Shown here: piece after piece, positions 1-64,000 of the stretch
How the letters are laid out: each line of letters opens with the position of its first letter
Numbering within the stretch: position 1 is the first letter of the stretch
Virus record (IMG/VR): IMGVR_UViG_3300031993_000053
Span: 9,502-73,501 of that record
Direction: 5' to 3' (one strand)
Length of the DNA: 64,000 nucleotides
From: a virus
Taxonomy: Duplodnaviria > Caudoviricetes
Notes under the pieces: generated by a model
What the model was told of the DNA's origin: nothing
Seen by the model: the letters and a program-made list of their open reading frames with translations, nothing else
The model's database searches: none
Program-made: the position numbers and the translations under genes

Positions 1-2
1 AC

Positions 3-191
3 CTTGATAGACTTGAAAAGTTAGAGAAAGCAAACAAACTTATATTAGATAAGGTTGTTGATGTTAATAGAGAGGTAGTATTTAGAAACAATTATAGGGA
101 CTATTTAAACCATATGATAGTAAAAACATATCCTCTACACTACATTTTATCAAAGAAAGAGTGGGAGTTTTTAAAAGAGGTGTTTGGATGA
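3..191 (+). CDS. 5'-truncated small phage protein (LEKLEKA...VDV...EFLKEVF family)
   Basis: Own translation LDRLEKLEKANKLILDKVVDV...KKEWEFLKEVFG*; TGA overlaps next ATG (ATGA at 188-191). Confidence 0.6.
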   Translation, partial: LDRLEKLEKANKLILDKVVDVNREVVFRNNYRDYLNHMIVKTYPLHYILSKKEWEFLKEVFG

Positions 192-787
192 AACTATTAT
201 TATATTGCACTAAAGAAAAACCGTATTTAATTGGTGGTTATCATACACCTTATTATTTAGATAAAGGTGGTAAAAAATCAGTTATGGATGATAGAGATGA
301 TATATTAAATGGCAAAGTCGTGGCAGGATGTGATTTTGAGTTGGAAGAAATATTTAATGTTGGCGATGAATATGAGGGACTACAATTATATACAGAAACA
401 TTGAGTATTGAAGAAATTTTAAAAAAATCCTGTTTATCTTATAAAGATTATTTAGTATATGTATTATCTACTGAGAATTATGGTTATGCAATCCACATTA
501 AGAATTTGAAGATATTTGATGAACCGAGAGAACTGAATGATTTTGTTTTGTTAAATAAATATAGAGAAGATTTAAAAGGAACACAATATAATGTTTTAAC
601 AAAAGCACCACAAAATATGTGTAAAGTAGCCTATTCTAAAAATTGCATAAACAAATATAATTTTAATGATATTTACAAAGGTGAATGTGTTTTAATCTCA
701 ATTCGTCCTGAATGGTTATGCAAAATACTTAATGGTGAGAAAACGATTGAAGTAAGAAAGAAAGTTTTAAAGGAGATGAAAGATTAA
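188..787 (+). CDS. ASCH/PUA-like domain protein, circularly permuted
   Basis: ASCH N-terminal motif VLISIRPEW..KILNGEKTIEVRK is at the C-terminus; protein starts at LLLYCTK; true start likely ATG188. Confidence 0.7.
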   Translation: MKLLLYCTKEKPYLIGGYHTPYYLDKGGKKSVMDDRDDILNGKVVAGCDFELEEIFNVGDEYEGLQLYTETLSIEEILKKSCLSYKDYLVYVLSTENYGYAIHIKNLKIFDEPRELNDFVLLNKYREDLKGTQYNVLTKAPQNMCKVAYSKNCINKYNFNDIYKGECVLISIRPEWLCKILNGEKTIEVRKKVLKEMKD

Positions 788-1099
788 TGAAAAATAAAGA
801 TACAATTAGTCCTGCATATTATCTTGTAGTAAATCCTAAAGATTATAAGGAACTAAATAATAGATTAGAGAAATTAGAGAAAGCAACAAAAATCATAAAA
901 GATAAAAAAGTAGATGTACAGTTTTTTACTATTTACTTTTAATTATTACGATAAAATTAAAGAAGATAACGAAAAGAATGATAGAAACAGATGTTTTGTT
1001 AACTATAATACTTTTCAGCGTTATAAAATTACGAAAGAAGAATATGAATTACTAAATGAGGTATTTAATGAAAAAAGAAATAATAACTACTCCGACTGA
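787..1099 (+). pseudogene. LEKLEKA-family small gene split by a +1 frameshift at a T6 run
   Basis: Frame from ATG787 reads ...RLEKLEKATKIIKDKKVDVQFFTIYF*; the +1 frame continues FLLFTFNYY...KITKEEYELLNEVF, matching the paralog at 3-191. Confidence 0.5.
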
Positions 1100-1162
1100 T
1101 TTAAAATTCTCATTGTTGAATTAATTTTTACAATAAGGCTTATTTTAGAAAGGAATATTTAA

Positions 1163-1288
1163 ATGATTTATGCTATTATGATTTTTATTTTATGGACTTG
1201 GAATTTGACAGCTACATGGGTGAATATTGTTTGTACTATTTTATGCGGACTCGCATTATTATATGAAGGAAAGGACGACTTTAGTTAA
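1163..1288 (+). CDS. 41-aa hydrophobic (membrane) peptide, not in ORF track
   Basis: AGAAAGGA RBS; MIYAIMIFILWTWNLTATWVNIVCTILCGLALLYEGKDDFS*; stop overlaps next ATG. Confidence 0.5.
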   Translation: MIYAIMIFILWTWNLTATWVNIVCTILCGLALLYEGKDDFS

Positions 1289-1527
1289 TGACTGTAGAAA
1301 GTATTTATTATAATAAAATGTTTGGTGATAAAAGTCTTAATTATAGACTGACAACAAGAACTGAAAAAATTTATAGCGGCGAAATAAACACACGTTATTT
1401 TGCTCACTTTGATGATAATTTTTTTGAAGTAAGTAAAGAAGAGTATGATTACTTATTAGCTGAATTAAATAATAATCAAAATTTATTAAAAGATATATTT
1501 AAGAAAGTTAAAAAAGATGAAAAGTAA
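1288..1527 (+). CDS. hypothetical protein
   Basis: ORF track; coupled to upstream ORF. Confidence 0.6.
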   Translation: MTVESIYYNKMFGDKSLNYRLTTRTEKIYSGEINTRYFAHFDDNFFEVSKEEYDYLLAELNNNQNLLKDIFKKVKKDEK

Positions 1528-1776
1528 ACTAGCATTAGAAAGAAAGTTTTAAAAGAGGTGCTAAAATGAAACTAAATAAATCGCATGTATATTTGTTGAT
1601 ACGTAAAAATAAAATGAAATTGATTCGCCATAGAAAATATATTCGTAATAAATTATCAGATAAATTAATAGATTTAACATTGATGTTTCTCACTAAATCT
1701 TATAATTACGGAGCCGAAATCGATGATGAATCTTAGAAGGCGACTCTTAAATCTGGCTATCGCCCAGCACAAGAGT

Positions 1777-1810
1777 AACGGCTTAAATTGTTATATAATT
1801 ATGATATAAT
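1777..1810 (+). promoter_or_regulatory. AACGGCTTA-box / extended -10 promoter
   Basis: AACGGCTTA at 1777, TGATATAAT with TATAAT at 1805-1810. Confidence 0.75.
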
Positions 1811-1836
1811 ATAATAAAATAAAGAAAGGAAAAAGT

Positions 1837-2073
1837 ATGACAAGTAAAGAAATTTTTGGTAAGTTATTTGATAAGAAAAGTAAAGATGACAAATTATCAG
1901 ATCATTATGAAGAAATAACGGCACTTAAAAATAAAATAAGTTTTATGGCACGTTATTTAGGTAAATTAAAAGATTTGGAAGATATTTGTAGAGCCAATAT
2001 AAATATTGTTTCGGATCCTAAAATTAAAATTGCTTTACGTGAAATCGATAAAATCTTAGACTTTAAGAAATAA
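1837..2073 (+). CDS. hypothetical coiled-coil protein
   Basis: ORF track, AGAAAGGA RBS. Confidence 0.7.
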   Translation: MTSKEIFGKLFDKKSKDDKLSDHYEEITALKNKISFMARYLGKLKDLEDICRANINIVSDPKIKIALREIDKILDFKK

Positions 2074-2120
2074 TATGGAGCCTTTTGAAGAGGCGCCAAC
2101 AAAACAGTTAGGAAATAAAT

Positions 2121-2651
2121 ATGAACTTTTTAGACTTTTTAAAATCTGAAGACATGATTGTTATTCATATATATAATCGAGACTTATGTGAAAAAGTAGC
2201 AAATACTTTAAATAAACTTATTGCTGATAATCATATTGCTAAAGATATAAGAGGATTTCATAAAATTTTACAGCCCTGCTATGATGCTAGTTGGTTTGAT
2301 GATTATGAAGATAAAACTTGTTTAGCTAATACTGGAGAGTTTTGCTCTTTAGAACTTGCTAAAAATGAAGGCTATAAAATTTTTAGGATTGAAGACGTTT
2401 TTTGGAAAGATAGCAATGGTAAATTATACTTTAATGATGAAGTTAATTATGTTTATTTAAAAAATATTTGTAAAGCAATTCCTGAAGGCAAAGGCGATAA
2501 AAATTTTATGAGTGATAATGGTAAAGATAAAGAATACACACGAGTAAAAGCAATTTATACTGAAGCTGTTAATCGAGGAATTCTTACAGTTGATGAGGCG
2601 GAAGAATTATTAAATAGAGTAAAGTTAGTATTAGATGAAGTAATTTTATAA
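2121..2651 (+). CDS. hypothetical protein
   Basis: ORF track, AGGA RBS. Confidence 0.7.
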   Translation: MNFLDFLKSEDMIVIHIYNRDLCEKVANTLNKLIADNHIAKDIRGFHKILQPCYDASWFDDYEDKTCLANTGEFCSLELAKNEGYKIFRIEDVFWKDSNGKLYFNDEVNYVYLKNICKAIPEGKGDKNFMSDNGKDKEYTRVKAIYTEAVNRGILTVDEAEELLNRVKLVLDEVIL

Positions 2652-2672
2652 GTTTATTAGAAAGGAATAAAT

Positions 2673-3293
2673 ATGGATTTTAGTGATTTATCAGTAAAAA
2701 ATAAATATGCTATTTATTGTCTAAATCAAGGTGTTTATAATGATCTTGGTGAATTAGGTGAATTAGATGAATTAGATCATGGTTGGTTCAAATTAGATGA
2801 TGATAATGATTTAGTTAATCCAGAATCAACATTGCAATTTGTTTTAACTGATACAGGTAAACTTGTTACACTTGATAAAGTGAAAAAATTAATTAGTAAA
2901 GGCTATAAAATAGTATATCCAATATTAAATGATAAAGGTATACTTAATATTTTTTCATTTATTCCTTTAACTTATGAAAAGTATAGTAAATTATATAATT
3001 GTTTATATAGTTTAATTGATACTAATTATTCTCATAATATAATTAGGGTTACTTCTGTAGATGAGTTTAGATCAATTATATTGATGATTATGGATATAAG
3101 TAAAGATAAAAATACTGGAATGAAACCTGATATTATTAAACGCATGTTTGATAAATTAAATAATGGTGAAGCTATTTATATTCATATTGATAATCTTGAT
3201 GAGTATACAGATATAACAGATGTAAGTATTTATGAAGTTGATTTAGATGGAACAAATCGTTCTGATTATAAATTATATAAGGTGATAGTATGA
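2673..3293 (+). CDS. hypothetical protein
   Basis: ORF track, AGAAAGGA RBS. Confidence 0.7.
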   Translation: MDFSDLSVKNKYAIYCLNQGVYNDLGELGELDELDHGWFKLDDDNDLVNPESTLQFVLTDTGKLVTLDKVKKLISKGYKIVYPILNDKGILNIFSFIPLTYEKYSKLYNCLYSLIDTNYSHNIIRVTSVDEFRSIILMIMDISKDKNTGMKPDIIKRMFDKLNNGEAIYIHIDNLDEYTDITDVSIYEVDLDGTNRSDYKLYKVIV

Positions 3294-3580
3294 AACGATT
3301 TTTATTCGAATGCGGACATGTAAGTGAAGGTGATCATTGTAAAATTTGTGGATGCGAACGAATTCAGTTTCAGATCCATAACATCCGAGACCACCTTGAC
3401 GGTCGGCAAGCGATGTGTGGAAAGAAAATTATAAAATCAAGGTGGGACCTACCCGGGTTTGTATATAGACCAAATGAAAAATATGATTTGTTTTTGTTTG
3501 GTAATAGAGATAAAGCATTTGGAACTGGCGTAGTTTATAAAATTGGTATTGATGGAGATTCAATAAGAGAGGACAAATAA
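3290..3580 (+). CDS. small Cys-rich (Zn-ribbon-like) protein
   Basis: ECGH...CKICGC motif. Confidence 0.55.
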   Translation: MKRFLFECGHVSEGDHCKICGCERIQFQIHNIRDHLDGRQAMCGKKIIKSRWDLPGFVYRPNEKYDLFLFGNRDKAFGTGVVYKIGIDGDSIREDK

Positions 3581-3581
3581 A

Positions 3582-4373
3582 ATGGAATTTGGTACAGATG
3601 CTAAAAAGGTATTAGACAAATTAAATAAAGACTTAAAAAAAGCTTTAGATATATTGCCTGAAGAAGATCATTTAAAAGATCCTTTTGATTATTTTCCATA
3701 TGATAAAGAAACTGCTAAAGATATTAGTCCTAAAGTTGGTGATCCTACTATTACTCATTATGATTATGGTTCAGGCAAGCCATTACCTATTGATGATATT
3801 TGTGATTCTGAATATACTTTTAGTACACCGTTTGATCCTATTAAACTTGTTTTACCTGATATTGAAGAAATAAACAAGAAAATGTTTGATAGTTTGGTTT
3901 TAACTAAAAAGTTTAAAGATAAATTAAATCTTGAATGGGAAACTGATTATGCTGATAGAATTTTTATTGTCCGAGATGATAAAGGCAAATATTATAGATT
4001 CACACAGGATTTAATAAATAATGATTTTTTATGTACAAAAGATGACTTTGATAATAGATGTTATAGATTAGCTGATACATTATTTGTTATAGATTCAATG
4101 TCTGGTTGGAAAAAAGTCTATAATTATTATAAAGAAATACAAATATTACCAATAAGACAAATTCAAGAATATTTTTTATTTAAAGACGATGAATTTTCAA
4201 CAAATTTAAATAAACCAAAAGTTATTCAATTTATTGATAATTTTAATATAGCAGCAAATAAAACTGAAGTTCGATTATTTCGATATTCACTAAATAATTT
4301 TGATGAAGTAAATGAATATATTAAACAGCGCAAGAAAACAAACCCAAATATAAAAGTGGTAAGAGTGAAATAA
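3582..4373 (+). CDS. hypothetical protein, paralog of 4375-5262
   Basis: Shared C-terminal block (F.IDS..G...(Y/W).YYK ... V(R/K)(V/I)K). Confidence 0.7.
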   Translation: MEFGTDAKKVLDKLNKDLKKALDILPEEDHLKDPFDYFPYDKETAKDISPKVGDPTITHYDYGSGKPLPIDDICDSEYTFSTPFDPIKLVLPDIEEINKKMFDSLVLTKKFKDKLNLEWETDYADRIFIVRDDKGKYYRFTQDLINNDFLCTKDDFDNRCYRLADTLFVIDSMSGWKKVYNYYKEIQILPIRQIQEYFLFKDDEFSTNLNKPKVIQFIDNFNIAANKTEVRLFRYSLNNFDEVNEYIKQRKKTNPNIKVVRVK

Positions 4374-4374
4374 A

Positions 4375-5262
4375 ATGAATGAAGATGATAAAAAAGAATA
4401 TATAATTTCAAGCTCAAGTGATTCAACAAGTGATTCGGGAACTCCGACTTCGTCAGGAGTCTCTGATAGTATAATTAGTAATACTGATACTGGTACTATT
4501 ATTATCGATGATAAATTAAGCTCTGGTTCATATAAAGAGTTTAAAGGAATATTGGACGATACAACTACTGGTGGGGTTATACATGAAAAAATTATGACTG
4601 GTGTACCAGTCTGGGATGAAAAGTGGGAAGGTGAATCTGAATCTACATTTGAAGTAAAAGATCCATATGAATATAATATGTTAGATGTTATGTATTTAAC
4701 TAATAAAAAGATTGATTCATATTTTTTAGCAACAAAAGAACCACTTGCTGATAAAATTGTTTGGATGGTATTAGATCGAGATAATGGATATGACTATTTT
4801 TCAACACATTTACCAGAAGGTGAAACATCTCCTTATAAATATGAATTTGCAATTAAAAAAGAAGATACTGATGAATTGATGTATAATTTAAAAAATACTT
4901 GGTTTGTTATAGATTCAGTTGCAGGTTTATATAAATTATGGTCATATTATAAATATATAGTAAGTGAAGTATGTGGTAAATTAAGATATATAGAAAGTTT
5001 AGAAAATGATTTACATGAGCATCAAGAATCACTTTGGAATAGTGTAGATTTAAAAAGTTGGCCAACCGCTTTTGAAAAATATGATTTAAAATTAATGGTT
5101 AAATTTAGAATTGAATATGTAGCATATAAAATTGGTGATGATATACCAGGTAAATTAACATTGTTATATAATTCATTAATTGGTAATCATAATCTAAAAG
5201 ATTGGATTGATAATTATGTTAGAAAATTTAATAAAAATGATAAAGTAGTAAAAATAAAGTAA
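4375..5262 (+). CDS. hypothetical protein, paralog of 3582-4373, Ser-rich N-terminus
   Basis: ORF track; shared C-terminal block. Confidence 0.7.
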   Translation: MNEDDKKEYIISSSSDSTSDSGTPTSSGVSDSIISNTDTGTIIIDDKLSSGSYKEFKGILDDTTTGGVIHEKIMTGVPVWDEKWEGESESTFEVKDPYEYNMLDVMYLTNKKIDSYFLATKEPLADKIVWMVLDRDNGYDYFSTHLPEGETSPYKYEFAIKKEDTDELMYNLKNTWFVIDSVAGLYKLWSYYKYIVSEVCGKLRYIESLENDLHEHQESLWNSVDLKSWPTAFEKYDLKLMVKFRIEYVAYKIGDDIPGKLTLLYNSLIGNHNLKDWIDNYVRKFNKNDKVVKIK

Positions 5263-5294
5263 CGGCTTAATTATATTTTAAATTATGATATAAT
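5261..5294 (+). promoter_or_regulatory. AACGGCTTA-box / extended -10 promoter driving tRNA
   Basis: AACGGCTTA 5261, TATAAT 5289-5294. Confidence 0.75.
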
Positions 5295-5309
5295 TAATTA
5301 TAAAGATTT

Positions 5310-5384
5310 AGCGGAGTAGAGGAAAGGTACCTCGTGAGACTCATAACCTCAAGGTTGGTGGTTCGAGTCCACCCTCCGCCACCA
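5310..5384 (+). tRNA. tRNA-Met (CAT), initiator-like
   Basis: Cloverleaf AGCGGAG/CTCCGCC, D-stem GAGG/CCTC, anticodon loop CTCATAA, T-loop TTCGAGT, encoded CCA; A1.C72 mismatch and A11-U24. Confidence 0.93.
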
Positions 5385-5404
5385 TTTGAAATTTATAAAG
5401 AGAA

Positions 5405-5580
5405 AGTAAACTCGCAAAAACTTTGGCAATAGAGAAAGTCCGCCATGATTAGTAAGGTTAAAAGGGGACGTTACCTCGAGAGTGGGATGGGCTAAGAAGA
5501 CCACATTAAAGAGTGTTCGGACTGTGCGAGACAGCTGGCGTCGAAGCCGATAAACTGGCACGAGGTTAAGTGCACTTTAA
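5405..5580 (+). ncRNA. candidate structured RNA downstream of tRNA
   Basis: GC-rich island in AT-rich DNA, no plus-strand ORF in the track; nested helices CTCGCA(5411)/TGCGAG(5525) and AGTCCG(5437)/CGGACT(5518). Confidence 0.45.
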
Positions 5581-5597
5581 AATGAAAGGAATAAAAT

Positions 5598-6170
5598 ATG
5601 GGAAATGAATTGAAGCGAACTAAATTAGGTGAATGGTTATTTAATTCAGTAAATAAAGTGAGTCTTTATATTGCATATCATAAAGTATTATTTTATATTT
5701 TATCATATACATGGGGACTAATTACAACACTATTTGGTTGGATTGTTTATTTATTTTTAAGAATATTTTTTAAAAATAAAATTCAATTAAAAGGAAAATT
5801 TTTTACAGCAAGATATATAATGTTATTTGATGAATGGGGTGGTCTTGAACTTGGCACAAATTTTATATTAGCTGGTAATATGGGAAAATATTTTACCGAG
5901 CATACAAAGTGTCATGAACTCGGCCACACTTATCAAAATGCGGCCCTCGGGCCCTTTGCTATAATATTTATCTTTATTCCTTCTGTTATACAATATTGGA
6001 TTCAGCGACTTAGAAAAGATCAATCTAAGAATAAGCCTTATGATTTAATTTGGTTTGAAGGTTCAGCAACTTATATTGGTGAAACTTTATTATCAAATTT
6101 AGAGCATAAAGATTATCATTATTATAATGAGCAATATCAATTCAATAACAATTATGGAGCAAATATATGA
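5598..6170 (+). CDS. membrane-anchored zincin-like (HExxH) protein
   Basis: N-terminal TM segment; KCHELGHTYQNAALGP; second acidic motif WFEGSA. Confidence 0.65.
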   Translation: MGNELKRTKLGEWLFNSVNKVSLYIAYHKVLFYILSYTWGLITTLFGWIVYLFLRIFFKNKIQLKGKFFTARYIMLFDEWGGLELGTNFILAGNMGKYFTEHTKCHELGHTYQNAALGPFAIIFIFIPSVIQYWIQRLRKDQSKNKPYDLIWFEGSATYIGETLLSNLEHKDYHYYNEQYQFNNNYGANI

Positions 6171-6574
6171 ATATAGCAGATAAAGAAATAAAAAAATTTT
6201 TTGACGATCTTTTAAATAAATATATAGAAGAATATATAGAAGAAGACTTAAATTCTACTGTAAATGCTTATAAATATGAACCAAATAATTTTGATGAATT
6301 AATGATGGATGGATATTGTTATCATATTTTAAATAAAGAAGCTTTAGATTATTTTCTATTTCGTAGAAAAACTTTTGAAAGTATAGATCAAATTAAATTT
6401 TATCAAGATCTTTTAAATTGTAATAATTCAATAGTATTTTATTATAATCAAAAATTAAAAGTGTTTCAAACGTTTATAGTTGGAAAAGTTGATATTAAAG
6501 AATTAAAAATATATTTAAAAGAATTAACAGAAAGAGAAGATATTAAATTAATTAAGGTAGGAGTCAAAACATGA
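6167..6574 (+). CDS. hypothetical protein
   Basis: ORF track, ATGA coupling. Confidence 0.65.
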   Translation: MNIADKEIKKFFDDLLNKYIEEYIEEDLNSTVNAYKYEPNNFDELMMDGYCYHILNKEALDYFLFRRKTFESIDQIKFYQDLLNCNNSIVFYYNQKLKVFQTFIVGKVDIKELKIYLKELTEREDIKLIKVGVKT

Positions 6575-6825
6575 AAAAATACATAGTAAGAGTTCAGTAT
6601 ACAGAAAGGCATGATTTAGTTGAACTAATAAAAGCTAAAGATGATTATGATTTAGAAAAAATTTTATATAAAAATTATAAAAATTATTTTGATTTAATTG
6701 ACGGATTTGAATACGACAAAATTAAAAATTATATGTTTAGAAAAAAGAACCAACCGTGGCTATTATGTGGGTCATGGATTGGTGCTGATTGTTTAAAGGA
6801 GTTATATGAAAATAGAAATAACTAA
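6571..6825 (+). CDS. hypothetical protein
   Basis: ORF track, AGGAG RBS. Confidence 0.6.
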   Translation: MKKYIVRVQYTERHDLVELIKAKDDYDLEKILYKNYKNYFDLIDGFEYDKIKNYMFRKKNQPWLLCGSWIGADCLKELYENRNN

Positions 6826-7507
6826 AGACCCTTATTATGAAGGAGATTATATTTTTGATAACGATTTATTAGAATTAAAAGAAAATTCAATAACTTGTTT
6901 TGTTGGTTGTAATGGTTCAGGCAAAACTACATTACTTCATAGAATTAGGGATTACTTAAAAAAGGATTGTAAAACAAATGAAATCAAGCATGATTTTTAT
7001 GGGCATGCTTTTGATAAAGCAGTAAAAATTCTTTTTGATGAAGATGATTCTGAACCGGATTTATATTTTTTAGATTTTGATAAAGATAGTAATGTAACTT
7101 ATACTGAGTCTGACTATTTTATGAATGCAGCTGGTATTGCATATTCATCAACTGGTGAAGGAATAGTTGATCGTCTTGGTAAAAATATGCAACTATTAGG
7201 ATCAACTATTAAAGATTTACATGATACTAAATTAATAATATTTTTTGATGATTGCGATGCTGGAACATCTATTGATATGATTAATGAAATTAAAAATGTA
7301 CTTAAACATATTATTAATACTTGCAAGAAACAAAATATAACTTATTATATTTTATTAACTTCAAATTCATATGAAATGGCAAGAGATTTAAACTGTGTTA
7401 GTGTTCATGATTTTAGTGAGCAACATTTTAAAGATTATGAAGATTATAAGCAATTTGTTTTAAAAAGTAGAGAAAGAAAAAATAAGAGGTTTAAAGAAAA
7501 TGATTAA
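6806..7507 (+). CDS. stand-alone ABC-type ATPase
   Basis: Walker A GCNGSGKTT, signature-like SSTGEG, Walker B IIFFDDCD. Confidence 0.8.
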   Translation: MKIEITKDPYYEGDYIFDNDLLELKENSITCFVGCNGSGKTTLLHRIRDYLKKDCKTNEIKHDFYGHAFDKAVKILFDEDDSEPDLYFLDFDKDSNVTYTESDYFMNAAGIAYSSTGEGIVDRLGKNMQLLGSTIKDLHDTKLIIFFDDCDAGTSIDMINEIKNVLKHIINTCKKQNITYYILLTSNSYEMARDLNCVSVHDFSEQHFKDYEDYKQFVLKSRERKNKRFKEND

Positions 7508-7880
7508 AGATTATTTTGAAAAACTTGATGACTTTGTTTGTATAAATATAAATGAACATGAATTATCATATTCAAGCGATCATTGTAAAGATATTGATGA
7601 AGTAATAAATTGCTTAGCATATCTTGAAAAATTTAAAAATATTGAAGAAGATTTTGGTTTAGATTTATTAGAAATTTTAACAGCAAAAGTTGTTTATATA
7701 AAAGTTATTACAAACATAGCTCCACTTAAACGAAATAAAATTGTAAAAGTAAAAAATTTTAAATTTGATTTTAATAATAAAATTATGCAAATATTCTGTG
7801 ATGGTGGCTTATATAATGAAAGCTTTGATAATTATAAAATAACTTGGTCTTTTAATAAAGGAGATTTAAAAAATGACTAA
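7500..7880 (+). CDS. hypothetical phage protein
   Basis: ORF track; coupled. Confidence 0.65.
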   Translation: MIKDYFEKLDDFVCININEHELSYSSDHCKDIDEVINCLAYLEKFKNIEEDFGLDLLEILTAKVVYIKVITNIAPLKRNKIVKVKNFKFDFNNKIMQIFCDGGLYNESFDNYKITWSFNKGDLKND

Positions 7881-8322
7881 TATTGAATGCGATAATTTAA
7901 TAAATAATTCTCTTAATGATATTTTTAAAAATCATAAAGATAGTAAAGAAGTTATAAATAAATTAGATGGTGAGCTTGATCTTCACCAAAAATTAATTTT
8001 ATTAAGCTATTATTTAAAATATAAATTTGTTAATAAACCAGATAATGAAATTGAATATAAAAATGAAGATAGTTTACCAAATATAATAAAGGAAATTATT
8101 CCATTTATAGTTCATGATACTGCTGATACTGTTTATACTTACAGAAAAACTTCTGATAGTATTTTAATAAAAAATGTTATTTTTGAAATTTATAAATTAT
8201 TTGAACTTGGTAAAACAAGATTTAATAGAACTACTATTACAATGACAAATGATACCTATAAAACGGCAATGGACTTTTTTAAAAGAATTTTAAAAGATAA
8301 TGGCTTATTAAAAAGGCAATAA
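7873..8322 (+). CDS. hypothetical protein
   Basis: ORF track; coupled. Confidence 0.65.
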   Translation: MTNIECDNLINNSLNDIFKNHKDSKEVINKLDGELDLHQKLILLSYYLKYKFVNKPDNEIEYKNEDSLPNIIKEIIPFIVHDTADTVYTYRKTSDSILIKNVIFEIYKLFELGKTRFNRTTITMTNDTYKTAMDFFKRILKDNGLLKRQ

Positions 8323-8361
8323 AAAGCGATAAAAATATAATTATTAAAAGGAGAAATTATT

Positions 8362-8649
8362 ATGGTAAATTTAGTTATTAATGCTGACACAAAAAGAAAA
8401 TATGGAACTGCATTAGGAACAATTGCAGATTCTAAACCAACAAGTAGATCATCAACGGGAGTTAGAGGTGTTTATAAAGTTTGGTATAAAGATTTATATC
8501 AAGCAAGAATTCAAATTAATGGTAAAGAAATTATTTTAATTACAACTCCTGATTTTGAAGAAGCAGTAAACGTTAGAAAAGAAGCTGAAGAAACTTATTA
8601 TAAACCAATTGTTGATAGAGCAATTAATAATGGAGATTTTATTGCTTAA
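8362..8649 (+). CDS. stand-alone AP2-like DNA-binding protein
   Basis: STGVRGVY...YQARIQINGKEI.L....DFEEAVNVRKEAE pattern; no HNH domain. Confidence 0.75.
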   Translation: MVNLVINADTKRKYGTALGTIADSKPTSRSSTGVRGVYKVWYKDLYQARIQINGKEIILITTPDFEEAVNVRKEAEETYYKPIVDRAINNGDFIA

Positions 8650-8906
8650 TGGAATTTAACATTGGTGATAAATTTAAATTAGTTAAAAACTGTTTGGGGG
8701 AAACTTTAAATACAACCATAACTATTTTAAATGAACCAAATAACAGAAATATGGTTTTAGTTAAATCCGAATGGTTTGTTATAAAAATTGAAGGTAAAGT
8801 TAAAAAGACTGATGAATCATGGCTTGGAGTAGATTATTTAGAAGACCGATTAAATAGAGGATATGCTATTAGAGTAGAGAAAAAAGGTAATAAAGATGAA
8901 AAATAA
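8649..8906 (+). CDS. hypothetical protein
   Basis: ORF track. Confidence 0.6.
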   Translation: MEFNIGDKFKLVKNCLGETLNTTITILNEPNNRNMVLVKSEWFVIKIEGKVKKTDESWLGVDYLEDRLNRGYAIRVEKKGNKDEK

Positions 8907-8967
8907 ATGGCATAAAATATATTTTGATATATATAATTAAATTATAGCGAAAGGTTATTGATATAGA

Positions 8968-9234
8968 ATGAAATTAATTGATGATATTGAAGATTTAAAA
9001 ACATTACAAGCAACAATTGATCATCCAATTGGACGATATAGAATTGCAAAGTTAATTGAAAAATTAGAATATATTAAAACTCTAACTGATTTGTTTGATA
9101 AAGAGGTTAGCCGTGCTTATTTTCATGTTAAAAGAATACATAATATTCCATGGTTATTTTTTAGGGATAAAGAATTAATGTTATTAACAGAAAAGCAAGC
9201 AGAAAATATTAATAAAATTATAAAAAGTAGGTGA
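8968..9234 (+). CDS. hypothetical protein
   Basis: ORF track. Confidence 0.6.
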   Translation: MKLIDDIEDLKTLQATIDHPIGRYRIAKLIEKLEYIKTLTDLFDKEVSRAYFHVKRIHNIPWLFFRDKELMLLTEKQAENINKIIKSR

Positions 9235-9238
9235 TGAT

Positions 9239-9574
9239 ATGATTTATCAAGTGTATATGGGTTCTGATGTAATTAATTCATCAGTTCCACCAGAAAATAA
9301 AATTGGACAATTTAATTCTTATGATGAAGCATTAAAACAATATAGAAAATGTCAAAAAAGATGTAAAGAAATGTGTGAAGAAGAATGCTATAAATATAAT
9401 AGAAATTATTGTTATATGATTGAAATTAATCCAAATAAAAAATTATATGGATATATAAAAGGAATGAAAATTGATAATGGCTATGATTCGCGTACTGTTA
9501 TGTGGAATAGTTATTCAGCATATCCAAGTATTCATAATATGAGCCATAATGAAGAAGGATACAGCAAATATTAA
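9239..9574 (+). CDS. hypothetical protein
   Basis: ORF track, AGGTGA RBS. Confidence 0.6.
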   Translation: MIYQVYMGSDVINSSVPPENKIGQFNSYDEALKQYRKCQKRCKEMCEEECYKYNRNYCYMIEINPNKKLYGYIKGMKIDNGYDSRTVMWNSYSAYPSIHNMSHNEEGYSKY

Positions 9575-9585
9575 GGAGGACATAA

Positions 9586-9915
9586 ATGTTTTATTTAACT
9601 GAAGACGGAACTTTATATGATAATACAAAAGATGAATTACCGAATCTTGAACCTCATATAAGAGCTGCAAATAATATTTTTAAGTTATTGCAAATGTATG
9701 ATTTTGTTTATACTCAATCTGAAAAAGGTGAAGATGTTGGTTTTGTTACAGAGACAACACAAGATTATTTTGTTGTTACATTTACTCATAGAAATACAAA
9801 AGTAAAATTTAAATATGAGGACGATAAAAAGTTAAGATTAATAAAAGAATTATGGACTCGTACTAATGCTAAAACATTTAGAAGATTTTGGATTAGTGAA
9901 GACTATTTAAAATGA
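9586..9915 (+). CDS. hypothetical phage protein
   Basis: ORF track, AGGAGG RBS. Confidence 0.65.
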   Translation: MFYLTEDGTLYDNTKDELPNLEPHIRAANNIFKLLQMYDFVYTQSEKGEDVGFVTETTQDYFVVTFTHRNTKVKFKYEDDKKLRLIKELWTRTNAKTFRRFWISEDYLK

Positions 9916-10068
9916 CTTTGTGGAGATGTTATTGTCAATTATTAAGGTTTTAAAAAATAAAGCTCCCAGAAACTAGTTATTTTTGTCAGAATGTCAGTGA
10001 AAATAAGGGGTTTTATTTTTGCCTAAAATATGATATAATATTATTACAATAGAAAGGATACAATAAGT

Positions 10069-11775
10069 ATGAGCACTAAATTAGATAAAATTATTAATAG
10101 TGTTAATACAGCAGAATTAATGACAAGAAGTTTGAGTGAATGGAAATCAATACTTGCAAGAGAATGTCAAGTATTTGTAGTTAATGAAAACTATCTTGCT
10201 AAAAGATTTGATCAAATTAATTATAAATTTTGTGAAGTCGATGAAGCAAGGCAGGTATTAATTGATAATCTATATGCACTCCTTCGTTATAAATATTTTA
10301 CTAAAATTGATGATGAAGCTGAAAAGCGAATTACTGAAATTGTTAAATTTTTTACTACTAATTTAAAAACATCTTTAATAAGAGCAAGTTTTGATTTTGA
10401 TACTGATGCTGAAAAAATAAGCTTTTTAGAAAATGGACAAGTAGCATTCAGAAATGGAGTATTTGATTTTAAAAAAAATGATTGGCTATTTAAATATACA
10501 GTTATTAATATTCCTGAAATATCAAACAATATCTATGTTTATCCAACTCAATATATAGTTCAATGGTATTTTAATTTTAACTTTGATCCATTTCCATTAA
10601 ATGTTAATGAATTTTCTGTTGAAGATTTTTTAGATTTTATGAAAGATTGGAATAAAGAAAATAGAAATTATTGCTTTGAATTATTATATAATATGTCACA
10701 TGATGAATCTCATAAATTTAGTATAAAAAAGTTTAAACACTTATGTGAGATATTAGGATATTCATTATTACAAACATTTAGTCAAAACTTTGTTTTATTA
10801 ATTGGATCTGGACAAAATGGTAAAAATTCATTATTTGATGGCTGCTTTACAAACCGTCTTGTTCCAAGACCAGCAGCAAATAGTTTAGATGAAATTGAAG
10901 AAGATAAATTTGTTACTGGAACTTTAGAAAATGTTGCTCATAATATTTTCTTAGAAACATCAGCTAAAACTTATACAGAGTCTAAAATGATTAAAGCTTT
11001 AACTGGATCAATGTATCAAACAGTTCAAAACAAAGGTGTTTCTAAATATTCATCTATTATAAATTGTAAATATATTTTTGCTGGTAATGATCAAGATAAA
11101 ATTAAATTTTCTGATAATACAAATGGTTTTAGAAGAAGAATAAATATTTATGAAATCTTTTATCGCTGGGATCCAATGAAAAATTTCTTAAAGCGTGGAG
11201 ATTATTTTGATACGTCTTTTTCTGATGATTTACATGAATTAAAAAATGATATACTAAATACAATCGTATATATTTATTTTGGTATTTATGGTATTTTATC
11301 AGCAACTAAAAACTTTGAAGGTAATTTTAAATTTACAGCAAATGATTGGAAATTAAATTATTCTGATATTGATTTTGATCTTAAAGAATGTATTGAAAAT
11401 GTTACATTAGAAAAGATTGCAACATTTATTAAATCAAGCACTAAAAATTATTCTGATGGACGATCTTTACTTTATGATTTAAATAGAGAAAAATTATATC
11501 TATCTAAAACAATTAAAAATGTTGGCGTTCATAATTTTGAAGATATGGTTAAAATGTTTAGTGTAGATGAAGAATCTTGCTTGACATATTTTTCTGAATA
11601 TGATGTTTATATTGATTTAAAATTATTGCAATCAATTTGTAATTATAATGGACCTTCGGCTAATTTTATATCATCAATTAAAAAATTATATCAATTAACA
11701 GATACAGTTCAAATCGGTTCAAGACCATGTATTAAAGTTGGATTTGTTAATAATAAATTAAGGGTGATTGTATAA
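10069..11775 (+). CDS. SF3 (D5-like) replicative helicase
   Basis: D5-N-like VAFRNGVFDF; Walker A LIGSGQNGKN; motif C IFAGND; NGFRRRI. Confidence 0.85.
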   Translation: MSTKLDKIINSVNTAELMTRSLSEWKSILARECQVFVVNENYLAKRFDQINYKFCEVDEARQVLIDNLYALLRYKYFTKIDDEAEKRITEIVKFFTTNLKTSLIRASFDFDTDAEKISFLENGQVAFRNGVFDFKKNDWLFKYTVINIPEISNNIYVYPTQYIVQWYFNFNFDPFPLNVNEFSVEDFLDFMKDWNKENRNYCFELLYNMSHDESHKFSIKKFKHLCEILGYSLLQTFSQNFVLLIGSGQNGKNSLFDGCFTNRLVPRPAANSLDEIEEDKFVTGTLENVAHNIFLETSAKTYTESKMIKALTGSMYQTVQNKGVSKYSSIINCKYIFAGNDQDKIKFSDNTNGFRRRINIYEIFYRWDPMKNFLKRGDYFDTSFSDDLHELKNDILNTIVYIYFGIYGILSATKNFEGNFKFTANDWKLNYSDIDFDLKECIENVTLEKIATFIKSSTKNYSDGRSLLYDLNREKLYLSKTIKNVGVHNFEDMVKMFSVDEESCLTYFSEYDVYIDLKLLQSICNYNGPSANFISSIKKLYQLTDTVQIGSRPCIKVGFVNNKLRVIV

Positions 11776-12464
11776 TGGATGAAAATAAAACTCAAACAAT
11801 ATATGTTCCTGTTAATGCTGAAGATGAACAAAGAGAATATCTTGCAAAATTAAATACTGATCCTGAATATTCGCTTGAAGTTGATCCTACTAATAAATAT
11901 TCTTTATCTAATGATCAAAAGAGTTTTGTTAAATTATTTCTTCAATATAATAATATTCCAATTGTTTGTGAATTATTACATATTGAAGAGAGTGTAGCAC
12001 GAGGATATTTATTACAAGTTGATATTCAAAATGAATTGAATCGTATTAAACGAGCAAGATATCATCGACAATTTGCAAATAAATTGTTAGATGTAAATCA
12101 AGTTGGTGGATATTTAAGTAGCTTGTTAACAGATGAAAATGTTCCAGTTTATGAACAGTTATCAATGAAACAAAAATTACATGTAGCTGAATTAATTATT
12201 AAAATAAATGATATGAAAAATAAAGCTATAGATAATCCAAGAGATTTTATTGAAACAAAAGCTGTTGAAGAACAAGTTAAAGAAATGTCTCCAAAAGATA
12301 TTAAAAAATTAATTAATTCATCGCAAGATAAAAAAACTAGTCTTGAAAAAGAATTAATTATTACTCAACTAAATAAGGATAATGATTTGACTGATGAAGA
12401 TATTGAATATTTAAGATCTTTATCTCTTGATGAATTAAAGAAGTTAAATCAAGGTGAATCATAA
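11775..12464 (+). CDS. putative terminase small subunit
   Basis: LSNDQKSFVKLFL... HTH-like pattern followed by 'KLLDVNQVGGYLSSLL' and 'KLHVAELI' helices typical of TerS. Confidence 0.45.
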   Translation: MDENKTQTIYVPVNAEDEQREYLAKLNTDPEYSLEVDPTNKYSLSNDQKSFVKLFLQYNNIPIVCELLHIEESVARGYLLQVDIQNELNRIKRARYHRQFANKLLDVNQVGGYLSSLLTDENVPVYEQLSMKQKLHVAELIIKINDMKNKAIDNPRDFIETKAVEEQVKEMSPKDIKKLINSSQDKKTSLEKELIITQLNKDNDLTDEDIEYLRSLSLDELKKLNQGES

Positions 12465-12709
12465 TGTATATTACACAACAAGCATTAGATATTGCAGGCG
12501 TCACTTATGATGAATATTTAACTTGGTGTGAAGAAAATAACAAACTACCATACAAAGAAAAAGTTAGAAATGAATTTTTTAAACGAATATTTGATGGACG
12601 AATTGTTAGAGATAGTAAAACTCAACGGCTTATTAATAAGCATAGAATAGGATATAATAATAGTGATGAAGATGATGAGGAGTATTATTATGAAGACACA
12701 GACTCATAA
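12464..12709 (+). CDS. hypothetical protein
   Basis: ORF track. Confidence 0.6.
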   Translation: MYITQQALDIAGVTYDEYLTWCEENNKLPYKEKVRNEFFKRIFDGRIVRDSKTQRLINKHRIGYNNSDEDDEEYYYEDTDS

Positions 12710-12896
12710 ATTATATGTTTATAAAAAGAAAAAATTAAGGCCAGCTCTTGTTGTTGAATTAAATGAACAAGATATAACACGATATATGAATGATTTATAT
12801 AATCAATTAGATAAAAATGTTGATAATAAATATTTATATATTAAGCCACAAGTTTTAATTTTAAAAGAAGGAATTGAAAAAATAATTATTAATTAA
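12690..12896 (+). CDS. hypothetical protein
   Basis: ORF track; start moved to ATG12690 after GAGGAG. Confidence 0.5.
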   Translation: MKTQTHKLYVYKKKKLRPALVVELNEQDITRYMNDLYNQLDKNVDNKYLYIKPQVLILKEGIEKIIIN

Positions 12897-12901
12897 TTTA
12901 G

Positions 12902-12930
12902 TAGACACTTAAAGAAAAGTATAGTATAAT
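12902..12930 (+). promoter_or_regulatory. canonical sigma70/sigmaA promoter
   Basis: TAGACA-N17-TATAAT. Confidence 0.8.
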
Positions 12931-13067
12931 ATAAATAGAAAAAATGTATAATTTTTTCCGTTTGCAAGTATCTTGTCCTCAAGATACAAACTCCTTTCTT
13001 TAAGTGTGCTATGTTATTAATTTAATTAATAATGTAGCATTTTTTATTATAAAAATAAGGAGAACGT

Positions 13068-14180
13068 ATGAAATTATCACATTCAAAATTATCTTTAATT
13101 TTAACTTGTCCAATGAGTTATTATTTAAATTATAAACAAGGAATTAAATTAAAAGATGAAAAAGCAGCATTTGCTATTGGTTCAGCCGTTCACTGGGGTA
13201 TTGAACATAACACCGAAGATTTAACAGATTATTATAAAGAAAAAGGAATTTTTCAATCTGATTATGGTAAAGATGAACTTTTAGCAGAATCAATGGTTCA
13301 TGGTTATTTAAAGCATAAAGATGAACTATTTAAGGATTTATTACAAGATTTAGAAGAACCAGATAAACAATTAGAATTATTAGAAGAAATTCATGAATTA
13401 GAAATTACAGCACCATTAAAAAGTAATAAATATAAAGAACCTCATGAATTTTTAGGAATTATTGACTTATTGTTATTAACTAATAAAGGATTTATTATTG
13501 TTGACTATAAAACTAGTTCACAAACGCCAGATTGGGATAAATATTTAGAGCAAATTTATCGATACATCTTTTTGGTAAAGCATGAATTTCCAGATATTCC
13601 AATTTATAAAATTGGTATAATTAATCTTAAAAAGTCAATGATTAGAATCAAAAAAGATGAGAATAATGAAAGTTTCTTATTAAGATTACGTAGAGAATAT
13701 GATATTAATGAAGATTTAATAAATAGTCATATATTTATTAGGCAAGATTTAGATGAACAATTAATTAATGATTATATTGAAAATCTATCTAATATGGCTG
13801 ATATGGCACAATTTATTGATGAAAATGAAGCTTACTATATTAATTATCCTAATGCTATGGGAATTATTTATGGTAAATCTGATTATTATAATATCTTCTT
13901 TAATACTCAAGATTGTTATATATTATATAAAATTAAAGATAAAACTTTAGATGAAGATGGTAATATTTTAACTGAACGTGATTGTTTACCAATTGATATG
14001 AAGGTAATTAAATCAAAAAACGTATTAAACCATTACGATATGTTCATCGAAAAATATCCAGTAGATCTAACAGATAAAGAAGCAGTATTTAATTACTTTA
14101 AAAAGAATTTTATAACTGATGATTATCTATTAGAAAAATATTGGGAATTATTTGAGGTGGAGATGCGTAATGCCAGCTAG
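13068..14180 (+). CDS. PD-(D/E)XK exonuclease (RecB/Cas4-like)
   Basis: LSHSKL...CP...Y; GSAVH; GIIDLL; IVDYKT; Q...Y. Confidence 0.85.
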   Translation: MKLSHSKLSLILTCPMSYYLNYKQGIKLKDEKAAFAIGSAVHWGIEHNTEDLTDYYKEKGIFQSDYGKDELLAESMVHGYLKHKDELFKDLLQDLEEPDKQLELLEEIHELEITAPLKSNKYKEPHEFLGIIDLLLLTNKGFIIVDYKTSSQTPDWDKYLEQIYRYIFLVKHEFPDIPIYKIGIINLKKSMIRIKKDENNESFLLRLRREYDINEDLINSHIFIRQDLDEQLINDYIENLSNMADMAQFIDENEAYYINYPNAMGIIYGKSDYYNIFFNTQDCYILYKIKDKTLDEDGNILTERDCLPIDMKVIKSKNVLNHYDMFIEKYPVDLTDKEAVFNYFKKNFITDDYLLEKYWELFEVEMRNAS

Positions 14181-14514
14181 AAATATTAAAGTTTTATCAC
14201 AAGAAGAATTAGATTATTTAAATTCAATTTATACATTTGAATATGAAGATAATATGGTTGCTGTTATGTGTAAAAATAGAATTGCAATTCATAATGCAGA
14301 TCAAAAGTTTACAATATCAACACCAATTAGTAAAATAACGCTAACTCTTGATGCTATTGAATATTGGAAAAGGCAAAGACATAATCATGTAAGTTATTCT
14401 TTATTTGATATCCAAAATACAATGAACTTATTAAAAGTTATTTATCAAGAAGTTAATTATGAAAACGTTATGAACTATTTAAGAAATGACATAAAACAAA
14501 TTAAAAACATTTAA
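14170..14514 (+). CDS. hypothetical protein
   Basis: ORF track; GAGGTGG RBS before ATG14170. Confidence 0.65.
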   Translation: MPARNIKVLSQEELDYLNSIYTFEYEDNMVAVMCKNRIAIHNADQKFTISTPISKITLTLDAIEYWKRQRHNHVSYSLFDIQNTMNLLKVIYQEVNYENVMNYLRNDIKQIKNI

Positions 14515-14528
14515 GGAAAGGAGAAATT

Positions 14529-15626
14529 ATGTCAAAAAAGATTAAATTAGGTTTATTTGCTGAACCAGGAACTGGTAAATCAGTATTTGCATTTGGTGCT
14601 TCTAAGCCATTCTTTATTTGTACAGATGGCAACTATGAATGGTTAGAAGATTGGGGAGCTAAAGAAGAAGATCATAAACAAGTCTACTCTTGGGCTGAAG
14701 CTAAAAATTTAATCAATGAAATGGTTAATACTCCTAAATATAATAAGTATGATACTATTGTTATTGATTTACTTGAAGACTTATTCAAGTGGTGTGAAAA
14801 AGAATGGGTTGAAAAGAATAATCTTCAACATGTTGGTGATTTAGGATTTGGTAAAGGTTATGATATTACAAGAAGTGAATTCTTTATTGAAATTTGTAAA
14901 TTACTTAACTTAGATAAAAATGTTATTTTAATCATGCATGGACTTGCTAAAACAGTCAAAGACCGTCGTGGTGTTGAATATACTAAGTATGTTCCAACGG
15001 ATAAGATTCCAGAAAAGTTATTAAATCAAATTGAAGGCCGCGTTAGATATTTCTTACGTGCATTTGCTGTAACAGAAGAATCTTCTGATGGTAAATTAAT
15101 TGTCAATCGTTATTTAAGTTTAAGTCCAGATGGAACAACTGAATATGGTATTACAAGAGGATTAGATTCAACAAAGATTCCAAGATATATTCCACTTGAT
15201 TGGAACACTTTCTATGCTATTGCAACAGATCCTAAATATAGACCAGAAGGTAATACTAATCCGATTAAAGATTCTGCTGAGCCAAAAGTAGAAGTTAAAC
15301 TTCCAAAAGTTAATAAACAAAATCCAGTTGAAGATTTAGTTGATGAAGTAGAAACTAAAACAGCAAAAGTATCAACAGAAACTAAACCTGAAGAAAACGT
15401 AGCAAGTTATACTGAAACAGCTGAACCAGGCGAACTTGAAAAGTTAGCAAATGCAGTTGATCCTTCAACAATTACTGATGAACAAATTGTAACACCAGTT
15501 GCTGATAAAGCAGGCGAAGCAGAAAAACCAGCTGAACCAGAAAAGCCAGTCGATAGACCAATGACTAATGCTGAAAAAATTGCGGCTCTTAAAGCTAAAA
15601 TGAAAGCTAAACAATTAGGAAATTAA
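14529..15626 (+). CDS. AAA_24 / Sak4-like ssDNA-annealing ATPase
   Basis: AEPGTGKS Walker A, TIVIDLL Walker B, GKGY; acidic Pro-rich tail. Confidence 0.8.
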   Translation: MSKKIKLGLFAEPGTGKSVFAFGASKPFFICTDGNYEWLEDWGAKEEDHKQVYSWAEAKNLINEMVNTPKYNKYDTIVIDLLEDLFKWCEKEWVEKNNLQHVGDLGFGKGYDITRSEFFIEICKLLNLDKNVILIMHGLAKTVKDRRGVEYTKYVPTDKIPEKLLNQIEGRVRYFLRAFAVTEESSDGKLIVNRYLSLSPDGTTEYGITRGLDSTKIPRYIPLDWNTFYAIATDPKYRPEGNTNPIKDSAEPKVEVKLPKVNKQNPVEDLVDEVETKTAKVSTETKPEENVASYTETAEPGELEKLANAVDPSTITDEQIVTPVADKAGEAEKPAEPEKPVDRPMTNAEKIAALKAKMKAKQLGN

Positions 15627-15646
15627 TTTAAAGAAAGGAAATAATT

Positions 15647-16198
15647 ATGAACGAAAATACAATTAATTTTGATCAATTAAATAGTTTATTAAATAGTGTT
15701 AAGTTAGATGATGTTAATGCAGAATCTAATGAAAATCAAAATAATAGTCTTCCTGATGGTTATTATTTATGCGAAGTAGCAAAAGCTGAACTTACAACAA
15801 GTAAATCAAGCAACAAACCAATGGCAGCATTTAGATTTAAAGCTGTTGAAGATGGTATTGGTACTGTTATTGAAAATGGATTTACTAAAAAAGTTAATAT
15901 TGAACACACTGCAAATAGAGTATTATTTAAATATTATGTTTTAGGAACTGAAGAAGATGTTAAAAAGTTTGTTTCAGATATGCTTAAATTTGAAGAACCT
16001 GGTAATGAAGGTGTTCCTCTACTAGATAAAGAAGTATTCTTAGATGGCGAGGTTTTAGGTGATGCTATTGAAGCATTAGAAGGTGCTAGACTCTATGTTC
16101 AAGTATCTAATACTGTTAAAAAGTCTACTGGTGAAGCTCAAACTTGGTATAGTTTAATCTCTTGGAAGCGTGCTAAAGGATTAGAATTGCCTCTATAA
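15647..16198 (+). CDS. DUF669-like single-stranded DNA-binding protein
   Basis: LPDGYY...KAELTTSKSSNKPM motif; follows Sak4-like gene. Confidence 0.7.
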   Translation: MNENTINFDQLNSLLNSVKLDDVNAESNENQNNSLPDGYYLCEVAKAELTTSKSSNKPMAAFRFKAVEDGIGTVIENGFTKKVNIEHTANRVLFKYYVLGTEEDVKKFVSDMLKFEEPGNEGVPLLDKEVFLDGEVLGDAIEALEGARLYVQVSNTVKKSTGEAQTWYSLISWKRAKGLELPL

Positions 16199-16200
16199 TT

Positions 16201-17091
16201 ATGTCTGCAAGAGATACATTAAAATTAATAAATACTACTAATCTTATTAGTGCTGGCTTAAAATATTGTTTGGTCAGCACTGATAAATTACCATTTAAAA
16301 TCAATGGTAAAATTTTACAACCTAATAATATTAATGATTTTGTATCTCTTAAAGAATTAGAAGATTGTAAAATTTTAGATGATTTTGCTGGTATTGGTAT
16401 TTCTATTCAAGGAAGTAATATTTGTGCAATAGATGTAGATCATTGTTTTTCTGTTCCATTTGATCAAAAATCGGCCGATAGGCGAGCTCTTGATGTTATA
16501 GAGAAATTTAAAAATATTGCATATATTGAATTTAGTTTTAGTGGGACAGGACTTAGATTATTATTTAAACATCCATTAATTGAATGTTATAGTAGATTAT
16601 TTTATATTAAAAATAGTAAAAATCAAATTGAATATTATGAGCCAAGTAAAAGTTATAGATATGTAACGCTTACTGGAAGGAGTATAATTAATAATAATAT
16701 TCATGAATGTCCAGATTCCATACTATATAATTTTCTCAATACTTATATGCTTAAGCCTATAAAAGATGACAGAAGCGAAATTTTAAGCCCTAAAATTGAA
16801 ACTAGATCTTTTGAAGAAATATTTGAAAATGTTAAGTATCATTATTTAACAAATCATGTATTTCAAGATAGATGGTTTGGAAAGGCACCTGGTGCTGGAA
16901 AAGATGAAAGTGAAAGAGATTATTATATAATAAATTATATTTATACAAATATTACACAAGATAAAAAAATGATTAAACAAATATTTGAATCAAGTCCTTA
17001 CTTTAAAAGTAAAGATCATCAACATGTGTATAAATGGAATTATAATGATAACCGTTATCTTAATTTCATTTATGATCAAATAAGGAGATAA
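16201..17091 (+). CDS. primase-polymerase (AEP superfamily)
   Basis: AIDVDHC, YIEFSFSGTGLR, IEYY...RYVTLTG, C-terminal DESERD helical domain. Confidence 0.8.
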   Translation: MSARDTLKLINTTNLISAGLKYCLVSTDKLPFKINGKILQPNNINDFVSLKELEDCKILDDFAGIGISIQGSNICAIDVDHCFSVPFDQKSADRRALDVIEKFKNIAYIEFSFSGTGLRLLFKHPLIECYSRLFYIKNSKNQIEYYEPSKSYRYVTLTGRSIINNNIHECPDSILYNFLNTYMLKPIKDDRSEILSPKIETRSFEEIFENVKYHYLTNHVFQDRWFGKAPGAGKDESERDYYIINYIYTNITQDKKMIKQIFESSPYFKSKDHQHVYKWNYNDNRYLNFIYDQIRR

Positions 17092-17092
17092 T

Positions 17093-17419
17093 ATGAATAA
17101 TAAAGATTTTGAAAAATTAGTTGATGAACAATTTGAAATGTGTAAATCTGTTTTATGTAATAAATCTAAAGAATATGATTTTGGCGAAGATAGATTACAT
17201 AGTTTTAAAGTTGCTAGCCAGCTTTTAAAAAGCACGCCAGAAGAAGCTTTAATGGGATATTTAACTAAACATATTATGAGCTTATATGATATGGTGCCAG
17301 AAATTGATAAGTTTAGTTATGATAAATTTAATGAAAAAATAGTCGATATTTTAAATTATTGTTTATTATTAAAAGGTCTTCTTTATGAAAGGAAAAAGAT
17401 TGATGAGTCAAGCAGATAA
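17093..17419 (+). CDS. DUF1599 / nucleotide-modification-associated (MazG-like) protein
   Basis: KSKEY...DRLHSFK...TKH..S..D...EKIVD..NY pattern. Confidence 0.65.
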   Translation: MNNKDFEKLVDEQFEMCKSVLCNKSKEYDFGEDRLHSFKVASQLLKSTPEEALMGYLTKHIMSLYDMVPEIDKFSYDKFNEKIVDILNYCLLLKGLLYERKKIDESSR

Positions 17420-18242
17420 ATATTTTATTGAAGAAACTTTTGATCTTTTAACAAAAGGATTTAACGATAAAGATTTTAATGTTAGGCCACATTGGTCTGA
17501 TGGAACTCCTGCTCATACAATTAAAACTTTTTGTAGAATTAATAGATATGATTTATCAAAAGAATTTCCGATCCTTACATTAAGAAAAGCTCCATTTAAT
17601 TATGCAGTAAAAGAAATATTATGGATTTTTCAAAAAAAATCAAATAATATAAATGATCTTGATAGTCATAATTGGGATTCATGGGCAGATGAAAATGGAT
17701 CAATTGGAAAAACATATGGTTATGTAGCAGGCGAAAAATATGAATATCCAGAAGGATTAATGGACCAAGTTGATAATGTTCTTTGGTGCTTAAAAAATAG
17801 ACCAATGGATAGGCGAATGATAATTCAATTATTTAGACCAGAATATATAAAAGAATCTGGTTTGCCGCCATGCTTGTGTTCATATTTTTTTGATGTTGCT
17901 GGAGATAAATTAAATATGACTGTTATTATGCGTAGCTGTGATATGCTAAGTGCAGCAGGAGCTGGTGAATCTGATGAAATTGGAATGGCAATTTTACAGC
18001 ATATGTTTGCGCAAGTATCTAATTTAAAAGTTGGCGAATTAGTAGTTATTAAAAATAATTTTCATGTTTATGATAGGCATTTAGATATTGTTAAAAAAAT
18101 ATGTAATAATAAAGCCTATGTAGCACCAACATTTTGGATAAATCCAGAAATTAAAAATTTTTATGATTTTAAGCCTGAAGATTTTAAACTTATCGATTAT
18201 AATTATACAAAATTAGAAGAAAAAATTGAGGTAGCAATATGA
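17403..18242 (+). CDS. thyA: thymidylate synthase superfamily enzyme (N->D variant; possible dCMP (hydroxy)methylase)
   Basis: RRM, LPPC (catalytic Cys), RSCD, HVYDRH; specificity Asn position reads Asp (GAGESDEIG). Confidence 0.85.
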   Translation: MSQADKYFIEETFDLLTKGFNDKDFNVRPHWSDGTPAHTIKTFCRINRYDLSKEFPILTLRKAPFNYAVKEILWIFQKKSNNINDLDSHNWDSWADENGSIGKTYGYVAGEKYEYPEGLMDQVDNVLWCLKNRPMDRRMIIQLFRPEYIKESGLPPCLCSYFFDVAGDKLNMTVIMRSCDMLSAAGAGESDEIGMAILQHMFAQVSNLKVGELVVIKNNFHVYDRHLDIVKKICNNKAYVAPTFWINPEIKNFYDFKPEDFKLIDYNYTKLEEKIEVAI

Positions 18243-18655
18243 AAATTAAATTATTAGGTGATACTAAATGTCCTGAACGTAAAAGAAAAAATGATTGTGG
18301 TTGGGACTTTTATCTAAATGATTTTGTTTGTTTTCATAAGGGTGAAACAACAACTGTTGATACTGGCGTTTGTGTTGAGATTCCTGAAGGTTGGGCTGGA
18401 TTATTTGCATTAAGAAGCTCAATTTGTAAAACTGGTTTAACTCTTCAAAATCCATTAGTGGATAACAATTATAGAGGTGAACTTCATCTTTTAATAACGA
18501 ATAATACAGATAAAGATTTTTGTTTTTATAAGGGTGATAGAATTGCATCATTATATTGTTTTCCATACTTAACTGAAGATTTAGAAATTGTTGAAGAATT
18601 AAGTGAAACAGATCGTGGAGATAAATGGAACGGAAGTTCCAATCAGATAGCTTAG
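18239..18655 (+). CDS. dut: trimeric dUTPase family protein
   Basis: Motifs CGWDF, RSS, VDNNYRGE, GDRIASL, RG..WNGSS. Confidence 0.85.
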   Translation: MKIKLLGDTKCPERKRKNDCGWDFYLNDFVCFHKGETTTVDTGVCVEIPEGWAGLFALRSSICKTGLTLQNPLVDNNYRGELHLLITNNTDKDFCFYKGDRIASLYCFPYLTEDLEIVEELSETDRGDKWNGSSNQIA

Positions 18656-18701
18656 AGGCTCTTAGCTTCGCTAGAGCTCCTAAACTATTTATATAAAGCC
18701 A

Positions 18702-18730
18702 TTTACAAATTTGATAAAACATGATATAAT
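18702..18730 (+). promoter_or_regulatory. canonical promoter upstream of GIY-YIG/pol
   Basis: TTTACA-N17-TATAAT with TG extension. Confidence 0.8.
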
Positions 18731-18869
18731 ATTTATATAGCCAAGACACAATTAATAAATAAAGCTTTAATTATAGCATATTATGTGAATGTGTCTTGGC
18801 GGATAAAACCATATAATATGCTATCATTAAAGCTTTATTTTTAATTTATAGAAAGGTTATATAAATATT

Positions 18870-19715
18870 ATGGAAAAAAATGGTTGCTACGTTTATAAAC
18901 ATACTTGTATAATTACTGGAAAATCATATATTGGTTGGTGTTCAAGAAATCCAAAATATCGTTGGGGTAAAAATGGTTCAAATTATTTAGTAAAAAGTGG
19001 GGATAGATTATTTGACCATAAAAAATTTGCTCCTGCAATTTTAAAATATGGATGGAATAATTTTACACATGATATACTATTTTATAATCTTACTGAAAAA
19101 GAAGCATTAGAAAAAGAAAAAGAAATGATAATAAAATATGATTCTTTTAAAAATGGTTATAATAGCACTCTTGGTGGTGATGGTAGTACAGGTAGAAATC
19201 ATACAGAAGAATCTAAAAATAAAGTATCTGCAACAAAACTTAAATCGAGTAAAATTATTTATTGTTATAATAAATTTGGTGAATTAGTTTGCGCTATGAA
19301 AGGTTATAAACAAATTGCAAAATATTTAAATTTACCAAGCGGAGGAATTGCTGATTGTTGTATAAAAGTTAAAGACCAACATAATTCACATAGAACAGCA
19401 TATGGATATGTATTTGCAAATATAAAATTAACTAAAAATGAAATCAAAAAACGATATGAAAGTTATAAAAAGAAATTTGATTGTATTTATATGTATGATA
19501 TTATTAGTGAAAAATTAATAAATAAATTTTATTCCTATGAAGAAGCGATTAAAAATTCTAATATATGTAGAAGTAGTATATCAGGGTGTTGTAATGGTAG
19601 AACTCGTTTTGTAAAAAATTATATTTTTTCATTTAAAGAATTATCTAAAAATGAATTATTATTAAGAAAAAAATATTTTAATATAAAACATAAAAGGGAG
19701 TTGAATAATTATTGA
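18870..19715 (+). CDS. free-standing GIY-YIG homing endonuclease with NUMOD repeats
   Basis: CYVY...SYIG...R...; GYNSTLGGDG; NUMOD3 GRNHTEESKNKVS; two NUMOD1-like repeats. Confidence 0.92.
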   Translation: MEKNGCYVYKHTCIITGKSYIGWCSRNPKYRWGKNGSNYLVKSGDRLFDHKKFAPAILKYGWNNFTHDILFYNLTEKEALEKEKEMIIKYDSFKNGYNSTLGGDGSTGRNHTEESKNKVSATKLKSSKIIYCYNKFGELVCAMKGYKQIAKYLNLPSGGIADCCIKVKDQHNSHRTAYGYVFANIKLTKNEIKKRYESYKKKFDCIYMYDIISEKLINKFYSYEEAIKNSNICRSSISGCCNGRTRFVKNYIFSFKELSKNELLLRKKYFNIKHKRELNNY

Positions 19716-21521
19716 ATTTAATTATCTATGATTTCGAAGTGTTTAAACGAGCGTGTTTGCTAGGAACAATTATAGTAAAAGAAACGGGAGAAGAAAAATT
19801 ATTTCAAACATGGGATTTAAATACGATCAAACAATTTTATTTAGATTATAAAGATGATTCTATTTTTGTTGGATGGAATAGTAAATATTATGATGATTTA
19901 ATTTTAGAAGCAATTATTAAAAATAAAGATCCATTTGAAATATCTAAAAAAATTATCGAAAATCATGAATCATTGTGGTGTAATTTAAAATTTTATACAT
20001 ATGATGTTATGAATACTGGATTTGCTAGCCAGATATCATTAAAATTAACTGAACTTATATCAGGCGATTCTGTTGAAACAACAGAAGTTGATTTTAATCT
20101 TGATAGGGATTTAACGGAAGAAGAAAAAAAATTAACTGAAAAATATAACCAAGCTGATTTAAAAAAGACCTTTTATAATTTTAAAAAAATATATGATCGT
20201 TTTGAATTAAGACTTGGAATTATTAATGATTGGAATCTTAATTTAATGAAATGTTTAAACATGACTGGTGCTCAAATAGCAGCAGAAGTGCTTCAAGCAA
20301 AAAAAGATCCATCATTAGAATTTAAACCAGTCAAACCAATTTTATATGATAATTTACAAGTTGAAAATAAACAGGCTTTAAATTATTATTTAGAAGAAAA
20401 ATTTAGAATTGGTAACTATTTTGAAACAATAAAAATTGGAAATGCTGAGTTAACTCTTGGCGCAGGAGGCTTACACCAAGCCATTAAGAAGTGTTATTAT
20501 GACCGCTTAATGTACTTGGATGTGCGGCTTCGGCCGCAAATGAGTTAGCGGATATTATAATTTAATAGAAATTAATTTTGATTTGTTTTCAAGAACTATC
20601 TCAGAAGAAGGCAAACGTCGTTATAAAATGATGTATGATCAACAAATAGAACTTAAAAAAATTAATCCAGATTCACCTAAGCGTAAACAATTTAAAACAA
20701 TTTTGTTATCTGTTTTTGGTGCACAATCTTTTGAGGGATCTGCATTTTATGACCCATATATTGGTAAATTAATTCCAATAACAGGCGAATTATTTATGAT
20801 TGACTTTCTTGAAAAAATTCACCATTTATGTACAATAGTTCAAACAAACTCTGATGGTGCAATGATTAAACCTAATTCTGATGAAGCTGAAAAAGAAATA
20901 TTAAATATTTTAAAAAGTTGGCTAGATCGAACAAAGTTTGTAATTAAACCAAAATATATTTATGACCTTGTACAAAGAGATGTCAATAACTATGTTTATA
21001 GAGATGAAAAAGGAAATCTTGAAGTTAAGGGTGAAGCATTAAAAAATTATAATTTTGATGATAAAGAATATTCAGCAGGAACAATATTTAATTGTAAAGA
21101 GCCTTCAATAATTGCTAAAGGTGTTGTTGATTATTTAATGTATGATATATCACCTGAAGAAACTGTTGATAAATATAAAGAAGATTTAAGATTATTTCAA
21201 TATGCTTGTAAAAAAGGTGGATATAATTATTTAACATATGATACTGTTTATTATCCATCGCGAGAAACTAGTTCATATGAAATACAAAGCCCGAGTCGTG
21301 TTTTTGCTTATAATTCTAATACTGAAGCTGGTATGGTTTATAAGCACGGTATAAATAAAAAATCTGGTAAAATATCTCAAGCTAAAGTATCTAATTTACC
21401 AGATAATGTATTTATTTATAATGATAGTATTATTGGAAAGTATGAAGAATTAAAAGATAAAATCGATTGGCAATATTATGTTGATCGTATATATGAAAAA
21501 ATAGAAAATTTTATATCATAA
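19712..21521 (+). CDS. family B DNA polymerase, interrupted in motif A by a 22-nt insert
   Basis: Exo motifs YDFE, GWNSKYYD, YNQAD; removing 22 nt restores LDVSGYYNLIEINFDLFSRT; motif B KTILLSVFG; motif C QTNSDG; reconstructed length 595 aa. Confidence 0.88.
20522..20546 (+). other. candidate translational bypass element (GUG take-off, GUU landing, UUCG hairpin)
   Basis: GAT GTG|CGGCTTCGGCCGCAAATGA GTT|AGC GGA TAT; stem TGCGGC/GCCGCA. Confidence 0.65.
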
Positions 21522-21533
21522 GGAGAATTAAAA

Positions 21534-21926
21534 ATGGCAAAAATTAATTTAGAATCAAAAATGGCCAAATTGTATGAGTTACAAACTCAATTAAAACGTG
21601 ATTTAGAAGATCACAAAAAATTAGTAAAACAATATAAATTATTAATTGATATTGTTACAAAATCAAATAAAAGTAAAGATTTACCAAAAGATTTTTTAGA
21701 AGCTATTAAAAATTATTGTAAACAATCTGATGAAATTGTTAAAAAGATTAATTTACGTTTAACTTATATTGCAACATTAACAGATTGGTATGAAAAGAAA
21801 GATGAAAAATCTGTTATTGTTGATCAAGTTGTAACACTAACTTTTGAATCTCTTGGTATTATGGATGAACCTGTTCCTGCTCAAGAGCCAGCCGAGGAAC
21901 AACCAATTGAGGAAAAAGCTGAGTAA
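21534..21926 (+). CDS. hypothetical coiled-coil protein
   Basis: ORF track, AAGGAG RBS. Confidence 0.7.
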   Translation: MAKINLESKMAKLYELQTQLKRDLEDHKKLVKQYKLLIDIVTKSNKSKDLPKDFLEAIKNYCKQSDEIVKKINLRLTYIATLTDWYEKKDEKSVIVDQVVTLTFESLGIMDEPVPAQEPAEEQPIEEKAE

Positions 21927-21940
21927 ATTCTCAGCTTTTT
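21913..21940 (+). terminator. intrinsic terminator
   Basis: AAAAAGCTGAG-taaatt-CTCAGCTTTTT. Confidence 0.8.
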
Positions 21941-21941
21941 A

Positions 21942-21970
21942 TTTACTTTTTTGTTGATTAGTGGTATAAT
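21942..21970 (+). promoter_or_regulatory. canonical promoter for terminase
   Basis: TTTACT-N17-TATAAT with TG extension. Confidence 0.75.
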
Positions 21971-22147
21971 ATATTTATAGGAAGAAGAAAAAAATAGAAA
22001 AGGACTAAATAAAGCTATAATTAGAGTGTTATCAAATCAAGGACTTTTTTCTATTCAAATCTTCCTTTCTATATGAATATATTATTCCTGCTAATTATAC
22101 AACATAGATTTGATAACACCCTAATTATAGTTTTTTAATTTACTTAT

Positions 22148-24184
22148 ATGAAAGATAGAAATTGGTGGAAAAAATTAACAGAAATAGAGCGACTTTTATA
22201 TAGAGAATTATACAAAAAAGACGCTTACGAATTTGTAAAAGAATTTTGGAGTGAAGTAGATCCAGTTAAATTTGTTGATAGCGTTTTAGTTAAATTTTTA
22301 TGTGAAACATTTCAATATATGGCTCGCCCATGGATAGAATATAAAGGGCCTGAAAAAGAAATTTCGGAAATAAAAATTGATGAAGAAACGGATGTTATTG
22401 ATGTTAGAGAAGACAAAAATCAAATAAATATATCTCTTCCACCTCGTCATTCAAAATCAAAAATATTTAATGTCTTATGCCCAACATGGCTATTTATTAA
22501 TACACCAATAAAAGTTGCTTCAGTATCACATACTCAACAACTTGCTGGATCAATGAATATTCAAAGACAAAAATTATTAAATTCTGAAAAATTTAAATTC
22601 TTTTTTCCAGAAATATCTCTTTTAACAAATACAACTTATTCCCTTCGCGATAATCGAAATGGTGAAATGTATAGTATTCCTAAAAATGCTATTACTGGAT
22701 TTGGTTGTTCAGTTATGATAGTTGATGACTTAGTTAATGTTATGCAAGCTAAACGTGATGCGGCTGAAATGAATTCAAGTTGGATAACTTATACCGAGAC
22801 TTTACCTTCACGTATTGATGATGTTAGTAAATATATTTGGTTCAATATTATGCAAAGAATTGCACCAAATGATATTACTGGCCGTATTTTAAGCAATCCT
22901 AAACTTGCTGAAGCTTATACTTTTGTTGTTTTACCAGCTCAATTTGAAAAACATACTTATCTTGTTTGTCCAATTTCTGGTGATGTCTATGAATTTCAAA
23001 AAGATGATTATTTATGCCCAGAACGATTTGGAGATTATTCTTCAATTAGACAAAATGTAACAACGGATGTTTGGAATGCTCAATATTTGCAAAAGCCAAT
23101 TGCTGGAGATAGAACAGTTATAAAAGAAGATATGATTATAGAAAAGGATGCTTGTGATTGTCCTGAAATTGATCAAGCTGATATGATTTATGCCTCGCAT
23201 GACTTCCCTGTTAAAGATAAAGATACATCTGACTTTTTGGGTTCTGTATTAGCATATCGTGTTGGAATGAATTTATATATAAAAGATTGCTTAGAAAAAA
23301 GAATGGCCTTTGTTAGTCAAGTTGAATATGTTAAATCACTTGATAATGTCTATAAAGGTTGCATACAAATTATAGAAGATAAAGCTAACGGAACCGCAGT
23401 TATAAATCAACTGCAGGATGCCGTTGCTGGCCTACAGGCCTTTCAACCAGGAACTCAAAGTAAAATGCAAAGATTAGAATCAGCTTCACTTTATATGCAA
23501 AATGTTATATTTATTAGAAATGGATTTAATAAATTAACAACATCATATTATTTGAGTGATTCCATCAATAATCTTAAAAAGCGATTACTTAACTTCCCAT
23601 TTGTTCAACATGATGATATAGTTGATGCCTTCAGCCAATTATGTTTATTTGTCTTCATGGATCGTAAATATATGGTCTATGGAAGATCATTTAATCAAGA
23701 AAATATTATTGAAGCCACAAAAGATTATTCATATTCTACTATCTTCTTTAATAAAGAAGGAGACATTTGGAAAGTGCTAGATATTGCAATAGAATATGGA
23801 GCAATAACTAAATTAATTGTTTTAAGAGAATTAATATTTAAATCATCTCTTTCTGATGGTCTTACTAAATTAAAAGAGTTCGCTCCTGATAAAAATGTCT
23901 TTATTGATGCCTCATATTCAGAAGCTTTATCTGGAATGTATACAAAAGATGTTGTAATTGAAAAATATGTTGATGAAGACTTTGAAAAATCAGTTGCGCA
24001 ATTAAATATGGCCTTTGCTAATAAAACAGTATTAATTGATAAACAATGTAAATTAGTAAAGGCGGATATTGATAATTTTAAATATGATAAGACAAAAGAT
24101 GAGCAAATGAAATTTAAAACAGAAAAAGACGGATTTGTTGCATGTATAAGAAGCGCAATGAAATATTATGGTGGTATAATATAA
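22148..24184 (+). CDS. terL: terminase large subunit
   Basis: PPRHSKS, IVDDL, W.AQYLQ.P, HDF..KD, IEDKANG, HDDIVDA. Confidence 0.92.
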   Translation: MKDRNWWKKLTEIERLLYRELYKKDAYEFVKEFWSEVDPVKFVDSVLVKFLCETFQYMARPWIEYKGPEKEISEIKIDEETDVIDVREDKNQINISLPPRHSKSKIFNVLCPTWLFINTPIKVASVSHTQQLAGSMNIQRQKLLNSEKFKFFFPEISLLTNTTYSLRDNRNGEMYSIPKNAITGFGCSVMIVDDLVNVMQAKRDAAEMNSSWITYTETLPSRIDDVSKYIWFNIMQRIAPNDITGRILSNPKLAEAYTFVVLPAQFEKHTYLVCPISGDVYEFQKDDYLCPERFGDYSSIRQNVTTDVWNAQYLQKPIAGDRTVIKEDMIIEKDACDCPEIDQADMIYASHDFPVKDKDTSDFLGSVLAYRVGMNLYIKDCLEKRMAFVSQVEYVKSLDNVYKGCIQIIEDKANGTAVINQLQDAVAGLQAFQPGTQSKMQRLESASLYMQNVIFIRNGFNKLTTSYYLSDSINNLKKRLLNFPFVQHDDIVDAFSQLCLFVFMDRKYMVYGRSFNQENIIEATKDYSYSTIFFNKEGDIWKVLDIAIEYGAITKLIVLRELIFKSSLSDGLTKLKEFAPDKNVFIDASYSEALSGMYTKDVVIEKYVDEDFEKSVAQLNMAFANKTVLIDKQCKLVKADIDNFKYDKTKDEQMKFKTEKDGFVACIRSAMKYYGGII

Positions 24185-24384
24185 TCCAAATAATGATAGG
24201 ACCAGGTTGTAGCTTTAAGTCCGTTTCATTATTAAAAACTTAAACAAAATTTCTTATGAATAGCTATGACCTCATAAGACATATGAGTTAAGACCTGTTA
24301 GGTTGGTTAGATTGTCTAGGCTCATTTATAGAGGAGCTCTGGCCTTGCCAAGAGCCTCTCTATATTATTTAGCAGGAAATAATA

Positions 24385-24660
24385 ATGAGTAAAACTAAAT
24401 CAAAAAATTCTTGTCATTCATATTTAAGAGCAGTTCAAAGATGTGAATGGGATAAATTTACAGCAAAAAGAATGATGAAAAATGCTTCAAGATATGGTAA
24501 AAGTTATCAAAATCTAGAAGCTTGCGAACTAAGAGATTTTTTAAAAAGAAAACAAGATAAAACAAATAGAAGAATAAAATATTATGCTGGATATATTTTT
24601 GTATTCGCAAAAAATAGTACAAAATGTATAACAGTATATCCATATAAAGAAAGGACTTAA
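24385..24660 (+). CDS. small basic hypothetical protein
   Basis: ORF track, AGGA RBS. Confidence 0.6.
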   Translation: MSKTKSKNSCHSYLRAVQRCEWDKFTAKRMMKNASRYGKSYQNLEACELRDFLKRKQDKTNRRIKYYAGYIFVFAKNSTKCITVYPYKERT

Positions 24661-24665
24661 ATAAA

Positions 24666-25046
24666 ATGGTTGTTAATGTTTTAGGAACAGAATATGAAAT
24701 TATTTTCGAAGATTTTGGTAGAGATAATCGTGATGGTTATTGTAGTGTAATTGATAAAAAGATTCATATTGATACTCAAATAACTAATGAAGATAGAAAA
24801 AGAATTGTTTTAAGACATGAAATAATGCACGCCTTCTTTTTTGAAAGTGGTTTAGAAAATTATTTTTATGATGAACAATTAATATCTTTTATAGCATTAC
24901 AATTTGATAAAATTGAAAAAGTATTTAAAGAAATAAAAATTGATCAAGATAAAATAGATCTTGATCAATGTAGAGTATGCTGCACTGAAGACGAAAAGCC
25001 ATGTGATTCATGCATACATAATCCATTAAATAGAAAGGAAAAATAA
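24666..25046 (+). CDS. HExxH metallopeptidase-like phage protein
   Basis: VLRHEIMHAFFFESGL; C-terminal CxxC...CxxC. Confidence 0.7.
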   Translation: MVVNVLGTEYEIIFEDFGRDNRDGYCSVIDKKIHIDTQITNEDRKRIVLRHEIMHAFFFESGLENYFYDEQLISFIALQFDKIEKVFKEIKIDQDKIDLDQCRVCCTEDEKPCDSCIHNPLNRKEK

Positions 25047-25047
25047 A

Positions 25048-25275
25048 ATGGATGATATTAATATAATTGTTGAAAGAGTTGTAAATGTTAAATTACATAA
25101 TAGTGATTTAATAAATTATAGAAATTGTAAATTTGAAAAATATATTGATTATAAAAATAAGCAATATTTTAAAGTTATATCAGATGATGAGAGAGAAGAA
25201 TTTATAATGCTAGTATGTATAGATCAAATTGAATATATTTATTATTCATTTAATATTAGAAATATTGAACAATAA
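25048..25275 (+). CDS. hypothetical protein
   Basis: ORF track. Confidence 0.6.
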   Translation: MDDINIIVERVVNVKLHNSDLINYRNCKFEKYIDYKNKQYFKVISDDEREEFIMLVCIDQIEYIYYSFNIRNIEQ

Positions 25276-25330
25276 AAAAAAATAAAAGAGAAGCTTTAAG
25301 CGTAAGCTAAAGCCTCTCTTTTTTTTTTAT
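25275..25330. terminator. bidirectional terminator between convergent modules
   Basis: A-run, GAGAAGCTTT...AAAGCCTCTC hairpin, T-run. Confidence 0.85.
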
Positions 25331-25340
25331 TTATATTAAA

Positions 25341-27482
25341 TTATTCTGCTTTCTTATATGCTACTAATACACCTTTTAATCCTGCTTTGAAACTATCAAC
25401 ATCACCATTAAAACTATCATCTCTTACAAATATAACTGCTTCATCTGTTGCAATTAAGAATTGTTTATCATCCATCAACCAAGCATTAGATTGTGTTGTT
25501 GGTATATATTTAGTAGATATATATTTAAATGTTGTATAATCATCAGTTAGAATACTTGGCACATATATAATAAATAATACATATTCAAATCCTGCATCCG
25601 TTATATAAGTAGTATTTCTATTAGTTAAATCAATATAATCAGTATCTAGGAAATTCACAGATTTAGCCACAGATAATACTTGTCTTAATACATTACCACA
25701 AGTATTTAATATAACTGCATCTTGAGTTTCACGAGCAGTTTCTTCAGCACTTAAATCATCTTGCTTAACTAATTCACTTGGAGTACCTTCAGTGTAGTTA
25801 TATAAAGTATCTACAAATGCTTTATAATCAACAGGATAGAATATTAAATTGCCTTGTGGAACTCCTGATGTGCCACTGTAATCTTGACTACCAAAGTCAT
25901 CAATATTTAAATTACGTGAGAATGGAGTACCTTGTTCGGTTGTTGGAGTGGCAAGTTTGTAGTAGATTGAGCCACTTGGAGGAGTCGTATCACTGCCGTT
26001 CTTACATCTAATTTGACCACTTGTTGCAACCGTAATTTGTCCATTACTATTAAAATTAGATGGAGATACACTTTCATATAAGCAAGTAAGTTGTGTTTTA
26101 ACATTATCGTTAGCAGGTTTCTCAATTGTACTTATTACATCATTACAATACCACCTTGAATTAGCACTGCTATAACTCCAGTTTGGTTCTGATAAAACAC
26201 CAACCAACCTATGTACTACACCATCAGGTGCCTTGTAATCTTTTACATTACCAGCAGAGAGTAATGTCTCAGTTCCAGTATCAGTATTTGTTAATACCTC
26301 ATATGGATAATATTGGTCATAGCCTGACTCATTTTCATAATAAATAGAAATCGTAACATCATCCTTATTTGATAAAGCATAATTTATTCTTATATAAATA
26401 CAATCGCTTGGCACATAAAATGTTCCTGTGTATTCTAAATTTGCAGTATATGCTCCATAAGTTATAAATTTCTTATCTTTATCGAAGAAGCAAATATTAA
26501 CTTCGCTTTGTCCACCACCAATAATTTTATATGCGTGATAAGTATTATTTGGTATTACTTCAATATAATCAGAACAACCAAATCCAGATGCACTATAAGT
26601 TTCACCAGTTATGCCTAATAAATAATTATCAATTCCTTGTGACTTATCAAATTGTTCTCTACCGATTGCCTTAATATATCTACTATTAGCATTTACAAGT
26701 GTACCTTCATTATGTGCAAGACTTCCTTGATAGTATCTATACCAATTTTCTGGATGAGATAATAAGTAACTTGGTATATTTTCATTACCACCGAACCATT
26801 TAGTCAAATCAATTAGATATACATCTTTATATTCAATAACATCATCAACTTGTGATTGTTCATTAGTAATGATATAAACTGTTGCTTCATTAGTTGACTC
26901 TGTAGATGTAAATACACCAAATACAGTAGTCCAAACATTAGCAGACAATGTAGTAGTAGAAAATGACGCTGAAGTATTGCCACTTTGAGAAAACATAAAT
27001 GAATTTGATTGATGTGGTTTGATTGTTGCAACGCCTAAATATTTATGCCCTGATATTGATGGATAATAACTATTTTGTATTAAACCAAAACCACTATCAC
27101 TTTCTGTACAAGTACAAGTTGCAACACCATCATTAAAAGTTGCAGTACCAAGTCTTGTTTGCCAATAATCACTCGTTAATATATTAACTAACTGATTTAC
27201 TACAATCGTATTACCTCTCTTCTCATTTAATAATGCTATACTACCTGTAGCAAAATCACTTTGTGTACCATTTGCTGTGCCTGTTGCTTGGAATAGGAAT
27301 GGCTCATTTTGATCAGCACCACTTTCTGCATTATATGGTGTTAGATTATCAGCTAAATCTGCTTCACCAGCCCTAAGCTGATCGTAAGATCCATCTTGTT
27401 TGGCTAAATTACCATATGTACCATCAGCTACATAATCTAAAGCTCTTTTTAAATTATTTCCATCAATAAATTTTTCAGCCAT
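25341..27482 (-). CDS. tail fibre / receptor-binding protein (paralog 1)
   Basis: Shares SG..Q..PF.FQ.TGT, GN..VVNQ, LATPTTEQGTPF, PQG..IFYP.DY with 27632-29926. Confidence 0.7.
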   Translation of the reverse strand: MAEKFIDGNNLKRALDYVADGTYGNLAKQDGSYDQLRAGEADLADNLTPYNAESGADQNEPFLFQATGTANGTQSDFATGSIALLNEKRGNTIVVNQLVNILTSDYWQTRLGTATFNDGVATCTCTESDSGFGLIQNSYYPSISGHKYLGVATIKPHQSNSFMFSQSGNTSASFSTTTLSANVWTTVFGVFTSTESTNEATVYIITNEQSQVDDVIEYKDVYLIDLTKWFGGNENIPSYLLSHPENWYRYYQGSLAHNEGTLVNANSRYIKAIGREQFDKSQGIDNYLLGITGETYSASGFGCSDYIEVIPNNTYHAYKIIGGGQSEVNICFFDKDKKFITYGAYTANLEYTGTFYVPSDCIYIRINYALSNKDDVTISIYYENESGYDQYYPYEVLTNTDTGTETLLSAGNVKDYKAPDGVVHRLVGVLSEPNWSYSSANSRWYCNDVISTIEKPANDNVKTQLTCLYESVSPSNFNSNGQITVATSGQIRCKNGSDTTPPSGSIYYKLATPTTEQGTPFSRNLNIDDFGSQDYSGTSGVPQGNLIFYPVDYKAFVDTLYNYTEGTPSELVKQDDLSAEETARETQDAVILNTCGNVLRQVLSVAKSVNFLDTDYIDLTNRNTTYITDAGFEYVLFIIYVPSILTDDYTTFKYISTKYIPTTQSNAWLMDDKQFLIATDEAVIFVRDDSFNGDVDSFKAGLKGVLVAYKKAE

Positions 27483-27484
27483 AA

Positions 27485-27625
27485 TTATTTAGCCTCCTTT
27501 TTAGTAAGCTTTCTATAATATTTTTCATTTTCTTTATATATAATAGCTTCAGAATAAACTTTACCCGTTCTTAAATCTTTAACTCCATAAGGGCCTTTTA
27601 TTTTAATAATTTCAGTAATCGTCAT
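27485..27625 (-). CDS. 46-aa protein between fibre genes (not in track), possible fibre chaperone
   Basis: MTITEIIKIKGPYGVKDLRTGKVYSEAIIYKENEKYYRKLTKKEAK* exactly fills the gap. Confidence 0.6.
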   Translation of the reverse strand: MTITEIIKIKGPYGVKDLRTGKVYSEAIIYKENEKYYRKLTKKEAK

Positions 27626-27631
27626 AAATTA

Positions 27632-29926
27632 TCACGCTTTCTCGCACGCTAGTAATACGCCTTTAAGACTTACTTTAAATTCGGTTGCATCAGTATAAGA
27701 TACGTCATTGATTCTAATTGCGTTTGGCGTTGCTTCAAGAATTGCGATAGCATTACTATTAGAATAATATAAACCATCAGTTGATTTCATTTTATATTTT
27801 GTACATATTGCTTTTGCAACACTGCCTGTTGCTACGCCTTTTACATTTGTAGAATATGCTATGAAAACGTGAGTTGCTGTCCCATACGTTCCAACATAAG
27901 TCCAAGTTAAATTACCTAAATCCACTACAATAGTATTATCAAAATCTAAACTTTCCTTAACACTCAAGCATTGTCTTAACGTTCCACCAATAGCGTTTTG
28001 TAAAATTGTGTCTTGATTAGTTCTTGCCGTTTCTTCAGTAGTTACATCACTCTTTAGTGCAAGATTAGTTACATCACCATTTACATAGTTATTTAAGTCA
28101 TCAATAACTAATGAGTAATCAGCAGGATAGAATATCTTACAACCTTGTGGTACTGATACTAAATCATTATTAGTATCACGCCAAGCCATTGTACCATAGT
28201 CATCTACATCAATTACCTCATCAAATGGTGTGCCTTGCTCTGTTGTTGGTGTAGCAAGTTCGTAACGTAAATTACCGCTTGGTGAAATACTATCACTACC
28301 ATTATTTACAAATATTCTTGCAACACTACCAAACGCAGACCAATAGGTAGTTAATTCACCAATATTTAATTCATTATATACTTTTGTTGTTGTAGTATAA
28401 GTATTACTTATTGATGAGCCTTTGTCCTTAACACTTAAAGGAGCATACCAACAAGTGGCACCAGAGTAGTAAATCCAAGTTAATTCGGCTAAATCATCGG
28501 TTTTACCACCATGTGTAATTTCACCACTAGGTATTTTCTTATCCCACTTACCTAAATCTTCTGTACCAGTATCATAGATGTGTTTTACAAATGGTTTATA
28601 TTCACCATCACGTTCACCGTCCCAATGTAAGTTGATACAAATATCGTGGTTGTATGTTGTACCATATGCACTGCCCATTCTAAACTTCATATAACAAGAA
28701 TTAGATGGAATAGTAATATATGTATTTCTATTCACATTAGATAAAGAAGATACTTCATTGCCATCATTATCGTAAAACCAAATAATATTTATATTTGAGT
28801 TTGTTCCACTATAAAAATAATATTGTGCATTTGGAATTACACGAATCATATTTTTACTAGCAACTCTATTTATTGATTCTTCCCATTCTTCATCCCATTG
28901 ATTAAATTCAATAGTTTCTAGGTATCTACCATTACTATTCTCTAGTGTACCTGCGTTAAAACTTAAATCACCATTAAAGTAATTTATCCAACTTTCAGGG
29001 TGGTCTAATAAATCTTGTGGAATATTACCGTTAAACCATTGAGTAAGGTCGATAATATCAGTGTCAACTTTATAAGTGCCAGCAGTAAGACCTGTTTTTA
29101 ATATTACAGAAACTAAAATATTTTCTGTACCGTTTCCCTTAACATAAGTTCCGGTGCCACGTGTATAATTTATACCTGAAAAACTATCTCCAAAGCAAAT
29201 GTTTGGATTTGGATTATGCGTTGTATAGAAAAATCTATGACCAACTGGAACTTTTGCATAAGCATTATCAACATTTGATGTTAATACTATGCTTGTATCT
29301 TGTTGAATAGTATCAGTAACAGTAATTGTAATACTGTTGTCTGCATTCTTAACCCAAGAATAACCTGTGCCACTACCACTTGATAAAATCTTGCTTTTGT
29401 TAAACTTTTGATTTACCACAACACTATTACCCTGTTTTTCTAGGTTTTTGCCTTTTGGTGCAGTAGGCGTTGCAGTTGTGTTGTTTTCAGTTCCTGTACC
29501 CTGAAAGATAAATGGTGTTTCTTGGGTACTACCACTATTCTCACTTACGTTTTCTAGTTGGCTTGCCATTTGTGATTTAGCAACAGGCGTTCTACCATCT
29601 ATAATCTTATCTAATTCTTCAGTAATAACTTTATTTTGAACAGGATTAGTTGATTCTTTACTCATTTCTGTATCAACTGTAACTGTTCCAGTTGGTACAT
29701 CTGCTTTAATTACATCTCCATCTTCATTGATACCTAAAATTTTAATAGCATTTCCAGTATCAATGTCTGAACCTTTAATCGCATCTGATGGTTTTTCCCA
29801 AGTATAACCGTTATTTCCATCTGAAACTGGAACTGTACCTGCTTCAGATGTGCCAACTTTTACTGCGTCTTTTGTTTTTTCATTTGCTTCTTGAGCTAGT
29901 GCCCATGCAATAATATCTCTTGGCAT
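27632..29926 (-). CDS. tail fibre / receptor-binding protein (paralog 2)
   Basis: VDTEMSKESTNPVQNKVI fibre motif; shared blocks with paralog 1. Confidence 0.7.
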   Translation of the reverse strand: MPRDIIAWALAQEANEKTKDAVKVGTSEAGTVPVSDGNNGYTWEKPSDAIKGSDIDTGNAIKILGINEDGDVIKADVPTGTVTVDTEMSKESTNPVQNKVITEELDKIIDGRTPVAKSQMASQLENVSENSGSTQETPFIFQGTGTENNTTATPTAPKGKNLEKQGNSVVVNQKFNKSKILSSGSGTGYSWVKNADNSITITVTDTIQQDTSIVLTSNVDNAYAKVPVGHRFFYTTHNPNPNICFGDSFSGINYTRGTGTYVKGNGTENILVSVILKTGLTAGTYKVDTDIIDLTQWFNGNIPQDLLDHPESWINYFNGDLSFNAGTLENSNGRYLETIEFNQWDEEWEESINRVASKNMIRVIPNAQYYFYSGTNSNINIIWFYDNDGNEVSSLSNVNRNTYITIPSNSCYMKFRMGSAYGTTYNHDICINLHWDGERDGEYKPFVKHIYDTGTEDLGKWDKKIPSGEITHGGKTDDLAELTWIYYSGATCWYAPLSVKDKGSSISNTYTTTTKVYNELNIGELTTYWSAFGSVARIFVNNGSDSISPSGNLRYELATPTTEQGTPFDEVIDVDDYGTMAWRDTNNDLVSVPQGCKIFYPADYSLVIDDLNNYVNGDVTNLALKSDVTTEETARTNQDTILQNAIGGTLRQCLSVKESLDFDNTIVVDLGNLTWTYVGTYGTATHVFIAYSTNVKGVATGSVAKAICTKYKMKSTDGLYYSNSNAIAILEATPNAIRINDVSYTDATEFKVSLKGVLLACEKA

Positions 29927-29928
29927 AA

Positions 29929-30267
29929 TTAAACTCCTGTATTAACAAGTCTAGCTTCAACTGTTACATCTCCACCTGATACACTAGTTAAACTAACTTT
30001 TATATTTGCAGTAGCTTCAATTGGAATTTCAAATAATCCAGTTGAAGTAATTGTTTCATTTATTGAAAAGTCAGATAATTTAATAGCAGCAATTGATTGA
30101 TATTCAGTTGAATTAAATATATTATTAGCTTCAATAGTAATAGTCAAACTTGTAGCAGTACCACTTACATTAAGTGATAGTGTATCACAATTAGTATTAT
30201 TTAAAATGTCTGCAACTGTTGCACTTGTTGCACCATCAATTATTTTTTTAAATTCTTTTACAAACAT
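29929..30267 (-). CDS. small beta-rich virion accessory protein
   Basis: ORF track; context. Confidence 0.55.
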   Translation of the reverse strand: MFVKEFKKIIDGATSATVADILNNTNCDTLSLNVSGTATSLTITIEANNIFNSTEYQSIAAIKLSDFSINETITSTGLFEIPIEATANIKVSLTSVSGGDVTVEARLVNTGV

Positions 30268-30276
30268 AATTCACCT

Positions 30277-30519
30277 CTATGCTTCGATTCCTAATAAATC
30301 ATCTATTTCTGAATCTGTATATGGAATTGCTCGCTGTTCATTTATTGCATTAACAATATTTGATTTATCTTCTGTTTCTAATTCCGATAAATCTCCAATA
30401 TTAGTGGTATTATCAGCAGCTTCTTGCATAGCTTCTCCAATTCCATCTTCAATATGATTCATATTTGTAGCATTTAATGGAGTAACATTATTTACCCATG
30501 TTGTTTTTGAATAAGGCAT
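30277..30519 (-). CDS. small baseplate/fibre-associated protein
   Basis: YSKTTWVN..TPLNATNMNHIEDGI motif; KSNIVNAINE fibre repeat. Confidence 0.65.
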   Translation of the reverse strand: MPYSKTTWVNNVTPLNATNMNHIEDGIGEAMQEAADNTTNIGDLSELETEDKSNIVNAINEQRAIPYTDSEIDDLLGIEA

Positions 30520-30534
30520 AATTTTTATTTCCTC

Positions 30535-30672
30535 CTACTCATTTAAATCAGTAACGATTGTAGTTTCTGAGCACAAAACTTGTTCGCCGCAGGTATTCGA
30601 ACCCCAAATACCCGCGACATTATAAGCATAAAATAATTCATTTTCTTTTTCAATAGTAGTTTCTGTACTCAT
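30535..30672 (-). CDS. 45-aa protein (not in track)
   Basis: GAGG RBS; MSTETTIEKENELFYAYNVAGIWGSNTCGEQVLCSETTIVTDLNE*. Confidence 0.55.
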   Translation of the reverse strand: MSTETTIEKENELFYAYNVAGIWGSNTCGEQVLCSETTIVTDLNE

Positions 30673-30682
30673 AATTTAACCT

Positions 30683-32629
30683 CTATTTTTCCCAGTAAAT
30701 ATCAAATTCATTATCTGGATAATGATTAAATAAATATCTTATAGCACCAGTTTTTGATGTAAAGTCATAATAACCTTGACCCCATAAACCAGTTGATGGA
30801 TTATATCCAGCACCAACTAACCAATCTTTTCTTAAAGGTCTATAAGCTATAACATATAATCTATTATTTTCATCTTTATAAATACCATGAACATCAAATC
30901 CTTGGCTAGTCTTTTCTAAAAATTCTTCAGAATCTTTAACTTTAGAATCTTTAACTTTAGAATCTTTAGTAGTTTTAAAATGTTTTAATTCAGCTGGATT
31001 ATCATTTAAATATTCTTTAACATATCCAATAGCTTCATGGCGATCTTTAATTCCATATTTCATTAAAGCTTCTGCAACTTCTTCAATAGTTGTAGGCCAA
31101 TCTTTAGAATAAACAATATCATCAATTAAATCTTCTTCAAGCCAAGCTGGTTTTTCATCTTTAGCTTTAATTTTAGCGATAGAGTCTTTAAGAATTTTCT
31201 TAACTGAATCAAACTTACTATTTCTTGATTTAATAACACCAAGGCCTTCTGTCTTTAAAATAATATTATAAAAATATTGTAATAAATCAGAAACTTTATA
31301 ATAATCATATTTATATTCTTTTTCCATAATTTTCTTAATTGATGGAATAAATTTTTCATTTACATATGGAGTATTAAGTTCATTTCTAATTACATTAATT
31401 GCTTGTTTAGCAAGCTCTTCACTAGAAACTCTACCCTCATCTATATCATTAGTCATTTGCGGTAGCCATTTACTTAAAATATTAGCAATAGATTTTTGAT
31501 TGTATCCTATGCTTAAAAGGCGTTTCCTTTCTTCAGCTTCTTCTCTTAATTGTCTTGGATCAACAATTGCATCATTAAAGTAATATGGTAATTTTTGATT
31601 TAATTTTTTAATTACTGTATTAATTGCTTTTTCAGTATTCATATTATTTGTTTCAACTTGCTCTTTTACTTTTTCAACAGCTTGTCTATATGTTCCACCA
31701 TTTTCTTCAGCAAGTTTAGTTAATACTTCAATAGTATCTTTTGGTAATTTTCCACTTTCAACTTGTTTTGCAATAGTTTCAACCATTGAATTAATACCTT
31801 TTTCTTTTACAATCTTTGGTACACTCTTATACAATTCTTCAGCTGTTTTTGAACTTGCGCGAAGACTTTCTTTTTGAGCTTCATTTAATTCATGGCCATA
31901 TTCAGTATATCTTTGATTTGGATCAGATTTTATCGCTGAAAGAGCACTTCTAAGTCTAGCACGTTTATCTACTAACTTATCATATTCTTTACGTTCAGCT
32001 TCAGTTAAAGGTTCAACATTACGATGTTTATAAATTAACTTTGAAATTTCATCTAAAACAATCTCTAATTCGTTATTTATTGATTTTACTTTTATTGTAT
32101 ATTCTTTATATTCTTCTTCATCCTTTGGATCATATTTACCTTTAAATCTGTATCCACCTTTATCTTCTCTATAATATTCTTCTCTATAATCTTCAAGACC
32201 ACTTAACCATGCTTCTTTTGGTGATTCAAAATCAGATCTTAATAATACATATATATTTTTATCAGTATCATCATAATAAATAACCATATCATTTTCACGA
32301 TTACCTTTTGAATAGATACCTAACATATCACCTTTTTGATTTTTCTTAGCTTCCATATTTTTTGCTTTTTGATCTTCAGAAATAATTCCAAAATCATTAC
32401 CAAAAAATTTATCTAAGTTAACTTCAACATCTGATTTTGTCCAGTCATGGTTTAAATTATCATAATTATATCCATAAAGAAGAGTCTTTGCTTCAGGATA
32501 TGCTTCTTCATAATCCTCTTCAGTAAGTTCAATTTTATCAGCAGGATTTTCTTCCTCTTGAACTTCTTCAACTTTAACTTCTTCTATTTCATCATCTTTA
32601 ATAATATCTTTATTTTTAATTATTTTCAT
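30683..32629 (-). CDS. multi-domain acidic protein with KDS repeats (candidate internal virion polyprotein)
   Basis: TTKDSKVKDSKVKDS linker; C-terminal GYN...G.WGQGYY module. Confidence 0.7.
   Translation of the reverse strand: MKIIKNKDIIKDDEIEEVKVEEVQEEENPADKIELTEEDYEEAYPEAKTLLYGYNYDNLNHDWTKSDVEVNLDKFFGNDFGIISEDQKAKNMEAKKNQKGDMLGIYSKGNRENDMVIYYDDTDKNIYVLLRSDFESPKEAWLSGLEDYREEYYREDKGGYRFKGKYDPKDEEEYKEYTIKVKSINNELEIVLDEISKLIYKHRNVEPLTEAERKEYDKLVDKRARLRSALSAIKSDPNQRYTEYGHELNEAQKESLRASSKTAEELYKSVPKIVKEKGINSMVETIAKQVESGKLPKDTIEVLTKLAEENGGTYRQAVEKVKEQVETNNMNTEKAINTVIKKLNQKLPYYFNDAIVDPRQLREEAEERKRLLSIGYNQKSIANILSKWLPQMTNDIDEGRVSSEELAKQAINVIRNELNTPYVNEKFIPSIKKIMEKEYKYDYYKVSDLLQYFYNIILKTEGLGVIKSRNSKFDSVKKILKDSIAKIKAKDEKPAWLEEDLIDDIVYSKDWPTTIEEVAEALMKYGIKDRHEAIGYVKEYLNDNPAELKHFKTTKDSKVKDSKVKDSEEFLEKTSQGFDVHGIYKDENNRLYVIAYRPLRKDWLVGAGYNPSTGLWGQGYYDFTSKTGAIRYLFNHYPDNEFDIYWEK
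30930..30968. repeat. 15-bp tandem repeat (about 2.6 copies) encoding KDSKV
   Basis: GAATCTTTAACTTTA x2 + GAATCTTTA. Confidence 0.85.
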
Positions 32630-32631
32630 AT

Positions 32632-33144
32632 TTAATATCTCCCTTGTTTATTTGGACAATGATTTTGTGGATGAACAACTGGTCCAGATGTAACAACAAA
32701 AATTGATGGTATAGCTTTAGTTTTAAGTAATGCCATAAGTGATGTTCCATATGAAGTTTGATTCCAAAATAGAGCATCAGCAGAATCTAGCATTGTTTTT
32801 GTTAAATCATAAGATTTACTAAATCCTCCAATTGTTGCACTTGCAATAACTCCTTTTGTTGCACCACCACCAGCAATTGATGCAAGTGAGTCACCAGAAG
32901 GAGTTTGTTGTTGTTGCGATATTAATGTTGCATAATGAGCAATACAATAACTCATTGCAAGTTCCCAGTCTGTTCCAAAAATTGAATAAAAGATTTTATT
33001 ATTAGCCATAGGATATAATTTATCGAAGTATCTTTGTCCTTCTTCAGTTGACATAAAATTTGCAAACTGAGGCATCCAAAATGTAAAATCAGCTTTTGTA
33101 TATTCTGGATTTTCTTTATTAATTGTAACTCCTATAAGTGCCAT
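32632..33144 (-). CDS. DUF4054-like head-tail adaptor
   Basis: F...MPQFAN...AHYATL...FWNQTSYG motifs. Confidence 0.8.
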
Positions 33145-33157
33145 AATAAATCACCTC

Positions 33158-33541
33158 TTAAAGAATAACTATATTTCCAGTGTCTAGATAATCTTTAAGC
33201 ATTTTTAAATGTTCTTGTTCTTCTTCAAGAATATGTTCATATAATGCTTTTTCATCATCATTAATTGAATTTTTAATTGCATTTTGATATAAAGTAATTG
33301 CTTCTTCCTCACTTTTAATTAGAGCTTCTAATTCTTGTCTTGGTTCAGCATCTTTTACTTCTTTTTTACTTAATTGATTGATTCTTGCTGGAATAACTTT
33401 TTCATAATTACAGTCATCACAACATTCACCATCTTCTTTTACTGGCCAAGGATTATTTCCATAACCTTCAAATTCTTTACCACAGATGCAGCATTTTTGT
33501 TTTTCTGCATCTTTAATTTTTTTAATTGTATAAATAGCCAT
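33158..33541 (-). CDS. Zn-finger + ferritin-like half-domain protein
   Basis: CCICGK..EGYGNNPWP....CCDDCN; EEEAITLY...EEQEH. Confidence 0.7.
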   Translation of the reverse strand: MAIYTIKKIKDAEKQKCCICGKEFEGYGNNPWPVKEDGECCDDCNYEKVIPARINQLSKKEVKDAEPRQELEALIKSEEEAITLYQNAIKNSINDDEKALYEHILEEEQEHLKMLKDYLDTGNIVIL

Positions 33542-33554
33542 AACTATCACCTAA

Positions 33555-33917
33555 TTATAAATTTTCTCTACACCAGCGAGAATCCCACTTACAAATAGTA
33601 CGACCATTAAACATTCTATATAATACACCATCTTTTACAAAATAGCTATCATTAATATCATTATCAGTAATTTTAGCTTCAACATCTAATGTAACTTTTC
33701 CTGTTGCTTCAGATAATGTAACTGTAACAGACTTTTTATCATCACTTACAACTGGTGTAGCAGTTGCATTTTTAGCTGATACAACAAATGAATTAAATGG
33801 AAATCCTGCAAGAGCCGCAAATTCTAATTCAGCAGTTGCATCATCGTCAATAGTTGTTGGATTTTCTGCATCAGCAGTGCAATTTACTAATTTAGTAGTA
33901 ATATCATAAGTTGCCAT
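33555..33917 (-). CDS. Ig-like/beta-sandwich virion decoration protein
   Basis: ITTKLVNCT...AELEFAALAGF...VTVTL..ATGKVTLDV pattern. Confidence 0.5.
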   Translation of the reverse strand: MATYDITTKLVNCTADAENPTTIDDDATAELEFAALAGFPFNSFVVSAKNATATPVVSDDKKSVTVTLSEATGKVTLDVEAKITDNDINDSYFVKDGVLYRMFNGRTICKWDSRWCRENL

Positions 33918-33931
33918 AATTTATTCTCCTT

Positions 33932-34234
33932 TTATTTAATAATAAGTGCAATTAAAGCACCGATTATTCCACCAACAACAACTGTAATAATAGTTCTAAC
34001 TATTTCACGTTTATAATATTTTGCGTTGTCTAGTGGCTCACTTTCTAATTTTTCTAAGCGTTCATTTTGTTTCTTTTGAACTTCGGTCATGTTTTTCATA
34101 TTAATAGCTAATTCTTTTACACAAATTACTAGCTCATTAAATGATTCTTGTTTATCTTCAACTTTATCAAGGCGCTCTTTAATATTGTCAACATCTTTTT
34201 CAATACTAACAATTCTTTCAGTCATATTTTCCAT
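33932..34234 (-). CDS. XhlA-like coiled-coil + C-terminal TM protein (lysis-associated)
   Basis: Coiled coil, then IITVVVGGIIGALIALI. Confidence 0.65.
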   Translation of the reverse strand: MENMTERIVSIEKDVDNIKERLDKVEDKQESFNELVICVKELAINMKNMTEVQKKQNERLEKLESEPLDNAKYYKREIVRTIITVVVGGIIGALIALIIK

Positions 34235-34245
34235 AATAGAACCTC

Positions 34246-34554
34246 CTAGCCTTTTTTAACCATATTATAATTTTCAACAACAGTTTTAATTATTTTTGTT
34301 AATACTTTTACTAAAAGATTAAATGGGATATTTAAACTTTTACATTTAGATTCTACCATATCTAAAACTATTTTTAATTTTTCTTCGCCATGACCTTCTG
34401 GATAAATTTCTTCTGCTTTGTGTACTCCCTCTTTAATCGTTTCCATTATTTCACTAATCCAATGATTTTTAATTACATTAACTAAAATGTAAACGATTAA
34501 AGCAACAGCAAATACACATAGACAGATAAATAGAAATAGTTCTAATCCTGTCAT
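34246..34554 (-). CDS. putative holin (LL-H-like)
   Basis: N-terminal TM; V..AE..Y..G.GEEKL..V. Confidence 0.65.
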   Translation of the reverse strand: MTGLELFLFICLCVFAVALIVYILVNVIKNHWISEIMETIKEGVHKAEEIYPEGHGEEKLKIVLDMVESKCKSLNIPFNLLVKVLTKIIKTVVENYNMVKKG

Positions 34555-34566
34555 AATAATCACCTA

Positions 34567-35103
34567 TTAAGCTCCAGCTTCTTCAAATTTTGGTTCGCCT
34601 TCATCAATTGGTTTAAAATCAATTCTACCAGCAGTAAATACCCAAGTTTGAGTTGCAGCATTTTCACCAAATACTTGATCTGGAATTTTATTAATCATAC
34701 AATCCGTACATTCAATAAATGTTGTAGCAACCCCATCATATGTAGCAGGAAGACCAACTGAAATATGAATTCCTTTAATATATTTATATGTTCCAACATT
34801 TTCTATTGCACTTTCATAAGCATTTGAAGCTAAAATTAATTTAATAATTTCATCTGCAACTTGTCTAATTGTTAATTCAACAGTACCAGTTTTGTTTAAG
34901 TTTCTATTATGAACCCATGAACCAGTAACATCTCCCTCAGTAGTAAATGCTTCAACAGAACGAGTAATTTTAATTTCACCTAAATAAGATCCTTGACCAT
35001 CATTACCAGGACCACCAATAACAAATTTAGATCCAGCATAATCACCAATGCTAGGAATATCAATAGCAACTTGATAATCAGCTAATGAATATCTATTAAT
35101 CAT
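34567..35103 (-). CDS. tail tube protein (DUF3277-like)
   Basis: G..EI.I.R..EAFTTEGDVTG...N...TGTVELTIRQ; follows sheath. Confidence 0.75.
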   Translation of the reverse strand: MINRYSLADYQVAIDIPSIGDYAGSKFVIGGPGNDGQGSYLGEIKITRSVEAFTTEGDVTGSWVHNRNLNKTGTVELTIRQVADEIIKLILASNAYESAIENVGTYKYIKGIHISVGLPATYDGVATTFIECTDCMINKIPDQVFGENAATQTWVFTAGRIDFKPIDEGEPKFEEAGA

Positions 35104-35118
35104 ACTAAGTTCCTCCTA

Positions 35119-36297
35119 TTAAAATACTTCTCCAGAAATTACAATCTTTCTGATAGAATATGAATCAGCAATTAATACAAATACTTTTGGTAATTGACGA
35201 GCAGCTTTTTCAGCTGGTGTTAATGTTGAGAATGGTAGCATACAAACTTTATATCCAGTATTTAATACTTCATTTGTACCAACAATACGATATCCTTCAT
35301 AATATAAATCTGGATCTGTCCAAACTTTTCCAGGATTTAAATATCCATTTGATACAAATGAATTTAATTGAGCTGAAATAGTATTTAATACTAAAGCTGA
35401 ACCAGTTGCATTATATTTAATTTTACTTGCAAGTAATGCAACAAGAGAATCTGTTAAAGCTTGATGTAATACTAATAACATAAATTGATTTGTTAAATCA
35501 TAACCAGCTGTATCATTACCACCTAAATTTTTAATTTGTGATGCTAATTTTGATACAATATTCATATCTAATAAAATTGCTTCTGTTACAATACTATTTT
35601 CTTTAAATACATAACCAGCAATACTTTCGTCAAAAACTTCTGTTGTAAAAGCATAGTCTTGAGCTGCATTTGATTTATATACATTTAATTTTGTATAATA
35701 TGCAAGAACAGCTGCACCAACACCTAATTTACCATATTTTAATACATAATTTTCAATTGATACAACTTTTACACCTTCATTAATATATGCAGATAAATCT
35801 GATGTTGTACCATTTACATATGGAATTTCACAAACAAATATTTTTTGATATATTTTTTCATTTTCATGAGCTGTATTCCATGCACTAAAGATTGTTCTAA
35901 ATAATGTATCACAATTTGTTGCTGCAGTTTTAGCTGTTACACCAACCATAATATAATTACTTGGTAATTTTTCTAATTCTGCATTTACAGCTGCTTCAGT
36001 AGGAGTATAAGTTCCACCTGATGTTTGAGAATTTGCATAAGCACCAAAATCAGATTTAATTACATATAATTTACTACCACCATTATTAAAAAATGAATTA
36101 ATATATGTAGCAATATCACCTAAATTTGCATCTGTTGCAGATATTGCTTCTTCTAATAAATAATATGCTGGAGTAAGAGTTGCTGTTGCACCTTCAACAA
36201 AATATAATAATGCAGCTGTATCATAAGTTCCAAAACCATGCGATACACTATGATTTTTAATTGTAATATCAACAAAGTTAGTTAATTTTAAATCCAT
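35119..36297 (-). CDS. tail sheath protein (DUF3383-like)
   Basis: Size, position, KIKYNATG...G...PG...GY...R.AR C-terminal sheath pattern. Confidence 0.7.
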   Translation of the reverse strand: MDLKLTNFVDITIKNHSVSHGFGTYDTAALLYFVEGATATLTPAYYLLEEAISATDANLGDIATYINSFFNNGGSKLYVIKSDFGAYANSQTSGGTYTPTEAAVNAELEKLPSNYIMVGVTAKTAATNCDTLFRTIFSAWNTAHENEKIYQKIFVCEIPYVNGTTSDLSAYINEGVKVVSIENYVLKYGKLGVGAAVLAYYTKLNVYKSNAAQDYAFTTEVFDESIAGYVFKENSIVTEAILLDMNIVSKLASQIKNLGGNDTAGYDLTNQFMLLVLHQALTDSLVALLASKIKYNATGSALVLNTISAQLNSFVSNGYLNPGKVWTDPDLYYEGYRIVGTNEVLNTGYKVCMLPFSTLTPAEKAARQLPKVFVLIADSYSIRKIVISGEVF

Positions 36298-36312
36298 AAT
36301 AAATCTCCTTTA

Positions 36313-36846
36313 TTAATATCCTTCATCTAATAATTGATGAACACCATTTAAAATATCTTTTTTAAAATCATCATCAGCTATTAAATTAGTTAATTTATTT
36401 TCATAATACCAATCCATAAAATCGCCATCATCTTCATAAACTTCTTCTAAAGTTTCATATCCTTGAATATTGCCCTTGCCATCAAACATAAAATATTTAT
36501 GCCAACCTGGATTAAAATCACCATAATATACTTTTTGAGCAATAGTAAATGGTTTTTCATTACTAAACCAATCATCAAACTCATCAATACTTACTGGATA
36601 ATCATAATTATTTTCTTCGCAATATTCAACATAATCATTATAAGAAGGTGACTCAATTTGATCTCTCAATATATTAATCATTCCATTTTTAAAATTAACT
36701 GCACCAGCAGATTCATATGCTGTTAATTGGAAGCATAATTCTTCAGGACTAATATCTATATCATTATCAGATAGCATATCTTCTAAATATTCTTTATCTT
36801 CAAATTCAATTTTAAGATCAGTATCTTTAATTATTTTCTTTTTCAT
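36313..36846 (-). CDS. acidic protein inserted in tail module (candidate internal protein)
   Basis: MKKKIIKD start; YCEENNYD...DEFDD...YGDFNP...YF.FDG.GNI module. Confidence 0.65.
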   Translation of the reverse strand: MKKKIIKDTDLKIEFEDKEYLEDMLSDNDIDISPEELCFQLTAYESAGAVNFKNGMINILRDQIESPSYNDYVEYCEENNYDYPVSIDEFDDWFSNEKPFTIAQKVYYGDFNPGWHKYFMFDGKGNIQGYETLEEVYEDDGDFMDWYYENKLTNLIADDDFKKDILNGVHQLLDEGY

Positions 36847-37390
36847 TTTTATCTCCTGTTATAATAATAAGTTCACCAGTTTTTTCAATAAATGGAATAT
36901 TAGAAATTGCTTTAATATTATATCTAACAATAATAGTAATTTCTAAATCACATCTTGGCCATACAGTATTATTAAGAAATTCATTAATCGTTTCTGGAAA
37001 AGATATATTTTTTGCCCATATACCTTTTTCATATAAATCCATTATAACGCTTTCCATTTTAAATCTTGAAACTAATTTTTGTGATAATTCATGGCAATGA
37101 TTTCCATAAATTTTTAATAATAATTTATATTCACTAACATTGTCTGAAGAATCATTTGGATTTTGTAATATTATATTATTTTCAGAATCTTTATTTTCAA
37201 GAAGTTCAAAAATTATAAATCCATCATTTAAATTTAGTGATGTTGATTCATTATCAGAAATTAATTTACTTAATGCTGGACCGCGAACACTTACCGCATT
37301 AATAACACTATTTCCATTTAATTCAGATTGTGTTATAATTGCTTCTCTTATTTTTATGATTAAATCTGTATATGTAATATAAGGAATCAT
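36827..37390 (-). CDS. putative tail terminator/neck protein
   Basis: Position; E.LNNTVWPRCDLEI motif. Confidence 0.55.
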   Translation of the reverse strand: MIPYITYTDLIIKIREAIITQSELNGNSVINAVSVRGPALSKLISDNESTSLNLNDGFIIFELLENKDSENNIILQNPNDSSDNVSEYKLLLKIYGNHCHELSQKLVSRFKMESVIMDLYEKGIWAKNISFPETINEFLNNTVWPRCDLEITIIVRYNIKAISNIPFIEKTGELIIITGDKNEKENN

Positions 37391-37797
37391 ATAATTTTCT
37401 CCCCATTAAGATATTCTAAATATTCTTTAAAATCTACATAATTATTAAGATTAATCATTCTAAGAGTAGCTTCTCTTACACCCCATTCATCATAATCATG
37501 AACAGCATCAACATGTAACCACCTATTTTTATAAAATATAAAATCACCAATACCAATACGATATATGCTTCTACAATAAAATTTATATTCCATATTTTCA
37601 GTATTACCACTAAGTGATTGTTGTAATGTTGATCCTTGTGTTTGAAGAGATCCATTAATTATATTTTTAGTAAATTTTGTTATAATTTTTCCAAGAGCAT
37701 TAACTTGAACCCCAGAAGTAACATACCAGTCATAGTTGAATGCAAATTCGGCAATTGCATCATTAAAAAAGTTAACATCTATAACATGGTTTTGCAT
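37387..37797 (-). CDS. putative head-closure protein
   Basis: I.GSLQ...GD.I.Y.N.W..V...DY..WG pattern. Confidence 0.6.
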   Translation of the reverse strand: MQNHVIDVNFFNDAIAEFAFNYDWYVTSGVQVNALGKIITKFTKNIINGSLQTQGSTLQQSLSGNTENMEYKFYCRSIYRIGIGDFIFYKNRWLHVDAVHDYDEWGVREATLRMINLNNYVDFKEYLEYLNGEKII

Positions 37798-37803
37798 AAT
37801 TAG

Positions 37804-38691
37804 TTATCTCCTATTTTTTAATGCAATAACTGATCTACTTCCTTGAACGGTTGGAACTCCTTCTGGTCTACTAATATGAAAAGCATCAAAATATAATTTA
37901 TTATATAAATCTTTTAATGTTTGATATTCACTATTTAATCCTGCCGCTAAATAAACATTCATATAATCTAAATATAGATGCATGAATTCTTTTAATTGTT
38001 CTTTATTAAATTCACTAATAAATTCTTCTGCATTATTATAATCATTTTCCATATTTTCTTTTAATGCTGTATATTCATTTAATAATATTTTTTTAGCTCC
38101 AGCTTTCTTTTCAGGATCTCTTGATTCTAACCATTGAGCTGCTTTAGCAATATTATCAGCTGAAAAATATGGATCTGGTTTTAATGAATAGCTCATTGTT
38201 GGTTCTGCAATAGGAACATCTTCAATTTTAACATCTTCAACTTCATCAGTAATTTTAAAGATTTCTTTTATTTGAGCTAATTTATCAGATAATTCTTTTA
38301 CTTTATCTTGATATTTAGGATCTTTTGCTTTTGCAACTTCATCAATTAGTTTTTGATAATCATTAATAATATTTCTTAATGCAGTTGGATGGAATTTTTT
38401 ATACCATTTATCATGATTTAAATCTGCTTCCATATCCATTTCAATATTTCTAATTTCATAATCTAATTGCTTAGGATCAACAACTTCACCTTTTTTAATA
38501 GCTTCTTTTATTTTACTAACATGAGAAATCATATTACTTTTTGGAGTGATAGAAAAACTTGAATCATTATATTTTTTAGCAATATTCATTGCTTTATATG
38601 CTTCGTTAAAAATCTCTTTTTTAGATTTATTTTCTGAATCATTAATTTCTACTGTATATCCATTTTTAAATTTAATCTTATAATTTTTCAT
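37804..38691 (-). CDS. hypothetical helical protein after capsid (candidate internal protein)
   Basis: MKNYKIKFKNG..VEINDS start; NDS/EDV linkers. Confidence 0.65.
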   Translation of the reverse strand: MKNYKIKFKNGYTVEINDSENKSKKEIFNEAYKAMNIAKKYNDSSFSITPKSNMISHVSKIKEAIKKGEVVDPKQLDYEIRNIEMDMEADLNHDKWYKKFHPTALRNIINDYQKLIDEVAKAKDPKYQDKVKELSDKLAQIKEIFKITDEVEDVKIEDVPIAEPTMSYSLKPDPYFSADNIAKAAQWLESRDPEKKAGAKKILLNEYTALKENMENDYNNAEEFISEFNKEQLKEFMHLYLDYMNVYLAAGLNSEYQTLKDLYNKLYFDAFHISRPEGVPTVQGSRSVIALKNRR

Positions 38692-38711
38692 TAGTATCTC
38701 CTTAATTTAAT

Positions 38712-38760
38712 AAAAGGGCTAAACAGACTAAACCAGTTAGTCTAAATTTAGCCCTTAAAC
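38712..38760 (-). terminator. terminator/hairpin downstream of capsid gene
   Basis: AAGGGCTAAA-CAGACTAA...TTAGTCT-AAATTTAGCCCTT. Confidence 0.7.
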
Positions 38761-38792
38761 TGTTTATAAAATTTTATTTATTTTATTTTAAA

Positions 38793-39917
38793 TTAGTCAG
38801 TGAAATCCCAATAAGTTACAACACCTAATTCAGCAGAATTTGTGTTATAAGGTAATTGAATTTCAGATACTTGACCAACGAAAGCAGTTGTATAACTCAT
38901 CTTGTCGATGTTAGGTAAAGTAATGAAATGTTGAATTGGATAAGGAATATCGATTCTTACGAATTGTTTATTCTTACGATATGCAACGATACGGCCTTTA
39001 CCAGCAGCACCTAAATCATTTAATGCAGGACGACCTTCAATAGTAATCTTAACTTCTTTACCAGATTGAGCCATTGCTAAGTTATGTTCAAGAATGAAGC
39101 TATACAAGTTGCTTGTATATAATGGACTTGAACGGCCAACTAAATCGCTCATAACGAATGTTGGAACTAAGAATGTATCTGGAATAATGTTAACGTTCAT
39201 GTTAGAGTCTCTTAAATAAGTTTCAATTAAACCATTAAAGAAACCAGTAACAGCATCATCAGTTAAACCAGCAAAACCTTTATCAGTTGTAGCACTGTTA
39301 ACAATTGTATTAACTAATACATTATCGCTATTAAATAAACCTTTAGCATTATGAATGCCAGTGTAAGCAACATCTTGAACGAATAAATCCCAACCAGCAA
39401 CAATTGCATTGTTGTAGATATCTTGAATTGATTTTTGAAGAGTGATCTTCTTCATCTTTTCTAATTCAACAAAACGTAAATCATAAGCAACTTCATATGT
39501 ATAAACGTTAACTCTCATTTGGTTAAGACCAGCATTTACTCTTGGAATGTAGTTAGCATTATTACCAACAACATTTCTAAATTCATTCATAATACCAGCC
39601 CAGTTAACTGTATAGAATTCTACATAATCAACGAATCCACCACCAGTGTCAAATGGAATATCTTTTTGCCATGTAACAAAGTATAATGGTTCATATAATT
39701 GCTTATGTAATTTAGCTAAAGTAGTAGATAAGAATGCGAAGTTAGCATCATGAATAGTGCTGTCACCAACAAAATTCTTTCTAATCTTTGAGCTATACAT
39801 ATCACTTAAAGAAATAGTTTTTCCTCTTTGAGATGCAGAAACAGCATCAGCGAAAAATTTAGAAGGGATATCTGCAACAGGTGTGAAAGCAGAATTTGTA
39901 TTCATATTTGTCATCAT
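38793..39917 (-). CDS. major capsid protein (DUF2184-like, HK97 fold)
   Basis: HDANFAFL...L..L...LYEP; Y..YDL..VELE; GLFN; PD..LVP. Confidence 0.85.
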   Translation of the reverse strand: MMTNMNTNSAFTPVADIPSKFFADAVSASQRGKTISLSDMYSSKIRKNFVGDSTIHDANFAFLSTTLAKLHKQLYEPLYFVTWQKDIPFDTGGGFVDYVEFYTVNWAGIMNEFRNVVGNNANYIPRVNAGLNQMRVNVYTYEVAYDLRFVELEKMKKITLQKSIQDIYNNAIVAGWDLFVQDVAYTGIHNAKGLFNSDNVLVNTIVNSATTDKGFAGLTDDAVTGFFNGLIETYLRDSNMNVNIIPDTFLVPTFVMSDLVGRSSPLYTSNLYSFILEHNLAMAQSGKEVKITIEGRPALNDLGAAGKGRIVAYRKNKQFVRIDIPYPIQHFITLPNIDKMSYTTAFVGQVSEIQLPYNTNSAELGVVTYWDFTD

Positions 39918-39932
39918 CTTTATTTCCTCCTA

Positions 39933-40451
39933 TTATTTAATAACAATCTCAGCAATATATTTTGGACTAGATTGAGTTCCTTGGTTTTCATAAACACCTG
40001 TAAAATACCAACCAGGAACATCAGTAGCACCACTTTCACCATGAGTAGTTAGGTGACCATATTTAGATGCTGTATTTAAAATAACTGCAACAGCTGCACC
40101 TTCTTTAATATTAGAAGTTGTAGGAGCATCTAATTCTACTGCTAAGTAACCTTTTAATAATAAATTGAATCCTTCACCAACTGCAGTTTCAACTTCTACA
40201 CTTGGACCAGCAGGATAAGTTGTAGCTAATTTAACGTTAGTTCCAACTACAAGACCAGCAATGTCACCAACAGCACTAATTGTAGATGTAGGAACTTTAT
40301 ATTCACCAGCAACAGAACCAAATACAACAACATCACCGAAATGAGCCGCTACAGTTCCACCTAGCATACCACCTTGAACATCATACTTATCAGAAACAGT
40401 TGGAAAACCCTTTAATAATTTTTGAATAGATTTGTTAATAATTAACCCCAT
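39933..40451 (-). CDS. capsid cement/decoration protein
   Basis: GFP.VS...FGD.V...G; immediately upstream of MCP. Confidence 0.7.
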   Translation of the reverse strand: MGLIINKSIQKLLKGFPTVSDKYDVQGGMLGGTVAAHFGDVVVFGSVAGEYKVPTSTISAVGDIAGLVVGTNVKLATTYPAGPSVEVETAVGEGFNLLLKGYLAVELDAPTTSNIKEGAAVAVILNTASKYGHLTTHGESGATDVPGWYFTGVYENQGTQSSPKYIAEIVIK

Positions 40452-40456
40452 ATATT

Positions 40457-40981
40457 TTATTTTCCTCCATATCTTTTTGCCCATGCAAGAGCAATTTCAT
40501 CAGTTTCGTCATCTTGACTATCTTTTACTCGTTTTTCAACGGCACCGAAAGATTTCTTAGAATCATGAGTCATTTCATCTTCACATTGATCATCAATGAA
40601 GTCTTCTTCTTCGTCTTCCTCTTCAGAGATTTCAACATCATCTTCTTCATTTAATTCTAATAATTGTTCATCTTTCTTTTCTTTTTCTTCCTCTTTATCA
40701 TCTAAATCAGCATCTTCATCGTCTTCATCTTTTTCAACTTTTTCTTTTGCTTTTTTAGACTTAGGATCTTCAACTAATGCTAATAAATCTTCAAATTTCT
40801 TAGCTAATTCCTTTAAAGCCTTTAATTCTTCTTTAGTAAAATCAGCTTCTTTTTCTTCGTCTTTTACTTCTGGCTTTACTTCAGGTGATTTAAATCTTGG
40901 CTTTAAAGCTAAAGAATCTTTTTTGTTAACAATAAATGTGTTACCTTTATTATCAGTAACGCGAATAGCTTTAACTTTCAT
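40457..40981 (-). CDS. scaffold protein
   Basis: Very acidic; THDSKKSFGA...DEIALAWAKRY C-terminus. Confidence 0.7.
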   Translation of the reverse strand: MKVKAIRVTDNKGNTFIVNKKDSLALKPRFKSPEVKPEVKDEEKEADFTKEELKALKELAKKFEDLLALVEDPKSKKAKEKVEKDEDDEDADLDDKEEEKEKKDEQLLELNEEDDVEISEEEDEEEDFIDDQCEDEMTHDSKKSFGAVEKRVKDSQDDETDEIALAWAKRYGGK

Positions 40982-41008
40982 TTTTTCCTCCATTTTAAAT
41001 CTAATTAT

Positions 41009-41037
41009 ATTATAGCGTATTAATTTAATTTCGTCTA
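41009..41037 (-). promoter_or_regulatory. canonical promoter for scaffold-cement-capsid
   Basis: TAGACG-N17-TATAAT on minus strand. Confidence 0.7.
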
Positions 41038-41537
41038 CTTTCTGACAAAATAATTTTACATTTTATATAATTTTTTAATTGCCTTAAATCATATAAATAT
41101 TTATTTTCATCTTCAACATTTAATAAATTTGCAAGGTTAGCACTTGTAGTAACAATTTGTTCCATTTTTGATTTAACATAAATTTCAGTTTTAATTGCAA
41201 ATTCATTTAATCTTTTCATTATGTCATCTTTAGTCCAATTATAAGTTAATACACCATCTATTATTTTGTCAAGCTCATTATCTAAATTAGTAGAAATATA
41301 ATACATACAATTATCAAGAATTGGCCTTGCTGGAATTGTAAGCGTCCCATGTTCAGTTAAATACATAATATCACCAACTTCCATTTGGATTTGAGAAGTT
41401 GTTTCATCAGTATTTAAAATATTTACTGTAACAGATTTAATTGCATCTTCAGTAAATATACCAAACTCAATACTAATTCTTGATAAAAAATCTATTGTAT
41501 TTAATTGTTTTTCAAAATCAGTTAAATCAACGTTCAT
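41025..41537 (-). CDS. HK97 gp10-like neck/tail-completion protein
   Basis: EHGT.TIPARP.L motif. Confidence 0.7.
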   Translation of the reverse strand: MNVDLTDFEKQLNTIDFLSRISIEFGIFTEDAIKSVTVNILNTDETTSQIQMEVGDIMYLTEHGTLTIPARPILDNCMYYISTNLDNELDKIIDGVLTYNWTKDDIMKRLNEFAIKTEIYVKSKMEQIVTTSANLANLLNVEDENKYLYDLRQLKNYIKCKIILSESRRN

Positions 41538-43914
41538 CTGCTAATAACCACTGATTATAAATATCTTCATAAGTATAATCAGTTAATTCTGCTAATTTTT
41601 CAAAAACTCGCTCTCTAATAATAGAATCAGCATCTCCTCCTAAAAGTTCGTAAACATCTTTATAATTATCTAAACAATCAAATAAATCTTGGAATGTGAC
41701 ATCATCATTTAATGTTTTACCAACTTCATCAGTAGGATATTGTGACATATACCATGATTTAATGTTTAAACTAAGAGGATCACTATCTTTAACTTGGCTA
41801 TCTTCTTCGTCAAGTGTTTCATTACAACTTTCTAGTTGTTTTTTTAACTCCTCACGAAGTTTTTGTTTTTGAGCTGCATACTCTTCTTTGTTTTCGTCTT
41901 TAACTTTATCGTTTAAATCTTCTAATTTTTTAAGTTTTTTCTCTAAAAGTTTTTTAGAATTTTTATAAAATTTTTCACGATAATTAGTAGAATCTTCAAC
42001 AACAAATTCAGTAGTTGCAATCTCTTCTCGTTTTAGATTCGTGTATTTTAATAAATACTCTACTACTTGATTAAGATTATCAAAATCATTAAATTCAATA
42101 ATCTTATTACCATCTTGAACTGGTGCTACATAATTATCATATGAAGTTCCTTTAATTTTTCCATTTTCACGGTAAACGACATATTTTTTAGTATCAACAG
42201 AATCTTTGGTACTTTCTACTTTTACTTTAATCCACTCATATTTACCATTTGAAGCCTCAACTTTTTCTGCATATTCTCTTGTAAATTTAGGAGCTTCTGG
42301 TTCATACAAAAATTGTGCACGGCCATTTCCAATCCAATATAATGCTTTTCCATCATGTTGAGTAGTTCCTTTTGCATAAATGACATATCGCGAATTGTCA
42401 ATTTCTTCTTCTACTTTTTCTTCTGGCTTTGGTGGATTATTAATAAAATTAGAAATATCATCTTTTGAGTATTGTAAAAATACTGCTGAATCATCATATA
42501 TAATATCGAAATCTAGATCATCTAATCTAGCTTCTCTAACTGCTCTAGTTGCATCTTCATAAGAAGCAAATTGAGCAATAATATAATTTTGTCTATCATA
42601 ACTATATTCTGGATTTAATTTACTATCAATAAATTCTTTATAATCAATTTCTTCAATAGAATCTTTAAATGCAACAACAACCATATTATCGAATGTTCGC
42701 ATTAATTTTCTATATTCAATTTCATTAAGTAAATCTCTTTCATAATATTCATTAATCATGTCTCTAATTTCTTTTAATTTATCTTTACTTTCAGTATTTA
42801 AAAGCATCTTTCTAAATTTTGCATAGTCAACAGGATTATCTTGAGTTTGTTTTTTACCTATAAAATAAGCATTAACTTCATTAACTTTCCAATCACCATC
42901 ATCTTTAGTATATAAAGATATTATAAATATATCATTATAATCATCAAATGTAAAGAAATAATCTTTTCGATAATAACCATCACCCATTTTATTCCAGCCG
43001 TCAATTTTTTCTCTAACTGGCTTAAACCCCATTTCTTTAATAGGATTAATTATATCTTCAATACTAATATCTTTATCTACATGCTTAGAAATAAAATTAA
43101 AATATTTACTAAGTTGTTTTTTATCATTTGCTTCTAAAGATTTAGAATCAGAAAAAACTAATCTATTTTCTTTTTTAACTAAACTAAATGTTACCTTAGC
43201 ATTAAATTTTTTAGCAATATCTTTTGCAACATCCATAACATGATCTTGCGCAATATTAGAAATCCATAAAGTATTTTCATTAGAATATTCTGTATTTAAG
43301 TCAGCATCACGTACATATTTTTCAACTTTTTCTAATTCATCTGATTGACCAATTACTCTTAATTCAATATCACTATTATCTTTAATTTTACTATCAATAA
43401 TTTTAGCAATACCAGCTCTACCTTGTTCACATAATGCAACATGATTTCCTCTAATATTAATTTGTTCTGGATTTTCACCTTCTGTAACATCGCAATCATA
43501 TCCGCATGAAAGTTCAGTACGAATTCCATTTTCAATATCATCAATAGTTTGAGCATCAGTAATAACAAGATCACCAATCATAACATCTTGGCCATTAAAT
43601 TTTCCTTTACGAATATTTCTTGTATGACCAACTGAAAGTTCAGAATAATTTTCTGGAGTTACACTTTCATCTGGATGTTCAACAGTAATTGGTTTATCTT
43701 CAAATGATGCAAGAGTTTCAGCTGCAAATACTTGCTCTGGTTTACGATCAACCATAATAGGTTCATCAGCACCATTAAAATTAGGATAAACTTCTGATTT
43801 TAAGTATTCCTGTTTACCAGTACGAGCAAGAATTGCATCTTGACAAATTAAATATCCTTCTGGAGTTTTATATTTATGTTCACTTAATTTTGTTTTTGTT
43901 AAAATTTTTGCCAT
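41527..43914 (-). CDS. DUF2213-like prohead protease fused to a long multi-domain extension
   Basis: TPEGYL.C....ARTG.Q.Y; ELSCGYD; NHVALC..GRAG; then about 600 aa of KDS/EDS-delimited modules. Confidence 0.85.
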   Translation of the reverse strand: MAKILTKTKLSEHKYKTPEGYLICQDAILARTGKQEYLKSEVYPNFNGADEPIMVDRKPEQVFAAETLASFEDKPITVEHPDESVTPENYSELSVGHTRNIRKGKFNGQDVMIGDLVITDAQTIDDIENGIRTELSCGYDCDVTEGENPEQINIRGNHVALCEQGRAGIAKIIDSKIKDNSDIELRVIGQSDELEKVEKYVRDADLNTEYSNENTLWISNIAQDHVMDVAKDIAKKFNAKVTFSLVKKENRLVFSDSKSLEANDKKQLSKYFNFISKHVDKDISIEDIINPIKEMGFKPVREKIDGWNKMGDGYYRKDYFFTFDDYNDIFIISLYTKDDGDWKVNEVNAYFIGKKQTQDNPVDYAKFRKMLLNTESKDKLKEIRDMINEYYERDLLNEIEYRKLMRTFDNMVVVAFKDSIEEIDYKEFIDSKLNPEYSYDRQNYIIAQFASYEDATRAVREARLDDLDFDIIYDDSAVFLQYSKDDISNFINNPPKPEEKVEEEIDNSRYVIYAKGTTQHDGKALYWIGNGRAQFLYEPEAPKFTREYAEKVEASNGKYEWIKVKVESTKDSVDTKKYVVYRENGKIKGTSYDNYVAPVQDGNKIIEFNDFDNLNQVVEYLLKYTNLKREEIATTEFVVEDSTNYREKFYKNSKKLLEKKLKKLEDLNDKVKDENKEEYAAQKQKLREELKKQLESCNETLDEEDSQVKDSDPLSLNIKSWYMSQYPTDEVGKTLNDDVTFQDLFDCLDNYKDVYELLGGDADSIIRERVFEKLAELTDYTYEDIYNQWLLADER

Positions 43915-43917
43915 AAT

Positions 43918-45927
43918 TTATTCCTCATAATCGTGTTCAAAAACTTCATTCCAATCTATTTTATTTGCTTCTGAATATGCATAATCTTTAAAATAATCAA
44001 AAAATTTTTGTGAGTATTTTTTATATAATTCTTCAACAATTGGAGAAAGTTTATAATTAAGTTCTGGCTTATAACCAAGAAGATCATCATAAATATATTC
44101 TTCAAGTTTATTATCATAATAACGACCAAGAGTATCGCCATCTGTAGCTGGTAATTTTATCATTTCTTGATATTTAGAATCTTCTTTTAATAATAAATTT
44201 TTTATAAGTTCAGCTAAAGGCTCATCATACTCATAATCACTAGGATAAATTTCAAACTCATATTCTATTTCAGTTTCATAGTAATCTTCATCCCATGGTT
44301 TTGCATTATGAGGAGAGGCATCAGCTTTGACTACCATATCTTTATATATAAGACCAAAAGACTTACCATTAAACCAATAATCGTTTTGATAATCTATCTT
44401 GCTATCATTAATATTATCTTCAATATATACATCTTCAATAGAATTAGTTAATATTTCTTTCTTATACTTTTTAAAATATTTTTCAGCATTTTCTTTTGTT
44501 AAATGGTCTTTATGCTTAATAGTATATCCCATACCATTTTTAATTTTTTCTAAACTAGCACTATATCCAGTATCTTTATCCCATCGATACTCAGTATATA
44601 ATCCATCTTTTTCAAAATATTCAATTACTAAAGATGAGTCTTTTATATTTCGTTTATCCCAATAAGAATAAGCAATAGCAGCCCGCTGCTTTTCATCTGG
44701 ATATTCTTTAGCGGTTTCTTTCATAAAGCGGGCTATAAAATCTTTTTTTGATTCACCTTTTTTAGGTTTAACATCTTTAATAGAATCATATCCTTTAGCA
44801 TGACCTATTCTATAGGCTAATTCTTCAGCGGCAGCTTTATCAAATTCTTCTTGCTTTTCAAATTCTTTTTCATCAAAATCATCATGCCAATCATTATGAT
44901 CAAGTATAGTTTCTATTAATTCATCACTTGTATCACAAACTTCAATAAGTTCACCATTATCATCATATACAACAAACTTGCCGCTATCAATTTTAAAATA
45001 AATATCAGCAGTTTTATAAGTAGTTTCATCTACTTGTTTAATATCTAAACCATATGGTTCATCTTGTAAATAATCAATAACTTCTAATAAATCTCCATCT
45101 ATAATATATCTTGGTGCTAAAGAATCTTTTATATATTTATCAACATATTTTTTAGCATTATCTAAATGTTTAAAAGATTTAATATATTTACCCGATGGAG
45201 AATATAAATCCCATGGTTCTTCTGGTACATAATAACCATATTCTTTTGCTTCAGCAAAATCTTCATCAATTTCAATTATATAGCCTTTATAATGGTATAC
45301 TTCATATCCATCATTTATTTTTTTAGAATCTTTAACTTTTAATTTATTTGGAAGCTCAACTACCATAACAACATTATTTTCCCACTCTAATGGTTCAGTA
45401 AATCCGTCTTTCTTTAAAGCCTCTTCAATTCTTGGTAAGATATTATCTTCATAATAATCAAAGCCTGCACCAAATTCACTAGATAGCCCTTCCATCATAT
45501 AATTCATATCTTCTTCATAATCAATAGTATAATTTTCATATTCATCATATAATTCTAAAAAGTCACCATTTACTCTATATTTAAAATTAAATTCTCCTTC
45601 TGATTCTACACCTTCAATTTCTATTGGAGCATTTAATTCAGTAAGTAGCTTATCTAAATTAGGTAATTTTAAAATAGCGTCTTCAAATTTAGTTTCTTTC
45701 TTTATAATCATATCTTCTCCCATCTCACGTTTATAAAATTTCATAAATTTATTAAACATTTCTTCAGAAAAAATAATATCCATTTTATCTTTATTTTCCC
45801 ATTCTTTAAAATCTTTTGTTGTCATAAATTTATTATATAATTGATTCATTTTATTATTAGAGATCCTATTTAACTCAGCAAGTTCTTTCCAATATTGACT
45901 AATTTCATTAAAGCTATTATCTTTCAT
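43918..45927 (-). CDS. acidic multi-domain protein (candidate internal virion polyprotein)
   Basis: KDS/NDS linkers; PKKGESKKDFIARFM...YPDEKQRAAIAYSYW module. Confidence 0.7.
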   Translation of the reverse strand: MKDNSFNEISQYWKELAELNRISNNKMNQLYNKFMTTKDFKEWENKDKMDIIFSEEMFNKFMKFYKREMGEDMIIKKETKFEDAILKLPNLDKLLTELNAPIEIEGVESEGEFNFKYRVNGDFLELYDEYENYTIDYEEDMNYMMEGLSSEFGAGFDYYEDNILPRIEEALKKDGFTEPLEWENNVVMVVELPNKLKVKDSKKINDGYEVYHYKGYIIEIDEDFAEAKEYGYYVPEEPWDLYSPSGKYIKSFKHLDNAKKYVDKYIKDSLAPRYIIDGDLLEVIDYLQDEPYGLDIKQVDETTYKTADIYFKIDSGKFVVYDDNGELIEVCDTSDELIETILDHNDWHDDFDEKEFEKQEEFDKAAAEELAYRIGHAKGYDSIKDVKPKKGESKKDFIARFMKETAKEYPDEKQRAAIAYSYWDKRNIKDSSLVIEYFEKDGLYTEYRWDKDTGYSASLEKIKNGMGYTIKHKDHLTKENAEKYFKKYKKEILTNSIEDVYIEDNINDSKIDYQNDYWFNGKSFGLIYKDMVVKADASPHNAKPWDEDYYETEIEYEFEIYPSDYEYDEPLAELIKNLLLKEDSKYQEMIKLPATDGDTLGRYYDNKLEEYIYDDLLGYKPELNYKLSPIVEELYKKYSQKFFDYFKDYAYSEANKIDWNEVFEHDYEE

Positions 45928-45985
45928 TTTTAGTAGCCTCCTATTCAAATTTAATTTTATCACAATTATTTTAAATTATCTACTT

Positions 45986-46792
45986 TTATATAGAATAATT
46001 TGAAGAAATTGTTACAGATTTATTATAAACAGTTAATACATCAACAGTAAATTGATATACATTATTTTCTTTAGTATTTTTATTTTCTTTAATAACGCTT
46101 GAAGAAAATGAATTTATTTTTACTACAGCCGGATGTTTATTAATAATATTTATAATTTCTATATCTATAATTGCTTTATCTCGTATTTTATCTAAAAGAG
46201 GTAAACCATAATTTAAATTATAATATAATTCACCTTTTATTACAGCAAGTCTTTGAGTTAATGATTTTCCAACCATTTCTTGATTATCAATTATATAATT
46301 ATCTGCAGGAATTTTTGATCCAGATCTTTGTCTATATTTTAATTCTAATTCATTTATATAATTACTAACACCAAGACCGCTAAGAGTTAATAAGATATAA
46401 TTAGTAGCGCTCATTGTAAAAGCTATATCTGTATCAACTGATCCAACAACATCTCCTTCAACTAAATTATTTATAACAGTATCATTTTCATCAACTTCTT
46501 GAAATAAATAATGAATTGTTCCAACTCCATCAACCATAAAACTTGCTCCTTGATTTTTAGACCTTGGATAAGTTGATTTAATTGTTATGCTAGTAATAAC
46601 TCCGCCAGATGTTGTTACTGATGTTATACCGCAAACAGCAAGCGGAAATTCATTACATAAAAAATTTTCTCTTGTTATAGAATATACGGCAACTTCTTCA
46701 TCAATTTGATTAACATCACTAACTCCAGCTGAACCAAACCAAACAATATTATATGTACCATCAGGATTTTTAATTATATTTCTTGTTCTCAT
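45986..46792 (-). CDS. baseplate wedge gp25-like (DUF2634-like) with internal insertion
   Basis: MRTR.....GTY start; L.QRL....GE..Y...YGLP. Confidence 0.65.
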   Translation of the reverse strand: MRTRNIIKNPDGTYNIVWFGSAGVSDVNQIDEEVAVYSITRENFLCNEFPLAVCGITSVTTSGGVITSITIKSTYPRSKNQGASFMVDGVGTIHYLFQEVDENDTVINNLVEGDVVGSVDTDIAFTMSATNYILLTLSGLGVSNYINELELKYRQRSGSKIPADNYIIDNQEMVGKSLTQRLAVIKGELYYNLNYGLPLLDKIRDKAIIDIEIINIINKHPAVVKINSFSSSVIKENKNTKENNVYQFTVDVLTVYNKSVTISSNYSI

Positions 46793-46794
46793 AA

Positions 46795-47463
46795 TTATTC
46801 CTCCTGATCTGTATTTTCAGAAAATACATAATTTCCACTATCAAATATAGCACTGCTATCAAATGTTCCAACAACTGGTTCGCCTATACTTTTAATATAT
46901 TCTATACCAAGACTTTCAACTAATAACTCATCGGATAAAACTAATTTTCCAAGAGTTGTTGGATTTAATGCTGTTCCATATTTAGTTGAATCAGTACAAA
47001 TAATAGTTGCACTAAGTGGAACTAAATTACCACTACTTAATGTTTGTTTATATAATATATTTTTTGATTTATATAAATCACTTAATTCTTCATTTGTTCC
47101 TTGATAATTTAACCTTGTAATTATAACTTGCAAATAGAATTTTAATTCTGCATTTGTCATAGTTATAGTTTCTTCAGTATTACTATATTTAATTTTTTTA
47201 GTTCTACTTACACCATAAAACGAAGCTAATATATCAAGTTCAGCTCCATATATTGAATCAGGATCATATCCTAATCTTGAAAAATATAAATCGTCACCTT
47301 CAAAAATATCAAAAGAATAAATTAATAATTTTCCAACATCATTTAAATTATTTAATATTGCAATATATATTTCTTCTCTATCAATTATTCCATATGAATT
47401 TTTAAGAAATAATGACATTTTATCTAAATAATAATCTTTTAATAATAATTTGCTATCAATCAT
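46795..47463 (-). CDS. DUF2612-like baseplate wedge protein
   Basis: G..LDIL....GV.R; LK..I...N..GT. Confidence 0.7.
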   Translation of the reverse strand: MIDSKLLLKDYYLDKMSLFLKNSYGIIDREEIYIAILNNLNDVGKLLIYSFDIFEGDDLYFSRLGYDPDSIYGAELDILASFYGVSRTKKIKYSNTEETITMTNAELKFYLQVIITRLNYQGTNEELSDLYKSKNILYKQTLSSGNLVPLSATIICTDSTKYGTALNPTTLGKLVLSDELLVESLGIEYIKSIGEPVVGTFDSSAIFDSGNYVFSENTDQEE

Positions 47464-47468
47464 AAGTA

Positions 47469-49022
47469 TCACCCTATAATTAAAGTGCAAATTATATTAC
47501 CACTTTCTATTGTATAACTAAAACTAGCAGTAGTATAATGAAAATATGTAACAGGAAGAATACAATAATTTTCACCATTATCTTCAAGTCCATCAACTGT
47601 CATAGATTGTGCTATATAACTAGTTGTATTTAAATCGGCTTGTTGTAATTCTGTTATAACATCATTATTTATTAACTTTTGACCAATTTGAATATTATTT
47701 AAATAATTAATTAATATAGTTTTAATATATTCTTCTTGCTCATTTTCAGCTAAATAATTTACATAAGTTATCTTTTTACCGCTATCAGTTGTTAATGAAC
47801 TATTAGTATATAATGAATCACCAGCAGCAAGATTAGTGCTACTATATAATTTAGTAGTTCCATCATCATTTGTCCATGATAAATATCCTGTACCATTTCC
47901 ATATAAAACATATTTAACACTTGGATTTGAATCATCAATTATAAAACTTACATTATATCTTGGCAAGCACATATATTTTATTATAATATCATTATTTTCT
48001 GGACTACATTTTTTCCAATATATTGTATTGCCTTCGACCGTTTTGCTTGTTGCAATTCCAGTTGTTGTTCCGCTTGCGCTTTGAGTTATAACACCTGGAG
48101 TCAATCTATTATTTATAATTTGTGCAATTTCATCCTCATCAATAATTGTATTTGGCTTATATCTTAATGCAATATATACATTATGACCAGCAACTGTAAT
48201 AGTTCCATCAGTCATATCATCAATATTAGCTGTTGGAGATGCTGAATTATTACTAAATATATAACAATCATCAATATATTCTAAATTATATAAAGCAGAA
48301 AATAGTCCTTCTTTAGTTGTATAACTATTTATACCAGACATTCTTTTTTGTCTTAATCTAAGTGAAGTATCAGATTCCGCAATATTGCCTGGAACTGCGT
48401 CTTCTGCTTGATATATTTTATATGTTCCATAAGTCATTAATATAAACGAACCATTATTTTGGTTAAAAGTAAGGCTGTTCCATGCAATATCAGTTACGGG
48501 GTCAGTTATACTTTGCCCCGTACCAGCAGCAGTAATTGGCCCAAATTCATCACAAATAAAAGTTTGTAATGTAATTTCTTCATTAGCAAGAGTTATATTA
48601 TTTGATGGTGTAAAAGTCCAAATATAACCATTTGTATCTTGCACTTGAATATTATTATTACGTAAAATTGTTACACTATTACCGCTAACATTTTTAATAT
48701 AAATGTTAACTTTTGATTGACTTGCTGGTTTTCTTTTAATATTAGTAAGTTGACACAATATATCTAAATATTGTCCAATAGCAGTATTAGGATTTAGATT
48801 ATTAGCAATATTTCCAAGAAGACTATACATATTATCAAATATTAAAGTTTCCATCATTAAATATTGAGCATCAGCTGATGCTGCATTTAAATCAATATCA
48901 CTTCCATATATATCTCTCATTTTATCAGAAAGAATTTTTACCATCTCTCTTTGGCTAGCTCTTTGAAATCCATTAGTTGGACTAATAATTGCTAATTGAT
49001 CATATGTAAATTGTTTTGCCAT
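47469..49022 (-). CDS. baseplate J-like protein
   Basis: A.GQYLD.L......R..A..S.V; ESD..LR.R; NN. Confidence 0.85.
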   Translation of the reverse strand: MAKQFTYDQLAIISPTNGFQRASQREMVKILSDKMRDIYGSDIDLNAASADAQYLMMETLIFDNMYSLLGNIANNLNPNTAIGQYLDILCQLTNIKRKPASQSKVNIYIKNVSGNSVTILRNNNIQVQDTNGYIWTFTPSNNITLANEEITLQTFICDEFGPITAAGTGQSITDPVTDIAWNSLTFNQNNGSFILMTYGTYKIYQAEDAVPGNIAESDTSLRLRQKRMSGINSYTTKEGLFSALYNLEYIDDCYIFSNNSASPTANIDDMTDGTITVAGHNVYIALRYKPNTIIDEDEIAQIINNRLTPGVITQSASGTTTGIATSKTVEGNTIYWKKCSPENNDIIIKYMCLPRYNVSFIIDDSNPSVKYVLYGNGTGYLSWTNDDGTTKLYSSTNLAAGDSLYTNSSLTTDSGKKITYVNYLAENEQEEYIKTILINYLNNIQIGQKLINNDVITELQQADLNTTSYIAQSMTVDGLEDNGENYCILPVTYFHYTTASFSYTIESGNIICTLIIG

Positions 49023-49031
49023 AATCTCCTC

Positions 49032-49760
49032 CTATAAATTGACTATAAATAGATAGCCATACATATTATCAGACATGCTAAAATTAGAATTTCCGCTCCA
49101 AATAGTTAATGTATGATTATCATTATTATATTTATAATTGATCGTTGTTGTTACAACTGATCCAAGTTCTCCTTCTTCATATATAAATGTGCCAACAGTT
49201 TTATAAGTTATATCATGATTTAATCTATATAAAGTTATTAAAGTATTACAATATCCAAAAGTAAATACTCCAAGTCCTTGATTTTTAACTAAATCAACAT
49301 TACTAAATACAAACCTATTACTATCGCTCTTAGTTACGCCTAATAATTTTGGTCCTAATTGAACACTATTTGTACTTACTAATACTGCTGAAGATTTACT
49401 ATGTAATGAAGGATTTAAATTTTTAATTGGATTATTTTTACTAGTTTTTAAATTAACATCAAAATTTAAATCAGTATAAATAACTGTAACAATTTGATCA
49501 TCTATAAAATTTTCTTCTTTAAAATAATAACATTGTTGAAGTCTTGAATTTTCATTTTTGCTAAGTGGAAGAGGAATAATATTAATTAATCCATATCCAG
49601 TATCAGAATCAAACTCTTTAACAACACCCTTAAATAAAGCAATTGTTGCAACATGTAATTCATTTTTAAATGACTGCTTAAATAAATTTAAGACATCAAC
49701 AAGACTCGTAGTTTGGTCAAGCCTATTACTATTTTTTATAATAATTTCTTCATTATTCAT
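49032..49760 (-). CDS. baseplate spike (Gp138-like N-terminal OB fold)
   Basis: LHVATIA....V..FD....; V.V.YTDL...; LHSKS.A. Confidence 0.65.
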   Translation of the reverse strand: MNNEEIIIKNSNRLDQTTSLVDVLNLFKQSFKNELHVATIALFKGVVKEFDSDTGYGLINIIPLPLSKNENSRLQQCYYFKEENFIDDQIVTVIYTDLNFDVNLKTSKNNPIKNLNPSLHSKSSAVLVSTNSVQLGPKLLGVTKSDSNRFVFSNVDLVKNQGLGVFTFGYCNTLITLYRLNHDITYKTVGTFIYEEGELGSVVTTTINYKYNNDNHTLTIWSGNSNFSMSDNMYGYLFIVNL

Positions 49761-50815
49761 TATACTGCACCTCCAGTCACACCAGTTAAAATTTCAAGTG
49801 CAACAGCAGTGATAGCTAATTCAAATGTCTGGCCTCTATTTTGAAAATGATAATTAATTGTTCTTATCATATATTGTCCTGTTGGGCTAAAGAAGTTAGC
49901 ATTAAAAGTTGATGTAACATCTTCTGCATTTTGAATAGAGGCATCTAATAATTCATTTGGAAAAATAATAATATCACCAGGTTTAAAATTTATCATTGGA
50001 AGAAGTGATGCTTTAAGACCAGCAGATGATATAGTAGGATTTCCTTTTGTAAGAATTATCATATTAGGATCAATTGCAATTTTTCTTTTATCAGCAATAG
50101 TAGTACAATCAATATAAAAATCGTCATCGCTTGCATCTGTTGATAAATAAAAGTCTTGATTAGATTGTGCTGCAAGTTGTTCTACTAAATTACCAACTTG
50201 CCCATTTAAATTTTCAACTTCTTTTGTAAAATAATATCTAAGAGATGGACTAATTTTTATTTTATCCATACCAGATTGATCTGATAAATATTTAATTGCA
50301 GCATAAATATTAATTCCAGAATTAAGCGATAAATTAATTCTTGATTGACTAAACTTTGCAACATATGAACTAGCATAAGTTATATAAGTATCAGTATCTT
50401 TTCGTGTGTTAATTTTTTGTGATATATAACTAACTTCACCTTTAAAATATCGCTCTGGTTCAATATCTTTTCCATACCCAGCATAAATTTCTATATCATA
50501 AAATTTACCTGCAACAAGTAAAATTAATAAATCATAAGGCATATTAGTAATTGTAACCGTGCCTTTATCTTTATTTAGTGCTAAATTTTTTGAGCCAGTA
50601 ATAGAAATATTAAGTTCAGGATTACCATTTTTAAATATAATCTCTTCTCCATTTATTTGCGACCTTAATACAACTTTAATATTTCTAATCCAAGTAGTTC
50701 TAAGCAAACTTTTCTTATCAATTGATTCTGCTAATACAGCTTTATCAAGTGAATTTTTTGTTTTAGTCTTTCCTTTAAAACCACCACCATCATCAAAAAT
50801 AATTTCATCTTTCAT
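49760..50815 (-). CDS. baseplate hub protein
   Basis: I.I.AGY......F.GE; N...LT.G.P......GL....LLP....PG. Confidence 0.7.
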   Translation of the reverse strand: MKDEIIFDDGGGFKGKTKTKNSLDKAVLAESIDKKSLLRTTWIRNIKVVLRSQINGEEIIFKNGNPELNISITGSKNLALNKDKGTVTITNMPYDLLILLVAGKFYDIEIYAGYGKDIEPERYFKGEVSYISQKINTRKDTDTYITYASSYVAKFSQSRINLSLNSGINIYAAIKYLSDQSGMDKIKISPSLRYYFTKEVENLNGQVGNLVEQLAAQSNQDFYLSTDASDDDFYIDCTTIADKRKIAIDPNMIILTKGNPTISSAGLKASLLPMINFKPGDIIIFPNELLDASIQNAEDVTSTFNANFFSPTGQYMIRTINYHFQNRGQTFELAITAVALEILTGVTGGAV

Positions 50816-50817
50816 AA

Positions 50818-52812
50818 TTAAGCCTCAAGTCTCGAAACATATTTTGATATAGTATCTTTTAAATTATTTTTAACAGTTTCAAAAGATCCATAGCTTACTA
50901 TTAGCATACAATTATTAATATTTGACGCTTCAATAATTGAACTAGTATAGCTAAGAGTAGTTTTAGATAAAAGATCATTTGTTGTATCGCTCCATGTTTC
51001 CATATAATTTTGAATAGTTACACTTAATACATCTGCTTCTAAAGCTGGATTATATAAATGAATTTCATATGTTCCAGTTTTATCAACAAATATGGCTTCA
51101 TCACTTGTAACAGAATCTAAGCTCGTACAAGTAAGAGTTCTATCATACGCATTTCTTAAGCTACCATTTGATCCATCTAAATTATCCCATGTATTTCCAG
51201 TTGTATTATATATTTGTGGAGCACATTCTAAATATTCTATTTTAAATTGTTGTTCTTTCCATACTTTATCTTTACTTAAATATTTAACCGTTTCATATTT
51301 ATATTTTTTAGTAAAAGTTAATTTATAAGCATTGCCACCAATATTAATTTGACATTCAGTAGATGGAGTTTCAGACATATCTGGAAGTTGATAAAAACGG
51401 CAATTATTAGCAACTTGATTTAATGTAATATTACATTCATTTAAGAAAGTTTTTAATCTTCCAAGTTCATTATAATTTAATTTAGTAGTATCTTTACTCA
51501 TTGCTAAAAAGATTTCTTGCTTTTTGGTATCATCTAATATATATCCATAACCACCTGATCCACTACTTGTATATCCATAGTCAACAGTTATATTATATTT
51601 TCTAGCAATTTTAGCCCATTCATTATCACTTATTCTATTACCTGGTTCTAACCAATTTTTAAGCCCGTCAATAATTTTAAATCGTTTTTGTTCTTGCCGA
51701 ACAGCAGTAATAATTATGCCTGTTACAAGAATACAAATTCCTACTGCTATACCAACAATTAAACCAATTGGTCCTGCGCTTGAACTTGCTGCTGCAGTAG
51801 TTCCAGCTACACCTAAATACGTTGCAAGAGCTCCAACACTAGTAATTACTGACGCCGCAGCAAGACCAGCCATTGTACCACCAATTACACCCATAATAGC
51901 GCTTGATCCAATATTTCCAGCTGTATCAAGACCCGCTCTTTTTAAGGCCGCTTTAATATACTCTTCTAAATAAAGAGGGTCATTTTTAGCTATTTGGGTA
52001 AGAATAGCTGAATAAGATTTATCTTGTGTCTTATAATAAATAGATGAATCTGTTTGAATTTGTTCTGCAAATAAAGTTGCTGCAACAACAGTTGATCTAT
52101 TTATAAAAGTATGTGATTGGCATAAAGTATTTAATATAACTTTATCCCAAAAAGATAGCACATCTTCTTCACTTACCATCTTACCAAATAAAATATCACC
52201 TAAATTTTGAGCAACTGGTGAAGCAAGACTTGCCTCATTATCTTCTGCAATTTCTATATTGATATCACTTAAATCATAATTAAGTGAAATAATTTCTTTA
52301 AATGAAAATGAATAGGCCATTGATGATTCAGACTCTTTCCATGTAATTGATTCAAGCGCCATTTGCGGTCTAACTTTGAATCTTGTTGCACCTTTTTCAC
52401 CTTCAATATAAGTCATCAAATCACATAGTATGCCATTGTCTTTTATATATTCAAACGTCTTTTGAATATTTTCAAGACGGTCACCATTTTCATTAGTTCC
52501 AGGGACATAGGCATATGAATCCATAGTATTTCTTTCATATCCATATACACTAAATGATCCAGAAATAGAATAAGTATCTGGATCTCTATACATATGATCT
52601 GATAATGTATCACCATTAAAAATTGGCTGGCTAGCAATTTTTGCACTTGCTGTAAGATCACGTTCTGATATTGTATCTAAATGTAATATAATATCTCTAT
52701 ATCTAGTTTTTTCTGTTTTTCTTTCTGTAGTCCCACTATTAGTATTAGAAAGATTAACATCAATATTTTCAGGGAGACTACATTTTATGACTAATTCAAA
52801 TCCTCTACTCAT
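50818..52812 (-). CDS. Dit-like/tail initiator protein with internal hydrophobic hairpin
   Basis: I.SQPI..G..LSDH....P...SISG N-terminal Dit-like domain; about 60-aa Gly/Ala hydrophobic stretch. Confidence 0.6.
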   Translation of the reverse strand: MSRGFELVIKCSLPENIDVNLSNTNSGTTERKTEKTRYRDIILHLDTISERDLTASAKIASQPIFNGDTLSDHMYRDPDTYSISGSFSVYGYERNTMDSYAYVPGTNENGDRLENIQKTFEYIKDNGILCDLMTYIEGEKGATRFKVRPQMALESITWKESESSMAYSFSFKEIISLNYDLSDINIEIAEDNEASLASPVAQNLGDILFGKMVSEEDVLSFWDKVILNTLCQSHTFINRSTVVAATLFAEQIQTDSSIYYKTQDKSYSAILTQIAKNDPLYLEEYIKAALKRAGLDTAGNIGSSAIMGVIGGTMAGLAAASVITSVGALATYLGVAGTTAAASSSAGPIGLIVGIAVGICILVTGIIITAVRQEQKRFKIIDGLKNWLEPGNRISDNEWAKIARKYNITVDYGYTSSGSGGYGYILDDTKKQEIFLAMSKDTTKLNYNELGRLKTFLNECNITLNQVANNCRFYQLPDMSETPSTECQINIGGNAYKLTFTKKYKYETVKYLSKDKVWKEQQFKIEYLECAPQIYNTTGNTWDNLDGSNGSLRNAYDRTLTCTSLDSVTSDEAIFVDKTGTYEIHLYNPALEADVLSVTIQNYMETWSDTTNDLLSKTTLSYTSSIIEASNINNCMLIVSYGSFETVKNNLKDTISKYVSRLEA

Positions 52813-54152
52813 GATATATCTCCTATTGCAAGTGCAACTTCTTTCATTGCTTTTTCATTATTAGATTCAAACACTTCATTCCATTCATTAGTATCAACAC
52901 CAGAGACATTATTGCTTTGTGTAACATTAATATTAACTGTTTTGCCTCCACTTGCAGCAGAATAAGATAGTCTATCGGACATAACCCCGACACCTACCGC
53001 ATCAGCTGAATTTGCTGATTTTCCAGCTCCAAAAAAGTTAACTAGCGCTGATACAGCTTGCATTAATTGCATCATAACATTTGCAGTGGTTTTAATAAAA
53101 GTAAATATTGCATCTTTATTCTTTGCGAACCATGTTAAAAATTCCATTGCAATCTTTTGCTTGAACATATCAAATTCTAATTGGAATTGTTGGACTTCTC
53201 TTAACACTCCATTTTGATTCATTTGTTCATACCAATTTTGGTATTTATTCATTAGCTCTTGGAACATTGCTCGCTGTTGAACATTCATATACATCAAGTC
53301 TTCTTCATTTGACATATTTAACATGCCCATTGTTCTAGTTAAGGCATAATTTTGACTTGCTGATATGCCGTATCGCATTTGTTGTTCACGAGCGGCCGCA
53401 TTAGTAAACAAACTTGTTCCCATTGAATAAGTTGCCATACCACCTTGCTTACTAAGTTCTGAACCAACTCGATTCATAACATCATTTAACATACTCTTAA
53501 ATGATAAGTCTATGCCCATAGTTGTTTTTAACATATCATTGAACTTACCAGCAATTTTTTTAACCTTATCAAATATGGCTTGAACAACCATTATTGCAAT
53601 TTGGCCTTTTGCATATTGTTTATTTGCTGCACTTGCACCAAATTTATCTTTATTTATTTGATATCTATGTTCATTAAGGTCGGATAAATTTCCGAACACT
53701 GATTTTCTATTTTTAAATAAGTCTTGAATAGCTCCAGCAGTTTTAGAATGAGTTTCAGCCTCTTTAGCTTTTTGCTCTTTTTCTTTTTCTTTAGCTTCTG
53801 CTTCTCGCTCTTCATCAGTTTTTAGTAATTCTTTATTTGCTTCTATTTGAGCTTTTAGCTCTTTGGCTTGTGCTTTTAAAAGCTCCAAGCGTTTTTGACC
53901 GATTTTGGTTTCACCAGTTCCAGTCATTTTAATCGCATTTATAGCTTGATTAATTGATTTATATTGTTTTTCTAATTTATTAGCATTATTTAAATAATTT
54001 TTAATTTGATTTCCAATTGTCTTAATATTTTTTTCATCTAAAATATTAGTTTTGCCTAACGCTTTAAAAGATTTTTGGAGGTCAGCAATATCTTTCATGA
54101 CTTTCCCAGCATTAGTTTTTATATCAATTTCAGCTGTAACTTTTTTTGCCAT
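52809..54152 (-). CDS. tape measure protein (short, 447 aa)
   Basis: Helical; follows tail-assembly chaperones. Confidence 0.7.
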   Translation of the reverse strand: MAKKVTAEIDIKTNAGKVMKDIADLQKSFKALGKTNILDEKNIKTIGNQIKNYLNNANKLEKQYKSINQAINAIKMTGTGETKIGQKRLELLKAQAKELKAQIEANKELLKTDEEREAEAKEKEKEQKAKEAETHSKTAGAIQDLFKNRKSVFGNLSDLNEHRYQINKDKFGASAANKQYAKGQIAIMVVQAIFDKVKKIAGKFNDMLKTTMGIDLSFKSMLNDVMNRVGSELSKQGGMATYSMGTSLFTNAAAREQQMRYGISASQNYALTRTMGMLNMSNEEDLMYMNVQQRAMFQELMNKYQNWYEQMNQNGVLREVQQFQLEFDMFKQKIAMEFLTWFAKNKDAIFTFIKTTANVMMQLMQAVSALVNFFGAGKSANSADAVGVGVMSDRLSYSAASGGKTVNINVTQSNNVSGVDTNEWNEVFESNNEKAMKEVALAIGDIS

Positions 54153-54172
54153 AATTTACTGACCTCCAATCT

Positions 54173-54415
54173 TTATTTATTATCTAAAATTATTTGTTTA
54201 TTATATAATGTTACCATTGCAACTTCATATAAATTTAAAACGTCATCAATATCCAAAACATTTTTTATTTCATTATAAGTTGCAAACTTATTAGTAATCA
54301 GCATATATATAATAGGATGAACACCTTTTGCTTTATGCAATTTCAAATCGTCTCCAGCTGGACTTATATAGTGTTCATTAGTTATTTGCTGGATTCTTGA
54401 AAAAGTGGTTTTAAA
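54173..54415 (-). CDS. tail assembly chaperone GT extension via -1 frameshift
   Basis: Slippery T-TTA-AAA at 54409-54415; -1 frame open to ...ATYNEIKNVLDIDDVLNLYEVAMVTLYNK...*; no own ATG/RBS near its start. Confidence 0.75.
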   Translation of the reverse strand, partial: FKTTFSRIQQITNEHYISPAGDDLKLHKAKGVHPIIYMLITNKFATYNEIKNVLDIDDVLNLYEVAMVTLYNKQIILDNK

Positions 54416-54696
54416 ATATTACCAAAAAACCATTCAATAATTTGGTTCATTGCAAGAAGGTTAGTTTCAATGTTTTCAGGCATATATACATCTCGACCAG
54501 GAATTTTAACTTTGAACCACTTATCATTAATTTGGACTTCTGTATTTTCTAATATAAAAGAATAAATTTCTTTTGTCTTTTTAAAATTTTCTAAGTCCAT
54601 AGTTGTCGCAAGACTTAGTAAATCGACAGGTGAAATTTTAGCTGGCCTAAAAGATAATTCAGGAAGGGCTTCAATATTAAACACTTCTTGTTTCAT
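54382..54696 (-). CDS. tail assembly chaperone G
   Basis: Position before TMP; frameshift signal near 3' end. Confidence 0.7.
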   Translation of the reverse strand: MKQEVFNIEALPELSFRPAKISPVDLLSLATTMDLENFKKTKEIYSFILENTEVQINDKWFKVKIPGRDVYMPENIETNLLAMNQIIEWFFGNILKPLFQESSK

Positions 54697-54706
54697 ATTT
54701 CGCCTC

Positions 54707-55114
54707 TTAGTAAGCTAAGTCACCAGATTTTTTAGCTTCTGTAGCTTGTGGATCTTTATCAGCTTCAGCTTTCATTCTCTTATAATTAGCAATTTCAACA
54801 CCTAAACGTTTTTTAGCTTCTTCAGATTCTTTCTTAGTTGTCATACAATCAACAAGATCAGTTGGCACTTCTTCATATTCTTCACCAAGAGTTAAAATAC
54901 CGTTTTTAACAAGTGATTTAACTGAATCCCAATTCTTTAATTCATTTGGATAAACACCGATGCCTTTATGAACTAAAACTCTTGTTCCAACCCATGCTGA
55001 CTTAACATTTAAACGATCTGCAACGTGAGCATCTTTATTGCTCATATTAATTGATTGTAACCCTGCAGTAACAGCTACATCAATTTTACTTTGAATACGA
55101 ATGTAATTTTTCAT
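54707..55114 (-). CDS. hypothetical virion-module protein
   Basis: ORF track, GGAGG RBS. Confidence 0.65.
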   Translation of the reverse strand: MKNYIRIQSKIDVAVTAGLQSINMSNKDAHVADRLNVKSAWVGTRVLVHKGIGVYPNELKNWDSVKSLVKNGILTLGEEYEEVPTDLVDCMTTKKESEEAKKRLGVEIANYKRMKAEADKDPQATEAKKSGDLAY

Positions 55115-55131
55115 AATTTTTCTTGTCCTCC

Positions 55132-55392
55132 TTAAAATTCTTCGTTTTCTTCAAGTATATCAACTAGATAGACATGCATGACTTTTCCATTTAACATAGT
55201 AGTTCTATTTCCTGGTCTACGCAACGCTCTATAGAGTTCAATTTTAACTAAGTTATATGATGCTGGTGAATAGTCTAATTTTTTGTATTTACATATTTGA
55301 TGTATATTATCAAACATTGCTATTTGATATTCATCTGAGGCATCATAAAATACAATAACATACCTTCCTTTAAATAATTTTTCTTTCGCCAT
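55132..55392 (-). CDS. hypothetical protein
   Basis: ORF track, GAGG RBS. Confidence 0.6.
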   Translation of the reverse strand: MAKEKLFKGRYVIVFYDASDEYQIAMFDNIHQICKYKKLDYSPASYNLVKIELYRALRRPGNRTTMLNGKVMHVYLVDILEENEEF

Positions 55393-55395
55393 ATG

Positions 55396-57045
55396 TTATT
55401 CCTCAGGCGATTCCGTTTCACTTGTTTCTTCTATATTTTCATTAATTTCAGTTTGTTCTTGTTCTGGCGAAGCAGAACCAAGATCTTCACCTTGACCTTC
55501 TGCTTCAGGATTTAAATATTCCAATTTTTCTGGCATTTCACTTGATCCACCAAATTGACTTCCAACAATATCTCTTGGTGTATTTCCAGTTTTGCCAGCA
55601 TTCTTTAATATATCCAAAATTTGATATTCTTCTTCTAATTTTAACGCATTTAAATTTTCTTCAGTAAAGTTAATATTAACAACATCATTTTCCATAAAAT
55701 TTTTTATAGACATAGCTGTTTGATATTTTGATATAATTCCCATATCAGCTAACTTACTTAATAGTCCAACATAATTATTAATAGCTCCAACTTTATCATT
55801 ATTTTCTTCTTTTTTAATTAAGCTATTAAAATCAAAATCTGCTGGACCTTTTATATCATACATATAGAACAATACAATTAACAGCTTTTGAATAACTGGT
55901 CTTACATATGTATTGCATCTATTTGTAATTGTAACGCTATATCTTTTAAACGCATCAGACTCTTGACTAAGTCCACCTTTTAAATCACCATATAAAATGC
56001 CTTGCATTTCAAGTGCAGCTGAAATTAACCACATGTTCTTTTCAAGAAGTTCTGCCAAACCAGATATGCCTTGTAAATTAAATTGTTGATATGTATCATC
56101 TTTGTCTAGGAATGTTAATGAGTTCGATGATCGAGCCCAATTAACCATCTCTAGTCGTTTACGCAACTGCTCTTCATTACCAGAATCAGTTCCCATGAAG
56201 ACTCCGCGCATACCAGACATTTGAACGACTTCTATCAAGGCCTTATTGATTAAGCTTGTAATAGACGCTTTCAATTGGTCATCACGTGCAAGCTCATTTA
56301 TAATGTGAGCACCTTCAGCATAACCCCAACCTTGAAGTGGACCTGATTTAACAAGTTGTGGAGCAGTTCTGTGTTCATAGCGAAGCACATAGCTGTGGTG
56401 GACATTTAATGTCCTTCCATCCGCAAATGTGATGCTATACATCTTTGGTTTGCCAAAATCTATATCCTTCATATTTGTAACAGTATCGGTATTTGTTACA
56501 GCAACACCATACCATCTATCTGTTACATACATTCTCATTCTTGCACCTTTAATTTTTTCTCGCTTTAAAGGTTCAGCCATTTCTTCATCTGATACAGTAT
56601 CAAACATCATAACAGCAACCGAACCACCAAATAAAGCTCCCCACATTAAAAGGCGAATTAAATCTGATTTATAACGATCATATCCTTTATATATTTTTGA
56701 ATAGTCTTGATCGCCATGAATTGATATTCCGCAGTTAATTTCATCTTGTGCTGGTTTATCAATAGCTCTTCTAAATACCCATGAGTCATTATATAATGCA
56801 AGCCATAATGTCCAGTTTAAAGTATCATTATTAAATCCATATGTATTAAATGAGGCAATCTTATCGTCAGTACCAACAGATGTAATAATGTTACCATAAT
56901 GGTCTGAAATCGAAACAGTTTGAGATTTAGATGCTGTATCCCTGACAGCTTCTAATGTATCATGTAATTGGTCTTCTAAACAGTTGGATTTAAATCCTCT
57001 ATCAGCTTGAGCTGCATAACGAGCCAAATCTTCTTTTAATCCCAT
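55396..57045 (-). CDS. portal protein (DUF1073-like)
   Basis: LY..SW..RR.ID.PA.D; R...G..GGS; L....GL; LYG....GL. Confidence 0.9.
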   Translation of the reverse strand: MGLKEDLARYAAQADRGFKSNCLEDQLHDTLEAVRDTASKSQTVSISDHYGNIITSVGTDDKIASFNTYGFNNDTLNWTLWLALYNDSWVFRRAIDKPAQDEINCGISIHGDQDYSKIYKGYDRYKSDLIRLLMWGALFGGSVAVMMFDTVSDEEMAEPLKREKIKGARMRMYVTDRWYGVAVTNTDTVTNMKDIDFGKPKMYSITFADGRTLNVHHSYVLRYEHRTAPQLVKSGPLQGWGYAEGAHIINELARDDQLKASITSLINKALIEVVQMSGMRGVFMGTDSGNEEQLRKRLEMVNWARSSNSLTFLDKDDTYQQFNLQGISGLAELLEKNMWLISAALEMQGILYGDLKGGLSQESDAFKRYSVTITNRCNTYVRPVIQKLLIVLFYMYDIKGPADFDFNSLIKKEENNDKVGAINNYVGLLSKLADMGIISKYQTAMSIKNFMENDVVNINFTEENLNALKLEEEYQILDILKNAGKTGNTPRDIVGSQFGGSSEMPEKLEYLNPEAEGQGEDLGSASPEQEQTEINENIEETSETESPEE

Positions 57046-57056
57046 ATTTAATCACC

Positions 57057-57560
57057 TCATACTTTCCAACTTGTAGTCAAATTTATAAAATTTTCCATAG
57101 CTGAATAACTACTAAATTTAATATAAAAGTTTGTGCTTGATGGTTGATCTATTGAATATCTATATGTTGAAGATGGTAAAGCTGGAAAATGTAACCAAAG
57201 TGTATGGTCTTTAATTCCATCTTTTGCTACTAAATCATCGACAGATGCAGCTTGAATTTCACCAGTATAACTTCCACCTTGTCTAAACTCATAAACAACA
57301 TTTATTGTTCCTGCAGGATATGTAACAGTTAATCTATCAATATCAATAGTAGGAGTTCCAAATACAACTTCAACACTAATAACATTAGGAATCATATCAT
57401 GCGCAAAATCCCAATTGCTAAAATAATCACTTAAATAAGCAGCGCTTTTTGTTCCAGTTGTTTTTAATATTTCAGATATTCCAAATGTAATTTTTCTAAT
57501 TTTATTATCACCAAATTTAACAATACTATTTAATGAGCTACTTCCAAATTTTGCTGCCAT
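57057..57560 (-). CDS. tail-fibre-associated hypothetical protein
   Basis: Follows fibre-like gene. Confidence 0.5.
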   Translation of the reverse strand: MAAKFGSSSLNSIVKFGDNKIRKITFGISEILKTTGTKSAAYLSDYFSNWDFAHDMIPNVISVEVVFGTPTIDIDRLTVTYPAGTINVVYEFRQGGSYTGEIQAASVDDLVAKDGIKDHTLWLHFPALPSSTYRYSIDQPSSTNFYIKFSSYSAMENFINLTTSWKV

Positions 57561-57563
57561 AGT

Positions 57564-58517
57564 TTAGTACCAAAAATATAGATATCCAGATTTTGTTGAT
57601 ACACTTCCTGGAGGATAAGTTGAGCTATTTAGTATAACGATTCCAATTTGTCCGCTTGTTAAATTAGGTAAATCATTTGGTGTATTATAATATTTAACTG
57701 TATTAGCAAGAGCTGCAACACCAGCTATAATTGATGACGGATTTATCCATTCAGGATTACCATCATTATTTCCAAGTATTTGGCCATTAGTTCCAGCTGC
57801 AACAAACCCAGTTGTTGATGCAGCAGTTTGAACTAATAATTGTCCTTTAGCTCCTTGCGGTTTATTTGAAGCATATCCAACACCAATATCAGCAGGATTC
57901 TTCCATATAGGAACAGCTTTGTTTGATGTAGTAGAATCTTTTTTAGTTGTTAAAATTTGGTCATTAATTCCAGCATCTGTAAAAGCTGTAGTATCAGCTG
58001 CTGTTTGATATGGAATTTTACCACTTGCTCCAGCAGCTAAATTTGTAGCTTTAATTGCAGTGCCAACATTTAGATTATCAGTTTTGACCCATGTTGGAGC
58101 TTGAGTTCCGCTTGAGTATACTTGCTGTAATAAATAAGTTCCAGCAATTGTTTGTGGCGACAAATAACCAGTAACACCAGAATCGCTTTGATAAGGAATA
58201 GAATATTTAACTGTACCAGATAAGCTTTTGGCAACTACGTTCGCAAAAGCTCCTTTAATAAAATCAGTCAAATCTGATTCATTTGTTTCAGTTCCTAAAG
58301 TAATTGTTGCACCACTATTAAGCCATGCAAGCGTATTAGCAAGTGCTCGATTAGCCAAACTAACCTCTCGTAATATAGTATTAAATACACGAGATGGTAT
58401 TGTTGCACCTGATGCAAAACCTTGCTTTTTAGCTGGATTAGTATTGAATGTTGATGATTCATCAAAGCTTGATGTATTATCACTTGACCATATATTAAAA
58501 TTATTTGTTACAGCCAT
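57564..58517 (-). CDS. short tail fibre-like protein
   Basis: N-terminal GFASG..IPSRVFNTILRE baseplate-anchor motif; G.IPYQ...T.F...GT.GQ.L repeats. Confidence 0.7.
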   Translation of the reverse strand: MAVTNNFNIWSSDNTSSFDESSTFNTNPAKKQGFASGATIPSRVFNTILREVSLANRALANTLAWLNSGATITLGTETNESDLTDFIKGAFANVVAKSLSGTVKYSIPYQSDSGVTGYLSPQTIAGTYLLQQVYSSGTQAPTWVKTDNLNVGTAIKATNLAAGASGKIPYQTAADTTAFTDAGINDQILTTKKDSTTSNKAVPIWKNPADIGVGYASNKPQGAKGQLLVQTAASTTGFVAAGTNGQILGNNDGNPEWINPSSIIAGVAALANTVKYYNTPNDLPNLTSGQIGIVILNSSTYPPGSVSTKSGYLYFWY

Positions 58518-58544
58518 AATATTCCTCCTAATAAATTCTAACTA

Positions 58545-58573
58545 TATTATATCATGTTTGTGTTTACTTGTAA
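58545..58573 (-). promoter_or_regulatory. canonical promoter of the virion operon
   Basis: TTTACA-N17-TATAAT (TG-extended) on minus strand, back-to-back with first AACGGCTTA promoter. Confidence 0.8.
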
Positions 58574-58732
58574 ATATCTAACGGCTTAAAAAATAAATTA
58601 ATTTTGATATAATATAAGGTTAGGCCTTTGAGGAACTCTGCTTCGCAAGAGTCTCTCATTTTTTATTAACGGCTTATTTAGCTAATATTATATGATATAA
58701 TATTAGTGTAAAATAATTAAGGAGGAATATAT

Positions 58733-58984
58733 ATGAAATTATTTATTTTAACACATTGTGCAGTTGAGGAAAATTACACACCACAAATATTTAAAACTAA
58801 AAAAGAAGCACAAAATAAAATGAAAGATATGGTTGATAGTCTTGTTTATGAGAGAGATTCAGATGGTGATGTGATTGACCAATACACAGATAATTTTGAA
58901 GTGTATGATAATCGTGCGGAAATTATTTATCCAGATGACACTTATGATTGTTTAGAAATATTTGAAGTTGAAATAGATATTTAA
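58733..58984 (+). CDS. small acidic early protein
   Basis: AAGGAGG RBS; own promoter. Confidence 0.75.
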   Translation: MKLFILTHCAVEENYTPQIFKTKKEAQNKMKDMVDSLVYERDSDGDVIDQYTDNFEVYDNRAEIIYPDDTYDCLEIFEVEIDI

Positions 58985-59134
58985 ATATTAACGGCTTATT
59001 TATATATTATAATATGATAAAATATATGTGATGTTTAGTGAGTTCCATCTATAAATAAAACTCGGGGAAATAATGGCCGTGATTCCCGAAATAAAACACA
59101 TTCGGCTAGCAAAGAAAGGTTAGGTAAAATTATA

Positions 59135-59464
59135 ATGGAAAAGCATGAAATTAAAACTGTTAAAACTAAGGAAGAATTAAAGTCTCTTTATGATGGATGG
59201 GCAATGACATGGGAAGGATTACGAGAACAAGATTTTGAACTCGCATGTCAAGAATGCGGAAGTAAAGAAACAACTGGTTATATTATCAAAGGAAAAACCA
59301 TGAATGAGATTTGCCATTTAAAAGGTAGTAATGCTTACCCAGACGATTTGAATATTTTTGCGATTGATAATTATCATGGACTCGCAATCCAATACGGTGC
59401 AAGATGGATGACCGATATTGTTGATAATAATGGAGCAAGAGAACAATATAATCCTTTCAAATAA
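59135..59464 (+). CDS. small early protein
   Basis: AGAAAGGTTAGGT RBS; own promoter and terminator. Confidence 0.75.
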   Translation: MEKHEIKTVKTKEELKSLYDGWAMTWEGLREQDFELACQECGSKETTGYIIKGKTMNEICHLKGSNAYPDDLNIFAIDNYHGLAIQYGARWMTDIVDNNGAREQYNPFK

Positions 59465-59484
59465 TCCATATATACTTCTTTCTA

Positions 59485-59525
59485 AATAAAGGTTTGAGTT
59501 AACTACTCAGACCTTTATTTTTTAT
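59485..59525 (+). terminator. intrinsic terminator
   Basis: AATAAAGGTTTGAGT-taact-ACTCAGACCTTTATT followed by T-run. Confidence 0.8.
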
Positions 59526-59534
59526 TTACTTTTA

Positions 59535-59975
59535 AAAACGGCAACGGCTTACAAAACCCAACGGCTTACAAATAGTAAGTGATTGTTATTGAATTTGCTC
59601 TTTTTATTAACGGCTTATTTTTAGGTTAATTTCTGATATAATATTATTGTAAATAATTAATAATAAATATTACTTAATTTATTAATTAATAAATTAAGTA
59701 GTAAATATTAACGGCTTAATTATATTATATAATATGATATAATATTATATGTAAAATGAATTAAGTAATAAATTATTTACTTAGTAATAAAGTATCATTT
59801 ATTAACGGCTTAATTAAGTCTTAAAATATGATATAATATTATTGTAAAATAAATTAAATAAATTAATTTATTTTAAATATAGAAATATTATATCTTAGAT
59901 TAACGGCTTTATTAAAAAGTAATTTATGATATAATATTATATGTAAAATAAATTATTAATAATTTATTTTAACTT
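59535..59975. repeat. array of four about 95-100-bp promoter+palindrome units, preceded by three bare AACGGC boxes
   Basis: Units start at 59609, 59710, 59804, 59902; perfect palindrome TACTTAATTTATTAATTAATAAATTAAGTA near 59670. Confidence 0.75.
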
Positions 59976-59999
59976 GCCAAAGAAAGGATGGTTAGGATT

Positions 60000-60284
60000 A
60001 TGGCAAGATTATTAACAAAAAAAGAAGTAGAACAAATTAAGGAAGTTGAAGCTCAAATTGAACTTTTGAAAAAACAACAACAAAAGTACAAGCAAGAGAT
60101 TTTGAAAAGAATGCAAAGTACGGGTCTAAAGAAAGTTGAGATCGATGATGTGACTTTTACAGTCAAAGAAGCTTTTGAAAGAACAGATTTAGACAAGAAA
60201 AAATTAGAAGTTGATTTTCCTGAACTAGTTAAAAAGTATTCAAAGACAACTCAAGTTGCTGAATCACTATTGATTAAACTATAA
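60000..60284 (+). CDS. coiled-coil early protein (Gp157/Gam-like)
   Basis: Coiled coil, then ..T...R..LDKKKL..DFPEL..KYSK.T....L.IK. Confidence 0.6.
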   Translation: MARLLTKKEVEQIKEVEAQIELLKKQQQKYKQEILKRMQSTGLKKVEIDDVTFTVKEAFERTDLDKKKLEVDFPELVKKYSKTTQVAESLLIKL

Positions 60285-60403
60285 GCTAATAGGGGCCCCG
60301 CCCCTTAGCGAATAGTTAACGGCTTAAATCATATATAAATATATGATATAATATATGTGTAAATTAGTGAATAATAAAATCTTAAGAAAGGGTAGGTAAA
60401 TGT

Positions 60404-61492
60404 ATGGATTTAAGATTTATTAAAACTGCTAAGGGTGGCGTAATGAGTATTCATTGCGGCAAAATCGTAACAACCAATATTTTTGATAAAGAAGGTTGGC
60501 TAGAAATTACAACAGATGATGCTAAGAAATTATTTAAATATGCATGTAGACAATTCCGTCATTGTTGTGATGAAAGTGATGAAAGAAAAGTATTAAATGA
60601 TTTAATTGTTGAACTTAAAAAAGTTTATACTAGTATTGGAGTTTTTGCTAAACCATATCGTAGAACAAAATCAAGTGTAAGTAGTTATTCAGTTAAAGAT
60701 GATGGAATTGAATATGATGGAGTAATTGATATCTCTGGTAAAAGTGAAGATGGTCCTCAACCTGAAAAAGCTGAAGTACCAATTGAAAAAAGACGTAAAG
60801 CTGTGTGTGAAAAAATCATTAAATTCTTTAGTGAATTTACATTTGTACCAGCAACAAGATTTGTAAATACTCTAAGTAAGTTTACAACTCAAAAAGACGC
60901 TAAGACATATATATCAAATTATATGAACTTAACAGACCACCCAGATAAAAATGAAATTAATGAAAAAATCAAATCAAGTGAATTTGGTGATATCTTAAAA
61001 GAATTATTTGATTGCCGTGGTGATAAAGTAATCAATAAACGATTAGAAATATATTATGGCCCTCAAGGAACTGGTAAAACAACTGAAGCTATCAATTTAT
61101 ATCCAGAAGCAAATATCACTGTTTGTAATGAATTAATGGACTCAGACTCAATCATGAAAGTATTTGATTTTAATGATGCAAATGGTCATCCCGTATTTAA
61201 GCCAAGTCAATTACAACTAGATATGATTGCTGGCCGCCCCCATATACTTGATGAAATGAACTTACTTCCACTAAATACTTTAAGATTTTTACAAGGTATT
61301 TTAGATAGTAAAGAAAAGATTAATTATGAAGGCAAAGAAATTGTTATTGCAGATGGTTTCAAAATTATTGGAACTATGAACTTAGTTGTAAATGGTCAAG
61401 TTTTTAGTTTACCTGAACCAATTGTTGACCGTGCCCAAAAATTAAAAGAATATACTGCAAATGAAGACCTACTTGCTAACTTTGCTTTCTAG
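60404..61492 (+). CDS. MoxR/dynein-related AAA+ ATPase
   Basis: YGPQGTGKTT, ILDEMNL, IIGTMN, LPEPIVDR. Confidence 0.88.
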   Translation: MDLRFIKTAKGGVMSIHCGKIVTTNIFDKEGWLEITTDDAKKLFKYACRQFRHCCDESDERKVLNDLIVELKKVYTSIGVFAKPYRRTKSSVSSYSVKDDGIEYDGVIDISGKSEDGPQPEKAEVPIEKRRKAVCEKIIKFFSEFTFVPATRFVNTLSKFTTQKDAKTYISNYMNLTDHPDKNEINEKIKSSEFGDILKELFDCRGDKVINKRLEIYYGPQGTGKTTEAINLYPEANITVCNELMDSDSIMKVFDFNDANGHPVFKPSQLQLDMIAGRPHILDEMNLLPLNTLRFLQGILDSKEKINYEGKEIVIADGFKIIGTMNLVVNGQVFSLPEPIVDRAQKLKEYTANEDLLANFAF

Positions 61493-61577
61493 CAAGGTTA
61501 GTAAGATACGGCTTATATAATAAAGAAAAAGTGATAAAATATATATAGAAATTAAGTAAGAAAGGTTAGGTTAGGTT

Positions 61578-63311
61578 ATGCTTAGTTTTGAAAAAGTAAA
61601 TAGTATTTTAGTGACTCTTCCAGTTGGTTATTATTTAGGTAGAAGAATTAACTGTGAATTAGAAGACTCTGACCAATCATATCATGACCCATTTAATGAT
61701 TTGATTGTTATTGGATTTAAACAATTACCATGTGTAGAAATTGAAGGTGACCTTGACGATGAAGAAATTGAAAAAGATATTCGTTGTATGTTATACCATG
61801 AAATATCACATGTATTAGCTACACCAAAAGAAATGTCACACTTTTATGTAAGTGATATTGCTGACAGGGCTTTTAGTATGGCAACTCATACATCAATAGA
61901 ATCATCTGCAAAGGCTAAAAATTATAAAAGAAGAATTAATGATTTTAATGAAAAAGATGTTCATGATATTCTTAATATCTTTGAAGACCAAAGAATTGAA
62001 ACTATATTTGGAAGCTATTTCAAGAATGTAGATTTTCCAAACTATGTTAAAAAAGTAAATCATTACGAAGGTCCAACTAAGCCAGTAGATACATTTGATG
62101 CCTTCTATCAAATTGTAAGATTTAATGATGGTCCAAAAGAATTTGTAAAACGAGTATATAATATTATTAAAGATTTTACGGTTGTAAAAGGTTATGATCA
62201 AGCAAATAGATATTTTGCAAAAGTTATGATATTATTCCTTGATATTCAAGATTATTATAAAATGGATGCAAAATGTGAAGAAAGAATTGCAAGTGAAGCA
62301 GGGGCCCCTACCAAAATTACAATCAAACTTGGTAGTAGCAAAGACACTCCTGATATTGAAATGCCAGATGCTCTAGATATTGACTTAAATAATGTTGAAA
62401 TAGAAATTGAAGATACAGATAAAGAAGAAGGTGATGGTGAAGATTCGCCAGCACATCATGATACTTCTAAAGAAACATCAGAAAAGTCAAAAGAGATTGA
62501 AGATGATAAATCAAAAATCTCTAAAGAAGATTTAGAAAAATTATTAGATGCAATTAAAGATTATTTAGTAAGATGCAAAAAGAGTATTATAGATGAAGAT
62601 ATAAAAGCTGACTATAAAAACGAACCACTAGATAATAAAGTTAAAACAATTATTTTGAATGCTCGTAGAAAGAAAGGTCTAACAGCTTCAAGCACACAAA
62701 CACATTTTGGTAAACTTAATCCAAAATATGTTGGTAGAAAAAGAATTGAAGATTATAAGTGGTTTGATAAATCATTAGATGGCGAAAAGAATAGCTCAAG
62801 TAAAATCCAACTAAATCTATTCGTAGATATTTCAGGTAGCTTTTCAGGTAGTCAGCAAAAGATTAATGAATTATTGTATAGTCTAAATGAATTACAAAAA
62901 CGAAATAAAGACTTCACATGCCGATTAGTGACTATGGGTAACGAGAATATCTTAAGAGATAGAGTTAGTGCGGTAATTTGTAGAGAAGGAAATTATTTAA
63001 AGAATGAAATAATTGATATCTATAAAAAAGTACAAAACAAAAATGCCACTAATTATAACATTGCGGTATTTGATGGTGATGCACAAAGTTTTGATGGAAT
63101 TAGTAGCTGGTCTGCAAGAGAAAGAATGAGAAAGACTCATGAAAAAGCTTGGTCAGCATGGAACCATCCAAACTGTGTAATCATTTCAGACCCATCTAAT
63201 CAAAGAGAATTTGATAAATGGTCACCAATTGCAAAACGAATTTATACATATGACTATGTAAGTAAATTAGAAGATAATATTATTAAAGCATTAGAAATGC
63301 TGTTTAAGTAA
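61578..63311 (+). CDS. vWA (MIDAS) protein with N-terminal HExxH module (CobT-like)
   Basis: YHEISH...NIFEDQRIE; FVDISGSF; VFDGD. Confidence 0.85.
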   Translation: MLSFEKVNSILVTLPVGYYLGRRINCELEDSDQSYHDPFNDLIVIGFKQLPCVEIEGDLDDEEIEKDIRCMLYHEISHVLATPKEMSHFYVSDIADRAFSMATHTSIESSAKAKNYKRRINDFNEKDVHDILNIFEDQRIETIFGSYFKNVDFPNYVKKVNHYEGPTKPVDTFDAFYQIVRFNDGPKEFVKRVYNIIKDFTVVKGYDQANRYFAKVMILFLDIQDYYKMDAKCEERIASEAGAPTKITIKLGSSKDTPDIEMPDALDIDLNNVEIEIEDTDKEEGDGEDSPAHHDTSKETSEKSKEIEDDKSKISKEDLEKLLDAIKDYLVRCKKSIIDEDIKADYKNEPLDNKVKTIILNARRKKGLTASSTQTHFGKLNPKYVGRKRIEDYKWFDKSLDGEKNSSSKIQLNLFVDISGSFSGSQQKINELLYSLNELQKRNKDFTCRLVTMGNENILRDRVSAVICREGNYLKNEIIDIYKKVQNKNATNYNIAVFDGDAQSFDGISSWSARERMRKTHEKAWSAWNHPNCVIISDPSNQREFDKWSPIAKRIYTYDYVSKLEDNIIKALEMLFK

Positions 63312-63322
63312 AGACTCTTGAC

Positions 63323-63412
63323 TTAGTTGAGAGTCTAATAGGTGGAACAAGTAGTGAAATCCTAACCTACCTAACCTAAGCTATTTGTTTCACCTCTTAG
63401 GCTCTCAACTAA
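63323..63412 (+). ncRNA. candidate anti-RBS hairpin sRNA
   Basis: About 31-bp stem; 26-nt loop TGAAATCCTAACCTACCTAACCTAAG antisense to early-gene leaders. Confidence 0.6.
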
Positions 63413-63481
63413 CGGTTTATATAATATATAGAATATGATAAAATATAATTACAATAAGTTAAGAAAGGTTAGGTAAAAGAA

Positions 63482-63760
63482 ATGACTTATCAAGAAATTT
63501 TAGAAAGAGCAAAAAGATTTGACATCCCAGTTTGGCAATTATTAGCGGCAAATGAAGTTAATTGTCAATTTGAAGATTTAAGTAGTGAAAATTTTGAACT
63601 ATTATCTGATTTTGTTTATGATTGGATTATGGATACAGATATGCCTGTAGATGAATTATGCCGATTAATTAAAGATTGTTTAGAAGATAAAGTCTTCACA
63701 TTAGATGACATTAAGAATGACCCTGAATTTGTAAGAGACGAATTAAATGAGAGGATTTAA
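63482..63760 (+). CDS. small acidic early protein
   Basis: AGAAAGGTTAGGT RBS; own promoter. Confidence 0.75.
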   Translation: MTYQEILERAKRFDIPVWQLLAANEVNCQFEDLSSENFELLSDFVYDWIMDTDMPVDELCRLIKDCLEDKVFTLDDIKNDPEFVRDELNERI

Positions 63761-63762
63761 TT

Positions 63763-64000
63763 ATGGCAAAATTTTATGGTCAAGTTTTTGGTGATAGAAC
63801 TGATGTTCATACTTTAGGCTCAAGAGGAATAAAAGTTAGTGCTCAAACATATGATGGTAGTGTCATTATTAGTTTAACTTATAATAAAGATAATGACCTA
63901 TGTGTTGTGCTTGAAACAAATCACGATTCAGCTGATTGTGGAGAGTCGTTGTTTAATGGCACATTTAAAGATTTTAATAAATTATTTGAAAAAGATGAGC
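63763..64000 (+). CDS. 3'-truncated hypothetical protein
   Basis: GAGG RBS; MAKFYGQVFGDRTDVHTLGSRGIKVSAQTYDGSVII...; open to window end. Confidence 0.65.
   Translation, partial: MAKFYGQVFGDRTDVHTLGSRGIKVSAQTYDGSVIISLTYNKDNDLCVVLETNHDSADCGESLFNGTFKDFNKLFEKDE

Follow-up and report, generated by a model that had tools for sequence, protein, structure and literature searches.

The window analysed here, a 64,000-nt stretch (positions 9,502 to 73,501) of the viral record IMGVR_UViG_3300031993_000053, holds three genes in tight, overlapping, operon-like packing. These encode a small helical protein (p108), a ThyA-family thymidylate synthase (TS) homologue and a variant dUTPase. The complete genome (73.5 kb, 73% A+T) has no second TS homologue. 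The features of the locus are as follows (positions in the window, residue numbers of E. coli ThyA).

17093..17419, + strand: p108, 108 aa, a four-helix bundle of phrog_6802, possibly a small nucleotide-binding or NTP-pyrophosphatase-like protein (PHROG, AF2, Foldseek)
17403..18242, + strand: ThyA-family enzyme, 279 aa, predicted dCMP C5-methyltransferase (5-methyl-dCMP synthase; PF00303, 1B02 match, L143/D169/D177)
17862..17864, + strand: TTG codon encoding Leu, aligned with E. coli Leu143 (alignment)
17940..17942, + strand: GAT codon encoding Asp, aligned with E. coli Asp169 (alignment)
17943..17972, + strand: loop between Asp169 and Asp177, 10 residues (MLSAAGAGES) versus the usual 7, hallmark of the clade (alignment)
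17973..17975, + strand: GAT codon encoding Asp, aligned with Asn177 of E. coli ThyA, which sets pyrimidine specificity (HMMER and MAFFT alignments)
18239..18655, + strand: trimeric-type dUTPase homologue of a variant subfamily (PF00692, 2.9e-21), its start overlapping the TS stop (ATGA)
18533..18553, + strand: dUTPase motif 4, GDRIASL, with the usual Gln replaced by Ser, invariant in the subfamily (subfamily alignment)
18614..18640, + strand: dUTPase motif 5, RGDKWNGSS, with the usual Gly-Phe replaced by Trp-Asn; every subfamily member has the Trp and none the Phe lid

The longest ORF of the TS homologue begins at 17385 (285 aa), and the 279-aa product is read from the ATG at 17403, a start supported by an AGGA about 10 nt upstream and by homologues that begin MS.ADKY.

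Active site and clade of the ThyA homologue

Profile searches with the TS homologue returned PF00303 (3.6e-62, 210 bits, cut-off 24.3) and TIGR03284 (136 bits, above the cut-off of 108), and a score under the cut-off of the NF002495 equivalog (219.8 versus 327 bits). B. subtilis ThyA (PDB 1B02) was matched by HMMER over the full length (E 1.4e-59). In the aligned columns, the counterparts of E58, W80, W83, Y94, R126/R127, C146, R166, S167, D169, H207 and Y209 are kept, as is the C-terminal ...EVAI. Judged from these matches and residues, the protein belongs to the ThyA family and has an intact catalytic apparatus.

The original prediction stated that the conserved TS Asn (E. coli N177) is Asp in this protein, and two aligners bear this out. 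The GAT codon encodes Asp197 of the 285-aa ORF (Asp191 of the 279-aa product), which HMMER placed on the Asn of the PFN motif of 1B02 and which MAFFT, using E. coli ThyA, phi3T ThyP3 and T4 gp42, placed on E. coli N177 and T4 D179. The column thus holds Asp and not Asn in an alignment that includes both TS and dCMP hydroxymethylase sequences. In the tree, the TS homologue fell within a 99-row clade that has Asp throughout (support 100), nested in a metagenomic clade of 144 rows, 141 of them with Asp (support 99), that is marked by a three-residue loop insertion next to Asp177. Because Asp does not vary in an alignment of 39 closely related sequences and occupies the column in 141 of these 144 rows, it is not a chance substitution.

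The L143/D169/D177 signature was present in every one of the more than 140 Asp-type rows of the clade. The closest protein relatives are 83-85% identical to the TS homologue, and gene contexts were compared among IMG/VR loci at 50-63% identity and one metagenome contig (L086). A loop of 10 residues was found in 147 rows (138 with Asp and 9 with Asn at position 177) and a loop of 7 residues in 61 rows (55 Asn, 6 Asp), the canonical ThyA sequences among the latter. Asp and Asn nevertheless interchange inside the clade (L024, L035, P0092 and P0098), which makes position 177 evolutionarily labile. Position 147 co-varies with it, being Leu or Val with Asp and Ala, Cys or His with Asn, and the same two positions separate modified from unmodified contigs in the MetaGPA study. 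The 144-row clade is separate from T4 gp42, which is very distant in the tree, and from PaMx74 ThyA, which in the FastTree tree lies outside it on a long branch. The long-loop clade is a third, independent Asp177 ThyA lineage beside the T4 and Xp12 types, and therefore offers a natural test of the rule that relates positions 143, 169 and 177 to the product.

According to this rule, a hydrophobic residue at position 143 accompanies a methyl product and Asp or Glu a hydroxymethyl product, while D169N marks 5-hydroxy-dCMP synthases (PMC13326640). Leu143 and Asp169, together with the kept C-terminus and Trp80, Trp83 and Tyr94, point to 5-methyl-dCMP and not to 5-hydroxymethyl-dCMP. By the three-residue rule, the TS homologue is therefore predicted from its sequence to be a dCMP C5-methyltransferase, and neither a hydroxymethylase nor a 5-hydroxylase. 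Production of 5-methyl- or 5-hydroxymethyl-dCTP had been proposed for this phage; the Asp that specifies dCMP agrees with that proposal, but its hydroxymethyl part is disfavored by the signature.

Neighboring genes and genome context

The upstream protein p108 matched phrog_6802 (2.4e-29), and its AF2 model consists of four helices (pLDDT 90.4). Three fold searches with this structure yielded just AF_0060 (2P06), the best PDB match and the sole full-length one (Foldseek probability 0.94; VIA Z 8.1, rmsd 3.5, 84 residues), with MazG entries at Foldseek E-values of 1.8-2.8. p108 had earlier been described as Nmad/DUF1599/MazG-like. This membership was dropped, as p108 had no HMM match to PF07659 (DUF1599), PF01503 or MazG and no Pfam family matched it even at E 10, 27 relatives scanned singly gave neither DUF1599 nor MazG at E-values up to 1, a six-frame scan of the phage's own genome was devoid of PF07659, and a DUF1599/MazG scan of five related viral records returned nothing. 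An EExxE-type first metal motif is not evident in p108, and neither a profile search of PDB sequences nor an hhalign comparison with T4 gp56 produced a match. The sole link to DUF1599 is the nearest ESM-Atlas cluster, in which 11% of members carry PF07659. Further hhalign comparisons gave a short alignment (22 columns, E 0.009) to the dUTPase_2 of the syntenic relative L078 and a weak one (64 columns, E 0.056) to the C-terminal part of PaMx74 gp53; hmmsearch gave no significant result. Because no Pfam DUF1599/MazG model detects p108, any function given to it is putative.

A p108 homologue lies 5' of the TS gene in 19 of 37 Asp-type loci versus 1 of 17 Asn-type loci. DUF1599/Nmad1 (PF07659) is likewise a small helical protein encoded beside TS and dUTPase genes in viruses, and a dUTPase-ThyX-DUF1599 block is known from them (bioRxiv 10.1101/2021.07.29.453957). 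Unannotated p108 homologues also occur in Arthrobacter, Gordonia and Flavobacterium phages and in ANMV-1; in three records from actinophages and Flavobacterium phages, no annotated TS lies within 3.5-4 kb on either side of them.

For the downstream dUTPase, altered motifs 4 and 5 (GDRIASL and RGDKWNGSS) had been reported, and both strings are present in the ORF. The protein scored under the TIGR00576 and NF001862 NCBIfam cut-offs, and its best PDB matches were Staphylococcus phage Dut proteins. Forty-six subfamily members share the departures from motifs 2-5 (RSS.C, P-L-[IV]-D, Gln to Ser, and Gly-Phe to Trp-[NAS]). Loss of the catalytic Asp, as DNNY in motif 3 might be read, was considered and rejected: the catalytic residue is the first Asp, and it is kept, with VDNNYRG aligning to IDAGYHG of Staphylococcus phage Dut.

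It is conceivable that this protein is a dCTPase or dCTPase/dUTPase that clears dCTP and supplies dCMP, the role of T4 gp56 on another fold, and in the original prediction the dUTPase was indeed part of a dCTP-removal cassette. The departures shared by the 46 homologues fall in base- and phosphate-contacting motifs while the catalytic Asp is kept, the start codon overlaps the TS stop, and every member of the lineage seen has some pyrimidine-modification cassette, all of which would fit such an activity. However, the subfamily tracks the polymerase lineage and not the Asp-type ThyA. It also occurs in relatives without an Asp-type ThyA, and in L076 and L078 it is found beside a gp56-family dUTPase_2. 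In L086, the closest relative that does have an Asp-type ThyA, the dUTPase is a different one with an ordinary motif 5 that retains the Phe, and dUTPases of the RGEGAFGST type are present at most of the remaining Asp-type TS loci. Given this distribution, a dCTPase role is speculative and we regard it as rather doubtful. We know of no trimeric-fold dCTPase described so far, and if the role were real, this protein would be the first with the trimeric dUTPase fold to act as a dCTPase. Kinship between T4 gp56 and the trimeric dUTPase was also considered, and the two proved unrelated.

In L078, a T4-like pyrimidine-modification cassette (deaminase, kinase, gp56-family dUTPase_2 and TS homologue) directly follows the primase-polymerase gene and precedes the dUTPase and polymerase genes. 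The same kinds of gene, identified by similarity to the L078 products, precede the dUTPase and polymerase genes in L076. As these cassettes occupy the same position as the locus described here, the slot before dUTPase and polymerase hosts base-modification modules. Searches of the present genome found no ThyX, C5 DNA methyltransferase, PRA-PH, dCMP/5mdCTP deaminase family member, dNMP kinase, DHFR or recognizable dCTPase. The thymidylate kinase search gave only a 12-bit P-loop match (ORF 6806-7507), some 40 further ORFs scanned with PHROG and Pfam yielded no transferase and no kinase, and megablast of the region against phage genomes returned no match. With no dNMP kinase, deaminase, DHFR or dCTPase found in the genome, complete replacement of cytosine is not predictable.

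The polymerase motif KTILLSVFG, cited earlier as a motif B lacking the usual Asn, was located in the second polymerase ORF. This peculiarity is common to all polymerases of the lineage, and nothing connects it with modified dNTPs; T4 uses hmdCTP and is not known to require it. Since the intact L078 polymerase had no PDB sequence match, the assignment as PolB motif B is based on phrog_1252 together with visual inspection of motifs.

Predicted reaction and competing readings

The explanation that we favor, at a probability of roughly 65%, is that the ThyA homologue methylates dCMP, leading to 5-methyl-dCTP and to phage DNA containing 5-methylcytosine (5mC) that resists restriction. The enzyme would have switched its substrate from dUMP to dCMP while retaining reductive methyl transfer, and would convert dCMP to 5-methyl-dCMP and dihydrofolate in a folate-dependent reaction. 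A host or phage kinase would then phosphorylate 5-methyl-dCMP, and the phage polymerase would build the resulting 5-methyl-dCTP into DNA, which, like that of Xanthomonas phage Xp12, could withstand many restriction enzymes. p108, the recurrent partner of the TS clade, may provide dCMP or channel it to the enzyme, one possibility being a small dCTP pyrophosphatase, and the variant dUTPase probably belongs to the replication module, where it would at least keep dUTP out of DNA. As the active-site residues predict dCMP methylation, the phage probably puts 5mC into its DNA and so escapes host restriction.

We infer the substrate and product from rules published for mutant and natural enzymes. The E. 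coli N177D and L. casei N229D TS mutants are dCMP methylases (cited in PMC8670742), Asp177 is enriched in cytosine-modified viral contigs (PMC8670742), and Asp177 homologues are tied both statistically and experimentally to cytosine-modified phage DNA (PMC8670742; bioRxiv 10.1101/2024.12.05.627091). Of seven metagenomic Asp177 homologues, five gave 5mdC in vivo and two did not; the Xp12 enzyme also gave it (bioRxiv 10.1101/2024.12.05.627091). Against the favored explanation speak these two negative cases, the lability of position 177 within the clade, the three-residue insertion, which is absent from PaMx74 ThyA and T4 gp42 and could change specificity or product, and the kinase-, deaminase-, DHFR- and dCTPase-type genes that Xp12-like phages carry with the enzyme, none of which were found here.

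The TS homologue could still be a normal thymidylate synthase, one that tolerates the Asp and turns dUMP into dTMP to meet the large dTTP demand of an A+T-rich genome. Its nearest characterized relatives, B. subtilis ThyA and phi3T ThyP3, are genuine thymidylate synthases, no catalytic residue has been lost, the clade includes Asn revertants, and a block of dUTPase, TS and small helical protein has been read as a dTMP pathway (bioRxiv 10.1101/2021.07.29.453957). We nevertheless consider this very improbable, given that the Asp is nearly constant in the 144-row clade and invariant in its 99-row subclade, that N177D mutants prefer dCMP and natural Asp177 enzymes gave 5mdC (PMC8670742; bioRxiv 10.1101/2024.12.05.627091), and that position 147 co-varies with 177, the positions by which MetaGPA discriminates modified contigs. 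If dCMP is indeed the substrate, the product might instead be 5-hydroxymethyl-dCMP or 5-hydroxy-dCMP, as the start of a hypermodification pathway. T4 gp42 and RB69 gp48 are Asp177 homologues with such products, the clade-specific insertion lies next to Asp177, and many of the genome's ORFs lack a functional assignment. Leu143 and the kept Asp169 differ, however, from the D/E143 and N169 markers of those enzymes, and no glycosyl-, carbamoyl- or other transferase was detected in the PHROG and Pfam scans. In TS, the C-terminal tail and Trp80/Trp83 seal the active site for hydride transfer; all are kept here, while T4 gp42 is without the tail, and we judge another C5 product improbable.

A route on which 5-methyl-dCMP mainly yields thymidylate, by deamination of 5-methyl-dC nucleotides and with phage DNA largely unmodified, is the least probable of the readings considered. 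Deamination of 5mdCTP to dTTP is documented in Xp12-type systems (bioRxiv 10.1101/2024.12.05.627091), and the present genome has no other TS and a high need for dTTP. Yet it encodes no deaminase of the dCMP/cytidine family, and the documented cases still have fully 5mC-substituted DNA.

Going beyond dCMP methylation itself, the long-loop ThyA clade and p108 might form a distinct two-protein module for modified dCMP, independent of T4 and Xp12, with p108 acting either as a minimal dCTP pyrophosphatase of a new kind or as a subunit for specificity or channelling, and the variant dUTPase additionally clearing dCTP in this phage lineage; this extension we hold to be unlikely. Should the favored prediction be true, a rumen/gut phage and well over 100 metagenomic relatives would swap cytosine for 5mC at the nucleotide level, which would change the restriction and modification-dependent defenses that such phages evade or trigger, and would affect the behavior of their DNA during sequencing and cloning as well as the reading of viromes. 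p108 and the variant dUTPase subfamily are also cheap, well-defined targets in the search for new nucleotide-pool functions.

Comparison with known systems

Asp177 TS homologues of cytosine-modified phages have already been described, with partial validation, in published work (MetaGPA; Xp12). Among these, the Xp12/Pamexvirus enzyme (PaMx74 gp52) resembles the present one in its Asp177, hydrophobic residue 143, Asp169 and predicted 5mdCMP product, and PaMx74 thyA lies directly 3' of a small hydrolase gene, the same layout as p108 and TS here. PaMx74 is said to replace C with 5mC. Its ThyA has only remote similarity to the TS homologue, its loop is 7 residues long and it reads Val143/Pro147. 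Alongside this enzyme PaMx74 encodes a PRA-PH hydrolase, a DHFR and a deaminase of the dCMP family, none of them found in the genome here. E. coli ThyA N177D and L. casei N229D carry the same lone substitution in an otherwise complete TS; unlike in those mutants, the Asp here is natural, conserved and accompanied in the clade by the loop insertion and by Leu or Val at position 147.

The closest solved or characterized sequences, B. subtilis ThyA (1B02) and phi3T ThyP3 (~40% identity over the full length), share the N-terminal extension and C-terminus of the TS homologue but differ from it in having Asn177, a short loop and specificity for dUMP. T4 gp42 dCMP hydroxymethylase is, as predicted here, a phage enzyme with Asp at the specificity position that acts on dCMP in the pre-replication nucleotide pool, yet it is shorter (246 aa), has Asp at 143, is without the C-terminal segment and makes a hydroxymethyl product, whereas Leu143 and a full C-terminus are found here. 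RB69 gp48 and DLP3 gp80, both 5-hydroxy-dCMP synthases, are also TS homologues with Asp177, but they combine it with D169N, L143E and flavin use (PMC13326640), in place of the Asp169 and Leu143 of this enzyme. The variant dUTPase, for its part, has the PF00692 fold family and the motif 3 catalytic Asp in common with phi11 and 80alpha Dut, and is set apart from them by the replaced motif 4 Gln and motif 5 Phe.

The ThyA-family enzyme and its predicted product

The window comes from a 73.5-kb IMG/VR virus record with a CheckV rating of complete and a G+C content of about 27%. A tRNA-Met (CAT) gene lies among its early genes at 5310-5384. The ThyA-family gene belongs to a long plus-strand replication operon that opens with a PD-(D/E)XK nuclease, an AAA_24 ATPase and a possible SSB, and closes with a two-ORF DNA polymerase and the large terminase. 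Between these lie the following genes:

16201-17091, plus strand: primase-polymerase, directly before p108
17093-17419, plus strand: p108, a 108-aa protein
17403-18242, plus strand: thymidylate synthase (TS) homologue of the ThyA family, 279 aa
18239-18655, plus strand: dUTPase
18870-19715, plus strand: GIY-YIG homing endonuclease, between dUTPase and polymerase

The p108 ORF begins 2 nt past the primase-polymerase stop, its end is overlapped by the TS start, and the TS stop overlaps the dUTPase ATG as ATGA. The TS start is most likely 17403, because an AGGA lies ~10 nt upstream and homologues start with MS.ADKY. In L086, a metagenome contig from a close relative, a GIY-YIG gene (1007-1846) is instead found between TS and dUTPase, and GIY-YIG genes directly 3' of TS also occur in other loci whose TS homologue carries Asp at position 177 (Asp-type loci L022, L023 and L042-L046).

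The TS homologue matched PF00303 (3.6e-62), and its closest solved relative was Bacillus subtilis ThyA (1B02; E 1.4e-59, full-length alignment). As originally predicted, Asp (codon GAT, 17973-17975) occupies the column of Escherichia coli N177: the Asp of GESDEIG sits on the Asn of PFN in the 1B02 alignment, and a MAFFT alignment with E. coli ThyA, phi3T ThyP3 and T4 gp42 placed it at E. coli N177 / T4 D179. Counterparts of E58, W80, W83, Y94, R126/R127, C146, R166, S167, D169, H207 and Y209 (E. coli numbering) are kept, and the C-terminus reads ...EVAI, compared with ...PVAI in E. coli. The retained C-terminal tail and Trp80, Trp83 and Tyr94 suit hydride transfer, in keeping with established TS enzymology. 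A 3-residue insertion extends the loop from Asp169 to position 177 to ten residues from the usual seven.

Almost all of the 120 best homologues from a collection of 5.8 billion proteins share the motif RS.D.LAAAGAG..D. A FastTree phylogeny of 213 sequences was built from these homologues, 50%-identity cluster representatives, IMG/VR locus proteins, E. coli ThyA, phi3T ThyP3 and T4 gp42. The query fell inside an all-Asp clade (99 rows, support 100), enclosed by a clade of 144 rows (support 99; Asp in 141, Asn in 3) that adjoins the clade of canonical enzymes of the E. coli and B. subtilis types; T4 gp42 was placed on a very long branch remote from the query clade. Asp177 in the query clade is thus selected rather than accidental. 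The tree requires at least nine Asp/Asn switches, with Asn revertants inside the Asp clade (P0092, P0098 and L035, together with L024, judged from its motif alone) and scattered short-loop enzymes with Asp (L057, P0199, P0229 and P0318). Residues 147 and 177 co-vary, Leu or Val accompanying Asp and Ala, Cys or His accompanying Asn. Members of the long-loop clade with Asn (L024, L035, P0092 and P0098) differ from close relatives with Asp (L020, P0085 and P0099) at position 177 alone (GGFNTIEY / GGFDTIEY), suggesting that specificity has switched naturally and repeatedly between dCMP and dUMP. Many cluster representatives (P0171-P0179, P0183, P0207 and others) are 330-550 aa long and are matched by the query in two separated stretches; these probably carry inteins or other insertions in the TS gene.

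According to a product rule published in 2026, the choice between dUMP and dCMP is set by residue 177, a bulky hydrophobic residue at 143 accompanies a methyl product and Asp or Glu at 143 a hydroxymethyl product, and D169N denotes flavin-dependent 5-hydroxy-dCMP synthases (PMC13326640). Leu143, Asp169 and Asp177 are found in the query and in every Asp-type row of its clade, which under this rule is the signature of 5-methyl-dCMP, and the enzyme is predicted to be a 5-methyl-dCMP producer. The original prediction, in which an Asp177 ThyA homologue modifies cytosine at the nucleotide level, held in kind, with its 5-methyl or 5-hydroxymethyl product narrowed to 5-methyl-dCMP by residues 143, 169 and 177.

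The 108-aa upstream neighbour

Genomic context is the firmest fact about p108, a member of phrog_6802. A p108-family HMM found a copy upstream of TS in 19 of 37 Asp-type IMG/VR loci, mostly within ~0.9 kb and at most 5.6 kb away, versus 1 of 17 Asn-type loci (Fisher's exact p 0.002, for loci that are phylogenetically non-independent); the TS of the one exception has reverted to Asn within the same clade. In L086, a p108-like ORF likewise ends just 5' of TS. Homologues in actinophages and Flavobacterium phages (three records) have no TS annotated within 3.5-4 kb on either side, so p108 is a recurrent but not exclusive partner of the TS clade.

The protein had been proposed to be Nmad-, DUF1599- or MazG-like. 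No Pfam family matched p108 even at E 10, neither DUF1599 nor MazG matched its relatives at E up to 1, and profile searches found PF07659 absent from its own genome and from five related viral records; the assignment stays a lead rather than a result. AlphaFold (27 homologues) modeled p108 as a confident four-helix bundle (pLDDT 90.4). The only solved structure spanning all four helices was AF_0060 (2P06), which we take to be classed with the all-alpha NTP pyrophosphatases. Foldseek ranked it top (probability 0.94, E 0.47), and so did VIA-align (Z 8.1, rmsd 3.5, 84 residues), with a Z value in the range common for helical bundles. In the nearest ESM-Atlas cluster (score 0.97), 11% of members carry PF07659. 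Invariant family residues include K24, E27, Y28, D33, K59, H60, S63, D66, E81, K82, D85 and Y89. Using hhalign, and without HMMER confirmation in either case, the E-K-I-x-D-x-x-N-Y helix aligned locally with the EEITDSLNF helix of a gp56-family dUTPase_2 protein (E 0.009, 22 columns), and p108 aligned weakly with the unannotated C-terminal part of phage PaMx74 gp53 (E 0.056, 64 columns). This 'hydrolase' (41389-42126, minus strand, upstream of thyA) has an N-terminal PRA-PH domain, and its C-terminal part (~residues 150-245) contains K-x-K-D-Y and D-L-V-N-Y motifs resembling p108.

The dUTPase, cassette slot and polymerase

The dUTPase matched PF00692 (2.9e-21) yet fell under both NCBIfam dUTPase cut-offs; its top PDB matches were Staphylococcus phage Duts, to which alignment showed that the motif 3 catalytic Asp is retained. 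The predicted alteration of motifs 4 and 5 was borne out and proved subfamily-wide. Motif 2 reads RSS.C, motif 3 P-L-[IV]-D-x-N-Y-R-G, motif 4 has an invariant Ser in place of Gln, and motif 5 (R-G-x-x-W-[NAS]-G-S-S) has an invariant Trp and has lost the Phe lid. These non-canonical motifs are common to 46 or 47 of the 59 homologues found, pointing to a selected functional variant and not decay; the 12 most distant homologues keep canonical motifs. The suggestion that this variant acts as a dCTPase is rather unlikely and gains no support from gene linkage, since the variant travels with the polymerase rather than with TS. It lies directly 5' of the polymerase in L078 and L076, two related loci. 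The dUTPase of L086, an Asp-type locus sharing 88% identity in the polymerase and 73% in TS, is a different one and retains Phe in motif 5 (RGTNAFGSS). At most of the remaining Asp-type loci, the dUTPase is of the RGEGAFGST type and is encoded a few kb away.

Synteny between L078 and the window runs from the PD-(D/E)XK nuclease through the terminase, and other genes occupy the slot of p108 and ThyA:

L078, 5590-7911: dCMP-family deaminase (PF00383), thymidylate-kinase-like P-loop protein, dUTPase_2 (PF08761, T4 gp56 family) and a divergent TS homologue of 246 aa, by Pfam
L076, 1-1463: deaminase, a dUTPase_2-like ORF represented by its C-terminal end, and a TS homologue of the L078 kind, by similarity to L078 products

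The L078 cassette resembles the T4 set. The active-site region of its TS homologue reads RSNS...PID, with Ser169 and Arg143 by eye, a combination outside the published product rule. Cassette exchange at one site shows that modules for pyrimidine modification are habitual at this position in the phage lineage, which lends indirect support to reading the window cassette as one for DNA modification.

The polymerase does contain KTILLSVFG, but relatives read KKLLLAVFG or KKICLAVFG, so loss of the motif B Asn is a lineage trait, and we saw no basis for the proposed tie to modified nucleotides. The polymerase matched phrog_1252 only; no Pfam PolB model matched it, and its intact L078 relative had no PDB sequence match. 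The gene is interrupted at 20519-20552, just past the motif A Asp-Val, by a 22-nt insert (20525-20546) with stops in both frames. Flanked by the Val codons GTG and GTT, this GC-rich hairpin with a UUCG loop resembles a translational bypass of the T4 gene 60 type. The L078 and L076 polymerases are uninterrupted there (MYLDVSGYYNL). In L086 (JAEIGA010076085.1, 3255-3285), a different 5-nt insert breaks the frame at the same codon (GAC GTC CG GTT TCG), also flanked by two Val codons, which argues against sequencing error in the window.

Comparison with known cytosine-modified phages

In MetaGPA, no Pfam family was more strongly associated with cytosine-modified viral contigs than the TS domain, residues 177 and 147 discriminated best, with Asp177 in modified contigs, and PRA-PH pyrophosphohydrolase and dCMP deaminase domains co-occurred with TS (PMC8670742). 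A follow-up preprint mined IMG/VR for Asp177 homologues, found that five of seven metagenomic enzymes and the Xp12 enzyme made 5-methyl-dC in vivo, proposed that linked deaminases turn 5mdCTP into dTTP, and reported that PaMx74 has 5mC in place of C (10.1101/2024.12.05.627091). In the window genome, searches for a second TS, ThyX, a dCMP-family deaminase, a C5 DNA methyltransferase and a PRA-PH domain found none, and no nucleotide kinase was recognisable apart from a single candidate:

6806-7507: P-loop NTPase ORF, 233 aa, whose Walker-A similarity is only generic (12 bits against thymidylate kinase)

PaMx74 (Pamexvirus, the same genus as Xp12) encodes, in order of transcription, a 245-aa hydrolase with the N-terminal PRA-PH domain (1.2e-15), thyA, a dCMP-family deaminase and DHFR. 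Its ThyA has Val143, Asp169, Asp177 and a short loop, whereas the query has Leu143 and a long loop, and it sits on a long branch outside the query's clade. As the PaMx74 and T4 enzymes both fall outside this clade, the window enzyme represents an independent Asp177 lineage rather than a member of the Xp12 or T4 clade. Overall, virome-mined and partly validated Asp177 TS homologues are already known, and the query clade is an independently evolved one, marked by its characteristic loop insertion and by a small protein that recurs as its partner.

Follow-up and report, generated by a model that had tools for sequence, protein, structure and literature searches.

A candidate translational bypass element of 22 nt within motif A of a phage family-B DNA polymerase, downstream of a GIY-YIG-type homing endonuclease gene

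In the window analysed in this work, a stretch of 64,000 nucleotides from the 73.5-kb genome of an uncultured phage, exactly 22 nt interrupt the reading frame of a family-B DNA polymerase behind the Asp-Val of motif A (GAT GTG, a 19-nt gap, then GTT AGC GGA). These 22 nt are probably a translational bypass element, and programmed hopping of the ribosome across them is well supported by the comparison with relatives. In detail, the anatomy of the insert, the exact restoration of the motif, the rarity of the codon involved, parallel inserts in relatives and selection on the downstream half of the gene are observed, and the occurrence and the efficiency of hopping are inferred.

The interrupted polymerase gene

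The coordinates of the locus are given in table 1. The leader and the nuclease ORF form a block of ~1.06 kb, which is missing in the relatives L005, L006, and L007, where dut abuts the polymerase gene. The leader is kept in another relative (L140), with compensatory changes in both helices, and an Rfam search of positions 18600-20700 of the window gave no credible match. The stop of the nuclease gene (TGA, 19713-15) overlaps the TTG start of the polymerase (19712-14), and the insert is located 809 nt downstream of this start. The first-pass annotation had described a free-standing GIY-YIG gene overlapping the polymerase start and a 22-nt insert in motif A at ~0.8 kb from it, and both readings are borne out, the latter to the exact nucleotide.

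Table 1. Features of the polymerase locus (positions of the window; hairpin fold computed).
Feature	Position	Strand	Remarks
thyA	17385-18242		
dUTPase gene (dut)	18239-18655		
Leader of the nuclease cassette	18656-18869	+	Promoter-like TGATATAAT, followed by two long crossed hairpins at about 18740-18840
GIY-YIG-type homing endonuclease gene	18870-19715	+	Free-standing; 281 aa
Polymerase, N-terminal part	19712-20524	+	271 codons, to the Asp-Val of motif A
Polymerase, N-terminal reading frame with zero-frame stop	19712-20548	+	
Proposed take-off codon GUG (Val)	20522-20524	+	Last codon collinear with uninterrupted relatives; U and G in the hairpin stem
Take-off hairpin	20523-20538	+	6-bp stem UGCGGC/GCCGCA, UUCG tetraloop, -11.2 kcal/mol
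CGG, "hungry" A-site codon	20525-20527	+	Directly after take-off
Coding gap	20525-20543	+	19 nt, without a GU dinucleotide; its last triplet, TGA 20541-43, shuts the +1 frame immediately ahead of landing
Proposed landing codon GUU (Val)	20544-20546	+	First GUN triplet 3' of take-off; overlapped by the zero-frame TAG 20546-48
Polymerase, C-terminal part	20544-21521	+	325 codons, +1 frame; opens with V-SGYYNLIEINFDLFSRT, the remainder of motif A

Both halves of the gene match PHROG 1252 "DNA polymerase", at profile positions 53-343 for the N half and 356-651 for the C half. They align with annotated phage PolB genes and carry the family-B motifs, that is, Exo I (DxE) as YDFEV at the N terminus, motif A (DxxSxY) as DV-SGYY across the junction, and the downstream motifs. 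The N half is 83% identical to that of the relative L011 and 66% to that of L005, and the C half is 88% identical to that of L011. Over the C half, the two other frames contain 21 and 64 stops. Neither half was matched in a Pfam search at E 0.01; PF00136 is blind to this divergent polymerase clade. Contigs carrying a polymerase of 47% identity belong to the bins of one Erysipelotrichaceae and one Bacteroides MAG, which is weak as host evidence.

The insert has most of the parts of a gene 60-type bypass. Joining GUG to GUU restores the YLDV-SGYYN of uninterrupted relatives. In elements of this type, a stop or a "hungry" codon of very low usage occupies the A site at take-off. Here this codon would be CGG, which is used less than any other in the genome (5 of 20,451), and two of these five are inside the insert. 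The U and G of the take-off codon are paired in the stem of the UUCG-loop hairpin, a feature for which T4 was compared directly. This GCGGC-UUCG-GCCGC hairpin has one copy in the window and in the 73.5-kb genome, and its folding stands out only modestly, with z-scores of -0.9 for the hairpin by itself and -2.2 over 66 nt. A Shine-Dalgarno (SD)-like triplet is absent 5-7 nt 5' of the landing codon, where the bases before GUU are CGCAAAUGA, and the sole GAG near landing overlaps GUU itself. A fortuitous match is unlikely: the chance that a random triplet is a Val codon, a stop, or CGG is p 0.04, 0.08, and 0.0016, respectively. IMG/VR contained no exact match to the insert.

According to the proposed mechanism, a ribosome with peptidyl-tRNA-Val on GUG would meet, in its A site, the very rare CGG and the compact C(UUCG)G hairpin. 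After unpairing of the anticodon, the mRNA would slide by 22 nt and the tRNA-Val would re-pair on GUU, the first Val codon downstream, with decoding restarting at AGC. The product would be a collinear polymerase of 596 residues (271 + 325 codons) with the canonical motif A YLDVSGYYN; its junction peptide would be LMYLDVSGYYNLIEINFDLFSR, and a junction DVRLRPQMSSGYYN would contradict the hop. Ribosomes which do not hop would end at TAG 20546, and those slipping by +1 inside the gap at TGA 20541. The model assumes that one tRNA-Val of the host reads both GUG and GUU and that tRNA-Arg(CCG) is scarce.

Relatives and the GIY-YIG-type gene

Motif A is unbroken as DVSGYYN in L005, L006, and L007 and in about 60 further distinct relatives. 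The first three (...YLDVSGYYNL...) read through the junction and thus fix the insert size at exactly 22 nt. L143, L144, and L145 were uninformative for motif A, owing to poor coverage, masking by Ns, or another frameshift. Inserts of other lengths are found at the very same codon, that is, 5 nt in L011 (GUC CG GUU, +5) and 8 nt in L139 (UCC UGA AU UCU, +8). A fourth interrupted gene (P0003 and P0009, a 70-kb ENA contig), known from its proteins alone, ends in DVS-stop, and its insert is about 14 nt as estimated from gene coordinates only.

In the window, L011, and L139, a hop between synonymous codons yields DVSGYYN in each case, and CGG or a stop (UGA) is located directly after the take-off codon. 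The frame shifts by +1 in the window and by +2/-1 in L011 and L139; a common frameshift mechanism cannot explain three shifts in two frames, but a single rule of hopping covers them all. The inserts of L011 and L139 fold into little structure, and the hairpin is therefore not a shared requirement. The interrupted relatives come from NCBI WGS (L011), Logan (L139), and ENA and Logan (P0003/P0009). Because differing interruptions at the same codon recur in these independent data sets, an isolated assembly error does not account for them.

Every interrupted gene falls within one seven-member clade of the tree with 100% support. The inserts of the window and L011 may go back to a single ancestral event and would then be less independent of each other. 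The 22-nt element probably derives from a 5-nt precursor, similar to the L011 insert, via a further 17-nt insertion, which would have completed the hairpin and supplied the new Val-Ser codons. As a whole, matched codons, a rare codon or stop in the A site, the hairpin, three to four non-triplet inserts, and selection give good comparative support to the proposal of the first-pass annotation that bypassing would rescue the polymerase.

The nuclease ORF matches PHROG 314, 7168, and 5123 "homing endonuclease" (E 3e-21 to 4e-10). Along its full length, it shares 38% identity with the protein of L011, which passes the Pfam GIY-YIG cut-off (PF01541) and has three NUMOD1 repeats. In the Pfam search at E 0.01, the nuclease of the window fell below the GIY-YIG cut-off, and its NUMOD1 and I-HmuI-NUMOD matches are weak, whereas those of the L011 homologue are strong. 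The GIY-YIG catalytic residues Y9, Y20-I-G22, R31, E83, and N98 are invariant in the nuclease alignment. In a fold comparison, the predicted structure (pLDDT only 69) comes closest to the catalytic domain of I-TevI (1MK0/1LN0), with TM 0.70-0.76 normalised to the target. A PDB sequence search with the nuclease profile gave no match and an IMG/VR peptide-pattern search for close relatives found none; close relatives were found in the protein database. Based on its catalytic domain residues, its NUMOD-type repeats, and its free-standing position between conserved genes, the protein is classified from its sequence as a GIY-YIG homing endonuclease.

A nuclease homologue is located upstream of the polymerase in all three interrupted genomes with known context and in 1 of the 52 uninterrupted ones (co-occurrence table 3/0/1/51; Fisher p 1.5e-4, with kinship between genomes ignored); interruptions are found in none of the 51 nuclease-less genomes. 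The co-occurrence that the first-pass annotation had anticipated is thus found among the interrupted genomes, but fails in L140, which has the nuclease at the same position together with an intact motif A and an extra T at Exo I. In a distant relative (L109), a GIY-YIG-bearing insertion lies at the very same codon boundary, and Rfam found no group I intron in it.

The insert may be a "saviour indel" tied to the upstream nuclease, a reading to which we give somewhat less than an even chance. Polymerase alleles lacking an insert would be cleaved near motif A by this nuclease or a related one, and small inserts would spoil the target. Only inserts of non-triplet length which ribosomes can hop would leave the catalytic motif unchanged. 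The presence of several different inserts at one codon suggests recurrent damage there.

It is unlikely, though worth some weight, that the hop is real and the nuclease unrelated to it, with the insert as a regulatory attenuator or other scar and the GIY-YIG protein targeting, for instance, the dut-pol junction or the Exo I region. The case of L140, with its extra T at Exo I, is in line with this. The same applies to L011, in which the nuclease gene is placed elsewhere, between thyA and dut and 1.26 kb away from the insert site, and to the lack of a visible co-conversion tract around the insert (a recent tract shared with L011 was rejected on this ground). On the contrary, the confinement of the interruptions to nuclease-bearing genomes, the recurrence of inserts at one codon and the insertion of L109 at the same boundary all argue for a link between nuclease and insert.

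Selection and other readings of the split frame

Between the window and L011, which are both interrupted, dN/dS is 0.15 for the N half and 0.17 for the C half at dS 0.60 (dS range of both halves 0.6-0.75). Within the 28 codons from the landing codon to the first ATG, there are nine synonymous and four non-synonymous changes (p 2e-4 against neutrality). The TTG at 20583 of the window is TTA in L011, and these 28 codons therefore have no start codon of their own there. By this comparison, the downstream half is under purifying selection, including the 28 codons ahead of any start codon.

The selection on these codons bears on the quite improbable case of a split polymerase, in which a 278-aa N fragment would assemble with a C fragment separately initiated at TTG 20583 or ATG 20628. 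Split gp43 or NrdA exist in some T4-like phages. Gene callers give two ORFs for such genes (P0001/P0007, P0002/P0008, and P0003/P0009), and a GAAGG is located ~15 nt ahead of the ATG. However, SGYYNLIEINFD, the stretch of motif A with the Tyr, would be missing from the C fragment, although those codons change mainly synonymously. The possible TTG start is lost in L011, and the halves have no added tails as in the known split phage enzymes.

A recently inactivated gene, either a polymerase pseudogene or contigs from defective genomes, is slightly less probable still. A frame-breaking insert in a catalytic motif does resemble a null allele, but the halves are intact, the low dN/dS between two interrupted genomes extends over considerable divergence, and three to four diverged genomes have retained interruptions here while their downstream frames stay open. 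Moreover, the genome is dense in genes and rated complete by CheckV, and no second polymerase was found in it.

The zero-frame stop with a 2-nt overlap of the frames is the classical setting of a "shifty stop". Nevertheless, a +1 frameshift at AGU-UAG (20543-48), with the gap translated and RLRPQMS added inside motif A, is very improbable. The tRNA-Ser would be unable to re-pair on GUU, two CGG codons would have to be decoded, and seven extra residues would separate the catalytic Asp-Val from the Ser-Gly-Tyr of motif A. Such a shift also offers no common account of the +5 and +8 inserts in the relatives.

Other candidates were rejected. A different genetic code does not apply, as each of TGA, TAG, and TAA terminates ORFs and table 11 leaves long genes open. 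There is no homopolymer for transcriptional slippage, the 5- and 8-nt inserts of the relatives cannot be introns (thus excluding a micro-intron), and a multi-copy mobile GC cluster does not agree with a single copy. A NotI-linker or transposon scar was considered on account of a GC palindrome like TGCGGCCGCA, but this is broken by TTCG, and GUN CGG YUU CGG is common to relatives from independent samples.

Known bypass systems and the meaning of the polymerase inserts

To our knowledge, few recoding events are as rare as programmed translational bypassing. After 35 years, the well-studied natural phage cases that we know of comprise T4 gene 60, the topoisomerase homologues of this gene, and a single terminase. 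The proposed polymerase element resembles the T4 gene 60/MobA element and its homologues in topoisomerase II genes of myoviruses in its take-off and landing codons, which differ at the wobble base only, in a poorly decodable A-site codon and in a C(UUCG)G tip right after the take-off codon, with the hairpin taking in two take-off bases. In both, stops close the wrong frames, a homing-endonuclease gene lies ~1 kb upstream, and a highly conserved enzyme motif is hit. On the other hand, the host gene is a topoisomerase II in T4 and a family-B DNA polymerase here, the gap is 47 nt (a 50-nt step) there and 19 nt (a 22-nt step) here, and the nuclease is HNH (MobA) there and GIY-YIG here. The host enzyme of the T4 system is split with added N- and C-terminal tails, which is not the case here. 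Most gene-60 cassettes have a mini-SD before landing, whereas the window element has none, and the very different insert lengths at one site (5, 8, and 22 nt) also set the polymerase clade apart. No sequence homology with T4 gene 60 was seen beyond the tetraloop. Given its PolB host gene and GIY-YIG nuclease, in place of the topoisomerase II large-subunit gene and an HNH MobA gene, the element would work like a MobA bypass element without being a member of that group.

The known features of gene 60 include a stop or "hungry" Arg codon, wobble-matched codons, and gaps down to 20 nt (bioRxiv 10.1101/2022.08.31.505936). The first-pass annotation knew of no bypass with a GIY-YIG or in a DNA polymerase; the former needs correction, as GIY-YIG genes replace MobA in some topoisomerase bypass cassettes (Manning & Atkins, bioRxiv 10.1101/2022.08.31.505936). 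The latter holds, in that a literature search found no published bypass case in a polymerase.

The byps of Magnusiomyces capitatus mitochondria, which Lang et al. reportedly described in 2014 as multi-copy mobile elements with 81 instances, are similar in being short hairpins of high GC content inserted into an AT-rich genome, where the take-off and landing codons match and the gap opens with a codon that cannot be decoded. Unlike those dispersed copies, the window insert is single-copy in its genome, and no copy was found elsewhere in IMG/VR. In the terminase of Streptomyces phage PhiHau3, rare-codon bypassing was confirmed by mass spectrometry in E. coli; there too, a very rare A-site sense codon (UUA there, CGG here) triggers the hop to a matched codon, but that gene has no homing endonuclease, and regulation through the bldA tRNA has been proposed for it (PMC10732093). 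The concept of a "saviour indel" with compensatory recoding (Atkins et al. 2016, PMC5009743) is similar in that a genome-protecting indel is tolerated as some ribosomes restore the frame. Short +5/+6 hops and stop-hops, reported from constructs in E. coli (Weiss et al. 1987), correspond to the inserts of 5 and 8 nt in the relatives. The earlier short hops were obtained in synthetic constructs or under drug selection, whereas those proposed here are apparently natural and fixed in an essential phage gene.

More tentatively, the clade may show how gene-60-type elements originate. Repeated GIY-YIG attack on motif A would fix hoppable non-triplet inserts (5, 8, and about 14 nt), each combining matched codons with a stop or a rare codon. 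A GUC CG GUU form would then have gained 17 nt and become the 22-nt element with its own UUCG hairpin and new landing codons. If this is true, ribosome hopping would be a general and recurrent means by which phages beyond T4 tolerate immunity scars in essential catalytic motifs, and a homing endonuclease with a bypass insert would be a general design of selfish cassettes.

For annotation, polymerases of this kind currently appear as a pair of hypothetical ORFs and would count as broken genes. The gaps of 5, 8, and 22 nt would offer a natural series on what a hop needs, that is, a hairpin or none, a stop versus a rare codon, and the length of the gap. The element would represent a second, unrelated bypass family, placed in the catalytic motif of the sole DNA polymerase of a gut or rumen phage.

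The interrupted polymerase gene

The window derives from a 73.5-kb IMG/VR virus rated complete by CheckV, with a G+C content of approximately 27%. Its polymerase is encoded by two reading frames, polN before and polC after a break in motif A, and the TTG start of the gene is overlapped by the TGA of the 281-codon nuclease ORF. At E 0.01, Pfam gave no match for polN, polC or the nuclease ORF.

Features of the polymerase locus (window coordinates)
Feature	Coordinates	Description
thyA	17385-18242	
dUTPase (dut)	18239-18655	
Structured leader		215 nt, between dUTPase and nuclease ORF
Nuclease ORF	18870-19715	281 codons; matches homing-endonuclease families of PHROG, one of them GIY-YIG
polN reading frame	19712-20548	PHROG 1252 "DNA polymerase", profile positions 53-343
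Proposed take-off codon GUG	20522-20524	
Hairpin	20523-20538	6-bp stem UGCGGC/GCCGCA, UUCG loop, predicted -11.2 kcal/mol
TGA	20541-20543	Closes +1 frame just 5′ of GUU
polC reading frame	20544-21521	+1 relative to polN; PHROG 1252, profile positions 356-651
Proposed landing codon GUU	20544-20546	
TAG	20546-20548	Closes zero frame

Annotated phage PolB genes (~30% identity) align over the break, and a single uninterrupted gene with ...YLDVSGYYNLV... is found in the uncultured loci L005, L006 and L007 (70%, 63% and 42% identity, respectively), where the dUTPase gene adjoins the polymerase directly. The window reads GAT GTG, 19 nt (20525-20543) and GTT AGC GGA TAT TAT, with a Val codon on each side, and comparison with the uninterrupted relatives thus sets the insert at exactly 22 nt. 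Every detail that the first-pass annotation had observed of this insert and of the nuclease gene at the polymerase start was confirmed.

The hairpin, which occurs only once in the whole genome, includes the last two bases of the take-off codon. CGG, which follows take-off in the zero frame, is the codon that the genome uses least (5 of 20,451, with two of the five in the insert). Since the gap contains no GU, the landing GUU would be the first Val triplet for a scanning peptidyl-tRNA-Val. Unusual GC-rich codons surround the insert (20500-20552), that is, CGC (Arg, 20504-20506) and AGC (Ser, 20547-20549), the latter being TCN in relatives; CCGCU (20503-20507) is able to pair with AGCGG (20547-20551), and this would place the gap within a longer structure (z of the 66-nt fold, -2.2).

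Different inserts at the same codon and their possible origin

Searching metagenome contigs and IMG/VR with a profile provided ~125 loci. Within their DVSGYYN clade, the sole interrupted gene is that of L011, the closest relative of the window (83% identity in polN and 88% in polC). Its motif A, GAC GTC CG GTT TCG GGA TAC, carries five additional bases with Val/Val matched codons, CGG after take-off and a frame of +2. L139, a locus reached through the protein database, reads GAC GTT TCC TGA AT TCT GGT TAT TAT, with eight additional bases, Ser/Ser matched codons and a stop codon directly after take-off. The same database contains P0003, an N-terminal ORF of 271 aa whose last residues before the stop are ...LLYLDVS, with P0009 as its partner, on a 70-kb contig with the gene order thyA, dut, 279-aa ORF, polN, polC, terL.

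In the window, L011 and L139, a hop between the matched codons gives DVSGYYN in each case. As the window is shifted by +1 but the other two by +2 (-1), a single frameshift mechanism cannot fit all of them. In a random insert, the chance per given triplet is 0.04 for a Val codon, 0.08 for a stop and 0.0016 for CGG. The differing inserts at one codon among relatives are the principal new evidence. Outside motif A, a 49%-identical polymerase without upstream nuclease (single contig, L145:2400-2500) falls into two ORFs (194 and 386 aa) through a frame change near ...GAA TTT AAT ATC ATT AGA..., which may be an error or recoding.

Aligned to L011, the window shows three substitutions and a 17-nt block, CCGCAAATGAGTTAGCG. 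GTT TCG GGA of L011 encodes Val-Ser-Gly, and the TCN Ser codon is also present in L005, L006, L007, L139 and L140. The window counterpart, GCT TCG G, lies inside the hairpin and no longer contains the Val codon, and the 17-nt block brings a new GTT AGC (Val-Ser) together with the 3′ arm of the stem. In the simplest reading of this alignment, a 5-nt hop site would have grown into a hairpin-assisted 22-nt site; the reverse route, by deletion from a longer form, is possible. The two inserts have GUN CGG YUU CGG in common and hence probably reflect a single old event. No local rise of identity between window and L011 around the junction pointed to a recent transfer.

Selection on the downstream half

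The possibility that the polymerase is a pseudogene is countered by the low dN/dS between window and L011 in both halves, 0.15 for polN (dS 0.75) and 0.17 for polC (dS 0.60), by the 21 and 64 stops in the two other frames of polC, and by the search for a second polymerase in the genome, which found none. Initiation of the C-terminal fragment at an internal ATG is similarly disfavored: the 28 codons from the landing codon to the first ATG show nine synonymous and four nonsynonymous differences (dN/dS 0.18, P = 2e-4 against neutrality), and the window's sole start candidate before this ATG, TTG at 20583, is TTA in L011. As the inserts of window and L011 probably go back to one event, polC would have been kept under protein-level selection while the break was present.

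The nuclease and its association with the insert

Homologues of the window nuclease are P0052 (66% identical, likewise located between dut and pol, on the P0003 contig), P0053 of loci L140-L142 (55%) and a 337-aa protein of L011 (38% over the full length), placed between thyA and dut. The L011 homologue scores above the Pfam GIY-YIG cut-off and contains three NUMOD1 repeats, whereas NUMOD matches in the window nuclease are weak only. Aligning the four proteins shows no variation at the GIY/YIG tyrosines, Arg31, Glu83 and Asn98, and the predicted structure of the window nuclease (pLDDT 69) best matches the I-TevI catalytic domain (target-normalised TM 0.70-0.76).

The nuclease leader contains two long crossed hairpins (18740-18840; L140:125-240) 3′ of a promoter-like TGATATAAT, both kept in L140 by compensatory changes in helix 1 (GACAC/GTGTC vs. 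GATAC/GTATC) and helix 2 (GCATAT/ATATGC vs. ATGTAC/GTACAT). The dUTPases of L011 (1998-2459) and the window (18239-18655) are 29% identical although these genomes are the closest, the former being of the L006 type and the latter of the L005/L007 type. These differing types, with the nuclease on opposite sides of dut, indicate that the thyA-dut-pol module is mosaic.

For 52 distinct clade members the sequence extends at least 1.2 kb upstream, and among these L011 alone has such a nuclease gene there. When the P0003 contig and L140 were added, interrupted genes numbered three with the nuclease and none without, and uninterrupted genes one with and 51 without (Fisher P = 1.5e-4, without phylogenetic correction). 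A quick maximum-likelihood tree places every interrupted or nuclease-bearing gene in a single seven-member clade (100% support), which also holds the uninterrupted L005 and L006 and has the Val-type and Ser-type inserts on different branches. Interruptions in this set are found only together with the nuclease. The counter-example is L140, where the nuclease stands directly upstream of a polymerase with motif A intact. The same applies to L141 and L142, which are 100% identical to L140 and possibly from one sample.

The Exo I motif of these three loci has one additional T (L140:1251-1290) and reads GAT TTT TGA AGT GTT. GAT TTT TGA AGT G perfectly matches a +1 "shifty stop" of the RF2 type: with UGA in the A site, tRNA-Phe could slip +1 on U_UUU_U, which would restore DFEVFK. 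The additional T is possibly a recoding scar of a second type beside the same nuclease family. From ~35 nt upstream of the motif A Val codon onward, a 1.7-kb contig (L138:1-560) shares 97.6% identity with the L140 polymerase; upstream of that point it has an unrelated membrane-protein-like ORF. The contig is either an assembly chimera or a rearrangement whose breakpoint adjoins the proposed nuclease target.

Three distant polymerases (L108, L109 and L111, ~26% identity) have a ~840-nt insertion with a clear GIY-YIG ORF (PF01541, E 3e-9). The insertion (in the region L109:3150-4010; ORF 3215-3901) is located exactly 3′ of the motif A GAT GTT and coding resumes with TGT GCA TAT TAT CCG, so GIY-YIG elements use this codon boundary elsewhere in the family. 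Rfam detected no group I intron in the L109 insertion, which may represent an intron or, alternatively, a split gene. A frame change also lies near 2930-3030, towards the N-terminus of the L109 gene product.

Given the L140 counter-example, cleavage specificity and immunity are still properties that we infer; that the nuclease cleaves insert-less motif A, with the insert giving immunity, is a tentative reading of the sequences, at somewhat less than an even chance.

Conserved in the T4 gene 60 family are matched codons that differ at the wobble base, a stop codon or a rare Arg codon following take-off, a stem-loop tipped by UUCG or GNRA, a mini-SD ahead of the landing site and gaps down to 20 nt (bioRxiv 10.1101/2022.08.31.505936). 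The window shares all these features except the mini-SD, and the T4 record, GAT GGA TAG CC-TTCG-GGCTATC..., has the same tetraloop hairpin beginning in the take-off codon. The dozens of gene 60 homologues in that survey are all in myovirus topoisomerase II genes, MobA is sometimes replaced by GIY-YIG or VSR genes, and Manning and Atkins termed the cassette otherwise unique (bioRxiv 10.1101/2022.08.31.505936). In Streptomyces phage PhiHau3, mass spectrometry confirmed bypass at a rare codon (UUA) of the terminase gene (PMC10732093). Short hopping, bypassing at hungry codons and the "saviour indel" concept are covered in the review by Atkins et al. (PMC5009743). In the literature searched, bypassing was not described for any DNA polymerase gene. 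The interruption itself is real, and it is best explained by programmed hopping over the 22 nt, which is considered more likely than not. That the insert is functionally tied to the GIY-YIG cassette is plausible, though still unproven; by analogy, insert and nuclease may work like the T4 gene 60/MobA cassette, outside that family.

Follow-up and report, generated by a model that had tools for sequence, protein, structure and literature searches.

The only DNA polymerase gene found in an uncultured phage, encoding a family B polymerase (PolB), is interrupted by 22 nucleotides one residue past the catalytic Asp of motif A. Judging from sequence comparison, the interruption is probably a case of endonuclease-linked programmed translational bypassing, analogous but not homologous to the phage T4 gene 60/MobA cassette. 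The new observation here is that the same codon holds different frame-breaking inserts in close relatives. Throughout, the window is the 64,000-nt stretch that was analysed (positions 9,502 to 73,501 of IMG/VR record IMGVR_UViG_3300031993_000053), and all coordinates refer to it.

The Interrupted Polymerase Gene

The polymerase is encoded in two pieces, ORF A (19712-20548, 278 aa) and a C-terminal frame that ends at 21521. The polymerase coding sequence within them is as follows.

19712..20524, + strand: PolB part 1, 271 codons, spanning Exo I (DxE) to the catalytic Asp-Val of motif A (phrog_1252 DNA polymerase, profile positions 53-343, E 2e-38)
20547..21521, + strand: PolB part 2, 324 codons plus stop (phrog_1252, profile positions 356-651, E 3e-44)

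Part 2 contains the remainder of motif A (SGYYNL) together with the thumb and motifs B and C. The original prediction, made from the sequence of the window alone, held that removing 22 nt restores a PolB of 595 codons, and this is the case (271 + 324).

Assignment to family B is based on Exo I (DxE), on motifs A (DxxSLYPS), B (KxxxNSxYG-like) and C (xTDG/S), and on likeness to solved PolBs. A profile of 22 homologues matches the structures of Thermococcus PolB, E. coli Pol II, Pol alpha and Pol epsilon (E 6e-9 to 1e-5), and the broken motif, which is PolB motif A, aligns with YLDFRSLYPS. Residues D7, E9, D270, Y275 and N372-T-D374 are invariant among the homologues, and PF00136 matches three distant ones. 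The two halves themselves had no match in Pfam, the polymerase of an intact relative (L002) had none in a phmmer search of the PDB, and a blastn search with 19000-22000 against 50,697 phage records was equally negative.

Anatomy of the Insert

In frame 0, the codons around the insert read TTG GAT GTG CGG CTT CGG CCG CAA ATG AGT TAG. The elements of the proposed bypass site are listed below.

20522..20524, + strand: proposed take-off codon GUG (Val), rare at 2.2 per 1000 codons
20523..20538, + strand: 6-bp stem with a C(UUCG)G tetraloop, U-GCGGC-UUCG-GCCGC-A, MFE -11.2 kcal/mol
20525..20546, + strand: coding gap of 22 nt including the landing codon, missing from all intact homologues
20525..20527, + strand: CGG 'hungry' codon, occupying the A site with GUG in the P site
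20541..20543, + strand: TGA closing the +1 frame until just 5' of the landing codon
20544..20546, + strand: proposed landing codon GUU (Val), the commonest Val codon at 33.5 per 1000
20546..20548, + strand: TAG ending frame 0 for ribosomes that do not bypass

Both wrong frames are closed by stops. The predicted frame 0 stop at TAG 20546, the TGA at 20541 in the +1 frame and the opening of that frame at GTT were all confirmed on the sequence; from GTT 20544 the +1 frame continues with AGC GGA TAT TAT AAT. The exact position of the gap is ambiguous, since the flanking GTG and GTT let it slide by as many as 3 nt.

The take-off and landing codons, at 20522 and 20544, both encode Val, which corresponds to the matched codons of gene 60-type cassettes. 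Here too the prediction was accurate, since it had paired a GUG take-off with a synonymous GUU landing; the first is rare and the second common, and GUU 20544 is the earliest GUN triplet downstream of take-off. Given that the two codons differ by G or U at the third base, one tRNA-Val with a modified U34 would be needed for both, and a single tRNA-Val presumably reads the G- and U-ending Val codons alike. A tRNA of this kind reading GUG and GUU is usual in low-GC Gram-positives.

Gene 60-type cassettes have a poorly decoded codon in the A site at take-off, and at this site that codon is CGG. Two rare CGG codons had been noticed just past take-off, and both are there, the second at 20531-20533. 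In the codon count of the window, CGG is tied for the rarest sense codon (4 of 18,316, or 0.22 per 1000), and two of the four lie within the insert. The further idea that CGG might be unassigned or avoided did not hold; as the accompanying caveat had warned, CGG occurs elsewhere in the window at ordinary Arg positions, as it does in a close relative (L005). This suggests that it acts as a slow, 'hungry' codon rather than an avoided one. A comparison with the Mollicutes code likewise failed, since the genes follow table 11, with TGA as a stop. Table 4 (TGA = Trp), under which ORF B would acquire an ATG at 20520, was considered and rejected, as TGA ends 12 genes and reading through it lengthens the ORFs by a few codons only.

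The predicted 6-bp C(UUCG)G hairpin is present and occurs once in the 73.5-kb genome. Its stem begins with the final two bases of the GUG take-off codon. The take-off codon in the 5' arm and the UUCG loop reproduce the take-off stem-loop of a gene 60-type cassette. The folding energy is unexceptional in comparison with shuffles of the same GC-rich stretch (z -0.94), and therefore the significance of the hairpin lies in its context and not in its energy. A longer helix, in which 20503-20518 pairs with 20541-20551 in a 91-nt fold, was not relied on, with a z of only -1.75.

No mini-Shine-Dalgarno (mini-SD) triplet (GAG, GGG, GGA or AGG) is found 5-7 nt before the landing GUU, where the triplets are CCG, CGC and GCA. 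A dedicated nascent-peptide signal is not evident, the peptide before the gap (…AIKKCYYDRLMYLDV) being ordinary conserved polymerase that is shared with intact relatives.

Intact and Interrupted Relatives

In three relatives (L002, L003 and L004), the polymerase is a single ORF of 588-602 aa with LDVSGYYNL uninterrupted, and therefore the indel is exactly 22 nt. The comparison with homologous phage PolB genes that had been proposed as a check extends to ~140 related loci (down to ~26% identity). All have LDVSGYYNL or DVSSYYPS ungapped, with no variation in the length of motif A, so the 22-nt indel is clean. Four loci that looked like further split genes by their ORF calls (L006, L008, L009 and L173) were rejected, as all read through motif A.

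Other close relatives have frame-breaking inserts of 5 nt, 8 nt and ~14 nt at the same codon. The 5-nt insert reads GUC CG GUU (L005/L090, two assemblies differing at 23 of 3,245 nt), the 8-nt insert reads UCC UGA AU UCU (L007), and the ~14-nt insert of the P0003 lineage (ENA ERZ28633346, 70-kb contig), in frame +2, was inferred from gene coordinates only. Take-off codons in the 5- and 8-nt forms are rare (2.3 and 0.6 per 1000, respectively), and landing codons are common. The codon after take-off is CGG in L005 and UGA in L007. Matched codons recur as well, GUC/GUU being a Val pair and UCC/UCU matching likewise. The 5- and 8-nt inserts have no hairpin.

The frame relation between the two halves varies, being +1 for 22 nt and +2 for 5, 8 and ~14 nt, and the protein is conserved. 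This fits re-pairing after a slide, rather than a fixed +1 or -1 slip. The window and L005 inserts have GTS CGG YTT CGG in common, and therefore the interruption appears, from this shared sequence, to be older than the split between the two lineages.

Two further loci in the family carry changes of another kind. In the lineage of L174, Exo I contains UUU_UGA, which has the re-pairing feature of a shifty stop (prfB type). In a distant relative, L061, a 0.8-kb intron-like insert containing GIY-YIG lies at the same codon as the 22-nt insert. Rfam gave no match for L061 at the gathering threshold, and none at a permissive threshold for the L061 insert or for 18600-21600 of the window. The L061 insert is therefore not established as a group I intron.

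Selection on Both Halves

The window and L005 are separated by a dS of 0.62-0.76, with a dN/dS of 0.15 in part 1 and 0.16 in part 2. Their polymerase genes are of equal length, and there is no further stop or frameshift. As judged from these rates, purifying selection is shown to act on both halves between two interrupted lineages. A sliding comparison of nucleotide identity between them found no special conservation and no conversion tract near the junction.

The codons immediately after the gap are evidently translated. SGYYNL is kept in all three interrupted genes, with three to five of its six codons changed synonymously. The earliest ATG, GTG or TTG in the post-gap frame is at codon 13, 28 or 8 in the three genes, and part 2 in the window has none before codon 13. 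In the window, TGA keeps the post-gap frame shut as far as the landing codon, which leaves 20544-20547 as the only place for ribosomes to enter it.

The Neighbouring Homing Endonuclease

The dUTPase gene (dut) is directly upstream of the polymerase gene (pol) in the relatives L002, L003, L004 and L005. The distance from the dut stop to the pol start is 2-12 nt in L002, L003 and L005, compared with 1,056 nt in the window, where the following features are found.

18239..18655, + strand: dUTPase gene (phrog_135, E 1e-30)
18656..19711, + strand: ~1.06-kb cassette between dut and pol, carrying the endonuclease gene; not in relatives
18870..19715, + strand: free-standing GIY-YIG homing endonuclease gene, 281 aa (PHROG homing-endonuclease families, E 3e-21 to 4e-10)

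The TGA stop of the endonuclease gene overlaps the TTG start of pol. The endonuclease protein of the window has no Pfam match at E 0.01; those of its homologues that are at most 55% identical carry PF01541 GIY-YIG, NUMOD domains, PF07453 and PF22083. The presence of a GIY-YIG domain with NUMOD-type modules is thus recognised by way of the PHROG families and homologues.

Orthologues occur at the same place in the P0003 lineage (P0056, 66% identical) and in L174 (P0057, 55%). The endonuclease is therefore polymorphic for presence between dut and pol, being found there in the window, the P0003 lineage and L174, and absent there in L002-L005. Among the retrieved flanks of 154 pol loci, relatives of the endonuclease were found only in lineages with a pol indel, namely in the window, L005/L090, L174-176 and, as P0056, the P0003 lineage. 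Motif A is intact in L174, which belongs to the endonuclease lineage, and therefore the endonuclease need not be accompanied by the insert.

As a point against bypassing, the matched codons may have arisen as a side effect when a 2-nt target was duplicated (GT..GT, TC..TC). A duplication of this size would be expected, because GIY-YIG enzymes make 2-nt staggered cuts.

Proposed Mechanism and Alternatives

The bypass interpretation of the original prediction is supported by these results. Bypassing itself is what we infer from the anatomy of the site and its conservation. The 22 nt would be a non-coding gap within a working PolB gene. While GUG occupies the P site, reading of the very rare CGG at the A site would be slow, and the C(UUCG)G hairpin could form there. 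After landing, decoding would restart at AGC, giving a normal LDV-SGYYNL polymerase with the junction …MYLDVSGYYNLIEINFDLFSR, while ribosomes that do not bypass would end at the TAG (frame 0) or the TGA (+1). Several observations count against this reading, namely the unexceptional folding energy, the lack of a hairpin in the 5- and 8-nt forms, the missing mini-SD and nascent-peptide signal, the third-base difference between GUG and GUU, and the intact motif A of L174. The efficiency of such hops of 5-22 nt, without the gene 60 apparatus, may be low.

The insert would also be part of a contest with the GIY-YIG endonuclease encoded immediately before pol. Micro-inserts that break the frame within catalytic pol motifs would probably destroy a target site of the nuclease, and would be tolerated since they can be hopped over. 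It is possible, if slightly doubtful, that this holds for the clade as a whole, in which case its PolB genes would carry endonuclease-driven 'savior' micro-inserts (1, 5, 8, ~14 and 22 nt) decoded through length-flexible hopping by ordinary bacterial ribosomes. For such hopping little else would be needed than take-off from a rare codon with weak pairing, a stop or hungry codon, and a common codon that is the first match further downstream. Long gaps would acquire the C(UUCG)G hairpin in addition.

The same sequences could be read in other ways. A conventional +1 frameshift at AGU_UAG would translate the gap as RLRPQMS and leave seven extra residues after the Asp-Val of motif A. The two frames overlap only in the single codon between TGA 20541 and TAG 20546, which would bring a stop into the A site as at the shift sites of prfB and antizyme, and the hairpin re-forming behind the ribosome could favour forward movement. 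However, tRNA-Ser on AGU is unable to re-pair with GUU, unlike at a prfB-type shifty stop, and there is no Shine-Dalgarno-like stimulator. Seven residues one past the catalytic Asp are unlikely to be tolerated, when ~140 loci have no indel in the motif. The gap peptide is not conserved (RLRPQMS here versus RFRDTIIL in L005), and in the sister lineages the shift would have to be -1, with no slippery heptamer present, and would insert 2-3 residues that differ. A +1 frameshift is thus unlikely. A similarly low probability is given to the absence of any recoding, with the gene either a recent pseudogene (the scar of endonuclease attack or failed repair) or the source of two separate polypeptides that assemble. 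Frame-breaking indels are the expected product of error-prone repair of a nuclease cut, and the gene caller does give two ORFs; assembly from two polypeptides has been reported for some split phage and archaeal PolBs, and split, endonuclease-associated gp43 genes occur in T4-like phages. A pseudogene is nevertheless difficult to reconcile with a dN/dS of 0.15-0.16 at dS ~0.7 between interrupted lineages that share the insert, and with the lack of a second defect in 1.8 kb. With separate polypeptides, the catalytic Asp and the steric-gate Tyr, which belong to one motif, would end up on different chains; moreover, the C-terminal part has no conserved start codon, and SGYYNL is kept with synonymous changes ahead of the first possible start. 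Neither a family A polymerase nor a second phrog_1252 copy was found in the 73.5-kb genome.

Removal of the 22 nt before translation, either by RNA cleavage and ligation of a novel kind or through heterogeneity of the DNA population, is very improbable. The intron-like insert of L061 at the same codon might point in this direction, but an insert of 22 nt is too short for a self-splicing intron, and one of 5 or 8 nt even more so. The Rfam searches of 18600-21600 and of the L061 insert detected neither an intron nor another RNA family, and a flanking repeat of 2-3 nt is insufficient for precise excision. The source is one metagenomic contig, which would leave room for an assembly or sequencing artefact. 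This too is very unlikely, if anything more so, since a related interruption is found at the same codon in two independent assemblies of a sister lineage, the P0003 form is present on three contigs, the insert does not resemble a homopolymer error, and the same ORF pair is on record from a 73,521-bp contig.

Comparison with Known Systems

In phage T4, gene 60 has a 50-nt bypass in a MobA/MobE homing-endonuclease element (Huang 1988; Bonocora 2011; Manning & Atkins 2022, bioRxiv 10.1101/2022.08.31.505936). Natural gene 60 cassettes include wobble-matched codons and, in one clade, a 20-nt gap, and their homologues use UAG, UGA or a hungry AGG, which replaces the stop, after take-off (bioRxiv 10.1101/2022.08.31.505936). 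The window resembles gene 60 in that an essential replication gene, near a free-standing homing endonuclease, is interrupted by a non-coding insert that breaks the frame. Take-off from matched codons with a poorly decoded A-site codon, on the 5' side of a C(UUCG)G-capped stem, is also shared, as are a 3' gap that is AU-rich and free of premature landing triplets and a truncated product where bypassing fails.

The differences are considerable. The insert interrupts PolB motif A, and not the Toprim domain of Topo2L (gene 39/60), and the nuclease is of the GIY-YIG/NUMOD type instead of HNH MobA. There is no sequence homology, which makes the insert an analogue and not a member of the MobA element family. 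The host gene is not split by the endonuclease, and the insert lies 0.8 kb away from it, whereas in T4 both are within the same 1.1-kb element. Most gene 60 cassettes have a mini-SD, and the window has none; nor does it have a dedicated N-terminal extension peptide. Its stem-loop is much shorter than the 28-base one of T4, and the sister lineages have gaps of 5-14 nt without hairpins.

The mitochondrial byps of Magnusiomyces capitatus comprise 81 copies of 27-55 nt that have spread in the manner of GC-cluster mobile elements (Lang 2014; Nosek 2015). The window shares with byps a hairpin insert that is GC-rich while the genome is AT-rich, a hard-to-decode sense codon in the A site, a wobble-tolerant matched landing codon and the precise restoration of a conserved protein. 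It differs from them in that the A-site codon of byps has no tRNA, while CGG in the window is decodable, translation is bacterial and there is a link to an endonuclease. The many copies typical of byps are not seen either, since the insert is single in the 73.5-kb genome, whose two other GC clusters lie either in frame within coding sequence or between genes.

Short non-programmed hops, or 'hungry codon' bypassing, are described for E. coli (Weiss 1987; Gallant & Lindsley 1998). Classic stop-hops or hungry-codon hops with P-site re-pairing are what the 5- and 8-nt forms (GUC CG GUU; UCC UGA AU UCU) resemble. The concept of 'savior indels' with compensatory recoding (Atkins 2016, PMC5009743) is also close, in that a protective indel is rescued by low-level recoding. 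The E. coli hops and savior indels are synthetic, low-level or drug-selected, whereas here hopping would be the sole way to make an essential replicase and would have persisted over a dS of ~0.7.

For bacterial systems, the published record of programmed bypassing consists of a single homologous element found in topoisomerase genes, the T4 gene 60/MobA cassette, and a 2022 survey found no similar bypassing reported for other phages (bioRxiv 10.1101/2022.08.31.505936). If true, an independent case that differs in its essential gene and its nuclease family, has a sense codon as the hungry codon and spans a much shorter gap would reveal the signals that bypassing really requires, and the sister lineages with gaps of 5, 8 and ~14 nt would be a natural experiment on the same question. 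It would also support the view that bypass inserts arise as protection from homing endonucleases. If the family of micro-inserts is true as well, bypassing would be a general, repeatedly evolved answer to nuclease attack and not a T4 oddity, with a natural series leading from a 5-nt hop to a 22-nt hairpin-assisted bypass.

Phage polymerase genes that are split or carry introns or inteins offer a further parallel, since mobile elements home to the most conserved motifs, as L061 illustrates at this very codon. Those genes rely on splicing or on separate subunits, while a 22-nt insert is capable of neither. Should bypassing be true, metagenomic phage polymerases annotated as 'split' or 'frameshifted' may be intact genes.

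An interrupted family-B DNA polymerase

The polymerase gene (pol) of the window is split between two reading frames that match consecutive stretches of one PHROG DNA-polymerase family. ORF A (19712-20548) covers profile positions 53-343 (E 2e-38), and the downstream frame, which runs to 21521, covers 356-651 (E 3e-44). Neither a second copy of this family nor a family-A polymerase was found in the genome, which is complete by CheckV (source IMG/VR record 73.5 kb, of which the window covers bases 9502-73501). Searches of pol against Pfam, and of PDB with the single sequence, gave no match; with a profile built from 22 intact homologs, family-B polymerases of known structure were matched at E values down to 6e-9 (Thermococcus, E. 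coli Pol II, Pol alpha and epsilon), and the interrupted motif aligned to YLDFRSLYPS, the classical motif A. Thus, the insert sits one residue past the catalytic Asp. The two frames meet as follows:

Frame 0, + strand: GAT GTG CGG CTT CGG CCG CAA ATG AGT, then stop TAG at 20546-20548
+1 frame, + strand: closed by TGA at 20541-20543, opened by GTT at 20544, then AGC GGA TAT TAT AAT

The sequence at 20519 is as the original prediction described it, with the codons, the stops and the +1-frame opening all present. The clean 22-nt indel that it proposed is borne out by DNA comparison with intact IMG/VR relatives, against which the window is longer by exactly 22 bases. Three such relatives (70, 63 and 42% identity) encode a single ORF of 588-602 aa with LDVSGYYNL uninterrupted, and the length of motif A (DVSGYYNL, DVSSYYPS, DVASLYPS) is constant over 80 IMG/VR and about 80 metagenome/genome loci.

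The gap contains a hairpin (6-bp stem, C(UUCG)G loop, -11.2 kcal/mol) that starts within the codon preceding the gap. This hairpin is the only one of its kind in the genome, and its energy is ordinary for such GC-rich sequence (z -0.94). The G+C content of the window is about 27%, and it has just two other GC-rich clusters, neither of which breaks a gene: 5938-5956 is an in-frame coding part of a 190-aa protein with a HELGH motif, and 60289-60310 is intergenic. The post-gap Ser codon is AGC in the window, where every relative has TCN. Two pairings are possible, of AGCGG (20547-20551) to CCGCU (20503-20507) and of UGAGU (20541-20545) to ACUUG (20514-20518); the longer stem formed by both (20503-20551) would enclose the hairpin, with an energy marginally better than that of shuffles (z -1.75).

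The window uses the standard bacterial code, with TGA terminating 12 of 64 long ORFs; under table 4, which was rejected, ORFs gain just a few codons. The sole tRNA gene in the window is a tRNA-Met (CAT, 5310-5384); neither tRNA-Val nor tRNA-Arg is encoded by the phage.

Inserts at the same codon in other lineages

Searching for proteins sized like each half revealed further interrupted polymerases:

L005 and L090 (two assemblies differing at 23 of 3,245 positions; protein 84-88% identical to the window): GAC GTC CG GTT TCG GGA, a net 5-nt insert
L007 (65% identity): GAC GTT TCC TGA AT TCT GGT, an 8-nt insert
P0003/P0011 lineage (pol-half proteins, contigs of about 70 kb): first ORF ends LDVS-stop, second ORF in frame +2, about 14 extra bases as inferred from gene coordinates

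An assembly artefact is unlikely in the window, and indeed very improbable as an explanation, since independent assemblies carry related interruptions at the same codon. In a tree of the C-terminal half, the interrupted lineages fall among the intact L002, L003 and L174 in one clade (support 100/99), so the inserts had several origins or spreads. Distant relatives (L060, L061 and L063; 26% identical to the window polymerase) have about 0.8 kb inserted at this Asp-Val codon, including a GIY-YIG ORF, so the site after the motif A Asp-Val is a hotspot of endonuclease-associated insertions. In L061 (insert region 2650-3500, ORF 2691-3401), the insert resembles an intron with a homing endonuclease; Rfam found no group I intron in it at either threshold.

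Other irregularities were seen among the relatives. L006 has an in-frame stop in pol (726-728; PRIYET*QIKNKDV) where homologs have Leu, on a contig of just 3.3x coverage; readthrough, a nonsense mutation or an error may account for it. In two short contigs, unrelated sequence replaces the N-terminal part of pol (L173:1-500 and L008:1000-1330), and in L173 a membrane-protein-like ORF extends to about 15 codons upstream of motif A. These are either real rearrangements or chimeric assemblies.

Probable translation across the gap

The polymerase halves of the window and L005 are equal in length, without additional stop or frameshift, and both are constrained (dS 0.62-0.76; dN/dS 0.15-0.16). The inserts have GTS CGG YTT CGG in common, so the interruption appears to predate the split. 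This pattern shows selection on the interrupted gene, since a dead gene would not remain open and constrained at such a distance. The six codons after the gap encode SGYYNL in the window, L005 and L007, with synonymous differences in 3-5 of the six. The first ATG, GTG or TTG in the post-gap frame is only at codon 13, 28 and 8, respectively. Conservation ahead of any start codon shows that these codons are read by ribosomes coming from upstream, and not via internal initiation. A broken gene, or one made in two pieces, is therefore a rather improbable account. Because TGA closes the +1 frame of the window up to GTT, ribosomes must enter at 20544-20547.

A +1 frameshift that leaves a 7-residue insert in the polymerase is about equally improbable. 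Conventional frameshifting would place 7, 2 or 3 differing extra residues beside the catalytic Asp of motif A, which is otherwise free of indels. Slippery sites are absent, and the only possible site in the window is AGU_UAG, where the P-site tRNA would be unable to re-pair. Removal of the insert before translation is given little more credence than an artefact.

Ribosomal bypass of the 22-nt insert, as originally predicted, is the best-supported reading and probably the correct one, and the comparison of lineages has strengthened it. In all three lineages with DNA, a rare synonym precedes the gap (GTG 2.2, GTC 2.3 and TCC 0.6 per 1000 codons), and the triplet ending the gap is a common synonym from the same codon box (GTT 33.5, TCT 16.9 per 1000) and the first of its box downstream of take-off. 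The codon after take-off is CGG in the window and L005, and UGA in L007. CGG ties as the rarest sense codon of the window (4 of 18,316 codons, two of them within the insert). A hop from take-off to landing codon would yield the exact consensus protein in each of these three lineages, and hopping works equally whether the frames differ by +1 (22 nt) or by +2 (5, 8 and about 14 nt). Structure is present only in the 22-nt gap. What sets this case apart is its hairpin, the use of a sense codon as the hungry codon, and the range of insert lengths (5, 8, about 14 and 22 nt) at one codon. Cleavage by GIY-YIG enzymes leaves 2-nt overhangs; the flanking GT..GT or TC..TC could therefore be target duplications, which would give synonymous flanking codons without selection for landing.

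Association with homing endonucleases

In relatives, the dUTPase gene lies directly upstream of pol; in the window, the two are separated by a 1.06-kb cassette encoding a 281-aa GIY-YIG/NUMOD endonuclease, the stop of which overlaps the TTG start of pol. In the P0003 lineage, where motif A has an insert too, a 66%-identical ortholog (P0056) takes the same position, and L090, of the 5-nt lineage, has a 38% paralog 0.45 kb upstream of pol. This paralog (L090:1004-2017, 337 aa) is flanked by thymidylate synthase and dUTPase and so lies outside the dUTPase-pol interval. Among 154 fetched loci with pol, local tblastn found relatives of the window endonuclease only in indel-bearing lineages. L174-176 have a 55% ortholog directly upstream of pol, a 1-nt insert in Exo I and an intact motif A; the motif A insert is thus not obligatory for the endonuclease.

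In T4, the gene 60 insert moves together with MobA and shields the genome from MobA nicking (Atkins 2016, PMC5009743), and the endonuclease and pol indel of this clade form a parallel pair. Natural gene 60 cassettes have wobble-matched codons, a hungry AGG replacing the stop, UUCG or GNRA loops, and an AU-rich 3' gap without premature landing triplets; one clade has a 20-nt gap (Manning & Atkins 2022, bioRxiv 10.1101/2022.08.31.505936). The features of the window insert are all within this published range, and its hairpin corresponds to the T4 gene 60 A-site hairpin. The insert lacks a mini Shine-Dalgarno 5-7 nt upstream of landing, and no dedicated nascent-peptide extension is evident. The different gene and nuclease, the lack of homology and the missing mini-SD place it outside the gene 60/MobA family; by analogy, it probably works like such a cassette. 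The endonuclease-linked pol inserts fit the concept of a 'savior indel plus compensatory recoding' (Atkins 2016, PMC5009743).

The Exo I insert of L174 (1242-1300; same in L175 and L176) agrees in three assemblies from three samples. Here, pol starts TTG AAT ATA ATT ATA TTC GAT TTT TGA and resumes in the +1 frame with GAA GTG TTT AAA. The extra base gives a run of five T within the invariant D-x-E, creating a UUU_UGA 'shifty stop'; a +1 frameshift is one candidate reading, a restart that would lose the exonuclease residues the other.
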